Source of the DNA: Lama glama
Lineage: Eukaryota
Length of the DNA: 64,000 nt
Direction of reading: 5' to 3'
Assembly (NCBI GenBank): GCA_028534125.1
Contig: CM052816.1
Coordinates: forward strand, 9,984,001-10,048,000
A program made the position numbers and the translations under genes. Each line of letters starts with the position of its first letter. The stretch's first letter is position 1. Shown piece after piece: positions 1 to 64,000 of this stretch. Under the pieces are notes generated by a model, which worked only from the letters and a program-made list of their open reading frames with translations, ran no database searches and was not told where the DNA came from.

Positions 1-1029
1 TCTGCCGAGAGATTCAAGTCAAGACCGAATCCCTTTAACGACCTTTGGACGCTACACTTGGTTTCTTTGGAGATGAATGCACAGAGAACTTCAGCCAGCT
101 AGAGTCCCCAGGTTTATTCTGGTTAGAGCAACATTTGTCACAGGTGTCCATATACGCAACTACCTTGCTGGGATGAGCAAGTCTTATCCCATTTGCTACT
201 CCCTTTTCCTCAAAAACCTGGTCATACACATCACTTTCAGAATACTGATAAACCAATATGAAGCAAATTATGCTCCCTTGCCATTTTTAAATACGTAGTA
301 CAAATACAAAGCCCTCACACACCTGCTGCTCTTTACAATTTTCAAACTTCTTTTTCATCTCATTTGAGCTTCAAAACCTTCCTAGAAAGCAGGCAAGGGT
401 CATTACCACTACTTTACAAGCTGAGGGAAAGGAGGTTCATAGATGGTGCATGGCTTTCACAAGTTCACGCAGTCTGTATGTGGCAGAATCGGATTTTAAC
501 TTTGATCTCTGACTGCAAGTCTACTGGGTTCCATGGGACTTGTCACCATGCTTCCCACTGTTCAAATGTGCTTCAAACCCCATGTCATGGAGACTGCTGA
601 GTACACAGAGGCAAAAACATTTGGCTTAGAGTTTGGAGAACTTGGATCCAGTCCCCACATTTCTATAACTTTGGATAAGTCATTTTTCCACTCTGGGTTT
701 ATGTTTATCGACTTCTTCATGTATTTGTAATTTAGAACTTCAACATTTTACATTAGCAATAATAATAGTTATTATTACTGAAGGCTTATATAAGGTGGAC
801 CCTAATAATAATGTAATTGCTCACATTGCTCACACTCTACAGCCACCTAATGCTAAACCATCCATTTAATCTTGATAAACTTGTAGGGTTTCAGAGATCT
901 TAAAATAACTTTCTCCAAAATGGCAATTAGCAGAATCAGGATTTGAACAGAGGTCAGATAGACTCTTTTTTTCATGGTACCATATAGCTTCAAAATCTCT
1001 TGCTGAATTATCAAAATATATGAGTGACT

Positions 1030-1310
1030 ATGAAAGAGGCAGACCACTCTAGATTGGTAGATGGCAGGCTCACTAAGCAAGGGAACTTACATTCAAGGCT
1101 TGTTTTGGGGGCCACAAAATGAGTAGATCTCTGCACCTGCCTACCAGAATCTTAAATTTTTATATAGAAGCCTTGAAGAAGGTTTAGTCATGGCATATCC
1201 AGTCCAGTTCTCAACCACACATGACTCTTTCAAGGCTGTGGCTTGAAAAATGGCTCCAGCAATGGGAGTGGGGTGGGGGTGGGGGGGTGGAACATACGTT
1301 CCAAGGACGG
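1030..1310. mobile_element. Probable old ERV/MaLR-type solo LTR fragment
   Basis: Sequence style resembles eutherian MER-type LTRs; family and boundaries not pinned down. Confidence 0.35.
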
Positions 1311-2744
1311 GTCCAGGTCAACTGGCAGTCATGTCCTCTCAATAACCTCCTCCCCCAGGTCTGGATCTGGGTTTGCCTTCCTCAGAATCCATGTTCCCGA
1401 GAACTGCATTGTACTGCCAGAGAAGCAGGACTTTGTGTGGTTCCTGTACCTGAGCCTCTGTCTCGAATCTAGGTGAGTAAAAGAACTTCTTAGAATGCGA
1501 CCAGTAGCCTCTCCTCCATTACCTCGGACCCCTTCCACCATGCCTACTGTCCTCGTCAGGGGAGTCCCCTGTGTGAAACTGTCGATGCATAGGTGGCTGC
1601 ACCCGCCTTCCTCTCCCACTGCACTAAACAAGGCTATGCTCACTCACACAGTCTCCATTTATCAGTATACAGGAAAGTAAACTTTAGAAACTAGAATGTG
1701 GTAAGAAATGCTCCTCTGGTTCGCACGAAAGGCTTGGGAACTCGAGAGAAGAGACAACCTCAAAATACCTGTTGAGACTAGCTTTGGGCTTTGTTCCAGA
1801 TTCTGGTCACATTTTTGAAACCCACACTCTAAGCAAGTGGGACAAGTTTGGGCACTTAATCTATGTCAGTAGGCCCTCTTCAAGCCAAATGTAGGACTTT
1901 CCAAATCCTTACACTGGGAGAGGAAGCCCAGCTTCCATGGGGGAAAGCACCGTCTCCCAGTCAAACAAGAAGAGCACTGGAGTTCGCCTCTGAACTTCAC
2001 GGGCACCAGCGCAGGGTCAGGCGTTTCTGACATTAGGTTCCTACACAGCTCAGACATAACCCAGCACTCCAGACAGAGTCACCAGGCTGACCCCATGCCC
2101 TCTGACAGACGCAGAAACTGAGGGCCAGGACTTGCTCAATGTCTGATGACTCCCACAGACTGCACCTGATCCCTTGCTCTTTTACTAAATCGTGCTGCCT
2201 CCTCTGGGGAAACCTGATGACCACTGGGAATTGTCCTGAACAGCAATATGGAGGACTACACTTGGCAAAATCCTCCTTCCTTCCTGACTTTTTAAGATAC
2301 ACACACAAACTTTAATATTCATAAATGGCCTTAGAGAGCCAGTCTAATAACTCCCCAAGTTATTGTGACAGAAACAGAGAAAGGAAGGAAAAAAAAAAAG
2401 GAGGGAAGAAGGAAGAAAGGAAAGAAATCTTTGTCAATAAGTACCAGAAATGCTGGATTATACTAAATTAAAGAGGTGTTTTACTTAGAACTTCTTAAAG
2501 CCTTTAATATGGTAAAAGTGTACTGCGATCTCCAGATAGAGAAGTAAGTTCCCCAACTTATTTGGCTACACATATCTTTTTTTATTTCCTCCAAGGGAAA
2601 GCATGTAAGATTGGTGTTCTGTGAAGCACACTTTGGGATATGCTAATGTAGTATATTCTTAAGATCCCATTTGCAATGTTCAAAAAGCTTGAAGAACTTA
2701 AGGCCTTGCAGTGTGCATGTTAAAGAAGGAGGCAAGACAATCCA

Positions 2745-3900
2745 TCAAATACTAAAAATTCAGAAAAGTCATGACTTCATCTATGAGATCATAATCCTAA
2801 AAGTTGAAAAAGTATTTTTTAAGTGCTGCAGCAAAACATACTTAGAGTGAGTTGGTAAGAAGGAGAATGAACATCAACTCTGAAGAAGAAGAGAATGAAG
2901 ATGAAAATAAAGATAATAAAGATAATGAAGATAATGTGGAAAATGGAGCTGCTCCACCCAAAGAATATAAGGAAAAGGAGGAGGAGGAAGTGAAAGAGGA
3001 GAATGAAGCCAAGATGAAGCAAGCTCAGAGTTGGGAAAGTGAAGGAGAGGAAACAGACTTCTCATATTCAAAGACAGAATAATTTCAGGATGCATTTTAT
3101 GATGACTATGTTGACAAAGGAGAGGATAAAAGACAAAGAAGATCTTCAAGGGAAAAAGAAAAAAAAACAAAATGCAAAAGACGAAAGAGAGAAAAAGATG
3201 ACTATATCATTCTAAAACCATACCCCCTAACGCACAAAGGTCGTTACAGTTATTTCTATAGAATGTAACATGTTACTTTTTATAGGAAGAAATGTGTTTT
3301 ACTATTTCCACATTGTCTTCATTCAAAATAAGCTCTATTAATGTCATTATATTATATGTGGAGAAAATTTTTCATTGATCTCACTGGCAAATTCCCTAGA
3401 AATTTATTCAGAATCTTAATTTTTCTAATAACCCTATTCTTGCTAGTCATTATTAGCCTTCAATTAAACCATGACTTATTCTACAGCTTTACTCTGGTGT
3501 ACACTTTAAACATTTTCATATTGTTTTCAACTTACTTTTAAATGACGAATAAAAGTTGCTACAATATGAAAAGGCAACAGATTTTCCTTTTGAATGGAAA
3601 GTTGATTACTTTCAAAACTGACCCAGAGATCTCTAGTTTGAAAACTCTCAGTTTTATGTTTGCTTTTTTTGGTAAGAGTTTTTAATTTTTTAAATTTGTT
3701 TATGGGTTTGTTTTGTCACATGAATAAATTTCAAGAATAGGAAATAAAGATTCTATTCAGCCACATGGTTCATGGATTTTCACACCTTGTATGACTATAT
3801 ACATACATATACTGTGTATATATATATATATATATACTGCATATGTGTTAATGAATCTTATTATGATTCCTCATGAATCTCTTCTTAAAACTTTGAAGTT
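2745..3900 (+). pseudogene. ANP32E: Processed pseudogene of ANP32E (5'-truncated: LRR-cap region, acidic tail and 3'UTR)
   Basis: Intronless degraded match to recalled ANP32E: 'aaaagtattttttaagtgctgcagcaaaacatacttaga' ~ ESIFELLQQITYLD; NGAAPPKEYKEKEEEE ~ NEAGPPEGYEEEEEEE; 'tcagagttggga...ctcatattca...tttcaggatg...gatgactatgttga' ~ SELGEG..LSYL..IQDE..DDYVE. Stops and frameshifts present, followed by AT-rich UTR-like sequence; 3' boundary approximate. Confidence 0.85.
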
Positions 3901-3919
3901 TTTATTTTTTGTGCAACCA

Positions 3920-4970
3920 TGGTCTTTTCAGTTTCATTGAGGTACAATTGACAATCCAAGATCATGTATATGTAAGGCACACAACTTAATGATTTTAATA
4001 TACAGACACACTGTGAAATAATCACCACAATCAGGCTAATAACATAGCTGTCTTCTCATTTAATTACCATCATTTCTGTGTGGGGGGAGAACACATGATA
4101 CCTACCCTCTCAGCAAATTTCAACTCTCCAAAACAGTATTGTTAACTATCAGCACAATGTTGCACACTAGCTCTCCATAACTTCTTCACCTTGCATAGCT
4201 GAAACTTTGTATGTCTCGACTAGCATCTCCCCATCTCCCCTTACCAACAGCCCTTGGCAACCACCATTTTATTCCCTGTAATGTTCATTAGGGATATTAG
4301 CCCGTAGTTTTGTTTTCTTTTAGTATCTTTGGCTGGCGGTGGTATAAGGGTGATAATGGTCTCATAAAATTAGTTTGGAAGTGTTCCCTCTTTTTCAATT
4401 TCTTGGAAGAATTTAAGAAGGATTGGTATTAATGAGCTTTGGATGTTTGGTAGAATTCACCCATGAAGCCATTTGGTCCTGGGTTTTTTATTGCTGGAAG
4501 GTTTTTGATTACTGATCCAATCCCTTTATTTGTTATTGGTCTGTTCAGGCTTTCTATTCCTTCTGGATTGAGTTTTGATATATTGTATGTTTCTAGGAAT
4601 TTATCCATTTCTTCTAGGTTATCCAGTTTGTTGGCTTATGTTTGTTCTTAATAATCTCTTATGATCCTTTCTATTTCTGAGGTATCTATTAAAATGTTCT
4701 TCTTTCATTCTTGACTTATTTGAGACTTCTCTTTTTTTCTTACTCTACCTAAGGATTTGTCCATTTTGTTTCTTTAAAAAAAAAGAACTCTCAGTTTTGT
4801 TGAATTATTTTTCTATTTTTTTATTCTACATTTAATTTATTTCTGCTCTATTTTTTCCTTTTGCTAACTTTGGTCTTAGTGTGTTCTTTTTCCCTTGAAG
4901 TTAAATTTAGGTTGTTTATTTGAGATCTTTCTCTTCTTGTAATATATAAGCTTCCCTTTCAGTACTACCT
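3920..4970 (-). mobile_element. L1 fragment (3' end joined to internal ORF2 segment)
   Basis: Antisense L1 3'UTR motifs (3920-4280), then antisense ORF2 ('ggtagaattcacccatgaagccatttggtcctggg', 'aggaatttatccatttcttctagg'). Confidence 0.85.
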
Positions 4971-5399
4971 GTGATTCATCTCATACCACTTCCAGAATAA
5001 TAGGCCAAAATGACTATCTGACCATGGCTTACACGCAGTCCAGAAACACTGAGGGATCTCTGTTGTCAAATGAATAGAATTAATTCCTCAGAAAGGCATT
5101 TAAGCCTCTCCTTGACCTGACCCCCAACCTATATTCTCAAGCTTAATTTCAAGTACTTCCCATCCCACAGCCTCACTGCAACTTAAGTCTTCACAATCTC
5201 TGAATGTATCCCATAAAGTTCCACCTCATACCTTTGCTTGCTGTTTCCTCAGCCAGCAACACACCTTCCCTGCCTACTCCCCCACTTCCAAGCCCACATC
5301 TAAATTATGCCTTTTGAAATGAAAAATCCATCAACTATCAGATCAAACGCCACCATCTTCACTATGAAGGAAGAGGGACACCTTGGAGTGAATTCAAAA

Positions 5400-5860
5400 A
5401 AAATGGCAACAATGACGGCGAAGGGATTTAAAAACATGACCTTTGAGGAAAGTGTGAAAAAACTGGAATGTTTACCACAGAAGAGACAATATCTAATGAC
5501 AGAAGGGCTGCTACGGGAAAGCAGACTTGCTGCTCTGGCCCAAGAGTAAAATCTAGGGCCAAGGTTTGGAGAGTAGAGGGAAACATTTTAAACCAAAACA
5601 ATTAAGAAGTATTCCACCTGTCAAAGTTGTCAATAAAAACCGACAAAAAAAAATCAACCACTTTTTAACATATCCTCTGTGCCATAGGCTGTACTGTTTG
5701 CATCTCATGTCTCATCACACTTGAGTCTCTTGACAAGTCTAAGAGTTAGGTATTATCGTCTCCATTTTGCAGGTAAGAAAACTGAGGCTTAGAGAGCTTA
5801 CATAACTCGCCCAAGGTTTCGTTAGTAGAGCAGCAACCAAACCTAACTGTCTGACTTCAG
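5400..5860. mobile_element. CR1/L3-like fragment followed by MIR
   Basis: 'aaaaacatgacctttgaggaaag' is CR1-like; MIR core 'tccattttgcaggtaagaaaactgaggcttagagag'. Confidence 0.6.
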
Positions 5861-5864
5861 AGAC

Positions 5865-7027
5865 TGGAAACAAGCAGAACCCTGCGGGCTCCCCTCACCC
5901 CAAGTAAAAAGGCCCCACCGTGTCCTGACTCTTATTTGTAGAAAAGCTGAAATCTCCCAGGCCTCCCTGAGTCACAAAAGAGCAGGCTCAAGCAGTTAAT
6001 AATTAAGACAATAGAGTCACAGATTCAATATCTGATGCATATTGCTGAGTCATTTTACAGATACCATAGCTGCCACCAGAGGGAAAAAGCTAACTGCAGG
6101 GGGACCAGACTGCAACCATGACATATGCTGCTAGACCTTAAACAATATGTTTATGGCTGGCACAGTTCCAAAGACTGGCCTACAGAGAAAGGGATTAACA
6201 CTATTGCTCATAATAATCTATATACTTGTGACATCAAAATAATTGCAGCTTGTTCTGCCCATATATGTAAACAGGCAACTAAAACTGTCAGCAAAGAGAT
6301 GCTACAGACCCACGTCGACATCTTCTACTCTAAGAATATAGCACCCTATGTCAGCATTAAGTTATAGAAGTTATAGATAGACCTTCCCCCCTAATTCCAT
6401 AGAAATGCAATGATGTTCTGACAAGTGGGGATTTGTAAGCAGCTTTTGGCAGGGAAGAGCTCTTTGCAGGGAAGAGCTCTCTGCAGGAGATCCCTTTTCT
6501 CTTGTCACTTAAGGAGAACTATAATGCAACTAACCTTAAACCAGGAGCCCTCAGGCTCTACTTATCTCTGGCCAAGCCCACCTTCCAAATCTTTTGATCA
6601 CACAATACCTTGCCTAACCTGATGGTTCTTTCTGTAGATCAAACAAGTAGAAGTGAAGAGTAAGTAACAAACAGATGACCAGACCTCTGCCTTAGCTTCG
6701 CCTTCAGTAATCTCACAAACAAACGCTGTGAACAAACTGTGTGAACAAGATAGCATCTCAAGGAAGATCACAAGACACCAACAAGCCTGCAGGCGTTGGG
6801 GATGGCTGTGTCTCTGACCCTCTATCTCAATGATTAGCTGAAGTTACCTCCCTTTTTCTCTTTAAAAACTTTCATGGCTGACCAGAATTTTGCCAGTTGG
6901 TTTGGGGGACAATGAGTCCACCTTCTCCCCAGACTGCCAACTTTCTGATTACAAACAGCGCTTTCCATTTCTGCCTCTCAGGTATTAATTTTTGAGCGGT
7001 GAGCTGACGCACCTGAGTTCAGTAACA
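5865..7027 (+). mobile_element. ERV solo LTR (~1.16 kb, possibly with a nested piece)
   Basis: TG...CA termini (tggaaacaagcagaaccc ... gagttcagtaaca); flanks agac/agtc are consistent with a 4-bp TSD carrying one mismatch. Confidence 0.65.
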
Positions 7028-8819
7028 AGTCTATGCCATGGAGCAACCACTACGTTGTCTGAAAAGGCGGTGAAATGCCCATCTTTAGAAGTGTAAGAGC
7101 AGAGTCTGGATGTACCCTTGGGGGAAACAAAAGGATGAGGCTCCAAGCAGCTGATGAGCTGAATGTGACCTCTGAGAACAACCACAACCCAGATTTTAGC
7201 CTTCCCAAACACACAAAACTTTAAATTTCAAATAGTTTTATAACACGCAGTGATGAATTCAACAGGGCATTTAAGATGGAAGCAGCAGAATTAGCAAGAG
7301 CAGAACAAGATTTCTCTCTGTCTCCTCTCTATGCCAAGATTATAGCTTCATTATACTCTGCTTTATATTAAAGCCCTCTACATTTCATGTCCTTCTGAAA
7401 TGGAGTGAGGCTGTCAACACCTATGTTTCACAGATAAGGAAACCGGCTCTGAGAGATGCTTGTCTTCATGAATCTACTTCCTTGGTTCTTTCACATCACA
7501 TAATTGACTTACCACCACCACTCCACTGGAACTCCACCTACAAGTAACCAAAGACCTCCTTGCTGCTAGATTTACAAAATATCACAATCCCTATCTTCCT
7601 TGATCTCTGAGCAGCATCCAACACAGCAGAACAGTTCCTTTTTCCATTAAACCTCTCTCCCCTTGGTTTCTGTTGCATCTAAATATCCACTTTTTTGATT
7701 CTTTCTTTCTGATAGCTTTTTCTAAACTTTTCCTCCACAGACTTCTTGCTTTGTGCAGTCCTTACATGTTTATATTTCTCAAGTTTCTGTGTAAATGCTC
7801 TTCTAATTCTATCCACTATCCTTGAAGACTCATCTATCCCCACGGCTTTATTTTTCAATGATGACTCCCAAATCTGTATCTTAAGTGAAATCTTCTCTTC
7901 TGAGTATAGATCAGAAAGTATTTGTTGATAAATGAGTAAATGCAGGAATGAATAAATAAGTTTATAAGAAGAAATCCAGGTTCCCATATTTCAGACTAGA
8001 AACAAATAAAATGCATTTTTATCACTGGTTTTGCATCAGATAGAACTGAGTTCCAAGCTCACCCTTACTAGTAGCATGGCACTAGATTAGTAATTTAAAA
8101 TACCTACATCTTTGTTTTACTTTGTCATTGTTGCGTTTAGTTTGTTTCTGTTTTTTTTTTCTTGTTAATAATTTACAAGGATTATTACAAATGAGGATAA
8201 TTATACCCAACCTGACCTACATTTCAGGTAGGGTAATTGTAAGGAATGCATGACTTTTCACATGGGAGAGGGCCTTAAAAATAGGAATTGGTCTTACTGA
8301 ACTGTGTTGAATGATTCTATCAATAGAGGAGAACAGGATGCCTACCAGGATACAATATAGATATTCTGCTTTGTTTTGTTCATCCCAAGGCTCTGCATAA
8401 CTACTGATGTTAGCTGTTCACAGCCCAGCCATAGACAGCTTGGTAAAGGAAGCATATTAAGGATAAAGGGTGGTGGCCAGATTTACTTCAGCCCTGGTCA
8501 TCCACAACACACACCTACCTGCAACGTATGGTAATCCTCAGAACATGGGTCCAGCCCAGAGCTCAACCAAAGTGCTTGGTCTCAAAGACAGGGAATATAA
8601 AAGCAATCAGGGAAATCGCCTCCCCAGTCATCATAGAATGCCAAGGCTAGAAGGCATTTTATCCTAGTCATTATCCAATTCTACATTCTCATTAGAAAAA
8701 TGGAGAAATTTGGGCCCAGAAAGAGGAAAAACAAGTTAGCTGCATAGCTGGAATACAAATAGAAGTCACCACTCCACCATACATCCTAACCACTCTGACA
8801 ACAAGGCTATTACAATAAT

Positions 8820-11800
8820 TTTTTCTTTTCCTTTACTTGGATAAAATTCACCTTTTAAACTTAAATTTACCCTTTTTTTAAAAAAAAAACAAAGTTCTCT
8901 GAGTTGTACCAAACAAAAAAATTTGTGACTACAACCATACTTATAAAATATCCATCACCCTGAAAATTCCCTCATGCCCATTTAAAGTAAGCCCTTCCCT
9001 CCCAGATCACTTCTTGGCAACCAGAGATCTGTTTGCTGTCACTAGAGTTTTGCCATTTTCAGAAGGTCATATAAGTGAAATCAGAATTGTACAGTATACT
9101 GTGTCATGTATCAGCAGGTCATTCCTGTTACTGCTGTGTAGTCTTCCTTTCTGTGGATGCACTACAGTTGGTTTATCCATTCACCAGCTGAGGGACACTG
9201 GATTCCTTCCAGCTTGGGGCTATTACCAATAAAAGCACAATAAACACTCATATATGTTTTTTGTGTGAACATAAGTATTTATTTCACTTGAGTAGACCTA
9301 AGAGTGGTATTGCTGGGTCATATGATTATGTATGTATGTTACTTTATAAGAAACCCTGAAACGGTTTTCCCATTCTGCATTCCTACCAGCAAGCTTGGTT
9401 TGGTTTTTTCTTAATAGTGTCTTTTTGTGTCAGTGGATTAGGTTTCAGGTATTTTATCTCAGGAATCTGCCTAATACAAGGACAAAAAGACTTTCCTCTA
9501 TTTTTTTCCTAGAAATTTTAGAGTTTAAGTTTTTACATGTATGTCTGTGGCACATTTTGAATTAATTTTTATATATTGTTCTTGCTTTTTTCTTTCTTCT
9601 TCCTTTTTTTTTTTTTTTTTGCATATGGATGTTCAATTGTTTCAGCATCAAACACTGAAATGGCTGTTGTTTCTCCACTGGATGACCTTTGCATCTTTGT
9701 TAAAAATCAGTAGACCATATAAATATGAGTATATTTCTCAACTCTATTCTGTTCCACTGACATGCCCACCCTCTCTCCAATAAAATGCTATCTTAATTAC
9801 CGAGCTTTATAGAAGTCTTAAAATCAGCTAGAGTGACTGCTCAAATTTTGTTCTTTTTTCCCAAAATTGTTTTGGTTATTTTAGTTCTTTGCCTTTCCAT
9901 ATAAATTTTAAAATCACTTTGTCAGTTTCCAAACCAAATCACTTTGGGAAGAACTGACATCTTAGCAATATTCAGTATTCTGATACAAGAACATAGTAAG
10001 TCTCTTAATTTATTCTGATCATTTTTTAAAATTTGAAGTATAGTTGATTTACAATATTTTAGTTTCTGGTGTTTAGCACAGGGATTCAGTTATATGTATA
10101 TATATTCCTTTTTCATATTATTTTTCATTATAGATTATTACAAGCTATTAAATATAGTTCCCTGTGCTATACAGTAGGACCTTGTTGTTTCTCTTGGTCA
10201 TTTTTTTATTTCTTGCAACAAAAGTGTATAGTTATCAGCATGTAAAATATGCACATATTTTGTTAGATTTATACCTTAAGTATTTTATGGTTTTTGGAAC
10301 TACTGGAAATGATCTATTTTAATTTCAATTTCTATTTGTTTTTTGCAAGCACAAAAACATGCAATTGATTTTTGTATCTTAGTCTTGTGTCCAGTAACTT
10401 TGTCAATTCTCGTAGCATTTTTGTAGATTATTTAGGATTTCCTACATAGACAGTCATGTATTCTATAAATAGAAACTATTTGCTTTCTTCCTTTCCCATC
10501 AGTATGCCTTTTAACTTTCTTTCTGTACTGCAATGGTAAGTACCTCCAGTGCAATATCAACAAGTAATGGCAGAGGATATCTGTGTTTTGCTCCTGATCT
10601 TGGGGGAAATTATTCATCTTTCAACATTACACATGAAGTTAGCTGTGGATGTTTCATAGACATTCTTTATCGAGCTGAGGAATTTCCTTTTCATTCCTGG
10701 TTTGTTGAGAGGTATACGTATATAATGAATATGAAATTCTGTTAAATTATTTTTGTATCTATTGAGATGATTGTATGGTTTCTTTTTTTAATCTAGCCAT
10801 ATGATAAATTGCATTTATTGATTTTCAAAGTGCACTCGAGTTACAAGCCTCACTTACTTGATTTGCTAGGACTTTCCTTGGGGTTTTTATGTTTATGTTT
10901 CTGAGGGATATTGATCTGCAATTTTCTTGCCCTGTAGTTTCTTTTTCTGAGTTTGGTAGCAGGGCAACGTAGATCCTATATAATGGGAGGGTCAATAAGC
11001 AGTGAAAGATGCTCAGTAGCATGAGCTATTAAGGAAATACAAATCAAAACCAAAATTAGATACTCCTTCACACCTACAAGAATAGCTAGAATCAAAAAGA
11101 CATAATGACAAGGGTTGGTTATGATATGGAGAAACTGGAACCCTCATACAGTGCTAGTGAGAATGTAAAATAGTGTAGCTGTTTTGGAAGAGTCTGGCAG
11201 TTCTTCAAAAGATTAAACATAGAGTTATCATATGACCCAGAAATTCTACTACTACCTATATATCTACAAATGAGAAATAAAAACATACATCCATTTAAGC
11301 ACTTGTACAAGAATATTCATAGCAGCATTATCCATCGTAGCCAAACAGTGGGTACAACCCATATTTCCATCAACTAATGAATGGATAAATAAAACTCAGT
11401 ATATCCATACATTAGAATATGATTTGGTAGTAAAAATGAATGAAGTGTGATACATGCTATAACACGAATGAACCTTGAAAACATTATGCTAAGTGAAAGA
11501 AGGTGGGGACCAAAGGCCACATCTTGTATGATTATATTTAGATGACATGTCCATTACAGGCAAATCTATGGAGATCAAAAGCAGATTAGTGACTGTCTAG
11601 GGCTAGAGAGGGAAGGATTGGCTACTAATAGGTGTAGTTTTACCTGTGGGGCAATGAAAAAGCTATAAAACTGATTATGACAACTCCATGAATACACTAT
11701 AAAAGACTGAACTGTGCACCTCAAATGGTTGAATTGGATGGTATATGAATTACACCTCAACAAAGCTCTTAAAACAATTATTTGGGAACTGTACTCTCCT

Positions 11801-13330
11801 CTTCTACATTCTGAATAAGTCTTCTGGAGATCCATGATTATTTGTTCCCTGAATGTTTGATAGAATTTACTAGTGAAATGATCTCATCCTGGAGTTTCTG
11901 CTATTGAAAAGTTTTAAACTATGAATTTCATTCTTTAATAGATATGGAACTACTCAAATTGGCTATTTCTTCTTGAATGACCTTCTGCAGTTTGTGTCCA
12001 GGAATGTGTCCATCTCATCTATGTTATCATACCTATGGGCATAGAGTTATTCATGTTATTTCTTACTATTTTTTAATAACTGTAGGGTCTATAATGATAC
12101 CCCTCTCCAATCCTGATATTGATAATTGTGTCTAATTTCTCTCCCTCTCTGATTGGCAAATGTGTCTAGATGCTCATCAATTTTATTTTTCAAAGGGCTA
12201 GGTTTTGTTTTTATTGATTTTTCTCTGTTCTCAACTTAATTGATTCATGTTCTTGTTATTATTGTTATTCCTTCTGATTGATTTCGACTTGCTCTTTTTC
12301 TAGTTTAAGAAGCTGAAGTCATTTGATTTTCTTCTCTTTTAATACAAGTATTTAATGCTGTAAGTTCACTGCTAAGCACTGCTTTAGCTGCTCCCACAAA
12401 TTTTCATATATTTATTTCTATACAATTCAAAATGTTTTAGTATCTCCTGGGACACCCTCTTTGACCCACAGATTACTTAAAACTTTTAAAATTTAATTTC
12501 TAAATATTTAGGGACTTTTGCCATATGTGATTATTTGATTTCTAGTTTGATTCCACTACAGTAAAAATATGTACTTTATTTTAATTCTTTTAAATGTGTT
12601 AAGGCTTATTTAATGACCCAGTAAAGTCTATCTTGAATAATGTTTCCCTTGCAAACAAAAAAAATGTGTATTCCACTGTCTGGGGTGGCATATTTTATAA
12701 TGTAATTTAGTTCAATTTGATTATAGTGGTATTCAAGTTTTCTGCATCCTTCTTGTTTCTATCTCCTTGTTCTATTCACCACTGAAAGACTAGTTTTGAA
12801 GCCTTCATCTATAGTTGTGTATTTCTTTTTTTTTCTGTTAGTTTTTGCTATATAGATTTTGAGGCTTAATTGTTAGTTGCTTACACATCCAGGATTGTTG
12901 TATCTTCTTAATGAATTGATTCCTTTATGATTATGCAATGACTGTTTCTGGTAATATTCCTTGTTGTGAATACATTTTCTGATATAACATAACCATTCCA
13001 GGTTTCTTTTGATTAGTGTTTGATGATATATATTTTTACATTCACTTATTCTCATCGGTCTTTACATTTAAAGTAAGTTTCTATATATACTATAGTCTGA
13101 CAGTCTCTCTATTATTTTTGATGGGTTTATATTGTTTACATTTAATATAGTTATTAATAGGGTTGTGTTAAAATCTACAGTATTGTTAGATGTTTTCTTT
13201 TTATTTGTTATTCTTTTTTTCCCCTTCCTTTTTGCCTGCTTTTGGATTAAATTAGTATTTTTTACGGATCTATTTTATCTTCATTGTTGACACAATAGAT
13301 GAACCTCCTTTAATTACAGTTTTTCTTCAA
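8820..13330 (-). mobile_element. Old L1M element with nested L1 3' fragments (~10020-10190 minus; ~10990-11780 plus)
   Basis: Continuous antisense L1 3'UTR/ORF2 motifs; the nested plus-strand piece has 'aaacattatgctaagtgaaagaag' and ends 'cacctcaacaaagct'. Confidence 0.85.
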
Positions 13331-15913
13331 TTTATAGTCTGACAATGTATAGTTTTCAAGTCAATTCTGTATCCACTACCTCACTTGACATCAGAAAAAT
13401 CTTCTGATTTAAGTATTATTTTACCCTTATATGGTATAGATAAATTATATGTGGCTGGCATAGAGACTTTTACATTGTGAATTTAGTGCTAGGGTCTTCA
13501 TAGTTTAGAGGATAGTCACTATTTTCACGTGATTAATTTATGCTAATTTTTAAAGTCCTCCTCATTCTGCCCCATATGCCAAAGGCATGACCAAGTACCT
13601 CTTCTGGAATGTTGCCTCCACCCTCAACCATAGCTCCAGCTGTGAAAAACAAAAGCCACTAGACTCTTATATAACCTTCCTTGTTTATACCTGGTCTGTC
13701 AATCTGAGCTTTGGCTCTCATTCTGGTGGGCGTCCTACATCACGTCTGCCACTGGCCACAATTATCCATTCACACATTCAATAAGCATCCACTGAACACT
13801 CTTTGCATTTATTTAGCACTGTGCTAGTTATGGTTGTAGGCAAAGAGTATTTGAGGATAAATAAGGCATGGCCTGTGCTTGAGGAACCTGTAGCTTAATG
13901 AAGGTGTCAGAAATAAAATAATAACTTATGAGTCAGTGCAATACATACTTTAAACATATAGTGTGAGCCCTCAGCAGAAGTAATTATTTCTGCAGTGGAT
14001 TAGGTCAGGGATGTGATTACAATGTTTTTCTGAAGGATATAATATTTGAAGTTGAGTTGGTGGGGGTTGGATAGTCTATGCAAAACTAACAGGGTGATGG
14101 AATAAAGTAACAGTTTGGAGGTGTGCCTAGTAAGGTAGAAGGGGAAGTTGTGTGCTTAGAGAGCAGTGTGAAGTTATAATGCAAATAACAACATGTCTTA
14201 GACCCACACTGTGCTAGCTCTTTGTAGCATAACCACATTCATGCTATAAAAATTTTTATGAGGCTAACACTCTCATCTTCAGGTTGAAGGGGGAGAACTG
14301 AAGTTTGGAGAGTATTATCCACTTGCCAAATCACACTATAAGGAACTGGGAGGGTAGTATATATGTAATAATGAGAGTCCAAATACTAACCCTCTTCAGA
14401 GTGGACTGGAAATAAACAAGCAGTGTGAGCATTTCAGTACATGACAGGTAAGCACTAGTCTTGATGAAATCAGGAATGGAATCCAGGCCATCTGACTGCT
14501 GACCTTGTGTTCTAAGACTTCTTATTTTTTACCACGACTAAGATGAAGCTGGAACTGTCGGTTGAGAATAAAATATGAAGACCTTTATGTACACCCAGTT
14601 AAAGAGGCATGGAAATTATTAGAGACAGGAAATGACAGAGGATGTAAACATAATTATGTTTTAGAAAGACAAAAATGACCGCAACATTGAGGAGATGGGG
14701 GAGGCATACATCAGGAAGACTAGATTGCTATTGCAATAGTTAAGACAGTAGCCCAAATATGACATTTATTGTGGAAATAAAAAGAATTTGATAACTGTGA
14801 AGGATATTTGAGTGGAGAACTGATAAGACTTTGTGAGCAAATAGGTTCTATGGTGAAAAAAAGTTAAAGAAAATTTGCCTTGCGGGGGAATTGGATGGAC
14901 GGCAATGTGCTTATCTGAGACTGTACTAGGGAAACAAGAGTAGAGGAAAAACTATGAGCTCTAACCCTTAGTGATCTGTGACTTCTTACTCCCGTGTTCT
15001 GTTCCCTCTTCTCCTGCCCTCCCCCTCTTTATTATCTCTTCCTAGCATGGTCATTAATTAAAACATATTTCAAGATTCAGCCAGCTTGCTTTAATTTTTC
15101 ACTTCTAATATCAACACTCAAGAGTTTGAGGATTCATTCTTAGAAACCTGCTCTGCTCTTCCATGCCTCTGTGCCTTTGCAGATGCCATTCCTCCCACTT
15201 AATGTGCCTCCTCCATCCCCTGCTTGCATAGTGAACACCTACAAACCCACTTTTTGAGGCCACAAATGATAGCTCCGTGACTGCCTCCCCAGGCACTGTT
15301 ACCACTCCCCAATCATCTTCCCTAGGAATCTGTTCATACCTCCACTGGCATTTCTCATATTTAAATTTTAATTGTTTGGTTACACGCTTGCCTCCTCAAC
15401 AAAGGCGAGGTCCAGGACTGGTATTTCACATTTTCCTGTCCATGGTGCCTAGCAGAGCACCTGGCAAACAGTGCAAGCTCAAGAAATGTCCATTGAATAA
15501 GAAATTAATAAGTTGATGGATGGCTTGAGGATTGACTAAATTATAAGGTATGTGTAGAAAGGTGATTAGGGTGACAAAGACTACAGCCACTCCTTGGCGT
15601 ACGGATACACTGGGAGTAGGACCCCTTCCTGCAGCCACATGCATCCCTTCCAGGGCTGGCCTGAAACTTCAGGTAGAGTGATTCAAGAACAAGAGAGGAG
15701 CCAATGATTTTCTTATGAGGAATACAGGGGTGAAATATGCCCCAATGTGCTATTAAAGAGGAACTGGGGCTTTTCAGTAACTTCCACTTTCCATATATGA
15801 TTTTAACTTCTTACATACTACTTTTTAATCATTTCCTTGATGCCCCTCAGTCCTGTCCTTTACTGTCTGATCTGAGGTTTAATTAAGAAAACACTGATGA
15901 GGGCCTTTCCATG

Positions 15914-16105
15914 TAGGGTTGTCAGATTCAGCAAATGAAAGTAAAGATGTCCAGTTAAATTTAAATGTCAGCAAAACAGCAAAATTCCTTTTGGTAAAAT
16001 ACGTCCTATGAAATATTTGGGACATACTTAAGCTAAAAAAAATTACTCACTGTTTATCTGAAATTCAAATTTAATGAGGCATCTTGTATTTAATTCTGTA
16101 GCCCT
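15914..16105. mobile_element. MER53-like hAT MITE (palindromic)
   Basis: Ends 'tagggttgtcaga' ... 'tctgtagcccta'; internal inverted arms 'cagttaaatttaaatgtcag' / 'ctgaaattcaaatttaatg'. Confidence 0.75.
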
Positions 16106-19100
16106 ATTTTCCAGTTCACTTCCTGCCAAGGATTAAGAGGGCCCTCTGTACCCAGTACCTTTGATACATCAAACTGAGCTAAAACAGAGGTGAATGATGT
16201 GGGTCAATAGGAAATTTACAGACTAGTGGGGAAAACAGAGCAGACACAGATGAATTTGCACAAACAGGCTGGTGACTGTAGAGTTCCTTGCTTGACCCGG
16301 CTTTCTTACCAGTAGTAGCACTGAGCACTCACAAGTGCAACATGATATGGTAGTTAACAGCATAAACTTTCAAGTCACGTATCCTTGAGCTCAGCGCCTT
16401 GCTGTGGCTCATACATGATTTGTGAGGCAAGGCAAATTACTTCTCCGAACTTGAATTACCTTATATAAAATTAGAATAATAATGGCACCCTCCCAAAAGC
16501 TTTGTTGGTATGCTTCATCTAGGTTGACACTTGGCCAGAGTTAACAACATTAGCCTGCTACTACTATTACTATTATTACCATCCCTAATGCTGCTTGCAC
16601 GGCCATCACTCCCTCCTCTGGGACAATCCAAGGCAGAACGGGACAGAATAGAGTAGAATAGAAATAACAAGTCCACCATTTATTTTTCGCTTAGTATGTT
16701 CAAGATACTCTGCTGTTTGCATGTTTTTTTTTATCCAATCCTCATAACAACCCTGAGAGATATTATTTTTCTTATTTTGTAGACACTGGATCCAAAGCAT
16801 AAAGAAATTAGGAACTATTTCTAAGACACACAGACACACAACTTGCAAGTGGTGATCTGAAACTCAAACCCAGTTCTGTCTAATCCCAAAGCTCATGCTT
16901 TTAACCACTAACACACATCAAAATCTCTCTATGAGATTTCCAACCCAGACTGCAATTATTTCCTACCCTACAAAAGAACTCTGATGACTTTGTTATGCAC
17001 GGAAATGTTCATAGAAATTAAAGCATGCCATATTTCTTTTATTCCCATATCTTCTTGCCTTATTAGAACAGCATCCTGGAAGAAGGTCCTCATTTCCTCC
17101 TCCCAGCTTGGGTAAAACTGTCTCTCACAATCTCAGTTCCTCCTCTACCTAAAGTCAAATTCATTTGCTTATGCCAATGGAGGGTAAGTCACAACTTCTT
17201 AACTTCTTTTAATATGGCACACATTCAAGATTCTTTACAGTTCATCAGGCATTTTATCTATCTCCTATACCCTTAAGATAGTACAGATAAATAGGCATGA
17301 AATTATGTCCCAATTTTACAGAGGAGGAATCTGAGACTTAGTGTGGTATCAGTCATTTGTCAGAGTCACACAGATAATTACTGATAGGACTATCGCATGA
17401 GTCCACACTTCTCTTCTCAAAATTATTAATTCATTAATTGACACGTATCTTCTATGTGTCAGGCATTATCCTAGAACCCAGAGCTGTCTCAGTGAACAAC
17501 ATAGACCAGATTTTAATATTTCTTGGGGAGAGAGACACTAATCAAACAAAAAATAATATTTAAGTGCTCAGAAGGAAGAGTAAAGAGTATCAAAGATTCT
17601 AATAAAGGGATCTGAATCAGATTCAAAGGTCACAGAAGTTTGCAACAAAAAAAAAAAAAAAGAGAGAGAGACAGATATGATAGCTGAAACCTGAAGCTAA
17701 AAGGAATTAACCCAGGGAAGAGAAGTGACAAGCACACAGCAGAGAACTCTGAGTGTCAGGCCTGGAGGGTATTTCATCGGCCACACAATGAGTCAGCGGG
17801 ACACAGAAGCCAGCTCTCCTGACTCTCGGGATGGGGCGAGCTCCCCCCACTGCAGACCTCTGAAGTCAGCTGATTCAGGAGTTGTCTGCATGCCCCGTTT
17901 AGCTGATGTCCTTGAGAAGCCAGCAGGCCTCTCTCCTCGGTTGTAATATCCAGCCTCTGCTTGCCACAACAGTGTTCTGGTGGTGAGTTAGAAAAACATG
18001 CCCCCATCTGGGCTGATTAAGCCGTGAGGGCTCAAAGCTTATGCAAAGGAAAAGGTATCATCACCCCTTCCCAGGCAAATACAGCCCCGTCAGGGTCCAT
18101 GGGATGTCTAATAGAGGCCACCTGAATGTCATGTCCCCCCGAGCCCCTGGGACAACACAGCACTCAGTCCTAAGCAGAGACCCTGATGGCGTAAATCCAA
18201 CTTGCTGAAATCTCCCTCCTGTGAACACTGTCTTCAGACCACAACTCTTTGTATAGGGGAGACGGGACCAGAGTCTTCCTGAGAGGATAGGCTGGGAGGC
18301 CTGGAAGTGTCCATGCAGAGCTGCCTGATGGCTTTCAAGAACAGTTTGGTGCCTTGTAAAGAGTACTAAACCAGAAGTAAGATGGCCATGTCCCAGCCTT
18401 GGTCTGTGACACTAGATAAGCCTCCTTTTTCTGTACCTCAGTGACTCTCACCATTTATTAAAAGGGCCCTCTGACACTCACAATGTGTAAGTTTTAGTCA
18501 GTCTGTCAGTTTAAAGAGCACCCCCAAGTCCTCACCGCAGGTGAGGTTTTATTGCAGCATTCCTCAGGGTAGCCAGTATCATCTAGACTTGAACCAAATT
18601 TTATCCGCCTGAATGTTTACATCCAAAAGGAAGGGTATTTTTTACCTGAGATACAGAACAGTGTCTCAAACCCAATATTCCTTTTCACTGAGTGCAATCA
18701 TTTAAAGATTCTTCTTTTCTCTTTAAGTTTACTATATGCCTTGAGTAATAGATATTCAACTCTGAAAAAGATATTCTTGCCCTCCAGGAGCCTACAGCCG
18801 ATGGGAGGAGATATTTAAACAGGTCCACATCAGGTGCATGAGAAGAACAGCGAGCTCTGCCTGGAAGAACTAGAACCACCTTCCCGAGGAAGTGAAGTCA
18901 CAGCGGAGACCAGTGCCAGCACTCGACAAGGCTCCTTGAGAATTCAGAAGTGACTGAAATATTCTGCCCTTAAGAGATCTACAGACTAAAGGAGAAGAGA
19001 GCTATTAAAGCAGTGAGTTCCCACACAACCGATCAAGGGTGATACACGGCAGATGACGGAGCAGCGATCTGCAGCGGGGTGGAATGGTCCTGATGGAGAC

Positions 19101-19572
19101 TTTGCAGAGAGGGGGGCCTTTGAACCTGAGCCTGAGGAATAAGCAGGAATGTGCCCAGGGGAGATCATGGTGAGGACATCCCTGAGAAAATAAGGGGCAG
19201 GAGCCAAGGCGTGGGAGTGTGAATGGGTATGTCCACATGGGGACAAGTAACTAGCTCAGAGCACAGGAAGAAGCAGAGTGCACAGGGAGGGGAGCGGGCG
19301 CACCTCGCCAGTCTGATTTGTTGCTTGCTGCTTGGCACTGAGTAGCAATTCTGCCTGATGCCCACCTATCTAATTGTCAACGCTGGTGGTGGAACGAACT
19401 CCAAAAGAATTATGCCAGTGCCATTCATAAACACACATAAGAAAAAATAAGAGGGCTTTTCTTTCCCTAGCTGAAAAGCTCTTGGTTTGAAAGACAGGGC
19501 AGGGCTCACTAGGAGAGATCCAAGAACGGGCTGTACTGATATCTTACGCAACAACCTGAATTCCACAGCAGA

Positions 19573-19601
19573 TGATGTCACCTATAAATGCCCTATAAAT
19601 G
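19573..19601 (+). promoter_or_regulatory. C5orf46: C5orf46 core promoter: CRE-like TGATGTCA plus two tandem TATAAA boxes
   Basis: tgatgtca at 19573-19580; tataaa at 19583-19588 and 19594-19599, 60-80 bp upstream of the ATG. Confidence 0.7.
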
Positions 19602-19660
19602 GAGCAAGGCTTCAGGTGCATCTGAACAACTTATCTGCATTGATACCCAGTGCTACAAAC

Positions 19661-19730
19661 ATGGCTGTCTCAGTGCTTCGGCTGACAACTGTCTTGGGAC
19701 TGCTTGCCTTACTCCTGATTTGCCAGGCTG
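19661..19730 (+). CDS. C5orf46: C5orf46 coding exon 1 (signal peptide [23 protein letters not shown])
   Basis: Kozak aacATGg; matches human [23 protein letters not shown]; phase-1 donor GTGAGT at 19731. Confidence 0.96.
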
Positions 19731-22353
19731 GTGAGTACTTCTGATTGACCGCTGCTCATGCACTGTGTTAGCCATGATTGGAGGAGGTTGGCGTCACTTA
19801 TCCTGAATATAAGTGGAGAGTCATGGGGAGAGAAGGAGGGAGACTTTAGGCACTGCAGAAAGAGCACTGGATGGGAGACAAGAGGCAGATCTTCTAGCAA
19901 AAAGAAAGCAGGATTTTTACTTAAATGTGCCTCAGTTACAGCCTCTATACTCAGTGAATGTATGAAGATTTAGAATGATTTTTTTTCTTATATCTTATAT
20001 TTTATATATTATATATATATATATATCTTATATATTATCTTTCTTACATCTTCATGTGATACAGTGACACTAGTGTATTATAAATTCCTTGAGAGCTGAG
20101 GGTGTTTATTTTTTGATGATTATAACTAATAATATTCAAAGGTGTGAAGTCTGGAATAAGACTCCAGGCCAGGCTCCACCACTCAGAAATGTGACTTCAG
20201 GCATGTTATTTAAGCTCTATGAGCCTCACACTTAAAGCAGAATATCGATAGTTCACTTTCTTACTTAGCTGTCACGAAAGTTAAATAAAACAGACCGAAC
20301 ATATTGGAAAAGTATCTGGTCCATAATAGGCAACCAATAAGTGTTGACTGCTACTGTTCTCATATATTATCTCATTTGATTCTCATAATACTCTTAAGCA
20401 AACATGCACAGTTTTATCACCTCCCTTTCTGCAGGTAAGTAAACGAAGCTTGCAGAGGGGAAGTTACCCAAGCACAGACACAGGTAGAGGCGGCCCACCT
20501 GAGACTGGAACCTAAGTCCTTCAATTCCTTCTATCATAAAGCACCTACTTCTTTCATGTCTGTTCAAGCACACAGAGGACCACGAGGCAGCATGCAGAAT
20601 TCTCATTAATTTTTGGTCTGCAGAAGACAGTGAGCTCTTAACTTGTCTCCATTCAGAAGGATGGTCAGAAAACACCGACAGTGCCAACATTTAGTAACAG
20701 AGCCTTTTGAGCTGTTCTAAATGTAACTTGGCAGAACTCACACCCTCAGCCACCCACTGTCCGCCTGCACAACACACAGGCAGACACGCCAGCAGAGCGA
20801 CTGCAGGGATGGCCTCAGAGATGACTGGGTTCATCTGCTCCTAAAGCAATCACCACGGTAAAGTGAAAGGTGACCTTTATATCCTAGAGAACGGTCCCAG
20901 CTCTGTCATGAACTCTGAAACTGGGTAAATCAGTTCACTGCTTTGACCCTCAGTCTCTTCATCTGTAAAACTGTATACATATCAACTTCACCAGGTCAAA
21001 TCCACGTGCTTTTGTCATCACTTTGTCAACTATAAAACCCGTATCAATATCAGCATTTTTGTATTTTTCACAACTCTGTGTTTACTAAGAAACTCAATCA
21101 GGTAGTGAACGTAAATAACGGCAACCCCATATTATACTTGAAAGGAGGAAAAATTCAATCACTGGCTTTGATCATTTGTTTCCTGTTATGTCCAGTTTCT
21201 TGATTTTTATTATATTTTTCAACATTTTCAAGTTTCTTAATATTTTAACAGCATTGAAAAATTTTCCTAATTTCTTTAAGCACTAGAGGAGAAAGCTACT
21301 GTGAATCATTTCATTGCTATTACTATTGGTAACAGTACCAAGAATACAGTGAGCATTTACTGTTGGCTTACCTTAGGCCTAGTACTGCAATATGTGGTCT
21401 ATATAATAAAGACATGTAGATCTATGTATATGCATATATGTACATGTGTACGATCTATATCACAGACATATAAAGAATCTTTCAATCTTGACAATAACAC
21501 AATGAGGAAACAGAGACAGAGGGGTTAAGTACTGTTTACAAGGTCACATGGTGAAGTTTTGTTGAAGACAAGAATCAAACTCATGTATACAAGACTCCAA
21601 AACACGCCCCATTACACTCTTATACCTCTCATTACAGATGCAATCCAAGGGCTGGATCTCACCTCCGACATACACCATCCAGGGCTCCTCGCATTATCGC
21701 AAAGTTAGCATTTAATTAAACTTAAATTAAAATTAAAATTTGATAAGGTTAAATTGTTATGCAAGTAGGTAGATAGGAACACAGAAAAAAAGGAACTCAC
21801 TTTTCATGCAACGAATTCCTGGTCTGCACCTGGTAAATGTTTTCAGGGACAGTTGCTTGAAGGCCATATTCTATCATGTAAATAATGTGCTCTGTGAAGT
21901 TAAAAAAAAAAAATTAGGTTCAAACCCTAGCTCAGCCACTTTCTAGATGTGAGATTTTAGGTGAGTCCTTTACTTTCTCTGAGCCTCTGTTTTCTTGCCT
22001 GTAAAGCTGTAATACCATCACTCAGCTGAATAAGGATTAGACATGTGATGCAAGCACATCCCAGGACCTGTGCATCACAGATTGCTTTCTCTTTCCTTCC
22101 CCTCCCTGTAATGAAAACAAAGCAGTTCTGGTCACTGTGGCTGCTCTGTGCTTCATGTGAGGGTCATATCGTACATTACCATTGCTGCCTTAACTTTTAG
22201 CATATGCTGTGTGCAGAATACACACGTGGAAAACCAACAGCTGAATGAACAAATACTGGTGGTTAGAATATTGATCCTGGTTATAGGTCTCAGACTGGTG
22301 GTGCTCCTACCACAGCTTTTCTTGTGGCATATATGTTTGCAGATATGAAAGCC

Positions 22354-22387
<34 letters not shown>

Positions 22388-22539
22388 TTTTTTTTTACCA
22401 AGAGTTTCTATTTTAGGATATAATATACATGCAAGTCTTCTAACTAACTTGACAGCCTCTACACCAAAAGCTAGTTACATCTCCTGCATTCAGTCACAGG
22501 GTACACTGTCTAAAAATTGGGACTCCTTGTGTCAAAATT

Positions 22540-22732
22540 TGCAGTAGGATTAATGGATAAAACACAAAGCATCCAGTTAAAATTGAAGTTCAGATAAACA
22601 AATAATTTTTTAGTGCAAATACATCCTAAATATTTCACAGGTCACTCTTATACTAAAAAAGTATTGTTGTTTATCTGAAATTCACTTTAACTGGGCATCC
22701 TGTGTTTTTATTTGCCAAACCTGCCAACACTA
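22540..22732. mobile_element. MER53-like palindromic MITE in C5orf46 intron 1
   Basis: Inverted arms 'ccagttaaaattgaagttcagataaaca' / 'tgtttatctgaaattcactttaactgg'. Confidence 0.75.
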
Positions 22733-23773
22733 CTTGCAAGGCTGTGATAAAACTAAAAGCTAAAGGTCCTACTTCATCCTGGCACCAGGGTCCAGAGGAG
22801 AGCCCACCTGCTCACTGCCCATCTCCCATTCTCTTAATCTTCTGAACCGGTAAGACCACTAAGCAAAGCCAGAACCCACCAAGGGACCTCACACGTCACC
22901 AACTGCACCCTCCGGCTCCTTGGCCTCATTTCAAAAGGCACTTGATGAAATGTCAAAAGTACAAGACCTGCAGTTACAATCCCATCCTGTGTGGCAATTT
23001 GTGAGATTCCCTGAAAGTTACTTAATCTTCTCAGTATCTCAGTCCCATGAGATCAAATCTGCATCCTCCACAAGATCGGTCAAGCAGAAAATTGTGCAAA
23101 TGTAAAATCATTTATAGAACTGTCAGATGATGTACAAGTGATAGAATTTCTCCTCCTTCTCATTATCGGTATACCACTTTCAACCTTACAGCACACTTGT
23201 GGTTAGCTCATAACTTTTCTGTCAAACACAAACACTATGCAGTTCATCACAGAATGCTTAAGAATCCAGATTTTAATACCGAACAGACATGGGACTGAAA
23301 TTCTGATTCTGCCACTTGCCAACTCTGGGACTCTGAGCAGCTTCCAAACCTCTCTCAACTTCCCTTCTTTACCTTTAACTTGGGATAACCGTAACCCCTC
23401 CCTCATAGGGTCGCTGTGGGAATAAAATGAGATAATGCATGCAGATTGCCTGTCCCAGGAATGTGCTCAGCAAATGTGACCTATTATCATACCCTCATTA
23501 TTATTATTAGCACGGGCCCAGGGATTACATGAGAAAAATATATTAAAACCAGACAATCTGTTTTTTAATCCCGGCCCTGGTATTTACCAGCTGCTTAACT
23601 CCAAACAAGTTACTTAACTTTCATGAACTTCAGTTTTCTCATCTGGAAAGAGAACCAACATGTACCTAAGCATCATTATCTGTCGGTCTGTTTGGTTTTA
23701 GGAGTAAACGACATACTGCATGTGAGATGCTAACCAGGCAGGCATTAAACGTGGGATAAATATGACCAGATGA

Positions 23774-24037
<264 letters not shown>

Positions 24038-26494
24038 TAAGCACTGAGACAAACCTTGCTTTTGTCCAGGTTGCTTTTGGTAATGACCACATTGCATTAA
24101 AATGGATGGGAAACGAAACTGCATGCATGCCAATGCGTTGTTTTCATTGAAAAGCGTTAACCTGCCTTAAGATATATTTGCAACTGAATGAATTTCCCTG
24201 AAGTCTTTTTGGGGTGAGCACATTTCCCAAGGAATTCATGGAACAAGGGGTTCCATAAAGTATTTTTTATTTCAGGACCAGGTAGGGAGAGGGAAGAACA
24301 CCGGGCCAGGGAACAGAAAGCCGGGTTGTGGTCTTAACACAGGTGTTACTTACTTGTGATCTAGGCTTACGCTCTCCCTCGCTGAGTGCCTCAGTTTGCT
24401 CACTTGTAAAGTTAAAGGAATAAAGGACCCCCCCCCCTCAGCCCCAGTGCAGACACTGTAACTCACTGGTGACGATGGTGGCGAGCGAGGTGCTCACAAG
24501 TCAGAGGTGGCATGAGTCCTGCCTTTATTTTCTATCTTGAGTAACCAAGCGGGTGAGCAGAGACGGTAGCTAATCTCTCCTCTGAAACCATCTAGGGGAC
24601 CTCTCTTAGGAGGGTTGGCTCTGATCACAAGGGATTGCCTTAATAGCAATTCGCACAGCCCAGAATCTTCCCACTATTTTCAAACCGCTTCCTTGCTCCG
24701 GTACCCAGTACCTCCCACCCAAGTGTACACAGCTCCGACTTTCACTTCTACTTTACCCTGTACTTCATTCTCCTGACATTAATCTCCCCAGTTTCAGCTC
24801 TCCAAGGTCTAATTCGTTCTTCTGAATTTCTAGGCACTTTCAATCTCCAGCTCTGTGAGCCTCCACTCTCTAGTTCTCTCCTCCATAGCCCTCTAAGCAG
24901 AGTTTGACAAAATGTGGTCTCTTACTCACCAGCTCCAGAATCACCAGGAAAACTTATACAAAATGCAGGTCTCTTCCTTCCATCTTGCTCCTTCCTGGGG
25001 AAGGCTACGAATGTGCGTTTCAACAAGCTTTCAGGTGATTTTTATATAAAATTTTGAAAGCCCTTGATTAGATGCTCTGGGCTATACAGCTGGGCCTTAA
25101 AGGTACACAGAGCCTCTAAATTTGTAACCATATTTTGTGTAGATGTGAATCTTTGTAGTTTTCTAGGGAAAGTGCTTCTGACTTTATAAGATTCTCAAAG
25201 AGGTCTATGGCTAATAACAGATTAAAAGCCACTTCTATATAGAAGTAATCAGGAGTCATTTTGTAATCTTTCATCTGCTTAAGTCAATATATTACTATCA
25301 GGTGCGTGAGCAGGATTCTGCAGGGTGAATATAACTATATCCTGGCCACCAGGATGTAGTAAATATCCAATTCCTGGTTATTCTCTATCACTTAACTGTG
25401 TCAAAATGTGTCTATTATTAGTGTCACTGCTTCTGTCTCTCCCCACTCCAGTCCATCCTCTACCTACTACCAAAGTTATATAACAAAACAAATTTAGTCC
25501 TATCACTACCATGCTTGAAACCCTTTCAGTGAATTTCCATTGCCAACAAAATCAGAGCAAATGCATTCAGCTGATGTCAAAGGTCCTCCCTGATGCCAAT
25601 ATGTCTTTCAATGATGTCTCTTACTTCTGAAGCCAAACACCTGACACCTCAACGTCAAGTAATTTCTGTTTCAGAGCAGATCATGTTTGTTTAAACTTCC
25701 AATATCTTTTCTCTCTGCCATCAGTGCCTGACCCCCAAACCCCAACTTCATTCTGTTCACCTGCTAAATCTAATAATTTTCTAAAGGCCAATCCAAAGAC
25801 CAGCTCTGTGAAGACATCATAGACCCCTACAATCAGAAAATTCAAGTATTTACTGGGATTTCATAATGCTTTGTAGGATCCTTCATGATGTCTTCTCTTC
25901 CCTCATTGTTTTATTTACTTCTATCTGAATGCATATGTTTTCCCCACTGGACTAGAACCTCCTCACAGACCACATTTTAGTCAGCTTTTACCTTCTCAAC
26001 AGCTGCCCAACACCCAATCCTTGAACAGTACAGTACAGTGGGCTCTGGCATTAATTCATGATTCTGGAGACCTAAGTTTTAGATTTTGCTTTGCAATTTT
26101 CCAGCCATGTGACTTGGACAAGTTATTTCATCTCTTTGAGCTTCAGAGGATTTTTTCATATGCAAAAGATTAAAAGTTATTCATTTATCCATTCAACAAA
26201 TATTTATTAGTTCATACTCTATGCCAGGCACTGTTCTAGGTGCTGGGATATACTGTGGAACAAACATATCAAAATATCTGTCTTTATAGAGTTTATATCT
26301 GAGCAGGCACCAAACTAATAGATTTGTTGGCAGAATTAAAACATTATAGAAATCTTGCATCTTACTACTTTATGACACAGGAAAATCTAGAGAAGAAAAG
26401 TAGTGCTCAAATATTATAAGATGCCCTAGTGATCATTCTAACATTACTGTTCAATCTAAATCGTATTTCATTATTTCTCTGCTTTTTTCCCAAG

Positions 26495-26543
26495 AGATTA
26501 TATGGACTTTGGTGATAAGCGAGAAGAACATTCAGCAAAGTGA
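26495..26543 (+). CDS. C5orf46: C5orf46 coding exon 3 (TDYMDFGDKREEHSAK*); exon continues to donor GT at 26553
   Basis: Polypyrimidine tract plus caAG acceptor; phase 2 joins AC+A = Thr; TGA at 26541-26543; similar to human TGFMEFDDNEGKHSSK*; total CDS 70+148+49 = 267 nt (88 aa). Confidence 0.92.
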
Positions 26544-26749
26544 CTTCCCCAGGTGATTTTAACTTTAACATTTACCACCAAAAGAAGAGTACTGAACAAA
26601 GGAAAAGGGTTTGATTTATTTAATGAGTATGGGCACCCATATCTACCCATAAGCAGAAAAGGCTTATTTTTTTGTTTTTGTTTTTGCTTTGTTCTTTTTT
26701 TTGCAGTCATTTTTTTTGAGGTCATTAAAAAAATTTAATATGATTTTAT

Positions 26750-27386
26750 TTATTTTTTTTACATTTTTTATTGATTTATAACCATTTTACAATGTTGTGT
26801 CAAATTCCAGTGTTCAGCACAATTTTTCAGTCATTCCTGGACATATACACACTCATTGTCACATTTTTTTCTCTGTGAGTTATCATAACATTTTGTGTAT
26901 ATTTCCCTGTGCTATACAGTATAATCTTGTTTATCTATTCTACAATTTTGAAATCCCAGTCTATCCCTTCCCACCCTCCACACCCGTGGCAACCACAAGT
27001 CTGTATTCTCTGTCTATGAGTCTATTTCTGTCCTATATTTATGCTTTGTTTTTGTTTGTTTGTTTGTTTTTGCTTTTGTTCTTTAGATTCCACATATGAG
27101 CAATCTCATATGGTATTTCTGCACAGCAAAGGAAACCAGAAGTAAAACAAAAAGACAACCTACGGAATGGGAGAAAATTTTTGCAAATGAAACCAACAAA
27201 GACTTGATCTCCAGAATATATAAGCAGCTCATACGACTCAATTAGAAAAAAATAAACAACCCAATCCAAAAATGGGCAGAAGACCTAAACAAGCAATTCT
27301 CCAAGGAAGACATACAAATGATCAAAAGGCACATGAAAAAATGCTCAATATCACTAATTATCAGAGAAATGCAAATCAAAACTACA
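26750..27386. mobile_element. Young lineage-specific L1 with 5' inversion (minus-strand 3' end ~26750-27120; plus-strand ORF2 piece ~27117-27386)
   Basis: The 3' end is the reverse complement of the copies at 47864, 58838 and 59544; orientation flips at 'ggtatttct|gcacagcaaagg' into ORF2 ([21 protein letters not shown]). Confidence 0.9.
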
Positions 27387-27886
27387 NNNNNNNNNNNNNN
27401 NNNNNNNNNNNNNNNNNNNNNNNNNNNNNNNNNNNNNNNNNNNNNNNNNNNNNNNNNNNNNNNNNNNNNNNNNNNNNNNNNNNNNNNNNNNNNNNNNNNN
27501 NNNNNNNNNNNNNNNNNNNNNNNNNNNNNNNNNNNNNNNNNNNNNNNNNNNNNNNNNNNNNNNNNNNNNNNNNNNNNNNNNNNNNNNNNNNNNNNNNNNN
27601 NNNNNNNNNNNNNNNNNNNNNNNNNNNNNNNNNNNNNNNNNNNNNNNNNNNNNNNNNNNNNNNNNNNNNNNNNNNNNNNNNNNNNNNNNNNNNNNNNNNN
27701 NNNNNNNNNNNNNNNNNNNNNNNNNNNNNNNNNNNNNNNNNNNNNNNNNNNNNNNNNNNNNNNNNNNNNNNNNNNNNNNNNNNNNNNNNNNNNNNNNNNN
27801 NNNNNNNNNNNNNNNNNNNNNNNNNNNNNNNNNNNNNNNNNNNNNNNNNNNNNNNNNNNNNNNNNNNNNNNNNNNNNNNNNNNNNN
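27387..27886. other. Assembly gap (500 N)
   Basis: Run of N. Confidence 1.
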
Positions 27887-28739
27887 CTGTTCTTTATCTG
27901 ATAGTGTTTCCAGACGCTTCACGTGACTATTCCCTACTTCAGAAGACACTTAAAAATTTGTTATTGATGTGTATTTGACGTACTATATTATATGTTTCAG
28001 GGGTGCAATGTACTGATACACAATTTTAAAGATTATACTCCATTTATACTTATTATAAAATGTTAGCTATATTCCCTGTGTTGTATAGTGTATACTTGTA
28101 GCTTATTTATTTCATATATAATAGTTTGTACCTCTTACATCCCCACTCCTATTTGCCCCTCCCCCCTCCCTTAAAGTGTCATTTAAGCTGGGACTCGAGG
28201 TTGTGAAGAACCCATCTTGGCCATGAATATTTTGGGTTGAGGTTCCTGAATATGCAAATATCCTGAGGACAAGGAGAATTTGATTTCTCCAAAGAACTGA
28301 AAGTGCATCCCTGTGGCTGAAACCCATGGACAGGCACAGAGGGATGTGAGATGAGGCAGGATGGGTAGGCAAAGGTAAAATCATGCACTGGGTGTCATGG
28401 GAACAGGCACTGGTTTTATCCTAAGAGCCAGGAGAGGCCAGTATCCCCATCTCCTTGAATGGCACCACCACACGTCCTCTTATATTAGTCAGACACCTGG
28501 GAGTCATTCTGAAACCTCCATTTCCCTGACAAGTCATATCCACCTCATCACCTCATCCTATCAAGCTCATCTCCTGGTATTTTCTTGAATCCTCCCCTCA
28601 GGGTTCCATCTGCACCAACATTCCCTCATCGAAGTCTCTCCAATCAGTTGCAAGAGCTAATTAACAAGCTTCTTATTTCTACCCTGGACCCCTCAGTTTT
28701 GTCCTCACAGCAGCCAAGTGATCATTTTCATTCTAATGC

Positions 28740-29765
28740 TTACAGAGGTCATATTGAACCTTCTCAAACTGTTCCAAAAGAGTCAAGAGGAGGGAATAGT
28801 CCCAAACTCATTCTATGATGCCACCATCACTGTGATATTAAAACCAGAAAAAGGCACTGCAAAAAAAAAAATGATAGGCCAATATCATTGATGAACATAG
28901 ATGCAAAAATCCTCAACAAAATATTAGCAAGCAGAATCCAACAACACATACAAAAGATTATAACCATGATCAAGTTAGGTTCATCCCAGGGACAGAAAGA
29001 TGGTTCGACATATACAAATCAATCAATGTGATACATCACATCAACAAAAGAAAGGACAAATACCATACAATTATCTCCATAGATGCAGAAAAAGCATTTG
29101 ATAAAATTTAACACCAATTTATGAGAAAAACTCTTACCAATATGGGTATAGAGGGAACATATCTCAACATAATAAAAGCTATTTACGACAAACTCACAGT
29201 CAGCATAATATTCAACAGTGAAAAAGTGTAAGCCTTCCCACTAAAATCTGGAACAAGACAAGGATGCCTACTCTCCCCAATTCTATTAACATAGGCTTGG
29301 AAGTCCTAGCCACAACAATCAGGCAACAAAAAGAAATAAAAGGGATCCAAATTGGAAGAGAACAGTTGAAATTGTCACTATATGGGGATGATCTAATACT
29401 ATGTATAGAAAACCCTAAAAGCGCCACACAAAAACTACTAGAGCTGATAAAAGAATTCAGCAAGGTAGCAGGATACAAGATTAACATACAAAAATCAGTT
29501 GCATTTCTTTACACTAACATAAATTAGCAGGAAAAGAAAGTAAATAAACAATCTCTTTTAAAATTGCATCCAAAGCAATAAAATACTTAGGAATAAATCT
29601 GACCAAGGAGGTGAAAGACTCATACATAGAGAACTAAGAAACACTGATTAAGGAAATTACAGATGACTTAAAGAAATGGAAAGAGATCCCATGTTCTCAG
29701 ATTGGAAGAATCAGCATGGTTAATATCGCCATACTGCCCAAGGCCATCCACACATTTAATGCAAT
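28740..29765 (+). mobile_element. L1 ORF2 reverse-transcriptase fragment
   Basis: [42 protein letters not shown] (RT F/Y-x-DD region), with stops. Confidence 0.92.
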
Positions 29766-30089
29766 GTCACAGTGAGATGACAGCGTGAAGGGATCCTAAA
29801 AGAAAAATTCTATGAAGTTGCAAGAGATTCTTGGTTTCCAAAAACAGGTGTCCCTGCTGCTGCAGAGAGGGATCTGCTTATTGGAGGGTGGGAAAAGAGG
29901 TAACAGGGTAGGGAGAGGAAACATGCATAGTAAAGCCACTAGGAAATCTTCAAAATCTCTCTAGGTCAATGGAGATCTCAGACTGGTATTTCTTGGAAGT
30001 GCACCAAATCCTGTACTGACTTGGTACCGGGTTTTTTTTGTTGTTTGTTTTGTTTTACTCTATCACCAATATGCAAGAGTGATTTCAAG

Positions 30090-31205
30090 TTGTACAACAA
30101 ACAGATGAAGATACAGACAGAAGCTCTGGTAGGGTGGGTCTCTCTCACACACCTCCAAAACCTGCCTGCTGGTTTTGGAGGGTCCCCTGGGGAGGTGGGG
30201 GGTGGCTGTGGCTTACTCCGGGGGCATGAAGGATAGTGGCAGACATTCCAAAAGTGTTCATCTATATGAGCTTTCCTGGAGGCTGACATCTTGCTTGGGT
30301 CATTGGCACCAAGTCCTGGCCCCACCCAACAGCCTGTAGGCTAAGTGCTGGGAAGCCTCAGGCCAAACAACATAGTGAGTGGGAACACAATCCCACCCAT
30401 CAGCAGATTTCCTGAGCCCACAGCCACCTCCAGACACCCCTAGGCACAACCCTGCCCACCAGACGCCAGGACCCAGCTCCACCCAGCAGTGGGCAGGCAT
30501 GACCCATCCTGCCAAGAAACCTGCACACCAGATACCAGAAGTAAGAAAATAAGAATCCCACAGCATGTGCAAGGAATCTGCAAATGCAGGCCAGACTGTA
30601 CCCTAGGACCAGCTGGACTCTGGCCCTCGGGTGACAAGAGGGGACTGCACTGCTGGGACACACAGGACATCTCATACAGAGGGCCACTTCTCCAACCTTA
30701 AGAAATGCAACTAACCTACATAAAAATACAAAGGCAACAGAGGAGAAAAATCTGCCCCCACTGCCTGGGGCAGAATCAAATCTCGGTCCCACCTGCAGAG
30801 TCGCAGGACCCCCGGGTATGGATTCAGATTTCAGCCTCACCTCCCCTGGGGGGCAGGGGCGTACTGTGCACTAGCCTTTGTGCCCCTTCAGAGCAAAGCC
30901 AGAAGATGACTGTGTCTGAACCCTGCCTCTCTTGTCGCAGAACAATGGTGCCGAGGAACACCCTCTGGGCTAATGGAGATGGATGCTATGCCCTGGCTGC
31001 AGCTGTGTTGTGCCCCTCCTCCCATGCACACCAGCAATGGTGCTCTCTATGGAGGGACCCAGGCTGATTTGCCTTCTCTTCTAGCCTCAGCTTGCATCAC
31101 ACTCCAGCCATCTGAGGTTGCATCTGGGCAGTCAGCCCCAGTCCTCTCCCTAGGCTCATCTGTGGAAGCCAGAGCTTCAGCAGCCAGTCCTGATCTGCCC
31201 CCAGT
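30090..31205. mobile_element. GC-rich L1 5'-region fragments, apparently two pieces in opposite orientation (junction ~30735)
   Basis: 'aaacctgcctgctggttttggagggtcccctggggagg' and 'gggccacttctccaacc' are L1 5'UTR-like; orientation of the second piece is inferred. Confidence 0.55.
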
Positions 31206-32219
31206 GGCTGTCATTCTTCATGCATTTGCTTACTTTCTGCTGCTACAACATGGTCCAGATCATCTTCACTATTCTTCGCCCCTGCCCTGGAATGAACCTT
31301 TCCTCCAGGGAGTGACCCTCACTTCTTTTTTAGAAAAAGAGTAATATTGTGGAATCATCCAGCCACTAGATTACTCATTTCAATCAGGGTGTCCTGCTCC
31401 GAGGCCCTCCCAGTGGACAGAGCTAGAGAATCTATGTATACGTATGTACATAAATGTAGATGCCCTCGTCTCTCTGCAAGGGCTTTGACCTTCTGACTAT
31501 TAAGTGGCCCCTCGGTGGATACTGTTCTTACTCTCCCTGGGCCTTGACTCCCCGTGCCAGGCCAAACACCATGGATGCCCTCACCTCTCTCAGTGAAATC
31601 AGTTCTCCACTGAAAAAAGTTGTTCTGTTCTTATCCTGTGTTCATGCCTCAGTTTATGCGCTTCGACCACTTTTATTGTTGATAAAACAGAACAGTTGCC
31701 TAGAGTCAGAGAAGTGTTAACCAGGCCCTATCTCTTTCATTTAATTCCCCTAGGAAATAAATTCACCTCTCTGATTCTCAGTTTATTCACTTATAAAGGA
31801 GAATCACATATTAACCACATGTGGTTGTGTGAATTAACTGAGAGTGAATGTTCAGGTCATTGGTTTACACATAGGTATGACAATAATGAAAATAATGTTT
31901 GTTATCATTCCAACAAATCTAGAAAAAAAAATCAGAACTCATTCTTTGATTTCCAGAAGAGGGAACTGAGAAATAAGACACAGAACTAATTTCAACACTC
32001 TTCCTCTATAAGTCAGCATGAGCAAAAAGTGTTCTGGTCTTAGAAATCATTTCAAACTCCACAGGCTATGAAAATACAGCTGTGAAAATCTACCAGAATT
32101 ATATAAATGTGGTATCAAAACCAAAGAAGAAAAAAAAATCTCATTTCATTACTCATTATTACTCATAGTCAACATATTTAGATCTGAATTTAATACTTAG
32201 AAGCCATTTGCAACCCGGA

Positions 32220-32630
32220 CCTATCAGTTATCTAAGGCTGCGTAACAAATTACTCTGAAACTTAGTGGCTTGAAACAACCAGTTTATCATTCTCATAAGT
32301 CCTTGAAATGACTGCATTCTTCTGCTTTCTGTTTATTAGGGCAGTGGATATACAGAAAACTGGCATTTGTCATTGGCTTTGGTCAGAAGCCCAGCGCAGG
32401 CTGTCTGCAAGAGACCTTTGTTGTCCATGAGTTCAATAAAGTATATTCCAAGACACAAAAGTCAAAATTGTAAATGTCCTAGTGATTAGCCTCAAAACAC
32501 ACAAAGCATTTTTCACACTGCATTCTATTGTTCCTATCAAGACATAAGACCACTCCAGATCTGAGGGGAGAGGAAACCCACTCTACTTCTTGGTGGAAGG
32601 AACTGCAAAGAATATTTAATCTTCAACAAA
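32220..32630 (-). mobile_element. MLT1-type MaLR LTR
   Basis: 'ggctgcgtaacaaattactctgaaacttagtggcttgaaacaacc' and 'ctctacttcttggtggaaggaactgcaaaga' are MLT1 hallmarks. Confidence 0.7.
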
Positions 32631-33221
32631 CCCATATTAAAAGGGGTGTCCAGGCTTTTGAAAGGTCATATGAGAGACAATTAATGAATATTGGAACATC
32701 AGCCTAGAAATAAGATGAATTAAGAAGACTTTAAGATATTGTTCAAACACTTGGGGACCTATAACAATGAAGGAAGAATAGACTTGGATATAAAAAAGAA
32801 TTTGAGAGTTCTTTTGAAATGTGATTAGTAATGACAAGAATGTAAAGTTTAGTGATTCAGTACTGAAACCCACAAAGGTTAGCTAATGTCACATTTACTG
32901 TAGAAAATTTCTTATAATAAATAAGAGGATGGATTATATCACCTTTATTACCCTTTCCAATTCTGTGATCAGAGACTTCAACATCTTCCTTAACCTAAGG
33001 CTTAATTCAAGAAGAAAGTGCTCAAGATTGCAATAAACCACTTTAAAATTAGTTAAGCTTTCTTACCACTATTTCTAGGACTCTATCACACTCCCTGCTT
33101 TAGAATCCCCATAACTGTGTGTTTCATTTCTTCTAGGGAGGAATAAGTCCAAACCAAGGGAAACCATGACGGTTTGTGAAATTTAATGTTGAACACAAAT
33201 TAATTTTCAGAATGGTTCACA

Positions 33222-33239
33222 AGTGCCCCCTTGTGGCCA
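33222..33239 (-). promoter_or_regulatory. Candidate CTCF-binding site
   Basis: Minus strand reads TGGCCACAAGGGGGCACT, close to the CTCF consensus TGGCCACCAGGGGGCGCT. Confidence 0.65.
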
Positions 33240-33849
33240 ATTCGGAGATTGTGCTACAGTTTCTCTACGAAACAAAACAAGGCAAAACAACAAGCAACAG
33301 GTTAGCAAATACCTTCTTTATGTAAGGGCCTGTGCTAGAGGAAAATAATGAATTGCAAAGTTAAAGGAGGGAGAGGAAGTCGGGGATTATTTTTTCTGTT
33401 TTTTTGTTTTACTTCTCAAATGATAAACCAGCTAAAAGAAACACTATCTCAAATGTAACAGAAGGTTGGAAACTATTATTCTGGATTTGGGGCTATGGAT
33501 AGGTGTGTGTGTATCTAGTGGAGAGGTACAGAGTGATGGCAGAGAAGTCACCCTAACTAATGTCCCTGGAAGCCCTGAAAGCCTCTAATTCTCAGAGATT
33601 TTTACAGCATCCCTATTTAGCAGTGTAGGGCCACACCTTCAGGATTTTTCTGTCATGCCAGAACGTAGATAAATAAACAGGCACTTCGGTGAACACAAAC
33701 TACATTAATATTCAATCCTCCCTCATTCCTTATTCCATAGGTGCCAAATGCAGGATTTACAAGATAAGGCCATCAAAAATAGTAGAAAGCATTTAGAAAG
33801 GCTAGAGCTGTTTTCCAATTCCACATATAAGCTTCAAAGTCACTGCTCT

Positions 33850-36800
33850 ATTCTAATAAGCAAAAAGCTGGACAGACTGAAAAATCAACAACACTTCTTG
33901 GATCCATAGGCATGAAAGGACACAGGCTAAAATGCTGCCCCAGGACCAGAGAGACAGTCAGGCCGTTACAGGGAGTCGTGCTGACCAGTGCAGACTCATG
34001 GGTGGAAACCACCTGGAAAACCAAAGCTGGGGCAGAAAAACCTGAACTGTAATCGACGAACTGCTGGAAGCTCGGGGTGGACAAGTCTGAGAGTTAAACG
34101 CTCCAGAGGGACTCAGTCATGGAGGTAGAGGGGGAGGCAATACTGTGAGATTTAGCTCTAGGAGCTCAACAAAATTCCCGGAACGAATGTCAGAGAAAAA
34201 TCTCTGACACTTGGCAGAGGAAGGAGGAAAAGGAATCAATTTGAAATATACCAGATCACTCTGTTCTTAACAAGGCTTGCCCTCAGAGAAGGTTAGTTAA
34301 CCTGAGCCTAACCAGCTGGAGTAGCATCAGAGCCTAACTGATCTGGGGAAGAGAAATACTCAACTCCAGGACACTCTAGCCATCCTGTCCCTCCTAAATG
34401 GGGAGAAAAAAAACTGAGAAACTCTTGTGAGGTTCACAGTCTAGAGGCATAAGCTCACTAGTCTGAGACCTAATCAAAGGACTACAGTACGTTTCCTCAT
34501 TCAGCACCTCATCACCATGGTACTAACGGACAATTTATAGCAGTTCCCTTTACCCAGTACATCATATCCAGCTATTAAAAAAATTACAATGCACACCAAA
34601 AAGCAAAAGACACAATTTGAAAAGACAGAGAAAGTATCAGAACCAGACATGGCAGGGATGTTGGAATTATCAGACCAGGAATTTAAAACAACTATGATTA
34701 ATATGCTCAGGGAGCTAATGAATAAAGTAGCATACAAGAACAGATGGGCAATGGAAGCAGAGAGATGAAAATCTTAAGAAAGAACCAAAAACAAATTCTT
34801 GGGGCCAAAAAAACTGTCAAAGTAAAAAGAATGCCTTTGATGGGCTTATTAGTAGACTACACATGACTGAGGAAAGAATCTTTGCGCTACTGGATATAGC
34901 AATACAATCCTTGAAAACCAAAAAGCAAAGACTGAAGAAACAAAAAAGCAAACACACAGCATCCAAGGACTCTATAGGACAACTACAAAAGGTGTAATAC
35001 ATGCAAAAAAACATGCAAAGGGAATACCTGAAGGAGGAGAAAGAGAAAGGAACAAAAGAAATATTTGAAACAATAAGGACAGATTGTCCCCAAATCATCG
35101 TCAGACACCAAACCACAGATCCAGAAAGCGCAGAGAACACCAAGCAGAATGAATGCCAAAAGATGACGTGCAGGCATATCTTCAAATTACAGAAAATTGA
35201 AGACAAAGAAAAAATTCTGAAAGAAACCAGAAGGGAAAAAAATCTTACTTAGAGAAGAACAAAGATAAAAATTACATCAGGCTTCTCCTCAAAAACCACA
35301 CAAGCAAGAAAGGTGGACTGAAACATTTAAAGCGTTGAGGGAAAAAAATCTACCAACCTAGAATTCTGTACCCTGTGAAATTATCCTTCATGAGTGACTT
35401 TTATCCTTCATAAAGACTTTCTTAGACAAACAAAAACAGAATTTGTGGCCAGTAGACATGCCTTGCAAGAAATGTTTTTTAAAAGTCCTTTAGAGAGAAA
35501 AAAAATAACATAGGTCAGAAACTTGGATCTCTGTAAAGTAAGGCAGAATATCAAAGAAGGAATAGGTGAAGGTAAAATAGAAACTTTTATTATTTTTATT
35601 CTTAACTATCTAACAAATAGAAGTTTGTTAAAAATAATAATGGCAATAATGTATTCAATTATGTATGCTTATATACATATATGCTATACATTTATTTATG
35701 TATGCTTATATCTGTATACTTACTTATGCTCATATGTAAGTGAAATGAATGACAGCAGCCATACAAGAGACAGGAGGGATTAGAATTATTTTGTCATTAT
35801 AAGGTATTCATACTACACAGGAAAAGGTACAATGTCATTCAAAAGTGGACTTAGATTAGTCATAAATGTATACTGCAAACTCTAGGGCAATCACTAAAAA
35901 AGTAACAAAAAGAAGTATAATTCATATGCCAATAAATGAGAGAAAATGTAATCACATAAAATGCTCAATTAAAATTCCAAAAGGCAGAAAAAGATTGGAA
36001 GACCAAATAGAAACAAAAAGAAAATAGTAATGAACACGGTAGATATTAATCCAATTATATTAATAATCACTTGAATATCAATGGCCTAAATGCATCAATT
36101 AAAGGATACGGATTGTCACAGTAGATCAAAAAACATGACCTAATCATATGTTGCTTACAAAAACCCCTCTTTAACTACAAAGACAGTTATAGATTAAAAG
36201 CAAATGGGTGGGGGAAAATGACCCATGCTAACATTAATCAAAAGAAAGCAGGAGTAGCTATATTAATTTAATCAAAATAGACTTCAAAGTAAGAAAAATG
36301 ATCAAAAATTAAAAAGAGAATATTACATAATGATAAAGAGGTCAATTCTCCAAGAAGACAGAAAAATTAATATGTATGCATCTAACCACAGAATGTCAAA
36401 CTATGTAAAGCAAAAACTGACAGAACTGCAAGGAGAAATGGATGAATCCACTATCATAGCTGGAGACTTCAACATTCCTCTCTTAGAAATGGACAGATCC
36501 AGCAGGCAGAAAATCAGTAAGGACATAACTGAATTTAACAACACCATCAATCATCTGTATATAATTGACATCTATAGACCAATTCATCCAACAACAGCAG
36601 AATATATATTTTTCTCAAGCTCACATGGCACATTCAACAAGACCACATTCTGGGCCATAAAGAAACACATTTACAAATTTAAAGGAATAGACATCATACA
36701 ATGTCTGTTCTCAGACCACGATGGAGTTAAACTGGAATTCAATAATAGATAACTGGAAAATCTCAAAATATACTTCTAAATAAAGCATGGGTCAAGGAAG

Positions 36801-38360
36801 AAATCATCAAATCTAAAACTATTTGATCTAAATGAAAATAAAAACACAACTTATCAAAAACGTGTGTGATGCAGCAAAACAGTGCTTAGAAAGAGATACA
36901 GAGCATTGAATGCACACATTAAAAAGAAGAAAGTTTTAAAATCAATAACCTGAATTTCTGCCTTAGGGAACTAGATAAAAAGAGCAAATTAAATGGAAAG
37001 TAAGCAGAAAAAAAGAAATAACAATTAGAACAGAAATTGAAAAAAGGAAGTCAATAGAGAAAAATCAATAAAACCAAGAACCGTTTCTTTGAAAAGATCA
37101 ATAAAATTGATAAGCCTCTATACAGCCTAACTAAGGGGGAAAAAAGAGCAAAGACACAAATTACAAACATGAGAAATAAATGTGGGGGCAGCACACAAGA
37201 TAGGCCAATATAGGAATACTATAAATAACTCTATACCCACAAATTTGATCACTTAAATGAAATAAATCACTTGTTTGAAAGCCACAATCTGCCAAAACTC
37301 ACACAAGGAGAAATAGATGACCTGAATAGGCCTATATCTACTAAAGAAACTGAATCAATAATTAATAACCTTCCGAAACAAAAAACATCAGGCCCAGAAA
37401 GTTTCCCTGGTGAATTATACCAAACAGTTAAGGAAGAAATGATAACAATTCTCCACAATCTCTTTCAGAGGATAGAAACTGAGGGGATACTTTCTAACTC
37501 ATTCTATGAGGCAAATATTACCCTAATACCAAAATTAGACAAAAATATTAAGGCAAAGAATACTACAGACCAATAGCTCTTTTGATCATACATGTGAAAA
37601 TCTTCAATAAAAGGTTAGCAAATCAAATCCAAAAAAAAAAAAAGTGTAAAAAGAATTATACAGCATGATCAAGCAAGATTTATCCCAGGTATCCAAAGCT
37701 GGTTCATCATTTGAAAATCCATTATTGTAATTCACCACATGATGGCAATTTCTCAAAAAACTAAAAATAGAACTACCATATGATCCAGCAATTCTACTTC
37801 TTGGTATTTATCTAAAAGAATCAAAATCAGGGTCTTAGCTATATTAGCTCTGCCATGCTCACTGCAGCACTATTCACAATGGCCAAGATGTGGAAACAAT
37901 CTAAATATTTACCAACAGATGAGCGGATTTTTAAAATGTGGTATTTAAATACAATGGAATATTACTCAGCCCTAAAAAGGGAAGGAAATACTACAATATA
38001 TGATAATGTGTATGAACCTTAAGGACATTATGCTAAGTGAAATAAACCAGTCACAGAAGAACAAATACTTTATGATTCCACTCACATGAGCTATCTAAAA
38101 TAATCATACTCTTAGAAGCAAAGAATAGAAAGTGGTTTCCAGGGGCTGGAAAAAGGGGGAAATGGGGAACTGCTAATCAGTGGATATAAAATTTCAGTTA
38201 TGCAAGTGAATAAGTTCTAGAGATATGCTGAACAATACTGTGCCTACAGATAACAGTACTGTATTGAACACTTAAAAACCTGTTAGGAGAGTAGATCTCA
38301 TGTTAAGTGTTCTTACTACAATAAGAAAAAAAATTTCTAATTTTTTAAATAAAAAAAAGA
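33850..38360 (+). mobile_element. Long degraded L1M (5'UTR, ORF1, ORF2 endonuclease/linker), joined at ~37742 to an L1 3' end with poly(A)
   Basis: ORF2 peptides TIIAGDFNIPLLEMDRSSRQKI, FSDHDGVKLE, LPKQKTSGPESFPGELYQ; 3'UTR and A-tail at ~38325-38358. Confidence 0.92.
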
Positions 38361-39159
38361 TGTATGATCCCTTAGATGTGTAATCATGGTCATTTGTGAT
38401 GATGTAATGCAAAAAGCTTTGTACAATATAGATTATTCCAACCTGTTGCTAACAGCAATGCGCCAGAATCACATTCATTATTTATAGTCATATGTTTACA
38501 TTCAATATTTAAATTCAGATTTATGTTCAACTTTTTCCTTCAATGGTATCCTTTCCGATCTCTTCTAATTTTAACACTTATCCTTCAATCTTCCCACAAA
38601 GTTACCCATCCCATCTTTGGGGAGGTATTCAGTGCTGACTTTCTGCACCCAGGGAAGGTCCCTAGATGTTCCTACGATGACAATAAGTGAGCCATTCCAA
38701 CCGCACCAAGACCAGAGGGAAGCTCTCTGGGCTTCAGTGTTTTTACCTACCCAAGTGTCCCATGAGGATGATCTTTCCAAATACTAACATTACATCCTTA
38801 TAATGTCAAACTATTTTAAACCATAATAATTCATATATTTGTATATTTTCTCATTGTCAAATTACCTTCATTAAGCTAAACTTATTTAAGCTATAAAAAT
38901 TTATATTAATTTCATAGCTAAGGATCAGTGAAGTCAAGGTCATTTTACAACTCGGTCTGAAAATTAGGACTCAAAACTAACCCCTTGAAATCCAGTGACT
39001 TCATTGCCATCCGTGATGAAGCAGTCAACCCTTTCAGTTCCATAAGACATATTCTGATGACATCTTTCAGAATGCTGTTATTGCATGTTTCTGACGCCAA
39101 AGTAAAGGACAATAGAGAGGTTAAAGATGCCCTCTACCAAGTACTCCATGCAGTAATAG

Positions 39160-39689
39160 CTGAAAGGCGTCACCTATTAATCACTTCAACCAGTACGACC
39201 CATGGAATGAAATGCAGCAGAGTTATGAGCTGTGGAGGGAGATCATCATCCCACAGACCAAAAGCTGATCTCCAGCCGTTTTGTCGTTGGCTTCATTCTG
39301 CCTCTGACCATAACCACCTGCTGCTCATCCTTGTAGCCTTGAAACTAAGCCAAAACCAGCTGGCCAGGTCCAGCCCACCCTTCTGGGTCCTTGCAGCCAT
39401 AGTGAGTCTTCCTCTGCTGGTTGCCCTTGCAAGTGTCCCTGTCTGGACTTTGCCTCCTCTCAAGAGAACAGAGGGGACCTGTACCGGGTGGCCTTACTCA
39501 GAAGCCCTCTCACCTGGTCACCTGGTCTATGGCTTTTATCAACAGCTGCTTCACCCCAGGTCTCTATGTCTTCAGTGGGCATGATTTCAGGACCATTTGT
39601 TTCACCCCCTGCCAGCTGCCTGAGAACAAGTACTCTCTGAAGAGCCAGGCAGGCCTGAATCCCAGCTCCCAGACAACAATACTTCGTGA
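39160..39689 (+). pseudogene. Degraded intronless class A GPCR of the chemoattractant receptor group (FPR/CMKLR1/C3AR1/GPR32/GPR33-like); ECL2 to C-terminus
   Basis: Across frameshifts: GVTY*/HFNQYDPWNEMQQSYELWREIIIP (ECL2); LISSRFVVGFILPLTITTCC (TM5, 39265-39324); ILVALKLSQNQLARSSPPFWVLAAIV (ICL3/TM6); VFLCWLPLQVSL (CWxP, 39406-39441); PLTWSMAFINSCFTPGLYVFSGHDF (TM7); QDHLFHPLPAA*EQVLSEE (helix 8). Confidence 0.85.
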
Positions 39690-40786
39690 CATGACCCAGT
39701 TTCCCAGTCCAGCTGTTCACAACTCATTCCATCTTCTTAAATAGGTCTACAGAAATCCAAAATCAAACAGAATTTTACAGAATAAATCACACCTTATAAA
39801 TGGGCTCCAGTCCTGGACTGTGTTTCAGAACTAGAACTTGAGGTGCCTGGGAGGCAGGAGCAAGAAACTAGACTCATTTATAAAAGGAAGACACATTGAA
39901 CATGTCGAGAATAATGTACATGGATAAACAATAATCCCAAGGTTAGAGCCTATGCCAGGATTGATTAAGTCTTAAAGGATAAAGGTTTGCAATACATGAT
40001 TTCAGAGACTAAGGAGAAGAGTTCCTGGTGCAAATTAAATAGACTAACTAGCAGATCATGACAGCTGTTTCCAGTTTATTCCCAATTCAGAGTTAACTTA
40101 TTGCTAATAAAAACCAGGAAAGACTATCAGGAGCCCTTGACTAGATAAAGGACATTTTTCAGAGGGCAACAGGAGATCTGCTACAGGCAACACCCCTAAC
40201 AACAACTAAAAGAGGGTGGCGCTTGGAATGATGTTGTTACAAAAGAGAAAAGCAAAATTATGTTCAAAGGTTTTTTCCACAGAAAATCGCTTTTAAGGAA
40301 ATCAGTGATAACCAGTTGCATAGGCAATCTTGGACACAATTCAGACACTTATGTTACAATCTAGATAAATGCTTTGAGTGTTTGTAATTCAAAGTTGCAG
40401 AGACAGAACCAAATCCTGAAGAACTAGAACTTGGAAATGGAGCACAGCCAGCTGTCTATGCTAGGACGGGAATCTGCATAAGTGGCCCCCCGGGGTGGGA
40501 AGACGAGGAACACTGGTAATGTCTGGGGAAGTCTTCATGGAGAGTGGGCACTGAGGCTGGGCCTAGAGGAATGGGCCCAACCTAGGAATTACAAGTGGGT
40601 GAGGGCAGGTGGTATGGCAGGAAGAAGCCAAGGAAGGGAGAGAAAATTCCAGCAACACTATCTCAATAAGCTTCCATGGAAACATCACCAGAAACTCAGG
40701 TCCTAGTGAGGTCCTACATTCTGTTCAATTTGTGCCAGAAACACCTGAACAACTAAAATAATGGTATTTGGTAACCAGAACACTAG

Positions 40787-41020
40787 CAGGGCTGGTACTA
40801 GGGTGAAACTAGTAAGATACTCACCTCAGGTGCAAAATTTAAGGGAACACCAAAAAACTCAGCTTCAAGATAAACAATACCTTGATGCAATAATTACTTA
40901 CAAATCATATTAATTCAGAAAAGTCCATGATGAAAAAAAATATAACATTTTAAATAAAGACAGGGTCTAACTCTGCACTTGATGATTTGACCTCACTCCC
41001 CTTACCCTGATTCCGGTTTT
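40787..41020. mobile_element. MER96B-like hAT element
   Basis: 'cagggctggtactagggtgaaact...tgcaaaatttaaggg' start and a complementary 'ctcactccccttaccctgattccgg' end. Confidence 0.6.
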
Positions 41021-42699
41021 AAACAATAGTCTAGTGTTTCATCATCAAAGAAAGAGGAAACTAAGCTCATTAAACTCTGCACAGTGAACGGAACAAAGAC
41101 TAATGCATTTTTTTAAATACTGTTTCAACAAAGTTTGAAAAATAAAAATATTAAAAGAGATAACCAGCATTGAAAGGTCATGTGTCTGTCAATGAGTTTT
41201 AGGAAACAGTTTTAATGGTGATAAATAAATGCTTAATAATAAATGCAAAAGAATCATCAGTTAAAATGAGTGCTATGAACCATGACACTGTGCATTGTGG
41301 CAAGCATTATGCCAGAGGACCGGGGGTGGGAGTCCTTGCCTCTAGTAACTCACTGCCTGGTAAGTCAATGTTCAACTTCTCAGATGCAGAAGGACAGTGA
41401 CAGTGGTGGTGCCAAAGGGCTAAGAACCCAGGAAGGGAGGACTAACTCCATCTGGGGACAAGAAAGACTTCATAGACAAGGCAGATCTAAGTAAGATACG
41501 AAAAGTTCAACAGGAACTTTCTTCGTTAAAAAAAAAAAAAAGTGGGGAAGGGCGTGAACATTGGCATGGAAGTCAGCTTCATGAGAGACTTGAGATTATT
41601 AGAAACACTGAAAATTCTAAAATTGTAGTTCAAGGTTTTGGTGGAAAATGATAAAAGAGGAAGAAAGCTAGTCAAGGGTTGTATTTTATTTTTGCAAAAT
41701 TATCATGTATTCATGGTTTGAATAATATAAAAATGTTTATTTATCCTTTGAGCATTTTCTTATGTAAATAAGAGCAAATACAAATACATTATTTGATTCC
41801 CTCTCTTTCATACCCAAATAATGGCATGCGTCTCTTTTTCCCTCCACTTAGCAATATACCCTGGAGCTTTTCCCTGTTGATACACAGAGAGTTTCTTGAC
41901 TGCCCTTTCTTCAGTTGTGTATTTTTCCATTTCCATGAAAAGTTTTTAGATTTAAGTGGTACAATGAGAACCATGTTTTTGGAAAATGTACCTAGCAACA
42001 CTGTGGCCTGCAGTGGTGGTTAGAGACAGCATAAGACAGGCAACACGATTAGAAAAACGCTCATAATTTCTAACTTCATACTCCTTTGAGTCAGGAATTG
42101 GATGATTTAAGTGCTGTGCATCCATGAGGCTGCATGATGCTGTGGAAAGAACTTGGGAGGCAGGGAAACTGGCTTTGAATCCCTGCTCGGCTTGACAGTA
42201 GCTGAGTGACACTTGGCCAAGCATTCTTTCTGGGCAGAGGATTCAAAGGAGGGGTGTTGTAATTGATGATTCCCAGTCTCCTTCCAGCTCTGACACTCTA
42301 AGTATCTACAGTGGTATCTGACTCCCCTGACCCAACACTCCTTCCTCTGAGCTTTTCCTTTGGGATCAAGAAGATGGGAGGCCTCTCAAAGGAGTGAGTC
42401 GTGTCAAGGCAGAGAACCAGGAGCCACAGGTGCCTTGTGGCAGGTAACTGTTGGTGGCAACTGCTAACTTCTAAGTTCCTATCAGTTTTTGTTCCTGCAA
42501 CTTTATCCAAGATCAGCTGCCCTGCACAAATTTTCCCCATTGAGACTCATTATTTCATAAGCTCTGGACAAAACACTTGGCAGCAAGGCTGACATGCCTA
42601 TAAGACTTCTAGAATAATTACTCCTAGTTGGATAAGAGCAGCTAGGCTATTCCCTAAATTCCCGCAGCTGCTCAAAATTCACCAACTCCTTGAATTTCC

Positions 42700-43410
42700 T
42701 TGTGGCAATACACATAAAACATAAAATTTACCATTTTAACCGTTTTTAAGTACACGGTTCAGTGGCATTAAGTCCCCACACACTGCTGTGTAACCATCAT
42801 CACCATCCATCTCCAGAACTTTTTCATTTTCCCAAATTAACAATTTGTACCCGTACAAGTTGTTATTACTCCCCAACTCCTCCTCCTCCCCAGCCCCTAG
42901 CAACCACCATTCTTTCTATGTCTTATGAATTCGACTACGCTAGGTTCACACAGATGGAATCATACAACATTTGTCCTTTTGTGACTGGTTTAGTTCACTT
43001 ACACAGTGTCATCGAGGATCATCATGTTTCAGCATATGTCAGAATGTCCTTCCTTGCTAAGGCTGAATGATATTCTGATGAACGTATATACTACCTTTTG
43101 CTGATTCATTTGTTTTTCAATGGACTTTAGGTTGTTTTCCTCTTTTTTGCTATTGTGAATGCTGCTATGATTCACAATACAAATATTATATTGGGTGTAC
43201 AAATATCTGTGAGTCCCTGCCTTCAATTCTTTTGGGCATATACCCATAAGAGGGATTGCTATATCATCTAGCAATTCTATTTTTAATTTTTTTGAGGAGC
43301 CTTCATATAGTTTTCCACAGAGTCTGCACCATTTTACATTCCCATTAGCAACAAGCAAGGATACTAATTTTTCCACATCCTGCCAACATTTGTTATTTCC
43401 CACTTTTTTC
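42700..43410 (-). mobile_element. L1M 3' fragment
   Basis: Minus-strand ORF2 C-terminus NNKCWQDVEKL..ANGNVKWC and L1 3'UTR motifs. Confidence 0.85.
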
Positions 43411-43971
43411 TACATATTCTCTGGATCACTCTTAAACCTACTACATCAGAAGCTCTGGCCTGCAGGCCAATGATGTGTGGTTTAGTAAGCCCTCCACGTG
43501 ACTCTGATGTATGCTAAAGTTTGAGAACCTTTGATATAGAAGAAAGAGCACTTGTCTTAGGATCAAATAGACCACAGTTCTAGACAACTTGTATTAATAA
43601 CGCTGTCTTTGTGCTGGATACTTCATTTTAGTTGCTTTTTATTCTTTAAAACTGGGAAATTAGAGTCTCAGTGTTGGTGAGACTTAAATGAGTCGTGTAC
43701 TTGAGGACATTTTGTATGCAAATGTCTTTCAGGAAATGTAGAGACTTATGATTCTGCTGGATAGACTGAGCCTCAGGATGGCTGACAGACTGATGGAAGG
43801 CGGCTGCCTCCCCCACAGCTCCTGTTTACTAGATGCCCACGAGTTTCACCACAAGATCTCAAATCACTGACTCTAGAGGATTTATCCAGGGACCAAGCAC
43901 CTAGCTCCAGAACAGACAAGCTACAGGCTGGCATGAGACCTATGAACTATGGCATGACCCGGGGCGTGTGG

Positions 43972-43972
<1 letters not shown>

Positions 43973-44017
<45 letters not shown>
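43973..44017 (+). repeat. (CA)n microsatellite, about 22 units
   Basis: Perfect AC run. Confidence 0.95.
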
Positions 44018-44018
<1 letters not shown>

Positions 44019-46214
44019 ATGAGCTAGGTCAGAATTTGCATTTTAGAAACATGAAAGTTAATACACGAAGAAGAAGTAGTGGGCTGTAGAAGCTGAAAAT
44101 TAAAGACTGCTCTGAGTCAAGAGGGATCATGGCAAGGGGAAACTCAAAGGAAGCAGAAACTTTAAGGAAAATAAAGAAGAGAGAGAAGCTGCTATCAAAA
44201 GAGGAAGAGTAGAGCAGAGAGAAAGCACAGTCACCTTAAAAGACCGCAACCTTGTGACCCACAAGAGGGGAAAGAGGAGTTGACCCTGAAAGAAAGCACT
44301 CTCGGTCTCTGATGGCGTTCTAACGCCCATCTGGATACCTTCTAGTGAATGACCTTTTCCCTTGAGTCGGTCCACGTTCCTTTAAAGCCAACATCCTCAA
44401 CTCAACCCATTTTCATTATTACTACCACATAAGATCCAGCCTGGCAAGGAGGTGGGCGAGTGGGTCATTGCCTTCAGTTACATGATGGGTTATCATAAAG
44501 AAAAGGTAGCAGGCTTGTCCTGTATGTCTCCAGAAGCCTGAGTCAGAACAAACAAATAGAAGTTAAATGATCCATGAGGGCTTAAAAAGGATGTCTTTTC
44601 TAACACCAAAATTGCCTCTTTATACTGCTTTTCTCTAACCAAATGTATCATGAGCATGTTTTATGGTTTAAAGTCAAAACCCATCTTAAAAAATGTTTTT
44701 AAATGTTGGATCTTTCCTGTAAACTTCAGAAAAAAGTACTTCCTTTGGTAAACATTGTATTAGCAGTCAGTGTTTGTTAAAAGTCCCAATGTAAAGTTCA
44801 GCAAATGACTTATGGGATTTTAAGACTTTAAATTGGCCCCGGTCCCTAACCTGAACCGAGTGGACACTGTCCTGTTTGACCAAGGGACTTCCCCGGGTGC
44901 TCAGATTCCAACCTAAGGAACATGCTGTTCTTTAGCGATTTCCTCCTTCATCTGTTTCTAGTATTAAAAAGAACAACCTGCTCACATGCTTAAGGTATAT
45001 CCTACTTTCCAGAGACACACACAAATGTTTCATCTGCACCAATTTCTTTGATGGAGCACGTAGGTGTAGAAGATGGTTTCTAGTGTGTTTAAGAATGTGA
45101 TTGTGGATTTACTAGGATCTGCATTTAACTGCCACTGCTCACAGTACGGCCTCAGTGTGACAAGCAGGATTCTAAGCCTACACAACCTCAAGTTTTCTCA
45201 TCTGTTAAATGGGGATAGTAACAGCCCCTAACGTGTTTTGTAGCATCAGATGAGTTTTATGGTGTACAGCACAGTTCTTGATAGACAATGAGTGCTTTTC
45301 ATTATTTATTTTGTATTATTTATTATAGATTTTATTGCTATTGTTGCTTTTATTAATAATTATTTTTGGCTTTGCCATTCTTATTGACTGAAGAAAAGTT
45401 ACTTTTGCCTTCTAGATTAAAGAGTTACCAGTAATGCAAGCTCCTTTTTCAATCCTTCTGCCTGCTAATAACATACCCACAGAGCTAGACATTTTCCAAA
45501 ACTCACTATATGTGATGATTTAACTTTGATAAAATCTAAATCAAGAACTTTACTAGCTTCAGAGACCACCAGTGCCAGAGAACCATTCCCCCTTAACTCT
45601 GATAAAACCCAAATTTAGGGGAGAAGCCAAATGAGTGGAGGCTGAACATATAGCGAACAAAAAAGCTCCAAAACCTTTCAAAATTTACATTTTTAGGTAC
45701 ATCCTTTCTCTGCATGTTTCCATCAGCTCAAGGGGAAAATACTCTATTGGAAAAACCCTTAAGACCTTAATCCAATGTCTCATCCATACTCCTGTAAAAT
45801 TATTTTTGTCCTGTGGCCACCCATCCCATCCCAAGTACCTCAGGCAGTCCATTACATATTTGGACAGTACTGACTATTGCCAAGTAATTTTAAATACTTG
45901 CCTAATAATCTATCTTCTTTTACTCATTGTTCCTACTTCTACTTTCTGGTGACACAAAGGAAAATGGTTTTCCATTTTACTCAATAACCCTTCTATCTTC
46001 TATCCTCTCATATCATTCTTGCATGTTTTAAGTTATTACTTATTTATTCAATTCATGTAGAAAAATATATTTACATTCTACCTTGTTAGAAGCTGTCCTT
46101 GGCACTAGGAGAGTGTAACAGGAGGGAAAATGATGCAGTCCTCAACCTCTTGAAGCTCACATTACCGTAAGCCTTTTCTCCAGGTCAAAATTTCTCATAA
46201 TTGTTTTATTTTCA

Positions 46215-47165
46215 ACTCAATACCAAAAACAAAACAAAACAAAACAAAACTCCCAAACAATCCAATTTAATAATGGGCAAAGGATCTGAATAGACAGATC
46301 CAAAAAGATATCCAAAGAGCCAACATGTGCATTAAAAGGGGCTCAACATTAATAATCATCAGGGAAATTCAAACAAAATCACAGTGAGATATGACCTCAT
46401 ACCTATTAGAATGGCTCTGATCACAAAGACAAAAGATAACAAGGTCGGTGAGGATGTGGAAATAAGGGAAGTCTTGTGAACTGCTCGTGGGAATGTAAAC
46501 TGGTGCAGACACTATGGAAAACAGTATGAAGCTTTCTGAAAAATCTAAACATAGAACCACCATATGATTCAGCAATATCACTTTTGGTATATATCCAAAG
46601 GAGATGAGGATAGAATCTTGAAGAGATATTTATACCCCCATATTTATTGCCATATCATTTACAATAGGTCAAGACATGGAAACAACCTAAAGGTCCATCA
46701 ATATTCAATGAATGGATAAAATATATATATTTTTTTTTATACACACACACACACACACACATATAGGAATAAATATTATTAAGCCATGAGAAAGAAGTAA
46801 ATTCTGTCATTTGTGACAACATGGATAGACCTTGAGGGCATTATGCTAAGTGAAATAAGCCAGAGAAACACAGTAAGACAAATATTGCACAGTATCATTC
46901 ATTTGTAGAACCTAAGAAAAAAAAATCAAACTCATAGAAACAGAGTGGAGAAGTGTGATGCCAGGGTTGGAGGGTGGGGGAAATATGGAGAGGTTAGTAA
47001 AAATGTGCAAACCTTCAGCTATAAGATGAATATAAAGTCTGAGGATCTAATGTAAAAGATGGTGACTATAGTTGATAACACTGTAAATATAATCAAAATC
47101 TGCTTAGAGAGTAGAACTTAAATGTTTTCAAGAAAGAAAGCAAGAAAGCAAAGAAAAGAAAGAAA

Positions 47166-47198
<33 letters not shown>

Positions 47199-47243
47199 GT
47201 GAAGTGAGAGATGTGTTAATTAACTAGATAGAAGGAATCCTTT
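46215..47243 (+). mobile_element. L1MA-type 3' fragment containing a (GAAA)n tract
   Basis: ORF2 C-terminal and 3'UTR motifs ('gggcattatgctaagtgaaataagccag', 'gagagtagaacttaaatgtt'); interrupted at 47244 by an LTR. Confidence 0.88.
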
Positions 47244-47363
47244 TGTAGGGGAACAGAATTTGCCACCCCAAAATATATCTCTGGAATATTATAAGCTGGT
47301 TATTTTCTAAGAAGCAGGAGACATAGGGAAAACTGAAAGCCAAGTGGAAATTATCTTTTGTAA
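47244..47363 (+). mobile_element. Start of an ERV1-type LTR running into the gap
   Basis: 'tgtaggggaacagaatttgccaccccaaaatat' is a typical LTR 5' end. Confidence 0.6.
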
Positions 47364-47863
47364 NNNNNNNNNNNNNNNNNNNNNNNNNNNNNNNNNNNNN
47401 NNNNNNNNNNNNNNNNNNNNNNNNNNNNNNNNNNNNNNNNNNNNNNNNNNNNNNNNNNNNNNNNNNNNNNNNNNNNNNNNNNNNNNNNNNNNNNNNNNNN
47501 NNNNNNNNNNNNNNNNNNNNNNNNNNNNNNNNNNNNNNNNNNNNNNNNNNNNNNNNNNNNNNNNNNNNNNNNNNNNNNNNNNNNNNNNNNNNNNNNNNNN
47601 NNNNNNNNNNNNNNNNNNNNNNNNNNNNNNNNNNNNNNNNNNNNNNNNNNNNNNNNNNNNNNNNNNNNNNNNNNNNNNNNNNNNNNNNNNNNNNNNNNNN
47701 NNNNNNNNNNNNNNNNNNNNNNNNNNNNNNNNNNNNNNNNNNNNNNNNNNNNNNNNNNNNNNNNNNNNNNNNNNNNNNNNNNNNNNNNNNNNNNNNNNNN
47801 NNNNNNNNNNNNNNNNNNNNNNNNNNNNNNNNNNNNNNNNNNNNNNNNNNNNNNNNNNNNNNN
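47364..47863. other. Assembly gap (500 N)
   Basis: Run of N. Confidence 1.
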
Positions 47864-48310
47864 TGCCATTTGCAGCAACATGGATGCTCCTGGAGAATGT
47901 CATTCTAAGTGAAGTAAGCCAAAAAGAGAAAGAAAAATACCATATGAGATCGCTCATATGTGGAATCTAAAAAACAAAAACAAAAAAACAAAGCATAAAT
48001 ACAAAACAGAAATAGACTCATAGACATAGAATACAAACTTGTGGTTGCCAAAGGGGTAGAGAGTGGGAAGGGATAGATGGGGTTTTAAAATTGTAGAATA
48101 GATAAACAAGATTATACTGTAAAGCACAGGGAAATATACACAAGATCTTATGGTAGCTCACAGAGAAAAAAACATGACAATGAATATATATATGTTCATG
48201 TATAACTGAAAAATTGTGCTCTACACTGGAATTTGACACAACATTGTAAAATGATTATAAATCAACAAAAAACGTTAAATAAATAAATAAATAAATAAAT
48301 AAACAAAAAA
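47864..48310 (+). mobile_element. Young L1 3' end with (TAAA)n tail
   Basis: ORF2 end PFAATWMLLENVILSEVSQKEKEKYHMRSLICGI* plus 3'UTR. Confidence 0.92.
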
Positions 48311-51300
48311 GAGTAACCAAAATTAAGTAAAATTAAAAGTTAAATAAGATCATGTTATCTCTTATAAAATATGTCAGAAAGAAAAGTAACTTGGGATGAG
48401 AGTTGACTTTGTCTAATGTCTCATGAAGTTTTTATAGGTAATCTAAATATAATCTTGGGAATAAGTGATTTCAATAGATATAAATGGGGTAAGAGTTTTT
48501 CAGGTGAACTAGTAAGAATAATTATGTTTTACAGTATGTCTACTTAAAAGTAATTTCTCCAGATTTTTGGTGACCTGAAAATTTAGAATTTTACTAAATT
48601 AAGTTAAATGATGAAAGTCTATTGAATATCTAGATCATTCCCAAATAAAGTAAGATACTGAAGTATTACTGAACACAGACTTCCTCTCATAGAGAAACTA
48701 AAGATATTTAGGACTATTAATAAAAATGTTTTGTACCACACAGACATTTTCTGTAAGAAAGAACATGTTTTTAGAAATTATAAACAGCATTTTTAAGTTT
48801 GTCATTCTACAGAATGCTAATGTAGAAGACAGTTCATAATTGCTTACTTCTTAGTTTATATTAGAAATTAAGGTTTTTAAAGGTTAAGGATTCTAACTAA
48901 ACATGAAATAGGAAATAATACGGAAAACACTATGCAAACAAAAGGAGGAGTAAGGAATGGAGATGCATTTTGTTAAGGGAAAATAAGGTGATTTTGTTCT
49001 AAAAAGAGGTTAAAAAGAGAAAAAAAGAGAAAAGGATGGAATCTGAAGGTGAAGAGGGAAGTTATGGAAGTTTGGGGGAAAAGAAATCCTGTGAAAGGAA
49101 TTTTATTTGTGATCAGAACTGGCTAGGACTGGAATAAATTTTAATATTAAAAGTAGAGTGGTATAAAATTAGAATTAGGTTTTCTCTCTGTTAAGAGAAC
49201 GAAGTTTTCTTGGACTACTGATCTGCTTTTGATAACAGAATGTAAGGTTTCTTTATCGTTTAAGTAATCTTTTATAATTTTCTGTCTTTGCCTTTGAAAT
49301 CTTTTATTGTCACTAGGCTAAATGAATAAATATTATTTCACAGTGACATATGATCCTATTTGACCAAGTGTTTTAAAACCTTTTGATATTTTTGATAAAC
49401 TTCTTCAAATCAAATTCTAAATGAAGATCTTTTGACCACCAGCTAACTTTGAGATGCTTCAGAAGCCACTGAAGCATCCCAGAGATGTTAAACTTATTAG
49501 TCTTCTTTAGTATATTAAATTACATGGGACACATTGTCAAATGCACGGTAATAAACCTTCTTAGGTTTTATTTTATGAGGAAATATCATTAATATAAAGG
49601 TTCTAAAAGTTATACGGAATTTCTAATAATTGAATGTGTCCTGGTATAATGTTATCAGTCATAATTCTACCTAATATTTTAATATTGTATGTCATAACCA
49701 AATTCCTTTGACAAATGCATAGTAATCAGCTCTTTAACCATGACTTTTTAAGTCTTTCGTCATTTATAGACAGTTACTATTTTACTCTGATGATTCTGCA
49801 AAAATGCTTCATCTTGAAGAACCATAGAAAGGACTTTCTGATAAATACTGGTTTCTGATAACTTTCAGATCATACTGCTGAACTTGGTGATAAATTAAAG
49901 AATTCTAATGGAAAACCTGGTGGCTTCATAAAACTGTTAATAGAAGATCAAGATCAACAAGAATTAGTTACATAGGGCTGAATGATAATTTTTATGACTT
50001 TTTTTTCTGAAATATTACTGGCTTTAATCTTTGTTCCAGATACAAGGAAACCTTTCCCCTCAAGCTAATTATGGCTTAAAGCAATTTGGTAAATTACAAC
50101 TCTGTAAGCAGAATTGAAACTATCTTTTCTCTCTACCTGATACCTCAACAATTTAGAAACTGTTAATTATTTTCATGGCAATACATTTATTTGCATAAGT
50201 TTAACAAGAATCTGTTTTCCTTATAACAGGACATAACTGGAAATATTGGTCATATTACCATGGCTTTGACTGTAATGTCATATTTGAGAATGTGCATAGA
50301 ATCAGGTAAGACCAGACAGCTTTAAATAACTAAGGTGGATTTTATGGAGCCATAAAGCCTGTTGGAAAAACAGCCTGGCACATTACTTACTGGGTTCCCA
50401 GAAACCTTACTAGGTAAATAAGAAAGGTTACTTTCCGGCAGGTGCAGGAACCTCAAAAGATTTTGAGAACCTTGAGAAGAGAGGAACTCACCCAAATCTG
50501 TAGAAGTTGCAGGTGAAATCTGATAAGTCCTTGGCATGGCTCTCCAGGACTTGAGAGATCTTTTACAAGTTCAATCTGAGATTCCTTATGAAAAGTTCTA
50601 GCAATTAAAAAGAGCCTATAAGATCAATTACACTTATGTAAATAATCAGACCAAGTTTATTAAAAGCCAGAATTATTTTGCAAACAAATTAGTCTTATAT
50701 ATAATCCTTTAATTTTCTTGTAAGGTTAGTGATTATGTCCCATCTTTCTTTTTGGGGGGGTGGGATTAGGTTTGTTTGTTTGTTTGTTTATTTGTTTGTT
50801 TTAATGGAGGTACTGGGGATTGAACCCAGGACCTCGCACATACTAGGCAGGCACTCTACCACTGAGCTATACCCTCCCCCACCAAACAAATCAGTCTTAA
50901 TTTGGCTATATTTGGTAGAAATGAGGGTAATTTTAAAGAGAAAAAAATTATGTTTCAGTGGATATTAAATTCTAGTTTTAATTGTCTTTGAGAGTTTATC
51001 TGCCTATGGCTTACTTCCTAGGTAGTTTCTTATTCCTATGTTGTATTATTGTAAAGTTTAATTGAATTATTGAAAGGACATTCTGAGCTTATTTCTGAAG
51101 ATTATCACATTAATCAATCTTTGGATGAAGACCAGATGACCCACAACCTACAACCAGGAGATTATGTACACTGGAAGAGGCATCATTTAAAGGAATGTCT
51201 TCCACCCAGATAAAAGGACCCCTTATCAGGTACTCTTAGCTAGCTCACAAACAGCAAAACTGAAGGGAATTGACTCATGGATTCAAATTTTTCACTTAAA

Positions 51301-51661
51301 AAGGCCCCTGCACTGGACTGGTTTATAGAGAGGACTGATGACCTCAAACTCACGTTGAAGCAACATCCATACCAGGATGAGAAGATAACATCAAAAGTAG
51401 ACAGCTATCCCAAGGTGTTGGACCTGAACTGTACGACCATTTAGACTGCTTTCTTGACTTTTTGGAGAAAGAAAGAGAGAAAGAGAGAGAGAAAGGAGAC
51501 AGCATACCGTAGAGCTATCGGAGCCAAACTGAAATTACCCCCAATGGCAAAACCTAGAACGATTTGATGAACAAAATCAATAGCATATAATATTGGATTA
51601 TAACCAAAATATAACATAAATATCCTTGAGACTTTGTACTTATTTATATCAGTATTTAGAC
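48311..51661 (+). mobile_element. ERV1 (MER4/MER34-like) internal sequence with integrase C-terminal remnant at 51142-51304
   Basis: HNLQPGDYVHWKRHHLKECLPPR*K / PYQVLLASSQTAKLKGIDSWIQIFHLKR matches the GPY/F region of gamma-like integrase. Confidence 0.8.
50745..50880 (-). mobile_element. tRNA-Ala-derived SINE (camelid Vic-1-like)
   Basis: Minus strand GGGGGAGGGTATAGCTCAGTGGTAGAGTGC...GGTTCAATCCCCAGTACCTCCA with pol III A and B boxes and an (AAAC)n tail. Confidence 0.85.
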
Positions 51662-52178
51662 TGTTGGGGCTCAGGGCAGGTCATCCCAAAATACACCATA
51701 ATGGCAAATTGATTGTTTTGAATTACAGTTACTTAAGAAATGGCCGTTCAAGAAGAACACTTTGACCTTCCTCTGTCTCCCTGAAAGCAGGAAATAATCT
51801 CCCATGTGAAAGGTGCACTTCCAGCATCTGGAAGTAGAAGGACACCCTTATCACCAGAGATAGGGAATTTGGGCCAAGAAGCCTATGTAAATAAACCTCG
51901 TTACTTATTTACCACCCCAAGCCCAAGCTCTGTTTAGATTCTTCACTAATTGGGTACCCAAGACCTAAGTTTCTTTGTCCTGTCAATTCTTCACAAATTT
52001 ATTGTTTCTTTGTCTAAAAAGTATAAAAGCTGCCTACTTCGGCCATGTCTTAGGTTCCATTTCTATGAGACCTCCATGTACATAAATTTTGTTTCTTTTT
52101 CTCTTGTGTCAATTTTATTATTGGTCCAGGCATAAGAACTCAAAAGGGACAGAGGGGGAGATTTCTCCCTCCCTGACA
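51662..52178 (+). mobile_element. ERV1 LTR (MER34-like)
   Basis: TG...CA termini (tgttggggctcag ... ctccctgaca); internal TATAAAA at ~52022. Confidence 0.75.
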
Positions 52179-52179
52179 G

Positions 52180-52950
52180 TACTGATATAAACTAATTATT
52201 GGATACACGAATGAAAAAATATGAGAGAAGAAACAAATATTCCTTATAGAGGAATTCAATATAATTTATATAGATTATTCCCCTTCAAAAAAGATCAAAC
52301 TTCTCTTCTCCCTGTTGTGGGTTGCACTTAATGACTTTGTTCCAAATAATAGACTATGAAAAGGGGGTAAAAGATCACTTTGTAGTTGAGGAAATTGGCA
52401 GGCACTGCCTGAACCAGGTGACCATGTTCAACATCATGAGCAGTAAGTCATGTTAATAGCATGTACCCACAATATGCAGTATGTGGTGAGAAGGGTATCT
52501 CTGTGATGCTTTCCCTAAAATCCACAGCTCCAGTCTGACCATGAGAAACATACAAACGAACCCAAACCGAGGGACATTCTAAAAAATACCTGGCTAGTCC
52601 TCCACAAAGCATGGGCAGGAATAAACCAGGTATACTTACAAGGAATAACTGAGGAACTGTCTCAGACCACAGGAGATCAAGGAAACATGAGTAGTAAATG
52701 TAATGGAGTATCCTGGACAAGACCCTGGGACAGGAAAAGGACATCAGCAGAAGAAAGTCGTGAAATCTGAATAAAGTCTATAAAGTTCAGTTAATAGAAA
52801 CACTCCAGTGCTGTTTCTTAGTTTTGACAAATGTATCAAGATAATGTAACAACTGGGAAAGCCAGATGAGGGGTACACACGGACTTAGTACTGTCGTTTC
52901 AACATTTCCTTATGTCTACAACTATCCTAAAATAAAAAGTTTGCTTAAAG
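52180..52950 (+). mobile_element. L1MC-type 3'UTR fragment
   Basis: 'aaatgtaatggagtatcctggacaagaccctgggacaggaaaaggacat' and 'cttagttttgacaaatgta', ending 'ctaaaataaaaagttt'. Confidence 0.75.
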
Positions 52951-55900
52951 AAATAGCAGGATGTATTGGGAACAGTGAGGAGACTCTCAGTGAGTTGATC
53001 ATGGTCTGAATTAGGGAGGTCTCCACAGAGAGACACAGGGTCAGAAGAGAACAGAGTCAAGATTTGGAAACTTGGTTCAACATGGCTTGGTAACTGTGTT
53101 AGGGGACAAAGGAAACTGGTGGGACAGAGAGGGGAAAGAAATTACATTTTTTTTGTTTATTTTGTTTTTGTTTTTTGTTTGGTTTGGCTTTTTGTTTGTT
53201 TTTTGTTTTTAACTGAAGTACAGTCAGTTACAATGTGTCAATTTCTAGTGTACAGCACACAGTCCCAGTCATGCATACACATACATATATTCATTTTCAT
53301 ATTCTTTTTCAAAAAGGTTACTACAAGATACTGAATATAGTTCCCTGTGCTATACAGAAGAAATTTTTTTTAAAATCTGTTTTTATATATAGTGGCTAAA
53401 ATTTGCAAATCTCAAACTCCCAAATTAATCCCTTCCTACCCCTTTTCCCCAGAAATTACAGTTGATGAGTGGATGAACCAAGTCATAATCTAGGTCTCAT
53501 ACTTTTTTAGAACTATTAGTTGCACAGCATGCAGCAAACAGGAGAGCCCATATGAAAGGAGACCCAGGAATAACCCAGGCATGAAGCAGAGTGATAGAAT
53601 AGAAACAAAAAGAAGGATGTGGCTAATTGGTGGTTGATTAGATCAAGGGCCACGGGAGATAGGGATCAAGGGTTTGAAGCCTAGGATTTGAAATAATGAT
53701 GATGGTGCTCTCAGGAGAACAGAAATAGGGAGAAGGCAGGTTGACAGGAAAGATGATCAGGTGTGTTTGGTAAAGTGTTTGAAATGATGTCAGGGCATCA
53801 ATGGAAAAGTTCCATGATAGAATGAAGCCAGGTAAAGTCTAGAGACATAAACCATGTATGTAGAGATGTGGAAAAGACTAAGGAAAGGTTATTTGAATTG
53901 GCAAGAATGAATTCATTAATAAAATATGAGAGGTTAGTTTGAGAATAGTAGGACCAGAAGCCAGAATCTACTCCAACTGTTTTCATTTCCTTCACATTCT
54001 CTCCTTCTTCCTGTGCTTGTTCCATACCTACCCTACGTTTCCTAATTTGAAAAGTGGTTAGTTATGTATTGATCTTGTGTCCCTAGATACATGTCTCTAC
54101 CATTAGCTACAGCTTTTTTCTTTGGTTTCCATGTATCACAAGAACATTTTCTTCTCTTCGGTAAGCATTTACATTTCTCAACTGGAATGTTTCCTCCTCT
54201 CTTACCTGAGCATTTAGTTAATTACTGCTGGAGAGGAATCAATTCCAGGCTGGGAGAAGAGCAATACTGCAGAAAAGTGAGACTCGGGGCTCTATAAATG
54301 AGGAAACGTGGATGGGAGGTGGTCACAACCACTCTGGGCCCAACAGAGGCGGTCTCCAACACTGATGGCTTGCCTCTTTTTAAAAAAAGTTAGTGCAAGA
54401 GCAGTTCAGAAGTTTCCTATAAGTTGGAGATAGATTTTACCAATCAGAGAAAAGAGAAAGGGTGAGAAGTTGACCCCAACTTTGAGGTGAGCTAGTGTGG
54501 CGGCAGCAGTAGTAACAGTAACCATTTACTCAGCCTTTAGCGTCATGATCTGAGCTATGAGCTTCACGTGCGTTAACCTCTTTATTCTTCACAACTCCAT
54601 GTAGGTATAGGTCCACAGTCCCGAATTCATAATTCCAAACCAAACAGAGTTCTGAAAATCAAAAGTTTTTTTTTTTTTGCTTTACTTTGTAACTTGTGTG
54701 ACAGTAAAATCTGTCAAGAGATGATTTCAGGCTATTTATTTTCTTTATGTGTTTTGCTACAGGATTACTAGTGGGCTTGACTCGAGGGTGCTGCTCCAGA
54801 CACCACTGAGCTTTCTGTAATGAACAGTATGTGCATCATAATGACTCTCCTAAAATTAAACAAAAATTCTGAACTCCAAAACTCACCTGGCAGCCAGGGG
54901 TTTTGGAGAAAAAATTGTGAAAACTGAGGGTGATAGATGTGAAGTTTAGCTCAAAGTCACACAGGCAGAGATTTGAAATGAGGTCTGTCATTCTCCAAAG
55001 ACCGGAATCTCAATCATTATGTAACATTCTGGAAATGCGATTATCTTAAGAGCTGGCACCAGAATTTATCTTAGCGGAAAAACTGTCTTCATTGGGAAAA
55101 GAATTTGTTGGGTGTGATATCTTAAGGATCTAGGTGTCATTTGGTCCTGTTTTAACCAAGGAAGGAAGTTGGTAGTTTTGTTCTTGAGTAGAGGGGGTAG
55201 AAAAGAGAAGGAGCAACCAAACACTTGTGGATTAGGCTTCTGTTTGGGAGAAAATGGACAAGAAAGACTCCCGAGTAAGGCTGGTTCTAAAGGCCTACGT
55301 GTTGTTTTGCAGCATTTTGTGGTCTGGTGTGTGATGTGATTCCCTCTACCCTTCCTTTGCAAACTTACGCAAGTTGACTACGCCCACAAGGCTTAGCGTG
55401 AATGGATTAGCCCCGTTTTATCAGGTGCTTCTAGATTGAACAGTGTGCTTGTCTCTGGAGACAGGGGGAAAAAAAGAAGTCATGACCTCCAGGAGTTTAG
55501 TCTAGCAGAAGTGAGAAGAAAAATGAAAAATTAGAATTTGCAGTGTAATGTTCTATAATAGACGTGTGCATAAGTGCAGGGTTTGCAGAGAAAAGTGAGC
55601 AACTCTTTCTGCCTAGCAGAGCACCATTAATCTAGCTATGTATCCACAGTAGCAGCCAAAGCAGGAAGACTATTCACACGACACTGAAAGGTGCTTCTTT
55701 AATAACTGTTATTTGGAAATACCCTACTAGGATTTCCAGTGCTGGAAGAAATTTCCTGTTGAGTTCCAGAGGGCCTTTTGATCTCAGAAGTCCTTTAACC
55801 AAAAATATGATTGTCTGGAAAGTTGCTAAGAGAGTAAATCTCAAAAGCTCTTACTACAAAGAAAAAAAAATGTGCAAATTTATATGGTGACACATGGTAA

Positions 55901-58837
55901 CCAGACTTACTGTGGTGATCATTTTGCAATGTATAAAAATGTGAAATCATTGTGTTGTACACCTGGAACTAATATAATGTTTTATGTCACTTACATTGCA
56001 GTAGAAAAAAGATTATGTCAATTGTTACTCTTCTTTTACTACCCAACGCTAAGTACTTATCACTTGCCTTTCATGTGTTGAATACTGGAAGGTTCTATTA
56101 GAGGGTTTGTGACATTGTTTTCTTGCTATTCTGGTAAATGATTTAAGGAACTAATCTTTAGAATCTGCAGGAAAGAGTGTTCAGAATGAGCCTGATAGTT
56201 GTATTCAGAAATTCATATTTAAGTACATTATTTCCAATCTTAAAACCTTTTTGACCCCGTGTCCACTTTCAGGAACAGCCCTATCTCCTACTCTATTTAA
56301 TGCAAAACTTCTTGAGATGTCATTCTCTTTGTCTCCATTTTTCTCACATTCTGCTCACTTTTTAACTTACTTTAAATGGAATTTACATATTCCTTCTACC
56401 AGCACCTAACACATAATGAATTTACAGAAGTATTTGGTGAATGAAAGATTATACCAGTTATAAAATTTCAATGTGCTAAGGAAGTGGTGAGATTTTCCCC
56501 AGATGAATTGTTAGTCTGAGTGTCAGCCAAAGGACAGCCTTTTTTTTTTTTTTTTGAAAAAAGAAACTTAGAATCCTATGAGGGGGGAAAAGATTCAGGT
56601 AAATTTTGTGTAGTAAAGTAAACAGAAGTATAACTTCGAGTTGGAAGGTAATCAACAAGACTTTAGACATCACTGTGTCTAGCTTAGTGCATAGAGTGAG
56701 AAGGAGGTAGCAGTCCCACAGGCCACTGCAGTGGTTAAACCATCCTGGAGTAGCGTTCCTGGTAACCCCCTTTAAAAAGAACAAAGACAAAATGGAACCA
56801 TCTGGAGGAAGAAAAACGTGAAGCAATACCAAATGAGTAGTTTATGGACTGGGTTATCTCACGGAAGAGAGTATTTAAAGTGGACTATAGTCAGTATTAA
56901 CAAATATTTGAAGGCGGATTATGGGGATAATAAAGCAGAACTGATCTGAGGTCAAGCAGGAAGATAAGCAGAGGGAAATTCCAGAACAGGTTTCAGCACC
57001 ACAGAAGAAACTGCCGATCCCTATCTGTCACCTGAAGTGTTTAAGCATTGGCTAGATTCCCATGGGTAGAGACAAGAGATTTAAACATCAGCGTGAGAGA
57101 TGGAACAGGTGTTCCTTACCCTTCCCAATCCATGATGAAGATGGTTATTCTCAGGAACAATTACAAACCCTTCAAAAACATATTGAGATAATCAGCTGAC
57201 ATTTACTTTGCCTTAAAACTTTGTTAAAAAAAAGTATTCATGCTCTCTAAGTTTAACTATGAGACTTTGATGATGATGTTAAAAAACCAGTCGACTGGAA
57301 CACTGAGAAGTACGTAAGATCAGTCCCTCACTGACGCCTAAGAACCAAGGTTTTATCTCCACTGCCTTCAACATTCTTTGACTATTAAAAAATAAGCCCA
57401 AGAAAGAGAAGAATATTTCAACTCCAGTTAGATGCTCAGTGGTATCAGTTAAAGATCTATTTCAATGAGACCAAAGTAGCGTGAGAGATGGGTCAGGGTG
57501 GATTTCCCACAGATATAGGATGGGTCTTTACAAAGTCACGAAACATTACTCAAGAACAAAAACAAGACATAACAGAGGGGAAGGCTGCCATCCACTGTGC
57601 ATAATAGAAAACAAAGGTATGCATCTGTGAGGGGCAAGCAGGTATTCGTTACATAGGGAGAAAAACACATTACATAAAAAAATCCAGTCTGGTATCTAAG
57701 CAAGGATAGACAGAAGAGAAGAGGATACAAAAATTTACTCACAATGGTTTCTGGCCAATGGTTTCTGATAAGAGTGACACTGCATTGTGATGGGGGAAAT
57801 GATAGTTCCAATAACTGAAAATGGGCTTCTGTCCACAACAAACACATGAAAATAAATCGAATCTTGATGCCTAGTTACATCATCCACAAAAATTAATTAC
57901 AATGGATTGTAGAGCTTCTAGAATTGTATAGAATATCTTCATAATCTTGGGGCAAGTGAAATGTTCTTAAACAGGAAACCAAAAAAAAAAAATCCAAAAC
58001 AAAACCCCACTAACAATAAAGGAAAAGATCGTTAAATTAGATTCTGGTAAAATAAAGGACCTTTGTTCATTACAAGATATCACTGAGAGGCTGAAAATAT
58101 TATACACTCAGTAGGAGAAAATACTTGTATATCTAAAGGAAACTGAAGCTAGTAGAGTAAAGAGACATTGCAAATCATACAGGTTGTTGGTGGCAATATT
58201 AAATTAGGAACCTAGGAACCGAGGCCTCTTGAAGTTTAAGCTACTGCTCTAACCATGACACTAAGCTCAAATGCACAAGTAAATACTTCAAAGCGAGAAG
58301 TGGTAGGACATCGAGAAGTGTATTAGGAAGAACGAACGAGATTTTAAGTCAGATATCAGATATACATTATACATACATATATATCTACATATATACATAT
58401 ACACACAGATACACAGATATACGTGTGAATATATATAGACATATATATGGCAGTATTTGATCTCTATGACCAGAAAAACTGAAATTTCTGTGCCTCAGTT
58501 TTCTATTTGTAAAATGGACATAATAATGCTGTTGGGTTTTTTAACAATGGAAATAAGAAATACCACAGTGCCTGGCATAAAAGTTTTGAAAATTTTCAGC
58601 CACAGTAGTTATAATTATACTGATGATGATGACTAAATTTTTAAAATTATTAAGTGATAGCTTTACAAATGGCTGTGAAAGATCAAAAGAGGACAGAGAA
58701 TCATTACTAGTTGAATCAAGCATCCCAGATATTTTAGCCAAGCTTTAGAGAATGGGTACAATTAAAATCATCAGAGCCTGTATGGAGAATAAGCAGTAAA
58801 GGGAAAAGAAGGGATCATTTAAGAAAAGTCATAAAGG

Positions 58838-59315
58838 CTGGATAAAGAAGATGTGGTATATTTATACAATGGAATACTATTCAGCCATAAAAACCAACAA
58901 CATAACACCATTTGCAGCAACATGGATGTTCCTATAGAATGTGATTCTAAGTGAAGTAAGCCAGAAAGAGAAAGAAAAATACCATATGAGATGGCTCATA
59001 TTGGAATCAAAAAAAAAAAGAAAAGAACATAAATACAAACCAGAAACAGACTCATAGGTATAGAATACAAACTTGTAGTTGCCAAAGAGATGGGGGGTGG
59101 AAAGAGACAGACAGATTTCAAAATGTAGAATAGATAAACAAGATTATACTGTATAGCACAGGGAAATATATACAAGATCTTGTGGCAGCTCACAGTGGAA
59201 AAGAATGTGACAATGAATATACGTATTTTCATGTATAACTGAAAAATTGTGCTCTACACTGGAATTTGACACAACATTGTAAAATGACTATAATGCAATA
59301 AAAAAAAGTTAAAAA
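58838..59315 (+). mobile_element. Young 5'-truncated L1 with 14-bp TSD
   Basis: TSD aaaagtcataaagg at 58824-58837 and 59316-59329. Confidence 0.93.
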
Positions 59316-59543
59316 AAAAGTCATAAAGGTCCCTGAATAATAAAAAGTAAGATTAAAGAGTTAAGATGCAGCTAAGTCAAAGAAGTCTTCAAATGTCAGG
59401 CTAAATATACTAGACAGTATCTCCAGTTTCTGTCATTTTTCTTATTAGTCAAATCTTGGGCATAAGGTGTGAAAATCAACAGATGCCCACCCAATACTGC
59501 CATTCCAGCAAGTATTATCAGCATCCATTAGAATAGTTCTCTT

Positions 59544-59805
59544 CATACAGACTTGTGGTTACCAGGGGGGTAGAGGGTGGGAAGGGATAGACTGGGATTT
59601 CAAAATTGTAGAATAGATAAACAAGATTACACTGTATAGCACAGGGAAATATACACAAAATGTTATGATAAATCACAGAGAAAAAAATGTGACAATGAGT
59701 GTGTATATGTTCATGAATGGCTGAAAAATTGTGCTGAACACTGGAATTTGACACAACATTGTAAAATGATTATAAATCAATAAAAAATGTTAAAAAAAGA
59801 AAAAA
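59544..59805 (+). mobile_element. Young 5'-truncated L1 with 14-bp TSD
   Basis: TSD agaatagttctctt at 59530-59543 and 59806-59819. Confidence 0.93.
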
Positions 59806-62302
59806 AGAATAGTTCTCTTATGGTCTGTTACCGCTCTTTATTCAGGTGAATAATTAGTCCTTGAAACAAAGGGGAATAGGTCATAATAAATTTGCTTGAG
59901 TTCTTGATGGATGATATGCATAGAGATATATACACAGAGAGGTAGAAAGAAGGAAGGAGAGATTTACACAAGACTAGGCCATGTAAATACATTAAGCATG
60001 ACTAATAGTGTAGCTCAGTAGCAGAGTTGTTCCAGCCAATGCCCATCCATCCCCCAGGGCAAGCAGTATTTATTCTGTCAAGACACTGATCACATGAAAC
60101 CTAAATGTATTATCCATTATTCCCATGCATGGCAGGAAGAGTTACATTATTACCAGCTAGCAATTATTATTCCGGGGGAAATGGAAGATAATATTTTTGT
60201 ACAATATTTATTTACTTTTATAGGTTTATGGTCACTCCAAACAAATATATTCGGATATGCATTTTCATAGCTGAGGAAAATGCTTTACCCAGAGCCACAT
60301 CACAGTTGAAACGGCAGATCTGTCCCTGGAGCCAGGTTGGTCTCTCCATGTTCTCTTCAATTTGTTGCCTCTGAAGAGCCATTTCCCACCACAATTTTAG
60401 GACCAGTTTCTAACTAGAATTTTATCCACATTTTATAACAATTAAAAAAAAAACATGATTGCATGGGATCCACAGGATCTCACCACACACAGTGAAATGT
60501 TTTTCAAACTGCAAGTCAGGATTGAGGAACCATGAGAGAGGACAGAATAAAAAGTACCAAGAATCATCACATATAATAAGGTTAAGTTTTATGTCTTAAC
60601 AATCTTATTCATCTACACATATGTACACATACACTAGGCCATAACACAAAATTTATTTTTTACTTTGGGTCCACAGTCAAAATGTTTAACAATCACTGTT
60701 TTAGAAGGAGCCCAGACTTCGGCATCAGATGGATCTAAACCCGAATGTTTTACAGCTGCTATTATTATCTAAAGATTTCCTGCCACAAGATCCCAGTCAA
60801 TTCCCTCTCCTCAGACTAGTTGTGAAACCAAAGAAAAAATTTTTTTCAAATATTAACCTCCCCGCTCCTTTACAGTGGCTACCAGAACCTTCCTATTAGT
60901 AACAAAACTGCCACTTAAATTATGATTTGAGATGAAAAGGGAAAAAACTCCATAAGGGCAGAAATCATATCGATTTCCCTAGCACTGAAGCCAGAGCTTT
61001 TCAATAGTAGGGACTCAATGAATATTTGGATTATAGCAATGGTTGAATAAATAAAAGACTGAAGAAACCAATGAATGACCACAGTAGGCACTGGAGACAC
61101 AGAAATGAACAAGGTATAAATCTGGGTCTTCAAGAACACCAGTGTACACGTGTATTACTCAAGTCATGTTTTCAGTAAATACTGACTTAGACTCTACTAT
61201 TTTCCAGACACTTTACTAGTCACTGCAAACAACACACCCATGTTTGCTCCCTAAAGGTAAAGATGCATTCCATAATAATCATACAAACAGCTATGGGATG
61301 AAATTAAAGTGCAATGCAGGGTATCATGAAATAACACAATGGCAAGGCCTCATCTAGATGCAGAAGAGGATGAGGGACGGTTCCGAAAAGCAGCTCCCAG
61401 AGAAAATCCTATGTAGCCTGAGTCTTCGGGATTAAAACCTGGATGCTTTTTTTCCCTCCATGAAGAAGGAACAGAGCAATGACCAACTGCAGCCCCACAG
61501 GTGAAGCAAGGAGGAAACTGGTGGGGGGTAAAGCTAGAGAGGTAGAAAGGAGCCAAATCATGAGGAGCCCAGACCCCTCCTGAGGGCTGTGGGCCGTGGG
61601 AAACTGGAGAGTGCTGTGACCACATTTACACTCTAGAAAGATCACTGGACCGTCCTACGGAGAGTAGTTTGAGAAAGAAATACTAGCAGACGTTGTTGGG
61701 AGAGTACTTAAAGGAAATTTTAGAAAACCAAGGTGGAAATGATGGCATCATCTTAGACATGACAGTGTACGGTGACAAGAAGTATCCAGAACTGAGGTCA
61801 CTTTGGACCCAGATTCAAGAAGAGAACTTGGGAAGGAAAATTAAGAAGGAAATTAATTAAGAAGGAAAGATGGTGCATGGTAACGGCTGAGGGGGCATCG
61901 GGGAGAAGACTCAGGTTTTGGCTTGACCAACCAGTTGGAAGGAAGAGAAGCAACGGGGAGACTGAAGAGAAAAATATTTGTGGTGATTGATTAAAACAGT
62001 TACATGGAACAGAGTCAGTCTGAAGTACCTGGAGGATGTCCAGACTGTCAAGAAGGCGCTTAATATCCGGTCTGAAGCTCAGAGGAGAGATCTAGGAAAA
62101 AAGATAACATGTATTTTGGAAATAAATAAATGTGTGTATAAATATGTATTATCTGATATCTTTTATAATTATTTGATTACTTTTTCATGGCCTGTCTCCC
62201 CCAACCAAAATGCAATGGAAACTCCACAAGGGCAGGAGCTGTCATTTTTATTCACTGTTACATACCCAGAGGTGAGGACAGTTTTTGGCACACGGTAAGA
62301 CC

Positions 62303-62770
62303 TGGGAGGGTCTAGGATTTTACCCTCTTTGGAAGCTGACAGGTCAGCCTGCCACAGTTAAAGGGATGCCAGCAGAAGACACAGCCTCCTGAGTCAGAGG
62401 AATGAGATGCAACCATTCAATAGCACGTCAGAGTGTCAGCATTCGCTCTGGTTCTCCAGAACCAGTCTCCCTAGGGGCACTGAGGAGGGCTCGGGGTACC
62501 TGCACCGGAAGGCCAGTGTGCCACAAGGGAAGGAGGCCAAGCTTTTAAAAACCCCCTATCTTTTTAAAAGGGCACTAGGCCCGCCCTGGTGAGAGATTAT
62601 CTTACTATAACCAACGGTAAACAAACCTCCCCTTTACTTCAGGCTTTCTAAGGCTGTTTATTGTACAAACGCTCTTGAGAAAATTGATTGAAACACAGGC
62701 AGTCAGTGTCTTTATCCACAAGACGGGCAGAAACACGAGAGAGAGTGAAGAATTGCCTCCCCAAGCAACA
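62303..62770. mobile_element. ERVL-type solo LTR (MER74/MER73-like) ~0.7 kb upstream of the SPINK1 ATG
   Basis: 'tgggagggtctaggattttaccctctttggaagctgacaggtcagcctgccacagtt' resembles a recalled consensus end; terminates 'cccaagcaaca'. Confidence 0.55.
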
Positions 62771-63347
62771 CATAGCGAACACAATATGTATTTTGAATGA
62801 AAGATTAACACTCTGAGGGAGGTCCTAGTATTATTTCTGTTCTTAGATAAACAAATTGAGGCACAGCTGAAGTGAACTTCTTGTAAAAGAACCTGGAACT
62901 ATTATGTGTCTCTAGTGAGCCCACGCCAGCCCCCGAGCACACGTACTCTTTAGGGAACTGAGTCCTCCCTGCCTCTAACCTGCCCCTCTGTTAGCCACTT
63001 TGGGCTTTTGAATGGGTGATAGAAAAAGAGAGAAATGAGACAGAGAATAAAAAAGGGGAGCTTAAGAATGGAGAAGGTTTTTTAGATATCCACACCTGTT
63101 CACACATCCAGAACTACAGAGTGCAAGGAACTCCGAGTTCACCTTACAGATGAGAAAACCAGGCCTCGAGGGAAACAAAGGGGGCCTTTCAGTGGTCACA
63201 GAGGAAGTTAGGGGGAGAACCAACTAACTAACCACGAGTGATCTCTTCCTGACAGTCCTTACCTGGCATATCTCTGGCCCAGCTATTCCTCTTATCTTTC
63301 TGACACAGGTGACATGCCCCAAACCTGGGGGCAGGCTAGGCTACAGA

Positions 63348-63360
63348 GTCAATCAATAAC
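63348..63360 (+). promoter_or_regulatory. SPINK1: SPINK1 proximal promoter HNF1-type element
   Basis: GTCAATCAATAAC (HNF1 consensus GTTAATNATTAAC, 2 mismatches); same sequence and position as recalled for the human promoter. Confidence 0.7.
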
Positions 63361-63501
63361 CAAGGGGATCTGGGCCACAGGGCAGCAGGTGGAGCCTGGC
63401 ATCCTATGCAGCCTATATGACCCCTCCAGTCTCAGGGTTCTGGAGACAAGTGGCAAGTTTAGAGCAGTTTTCGACTGAGCTCTGGACATAGAACTTCAGC
63501 C

Positions 63502-63556
63502 ATGAAGATAGCAAGCATCTTTCTTCTCAGTGCCTTGGCCCTGTTGAGTTCATCTG
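63502..63556 (+). CDS. SPINK1: SPINK1 coding exon 1 (signal peptide MKIASIFLLSALALLSSS-G); gene continues beyond the window
   Basis: 'gaacttcagccATGaag'; 55-nt coding exon as in human (MKVTGIFLLSALALLSLSG); phase-1 donor GTAGGT at 63557; synteny with C5orf46. Confidence 0.93.
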
Positions 63557-64000
63557 GTAGGTGTCTTGGCATATTTTTCTAATTTGTGTGAGACCTTTTT
63601 GACCTGTTACTTTACTGAGCACATTACCGTCTAGATTTAGAGTTTAATCTTGGTCAGCTCTTTTGATCCTAATAAGATGAAATAAGACCAGTGGATGAAA
63701 ATTTTACATAGAAAAAGGGATTGTAACATCACACAAGGAAAACAATGTTACTAGTGGGAAGTGCCCGGAGGCGAAATGGTTTTCCCCAGGCAATAAGCCT
63801 GACCCTTTGTCAGAGATACGGCAGAAAAAAGAAGGGATTATTTCAATCTCAAGTACCTTTTTAACTCTGTAAATGGTTAAGGCCAGTTTACAAATTTTAA
63901 GTTCTCATGGAACCACATAAATAGATAACAATGGTTTACTAAAGGCAGAGTTTGATTCAAAATTTTGACCTACAGATTATTTCCAGAAAAATATTCTTGA

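Follow-up and report, generated by a model that had tools for sequence, protein, structure and literature searches.

This locus raises the question of what kind of gene left the receptor-like fragments that lie on the + strand of the window (the whole 64,000-nt stretch of DNA that was analysed), and whether that gene was a stray copy of a familiar receptor or belonged to a lineage of its own. Within 39160-39690 the latter half of a class A GPCR can be read: the end of TM4, ECL2, TM5, ICL3, TM6, ECL3, TM7, helix 8 and the tail follow one another collinearly, broken over at least 8 frame segments and carrying two in-frame stops (Table 1). A dead GPCR fragment is therefore a confirmed observation in this window. 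We put at about three in four the probability that it is the non-coding relic of a single-exon gene for a class A GPCR of the formyl peptide receptor (FPR) group, reduced to its C-terminal half and stemming from a therian lineage apart from that of FPR1/2/3. All receptor peptides quoted in a preliminary description of this DNA were found in place on the + strand, as were the closing TGA and the AATAAA hexamer that it had listed; the ECL3 and TM4-end segments, which it had missed, are recoverable too.

Table 1. Features of the receptor relic and its surroundings, in window coordinates
Feature	Position	Strand	Evidence
TM4 end and ECL2 start, LKGVTY*S, frame 1	39160..39183	+	frameshift-aware alignment to P0019 and P0080
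In-frame TAA stop	39178-39180	+	within KGVTY segment, frame 1
ECL2 FNQYDPWNEMQQSYELWREIIIPQT, frame 2	39185..39259	+	profile positions 176-204, E 1.2e-4
TM5 QKLISSRFVVGFILPLTITTCC, frame 1, TM5 proline retained	39259..39324	+	profile positions 201-228, E 4.3e-5
ICL3 and TM6 start LVALKLSQNQLARSSPPFWVLAAIV, frame 0	39324..39405	+	profile positions 227-253, E 2e-3
TM6 VFLCWLPLQVSL, frame 1, CWxP retained (FLCWLP)	39406..39440	+	within piece matching profile at E 1.2e-12
ECL3 LDFASSQENRGDLYRVALLRSPLT, frame 2	39440..39514	+	aligns to primate remnants' LDFTSPQEDKEDLSQMALLITPLA only after frame change
TM7 SMAFINSCFTPGLYVFSGHD, frame 1, NPxxY decayed to TPGLY	39514..39585	+	profile, PDB and guide alignment
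Helix 8 FQDHLFHPLPAA*EQVLSEEP, frame 0	39585..39650	+	matches relatives' F[WR]E[HR]LL[HR]SLPAALERALSEEP
In-frame TGA in helix 8	39621-39623	+	guide alignments
C-terminal tail GLNPSSQTTIL, frame 1	39652..39684	+	compare SLNPSSQTSPL (Prolemur P0019), SSLNPSS (Saguinus P0003)
TGA closing frame 0, candidate ancestral stop only	39687..39689	+	sequence
AATAAA hexamer, putative signal	39781..39786	+	sequence
C5orf46-type exon (context)	23813..24037	+	Pfam DUF4576, E 1.4e-26; motif scan

An FPR-like protein profile, run over every six-frame stop-to-stop piece of the window (3435 in all), identified four adjacent + strand pieces that match successive parts of the profile (176-204, 201-228, 227-253 and 256-315). 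The last of these, the TM6-TM7 piece, matches at E 1.2e-12, and the best value elsewhere in the window is 0.12. Frameshift-aware alignment of the window to 18 FPR-like and chemerin-receptor-like proteins gave scores of 203-398, with 141 against a C3a-receptor-like protein and 128 against CMKLR2; the shuffled maximum was 41-70 (10 shuffles each). Against the PDB, the first four hits of the TM6-TM7 piece are all FPR1 (E 1.5e-5 to 2.1e-5), with GPER1, FPR2, CMKLR1, C3aR and C5aR1 next in rank, and the best match of the TM5 piece alone is TM5 of FPR2 (E 0.12). Several searches with single pieces returned nothing: none of five single-frame window pieces, which are short, matches Pfam 7tm_1, a word-based search for homologues among longer proteins, queried with the TM6-TM7 piece, gave 11 candidates with none significant, and a 207-aa frame-0 piece had no PDB match. 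Relatives that align to the window do match 7tm_1 (P0020 at 4.5e-43, P0016 at 6.8e-35, P0013 at 2.2e-8). The profile scan and the shuffle controls place the GPCR match beyond chance, and similarity arising by accident in non-coding DNA, which has nothing in its favor but the failure of single pieces in Pfam, can be set aside in view of the 1.2e-12 match, three more matches collinear with it and alignment scores (203-398) that shuffled sequence never brought above 70. The same Pfam run on single-frame pieces yielded one irrelevant match, to ABCC10_N (E 0.039).

The damage to the reading frame is reproducible. Three independent guide proteins each return the identical frame pattern 1-2-1-0-1-2-1-0, and each finds both the TAA at 39178 and the TGA at 39621, so that at least seven frame changes and two stops fall within about 500 nt, lesions that mark a pseudogene. 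Of the microswitch motifs, CWxP is present, TPGLY stands in place of NPxxY, and the DRY region is missing. Judged by its sequence, the relic cannot make a receptor, because of the seven or more frame changes, the two stops, the TPGLY replacement and the undetectable TM1-TM4. The sequence is not a quirk of assembly, since 14 of the 24 listed sequencing runs contain 93-100% of its sampled words. A still-working gene, whose breaks would stem from sequencing errors, splicing or recoding, might draw on four RNA-labelled runs in which 30-42% of the words sampled from 38400-39800 occur, a weak indication made of word counts only; the density of lesions, the decayed NPxxY, the missing TM1-TM4 and the 14 concordant runs make such a gene extremely improbable. 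The window element has no coding function, and the dead chemoattractant-family GPCR of the preliminary description is upheld by the profile match, the collinear pieces and these lesions.

Only the C-terminal half detectably survives. The recovered part runs from the end of TM4 to TM7 and helix 8, short of an ordered set of seven TM helices, as is expected in a truncated relic. Upstream of the remnant, six protein guides searched for TM1-TM4 scored at z -1.1 to 0.8 relative to 40 shuffles each, and the profile reached 28.7, a score equalled by 1 of 60 shuffles, with controls of 28.3 on the reverse strand and 29.6 on unrelated DNA. Over the whole window, tblastn for the N-terminal half (E <= 30) gave chance-level matches only, and a scan of 246 tiles produced nothing outstanding: the best tile, at 33441-33551 with a DRC-like AMDRCVCI*W, scored 37.6, and the opposite strand gave 37.0 and 35.9. 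A by-eye reading of TM1-TM4 at 38440-38780 (IIYS.., LLILTLILQ, THPIFG, LWASVFLPTQVS) is unsupported by guide or profile scores.

The closest relatives of the relic are themselves fragments. An exhaustive HMMER scan over 1.84 billion cluster representatives retrieved 12 proteins (E <= 1e-3), led by three short pieces: an unnamed one of 86 aa, one of 191 aa from fin whale and one of 171 aa from Saguinus. From ECL2 to tail, the window is nearest to predicted remnants in primates and fin whale, with 59-65% identity. They include Macaca fascicularis EGM_15516 (P0018), Plecturocebus P0024, Balaenoptera physalus KAB0404437.1 (P0002), Saguinus oedipus KAK2116706.1 (P0003) and Prolemur simus A0A8C9DMF2 (P0019), the last of which, unlike the window, retains DRC and NPxxY. 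The tail motif LNPSSQT is common to the window and the remnants, and the fin whale protein reads EGVTYY at the matching TM4/ECL2 spot. Their decay differs: in the primate copies P0003 (171 aa) and P0025 (217 aa), ECL2 to the C-terminus is one open frame, whereas the window requires seven frame changes, and at least one of these changes is absent from the whale reading.

Intact relatives occur in marsupials. Frameshift-aware scores are 347-398 for the primate remnants (59-65% identity), 276-326 for marsupial A2 genes (46-48%), the highest among intact proteins, and 203-217 for placental FPR1/2 (38-47%). The marsupial A2 proteins P0020 (Gracilinanus), P0080 (Trichosurus), P0081 (Dromiciops) and P0092 (Petaurus) differ from the window in being intact, at 360-393 aa, and share with its remnant the ECL2 motif and helix 8; P0020 has a complete 7tm_1 domain, and DRC, CWxP and NPxxY are retained in P0020, P0022 and P0028. 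An ECL2 [FY]D.WNE is common to monotreme, marsupial and primate relatives; this motif of the remnant is missing from the one placental FPR-cluster sequence inspected (P0071). For P0020 the best solved matches are FPR2 (6.9e-79) and FPR1 (2.6e-75), and the ESM Atlas places it only in generic FPR, chemerin-receptor and C3aR clusters. FPR1 and FPR2 (structures such as 7euo and 7wvv) are thus the best solved matches for both P0020 and the TM6-TM7 piece of the window, which makes FPRs the nearest among characterised receptors. Shared features are TM5 RF..GF..P, TM6 FLCW.P, TM7 NSC.NP.LYVF.G.DF and helix 8 SLP..LERAL.EE; the differences are that FPR1/FPR2 form a separate clade and that the gene here is dead.

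The phylogeny was taken from a careful IQ-TREE analysis of 41 rows, in which the window row, translated along a platypus guide, sits on a long branch (0.89) and covers 45% of the columns; a quick tree of 80 rows has the same topology. P0002 was omitted from both trees because its mixed-frame predicted protein would hide any lesions shared with the whale. In the careful tree the window and the primate remnants form one clade (100/98), with the window outside the primate group. This clade is sister to marsupial P0020/P0080/P0081/P0092 (97/95), and marsupial 'B' FPRs join placental FPR1/2 in a separate clade (98/96). A tree constrained to unite the remnants with placental FPR1/2 is worse by 20.6 lnL and is rejected (AU p 0.021). 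From this grouping and the rejected constraint, the relic reads as a pseudogene from an FPR-type lineage that is old and distinct, rather than as a scattered copy of FPR1-3. Both trees were built without GPR32, GPR33 and placental CMKLR1, so 'distinct lineage' applies relative to FPR1/2, the marsupial and monotreme FPR-like genes and the non-mammalian relatives; FPR3 lies outside the set. The constrained clade was chosen after the first tree had been inspected, though it corresponds to the outcome that the preliminary description had itself named as refuting, a tight nesting within a known receptor, which is not seen with respect to FPR1/2.

Two further parts of the preliminary description fared differently. 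Its suggestion that the gene is intact in other mammals is borne out as far as the tree goes, through the marsupial clade. Its proposal of an unknown kind of receptor does not hold: on sequence grounds the receptor kind is not new, as the remnant is nested in the mammalian clade to which FPR1/2 belong (99 in the quick tree, 100/100 in the careful one), and the label of the intact marsupial relatives at NCBI is 'N-formyl peptide receptor 2-like'. Overall, the interpretation it gave is partly supported.

An alternative to weigh against these trees is that a canonical FPR1/2/3 gene was copied to this place, by retroposition or as a segment, and that the copy has since decayed. FPR coding regions are single-exon, and a retrocopy would therefore look alike; with an intronless parent family, the loss of introns says nothing about processing. 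The AATAAA about 90 nt 3′ of the frame-0 stop would suit such a copy, but no poly-A tract was found after it. In the tree the remnants stay apart from placental FPR1/2, to which identity is 38-47% as against 59-65% to the primate remnants, and similar remnants are known in primates and whale, so any copying event would be older than the split between those two groups. We regard a dispersed copy as highly unlikely.

GPR32, an FPR-related orphan or resolvin receptor, provides a stronger alternative. Some placentals would still carry the gene under that name, and the relic would be what is left either of its parent locus or of a duplicate. With such an origin the relic would be neither 'unnamed' nor strictly unitary. 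GPR32 and marsupial A2 presumably share a stretch like F-N-x-D-N-E-T in ECL2 and PFNV in TM6, which serves as a lead only, whereas the helix 8 and tail of the remnants look more FPR-like than those of GPR32. The A2 gene and the other FPR-like genes also lie on different chromosome-scale contigs in Dromiciops and Trichosurus, against a human GPR32 that lies near the FPR cluster. No GPR32 is present among the homologues listed or the PDB matches. In the literature, GPR32 is reported to be rooted by monotreme and marsupial genes (PMC6504862), among which the marsupial A2 and monotreme genes analysed here may be counted; the supplement of that paper holds no GPR32 entry. A GPR32-lineage origin appears unlikely, though it deserves attention.

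A similar fate has befallen GPR33, a chemoattractant-type receptor that is a pseudogene in human and intact in dog and rodents; both cases are lineage-specific deaths of a chemoattractant-family GPCR (PMC2651185). GPR33 differs in belonging to another branch, near CMKLR1, and stands outside the trees built here.

As to genomic context, a C5orf46-type exon with a DUF4576 match lies about 15 kb upstream of the relic on the same strand. The DNA is not human: this exon departs from the human C5orf46 sequence, a count of Alu core motifs gave 0, and the remnant branches outside the primates. The preliminary description had placed the relic between C5orf46 and SPINK1; the C5orf46 side of this interval stands, and motif scans of the window found no SPINK1 (Kazal), SCGB3A2 or last C5orf46 exon. 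Such absences are weak evidence. From that earlier placement, we take the locus to be in a chromosomal region other than the FPR cluster. No paper found in a literature search describes an FPR-like pseudogene at the C5orf46 locus.

Returning to the reading of the relic as a separate FPR-type lineage, the gene would belong to a therian line distinct from the ancestor of FPR1/2/3, one that was probably kept as intact 360-393 aa genes in four marsupial species and reduced to remnants in the window's genome, primates and fin whale. By analogy with its relatives, the ancestral product would have been a Gi-coupled leukocyte chemoattractant receptor. Homology, lesions and clade placement are demonstrated, whereas this function, orthology by position and the timing of the loss are inferred; for orthology by position, the one hint is the separate contig of the A2 gene in Dromiciops and Trichosurus.

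A wider reading, in which an extra ancestral mammalian FPR-type gene beside C5orf46, away from the FPR cluster, was kept in marsupials and lost several times independently in placentals, is offered tentatively, as it is possible but on present evidence doubtful. On this reading, the open primate frame and a whale copy that lacks at least one window lesion suggest that there may be placentals in which the gene is functional to this day or has only lately died. Candidates would be strepsirrhine primates, given the Prolemur prediction with DRC and NPxxY. The ligand would then be some innate-immune cue that nobody has studied. FPRs are central pattern-recognition chemoattractant receptors, and mammalian repertoires differ greatly, which complicates animal models. 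A separate, old FPR-type lineage, living on in marsupials but lost in placentals, would give that history a new branch, single out marsupial orphan receptors as worth deorphanising, and supply a series of independent, datable gene losses in which the discarding of immune receptors could be followed. The relic itself is a moderately interesting case of gene loss, and it would explain the odd short 'FPR2' and 'hypothetical' proteins that gene predictors produce for primates and whales at what is probably the same locus.

Read with frame changes, positions 39160-39690 on the forward strand translate and align as the C-terminal half of a class A GPCR. Segments were mapped with our own frameshift-aware protein-to-DNA aligner, and the pattern was identical for all three guide proteins, from Prolemur (P0019), a 217-aa primate ORF (P0025) and Trichosurus (P0080). 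The peptides quoted in the preliminary description were all recovered at their positions on the + strand, as were its TGA at 39687-39689 and AATAAA at 39781-39786. The frameshift-aware alignment counts at least seven frame changes and two in-frame stops. In TM6 the CWxP motif is intact (FLCWLP), and in TM7 NPxxY has become TPGLY. The element is a relic, and no receptor can be encoded from it in this Lama glama genome.

Segments of the FPR-type receptor remnant in window coordinates
Segment	Positions	Strand	Frame	Remark
End of TM4	39160-39183	+	1	TAA at 39178
ECL2	39185-39259	+	2	
TM5	39259-39324	+	1	
ICL3	39324-39405	+	0	
TM6	39406-39440	+	1	
ECL3	39440-39514	+	2	overlooked in the preliminary description
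TM7	39514-39585	+	1	
Helix 8	39585-39650	+	0	TGA at 39621
Tail	39652-39684	+	1	

The proposed GPCR identity fared differently by method. None of five single-frame pieces matched Pfam 7tm_1, whereas an FPR-like profile and PDB searches did find matches; a word-based homologue search of the remnant returned no match. Translated in six frames and cut at stops, the window gives 3435 pieces, all of which were scored with the profile, built from 10 FPR-like proteins. Four neighbouring + strand pieces matched profile positions 176-204, 201-228, 227-253 and 256-315 (E 1.2e-4, 4.3e-5, 2e-3 and 1.2e-12), and the next-best piece reached E 0.12. Against PDB, the TM6-TM7 piece alone matched FPR1 (E 1.5e-5), followed by GPER1, FPR2, CMKLR1, C3aR and C5aR1, while the top match of the TM5 piece was TM5 of FPR2, with E 0.12 by itself and FPR2 accounting for six of seven matches. 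Frameshift-aware scores against FPR-like and chemerin-receptor-like proteins were 203-398, compared with shuffled maxima of 41-70 (10 shuffles each).

When the 65-aa TM6-TM7 piece was run exhaustively with HMMER against 1.84 billion representatives, 12 proteins reached E <= 1e-3, the three best being short fragments: an 86-aa ORF found on 93 contigs, a 191-aa fin-whale 'hypothetical protein' and a 171-aa Saguinus 'hypothetical protein'. The cluster mate of the first is a 159-aa UniParc entry (P0013) in which TM6-TM7 directly follows the N-terminus and TM1, as a spliced transcript or one with an internal deletion would give. That of the Saguinus fragment, P0016, is a near full-length primate sequence of 322 aa; used as a query, it drew 2165 candidates, of which 57 reached E <= 1e-10. 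Identity to P0016 is 61-70% for the Macaca, Prolemur and Plecturocebus remnants, 43-47% for marsupial and monotreme 'N-formyl peptide receptor 2-like' proteins, about 40% for reptile 'chemerin-like receptor 1' and 35-40% for placental FPR1/FPR2. A profile search found 1478 proteins at E <= 1e-20 among 8000 scored, and the best 120 of the 1478 add marsupial, monotreme, sauropsid and amphibian members. A platypus prediction of 474-484 aa (P0017/P0004, UniRef100_F7C6P6) joins portions of two FPR-like genes that lie in tandem, its front matching entry P0022 and its back P0115; it looks like an artefact of annotation and might distort gene trees.

Two IQ-TREE analyses were made. The first (LG+C20+F+G4) held 79 of 183 proteins, picked by eye for every group, and the translated remnant, in which an X marks every break. 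The window fell with the primate remnants (99), and four marsupial genes, 360-393 aa long, formed their sister clade (94); 357-aa marsupial genes and placental FPR1/2 formed a separate clade (93). The more careful tree held 40 proteins and the window, translated with a platypus guide because bias towards primates was to be avoided. It joined the window to the primates (100/98), with the window outside the primate rows (92/81), and both to the A2 marsupial genes of Gracilinanus, Trichosurus, Dromiciops and Petaurus (97/95). The other marsupial genes (B) joined placental FPR1/2 (98/96), and the A2/remnant, B/FPR1/2 and monotreme clades stood in no resolved deep order. The whale protein (P0002, which mixes frames) and P0025 were excluded from the trees, and P0013 and the Plecturocebus protein P0024 entered the 80-row tree only. 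The remnants do not nest with placental FPR1/2: a tree constrained to unite them is worse by 20.6 log-likelihood units (AU p 0.021), for a group that was defined after the first tree had been seen and that coincides with the nesting named beforehand as refutation.

The A2 gene of Gracilinanus (P0020) carries a complete 7tm_1 domain (E 4.5e-43) and matches FPR2 (6.9e-79) and FPR1 (2.6e-75) ahead of CMKLR1 (1e-67) among solved structures. Marsupial FPR-like genes apparently occupy two loci on separate chromosome-scale contigs (Dromiciops P0028, P0081, P0088; Trichosurus P0080, P0083, P0087). In both species A2 is the lone-standing locus, a placement compatible with a separate locus of unspecified position.

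The remnant is a true pseudogene, probably of a separate, ancient FPR-type lineage whose marsupial relatives are intact; the trees set it apart from FPR1/2, from the other marsupial and monotreme FPR-like genes and from non-mammalian relatives. To this extent the earlier interpretation stands, but not as a new kind of receptor, since by homology the remnant is an FPR-family member. The main rival would tie it to the GPR32 lineage. PMC6504862 describes three marsupial sequences as likely orthologous to FPR1-3, and GPR32 as rooted by monotreme and marsupial genes; these may be the same genes as in our trees, which makes the GPR32 link the main rival, though an unlikely one. GPR32, GPR33 and placental CMKLR1 were all absent from the matches listed in our homologue searches. 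Comparable losses are documented in PMC2651185: rodents carry GPR32 as a pseudogene, dog lacks it, and human GPR33 is a pseudogene. Automated annotation has already issued proteins from the locus in primates and whale, and names the marsupial genes 'FPR2-like'; in full-text literature searches no description of an FPR-like pseudogene next to C5orf46 came up.

From its family, the ancestor would have been a Gi-coupled leukocyte chemoattractant receptor of FPR type. In the aligned set, the ECL2 motif [FY]D.WNE is shared by the primate remnant, the monotreme gene and both groups of marsupial genes, A2 and B. It is absent from P0071, the one placental FPR-cluster protein compared, which explains why the preliminary description could not match ECL2 to a known receptor. 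In primates, the ORFs P0003 (171 aa) and P0025 (217 aa) run from ECL2 to the C-terminus in a single frame, and the whale reading passes from ECL2 into TM5 without the break near 39259; the seven frame changes of the window in this stretch are therefore unshared with primates and postdate the split. The first hit may have fallen in the front half or promoter, or several placental lineages may each have lost the gene separately. Prolemur P0019 keeps DRC and NPxxY, and P0016 has DHC. Long open frames are retained in primate copies (P0013, P0025, P0003), and their length suggests that loss in primates may have been late.

TM1-TM4 were not found in the window. Upstream (38200-39190), six protein guides gave z of -1.1 to 0.8 against shuffles, and a clade profile scored 28.7, equalled by the reverse strand and unrelated DNA; across the whole window, relaxed tblastn and a 246-tile scan gave chance-level matches only. 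The front half would thus have been deleted, displaced or decayed past detection. The top tile, 33441-33551 (+), scored 37.6 (the opposite strand reaches 37.0). It holds a DRC-like stretch, AMDRCVCI*W...RSH, that weakly matches the end of TM3 in the FPR-like profile and may be a relocated fragment of the lost front half, or nothing.

A C5orf46-type coding exon lies on the same strand at 23813-24037 (Pfam DUF4576, E 1.4e-26); motif scans of the window found neither the first and last coding exons of C5orf46 nor Kazal (SPINK1 side) and SCGB3A2 signatures. Interspersed repeats fill 37013-38080, ending about 1.1 kb short of the remnant on its upstream side, with copies 64-69% identical at 11195-12273, 28790-29041, 42955-43292, 46533-46884 and 58848-58989. 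A frame at 37816-38022 reads ...MEYYSALKREGN..., which we take to resemble the end of L1 ORF2. Two runs of exactly 500 N occur at 27387-27886 and 47364-47863. A count of Alu core motifs in the window gave 0, which with the placement of the remnant outside the primate rows points to a placental source other than a primate. Words sampled from 38400-39800 were present at 93-100% in 14 DNA-type public runs and at 30-42% in four RNA-labelled runs.
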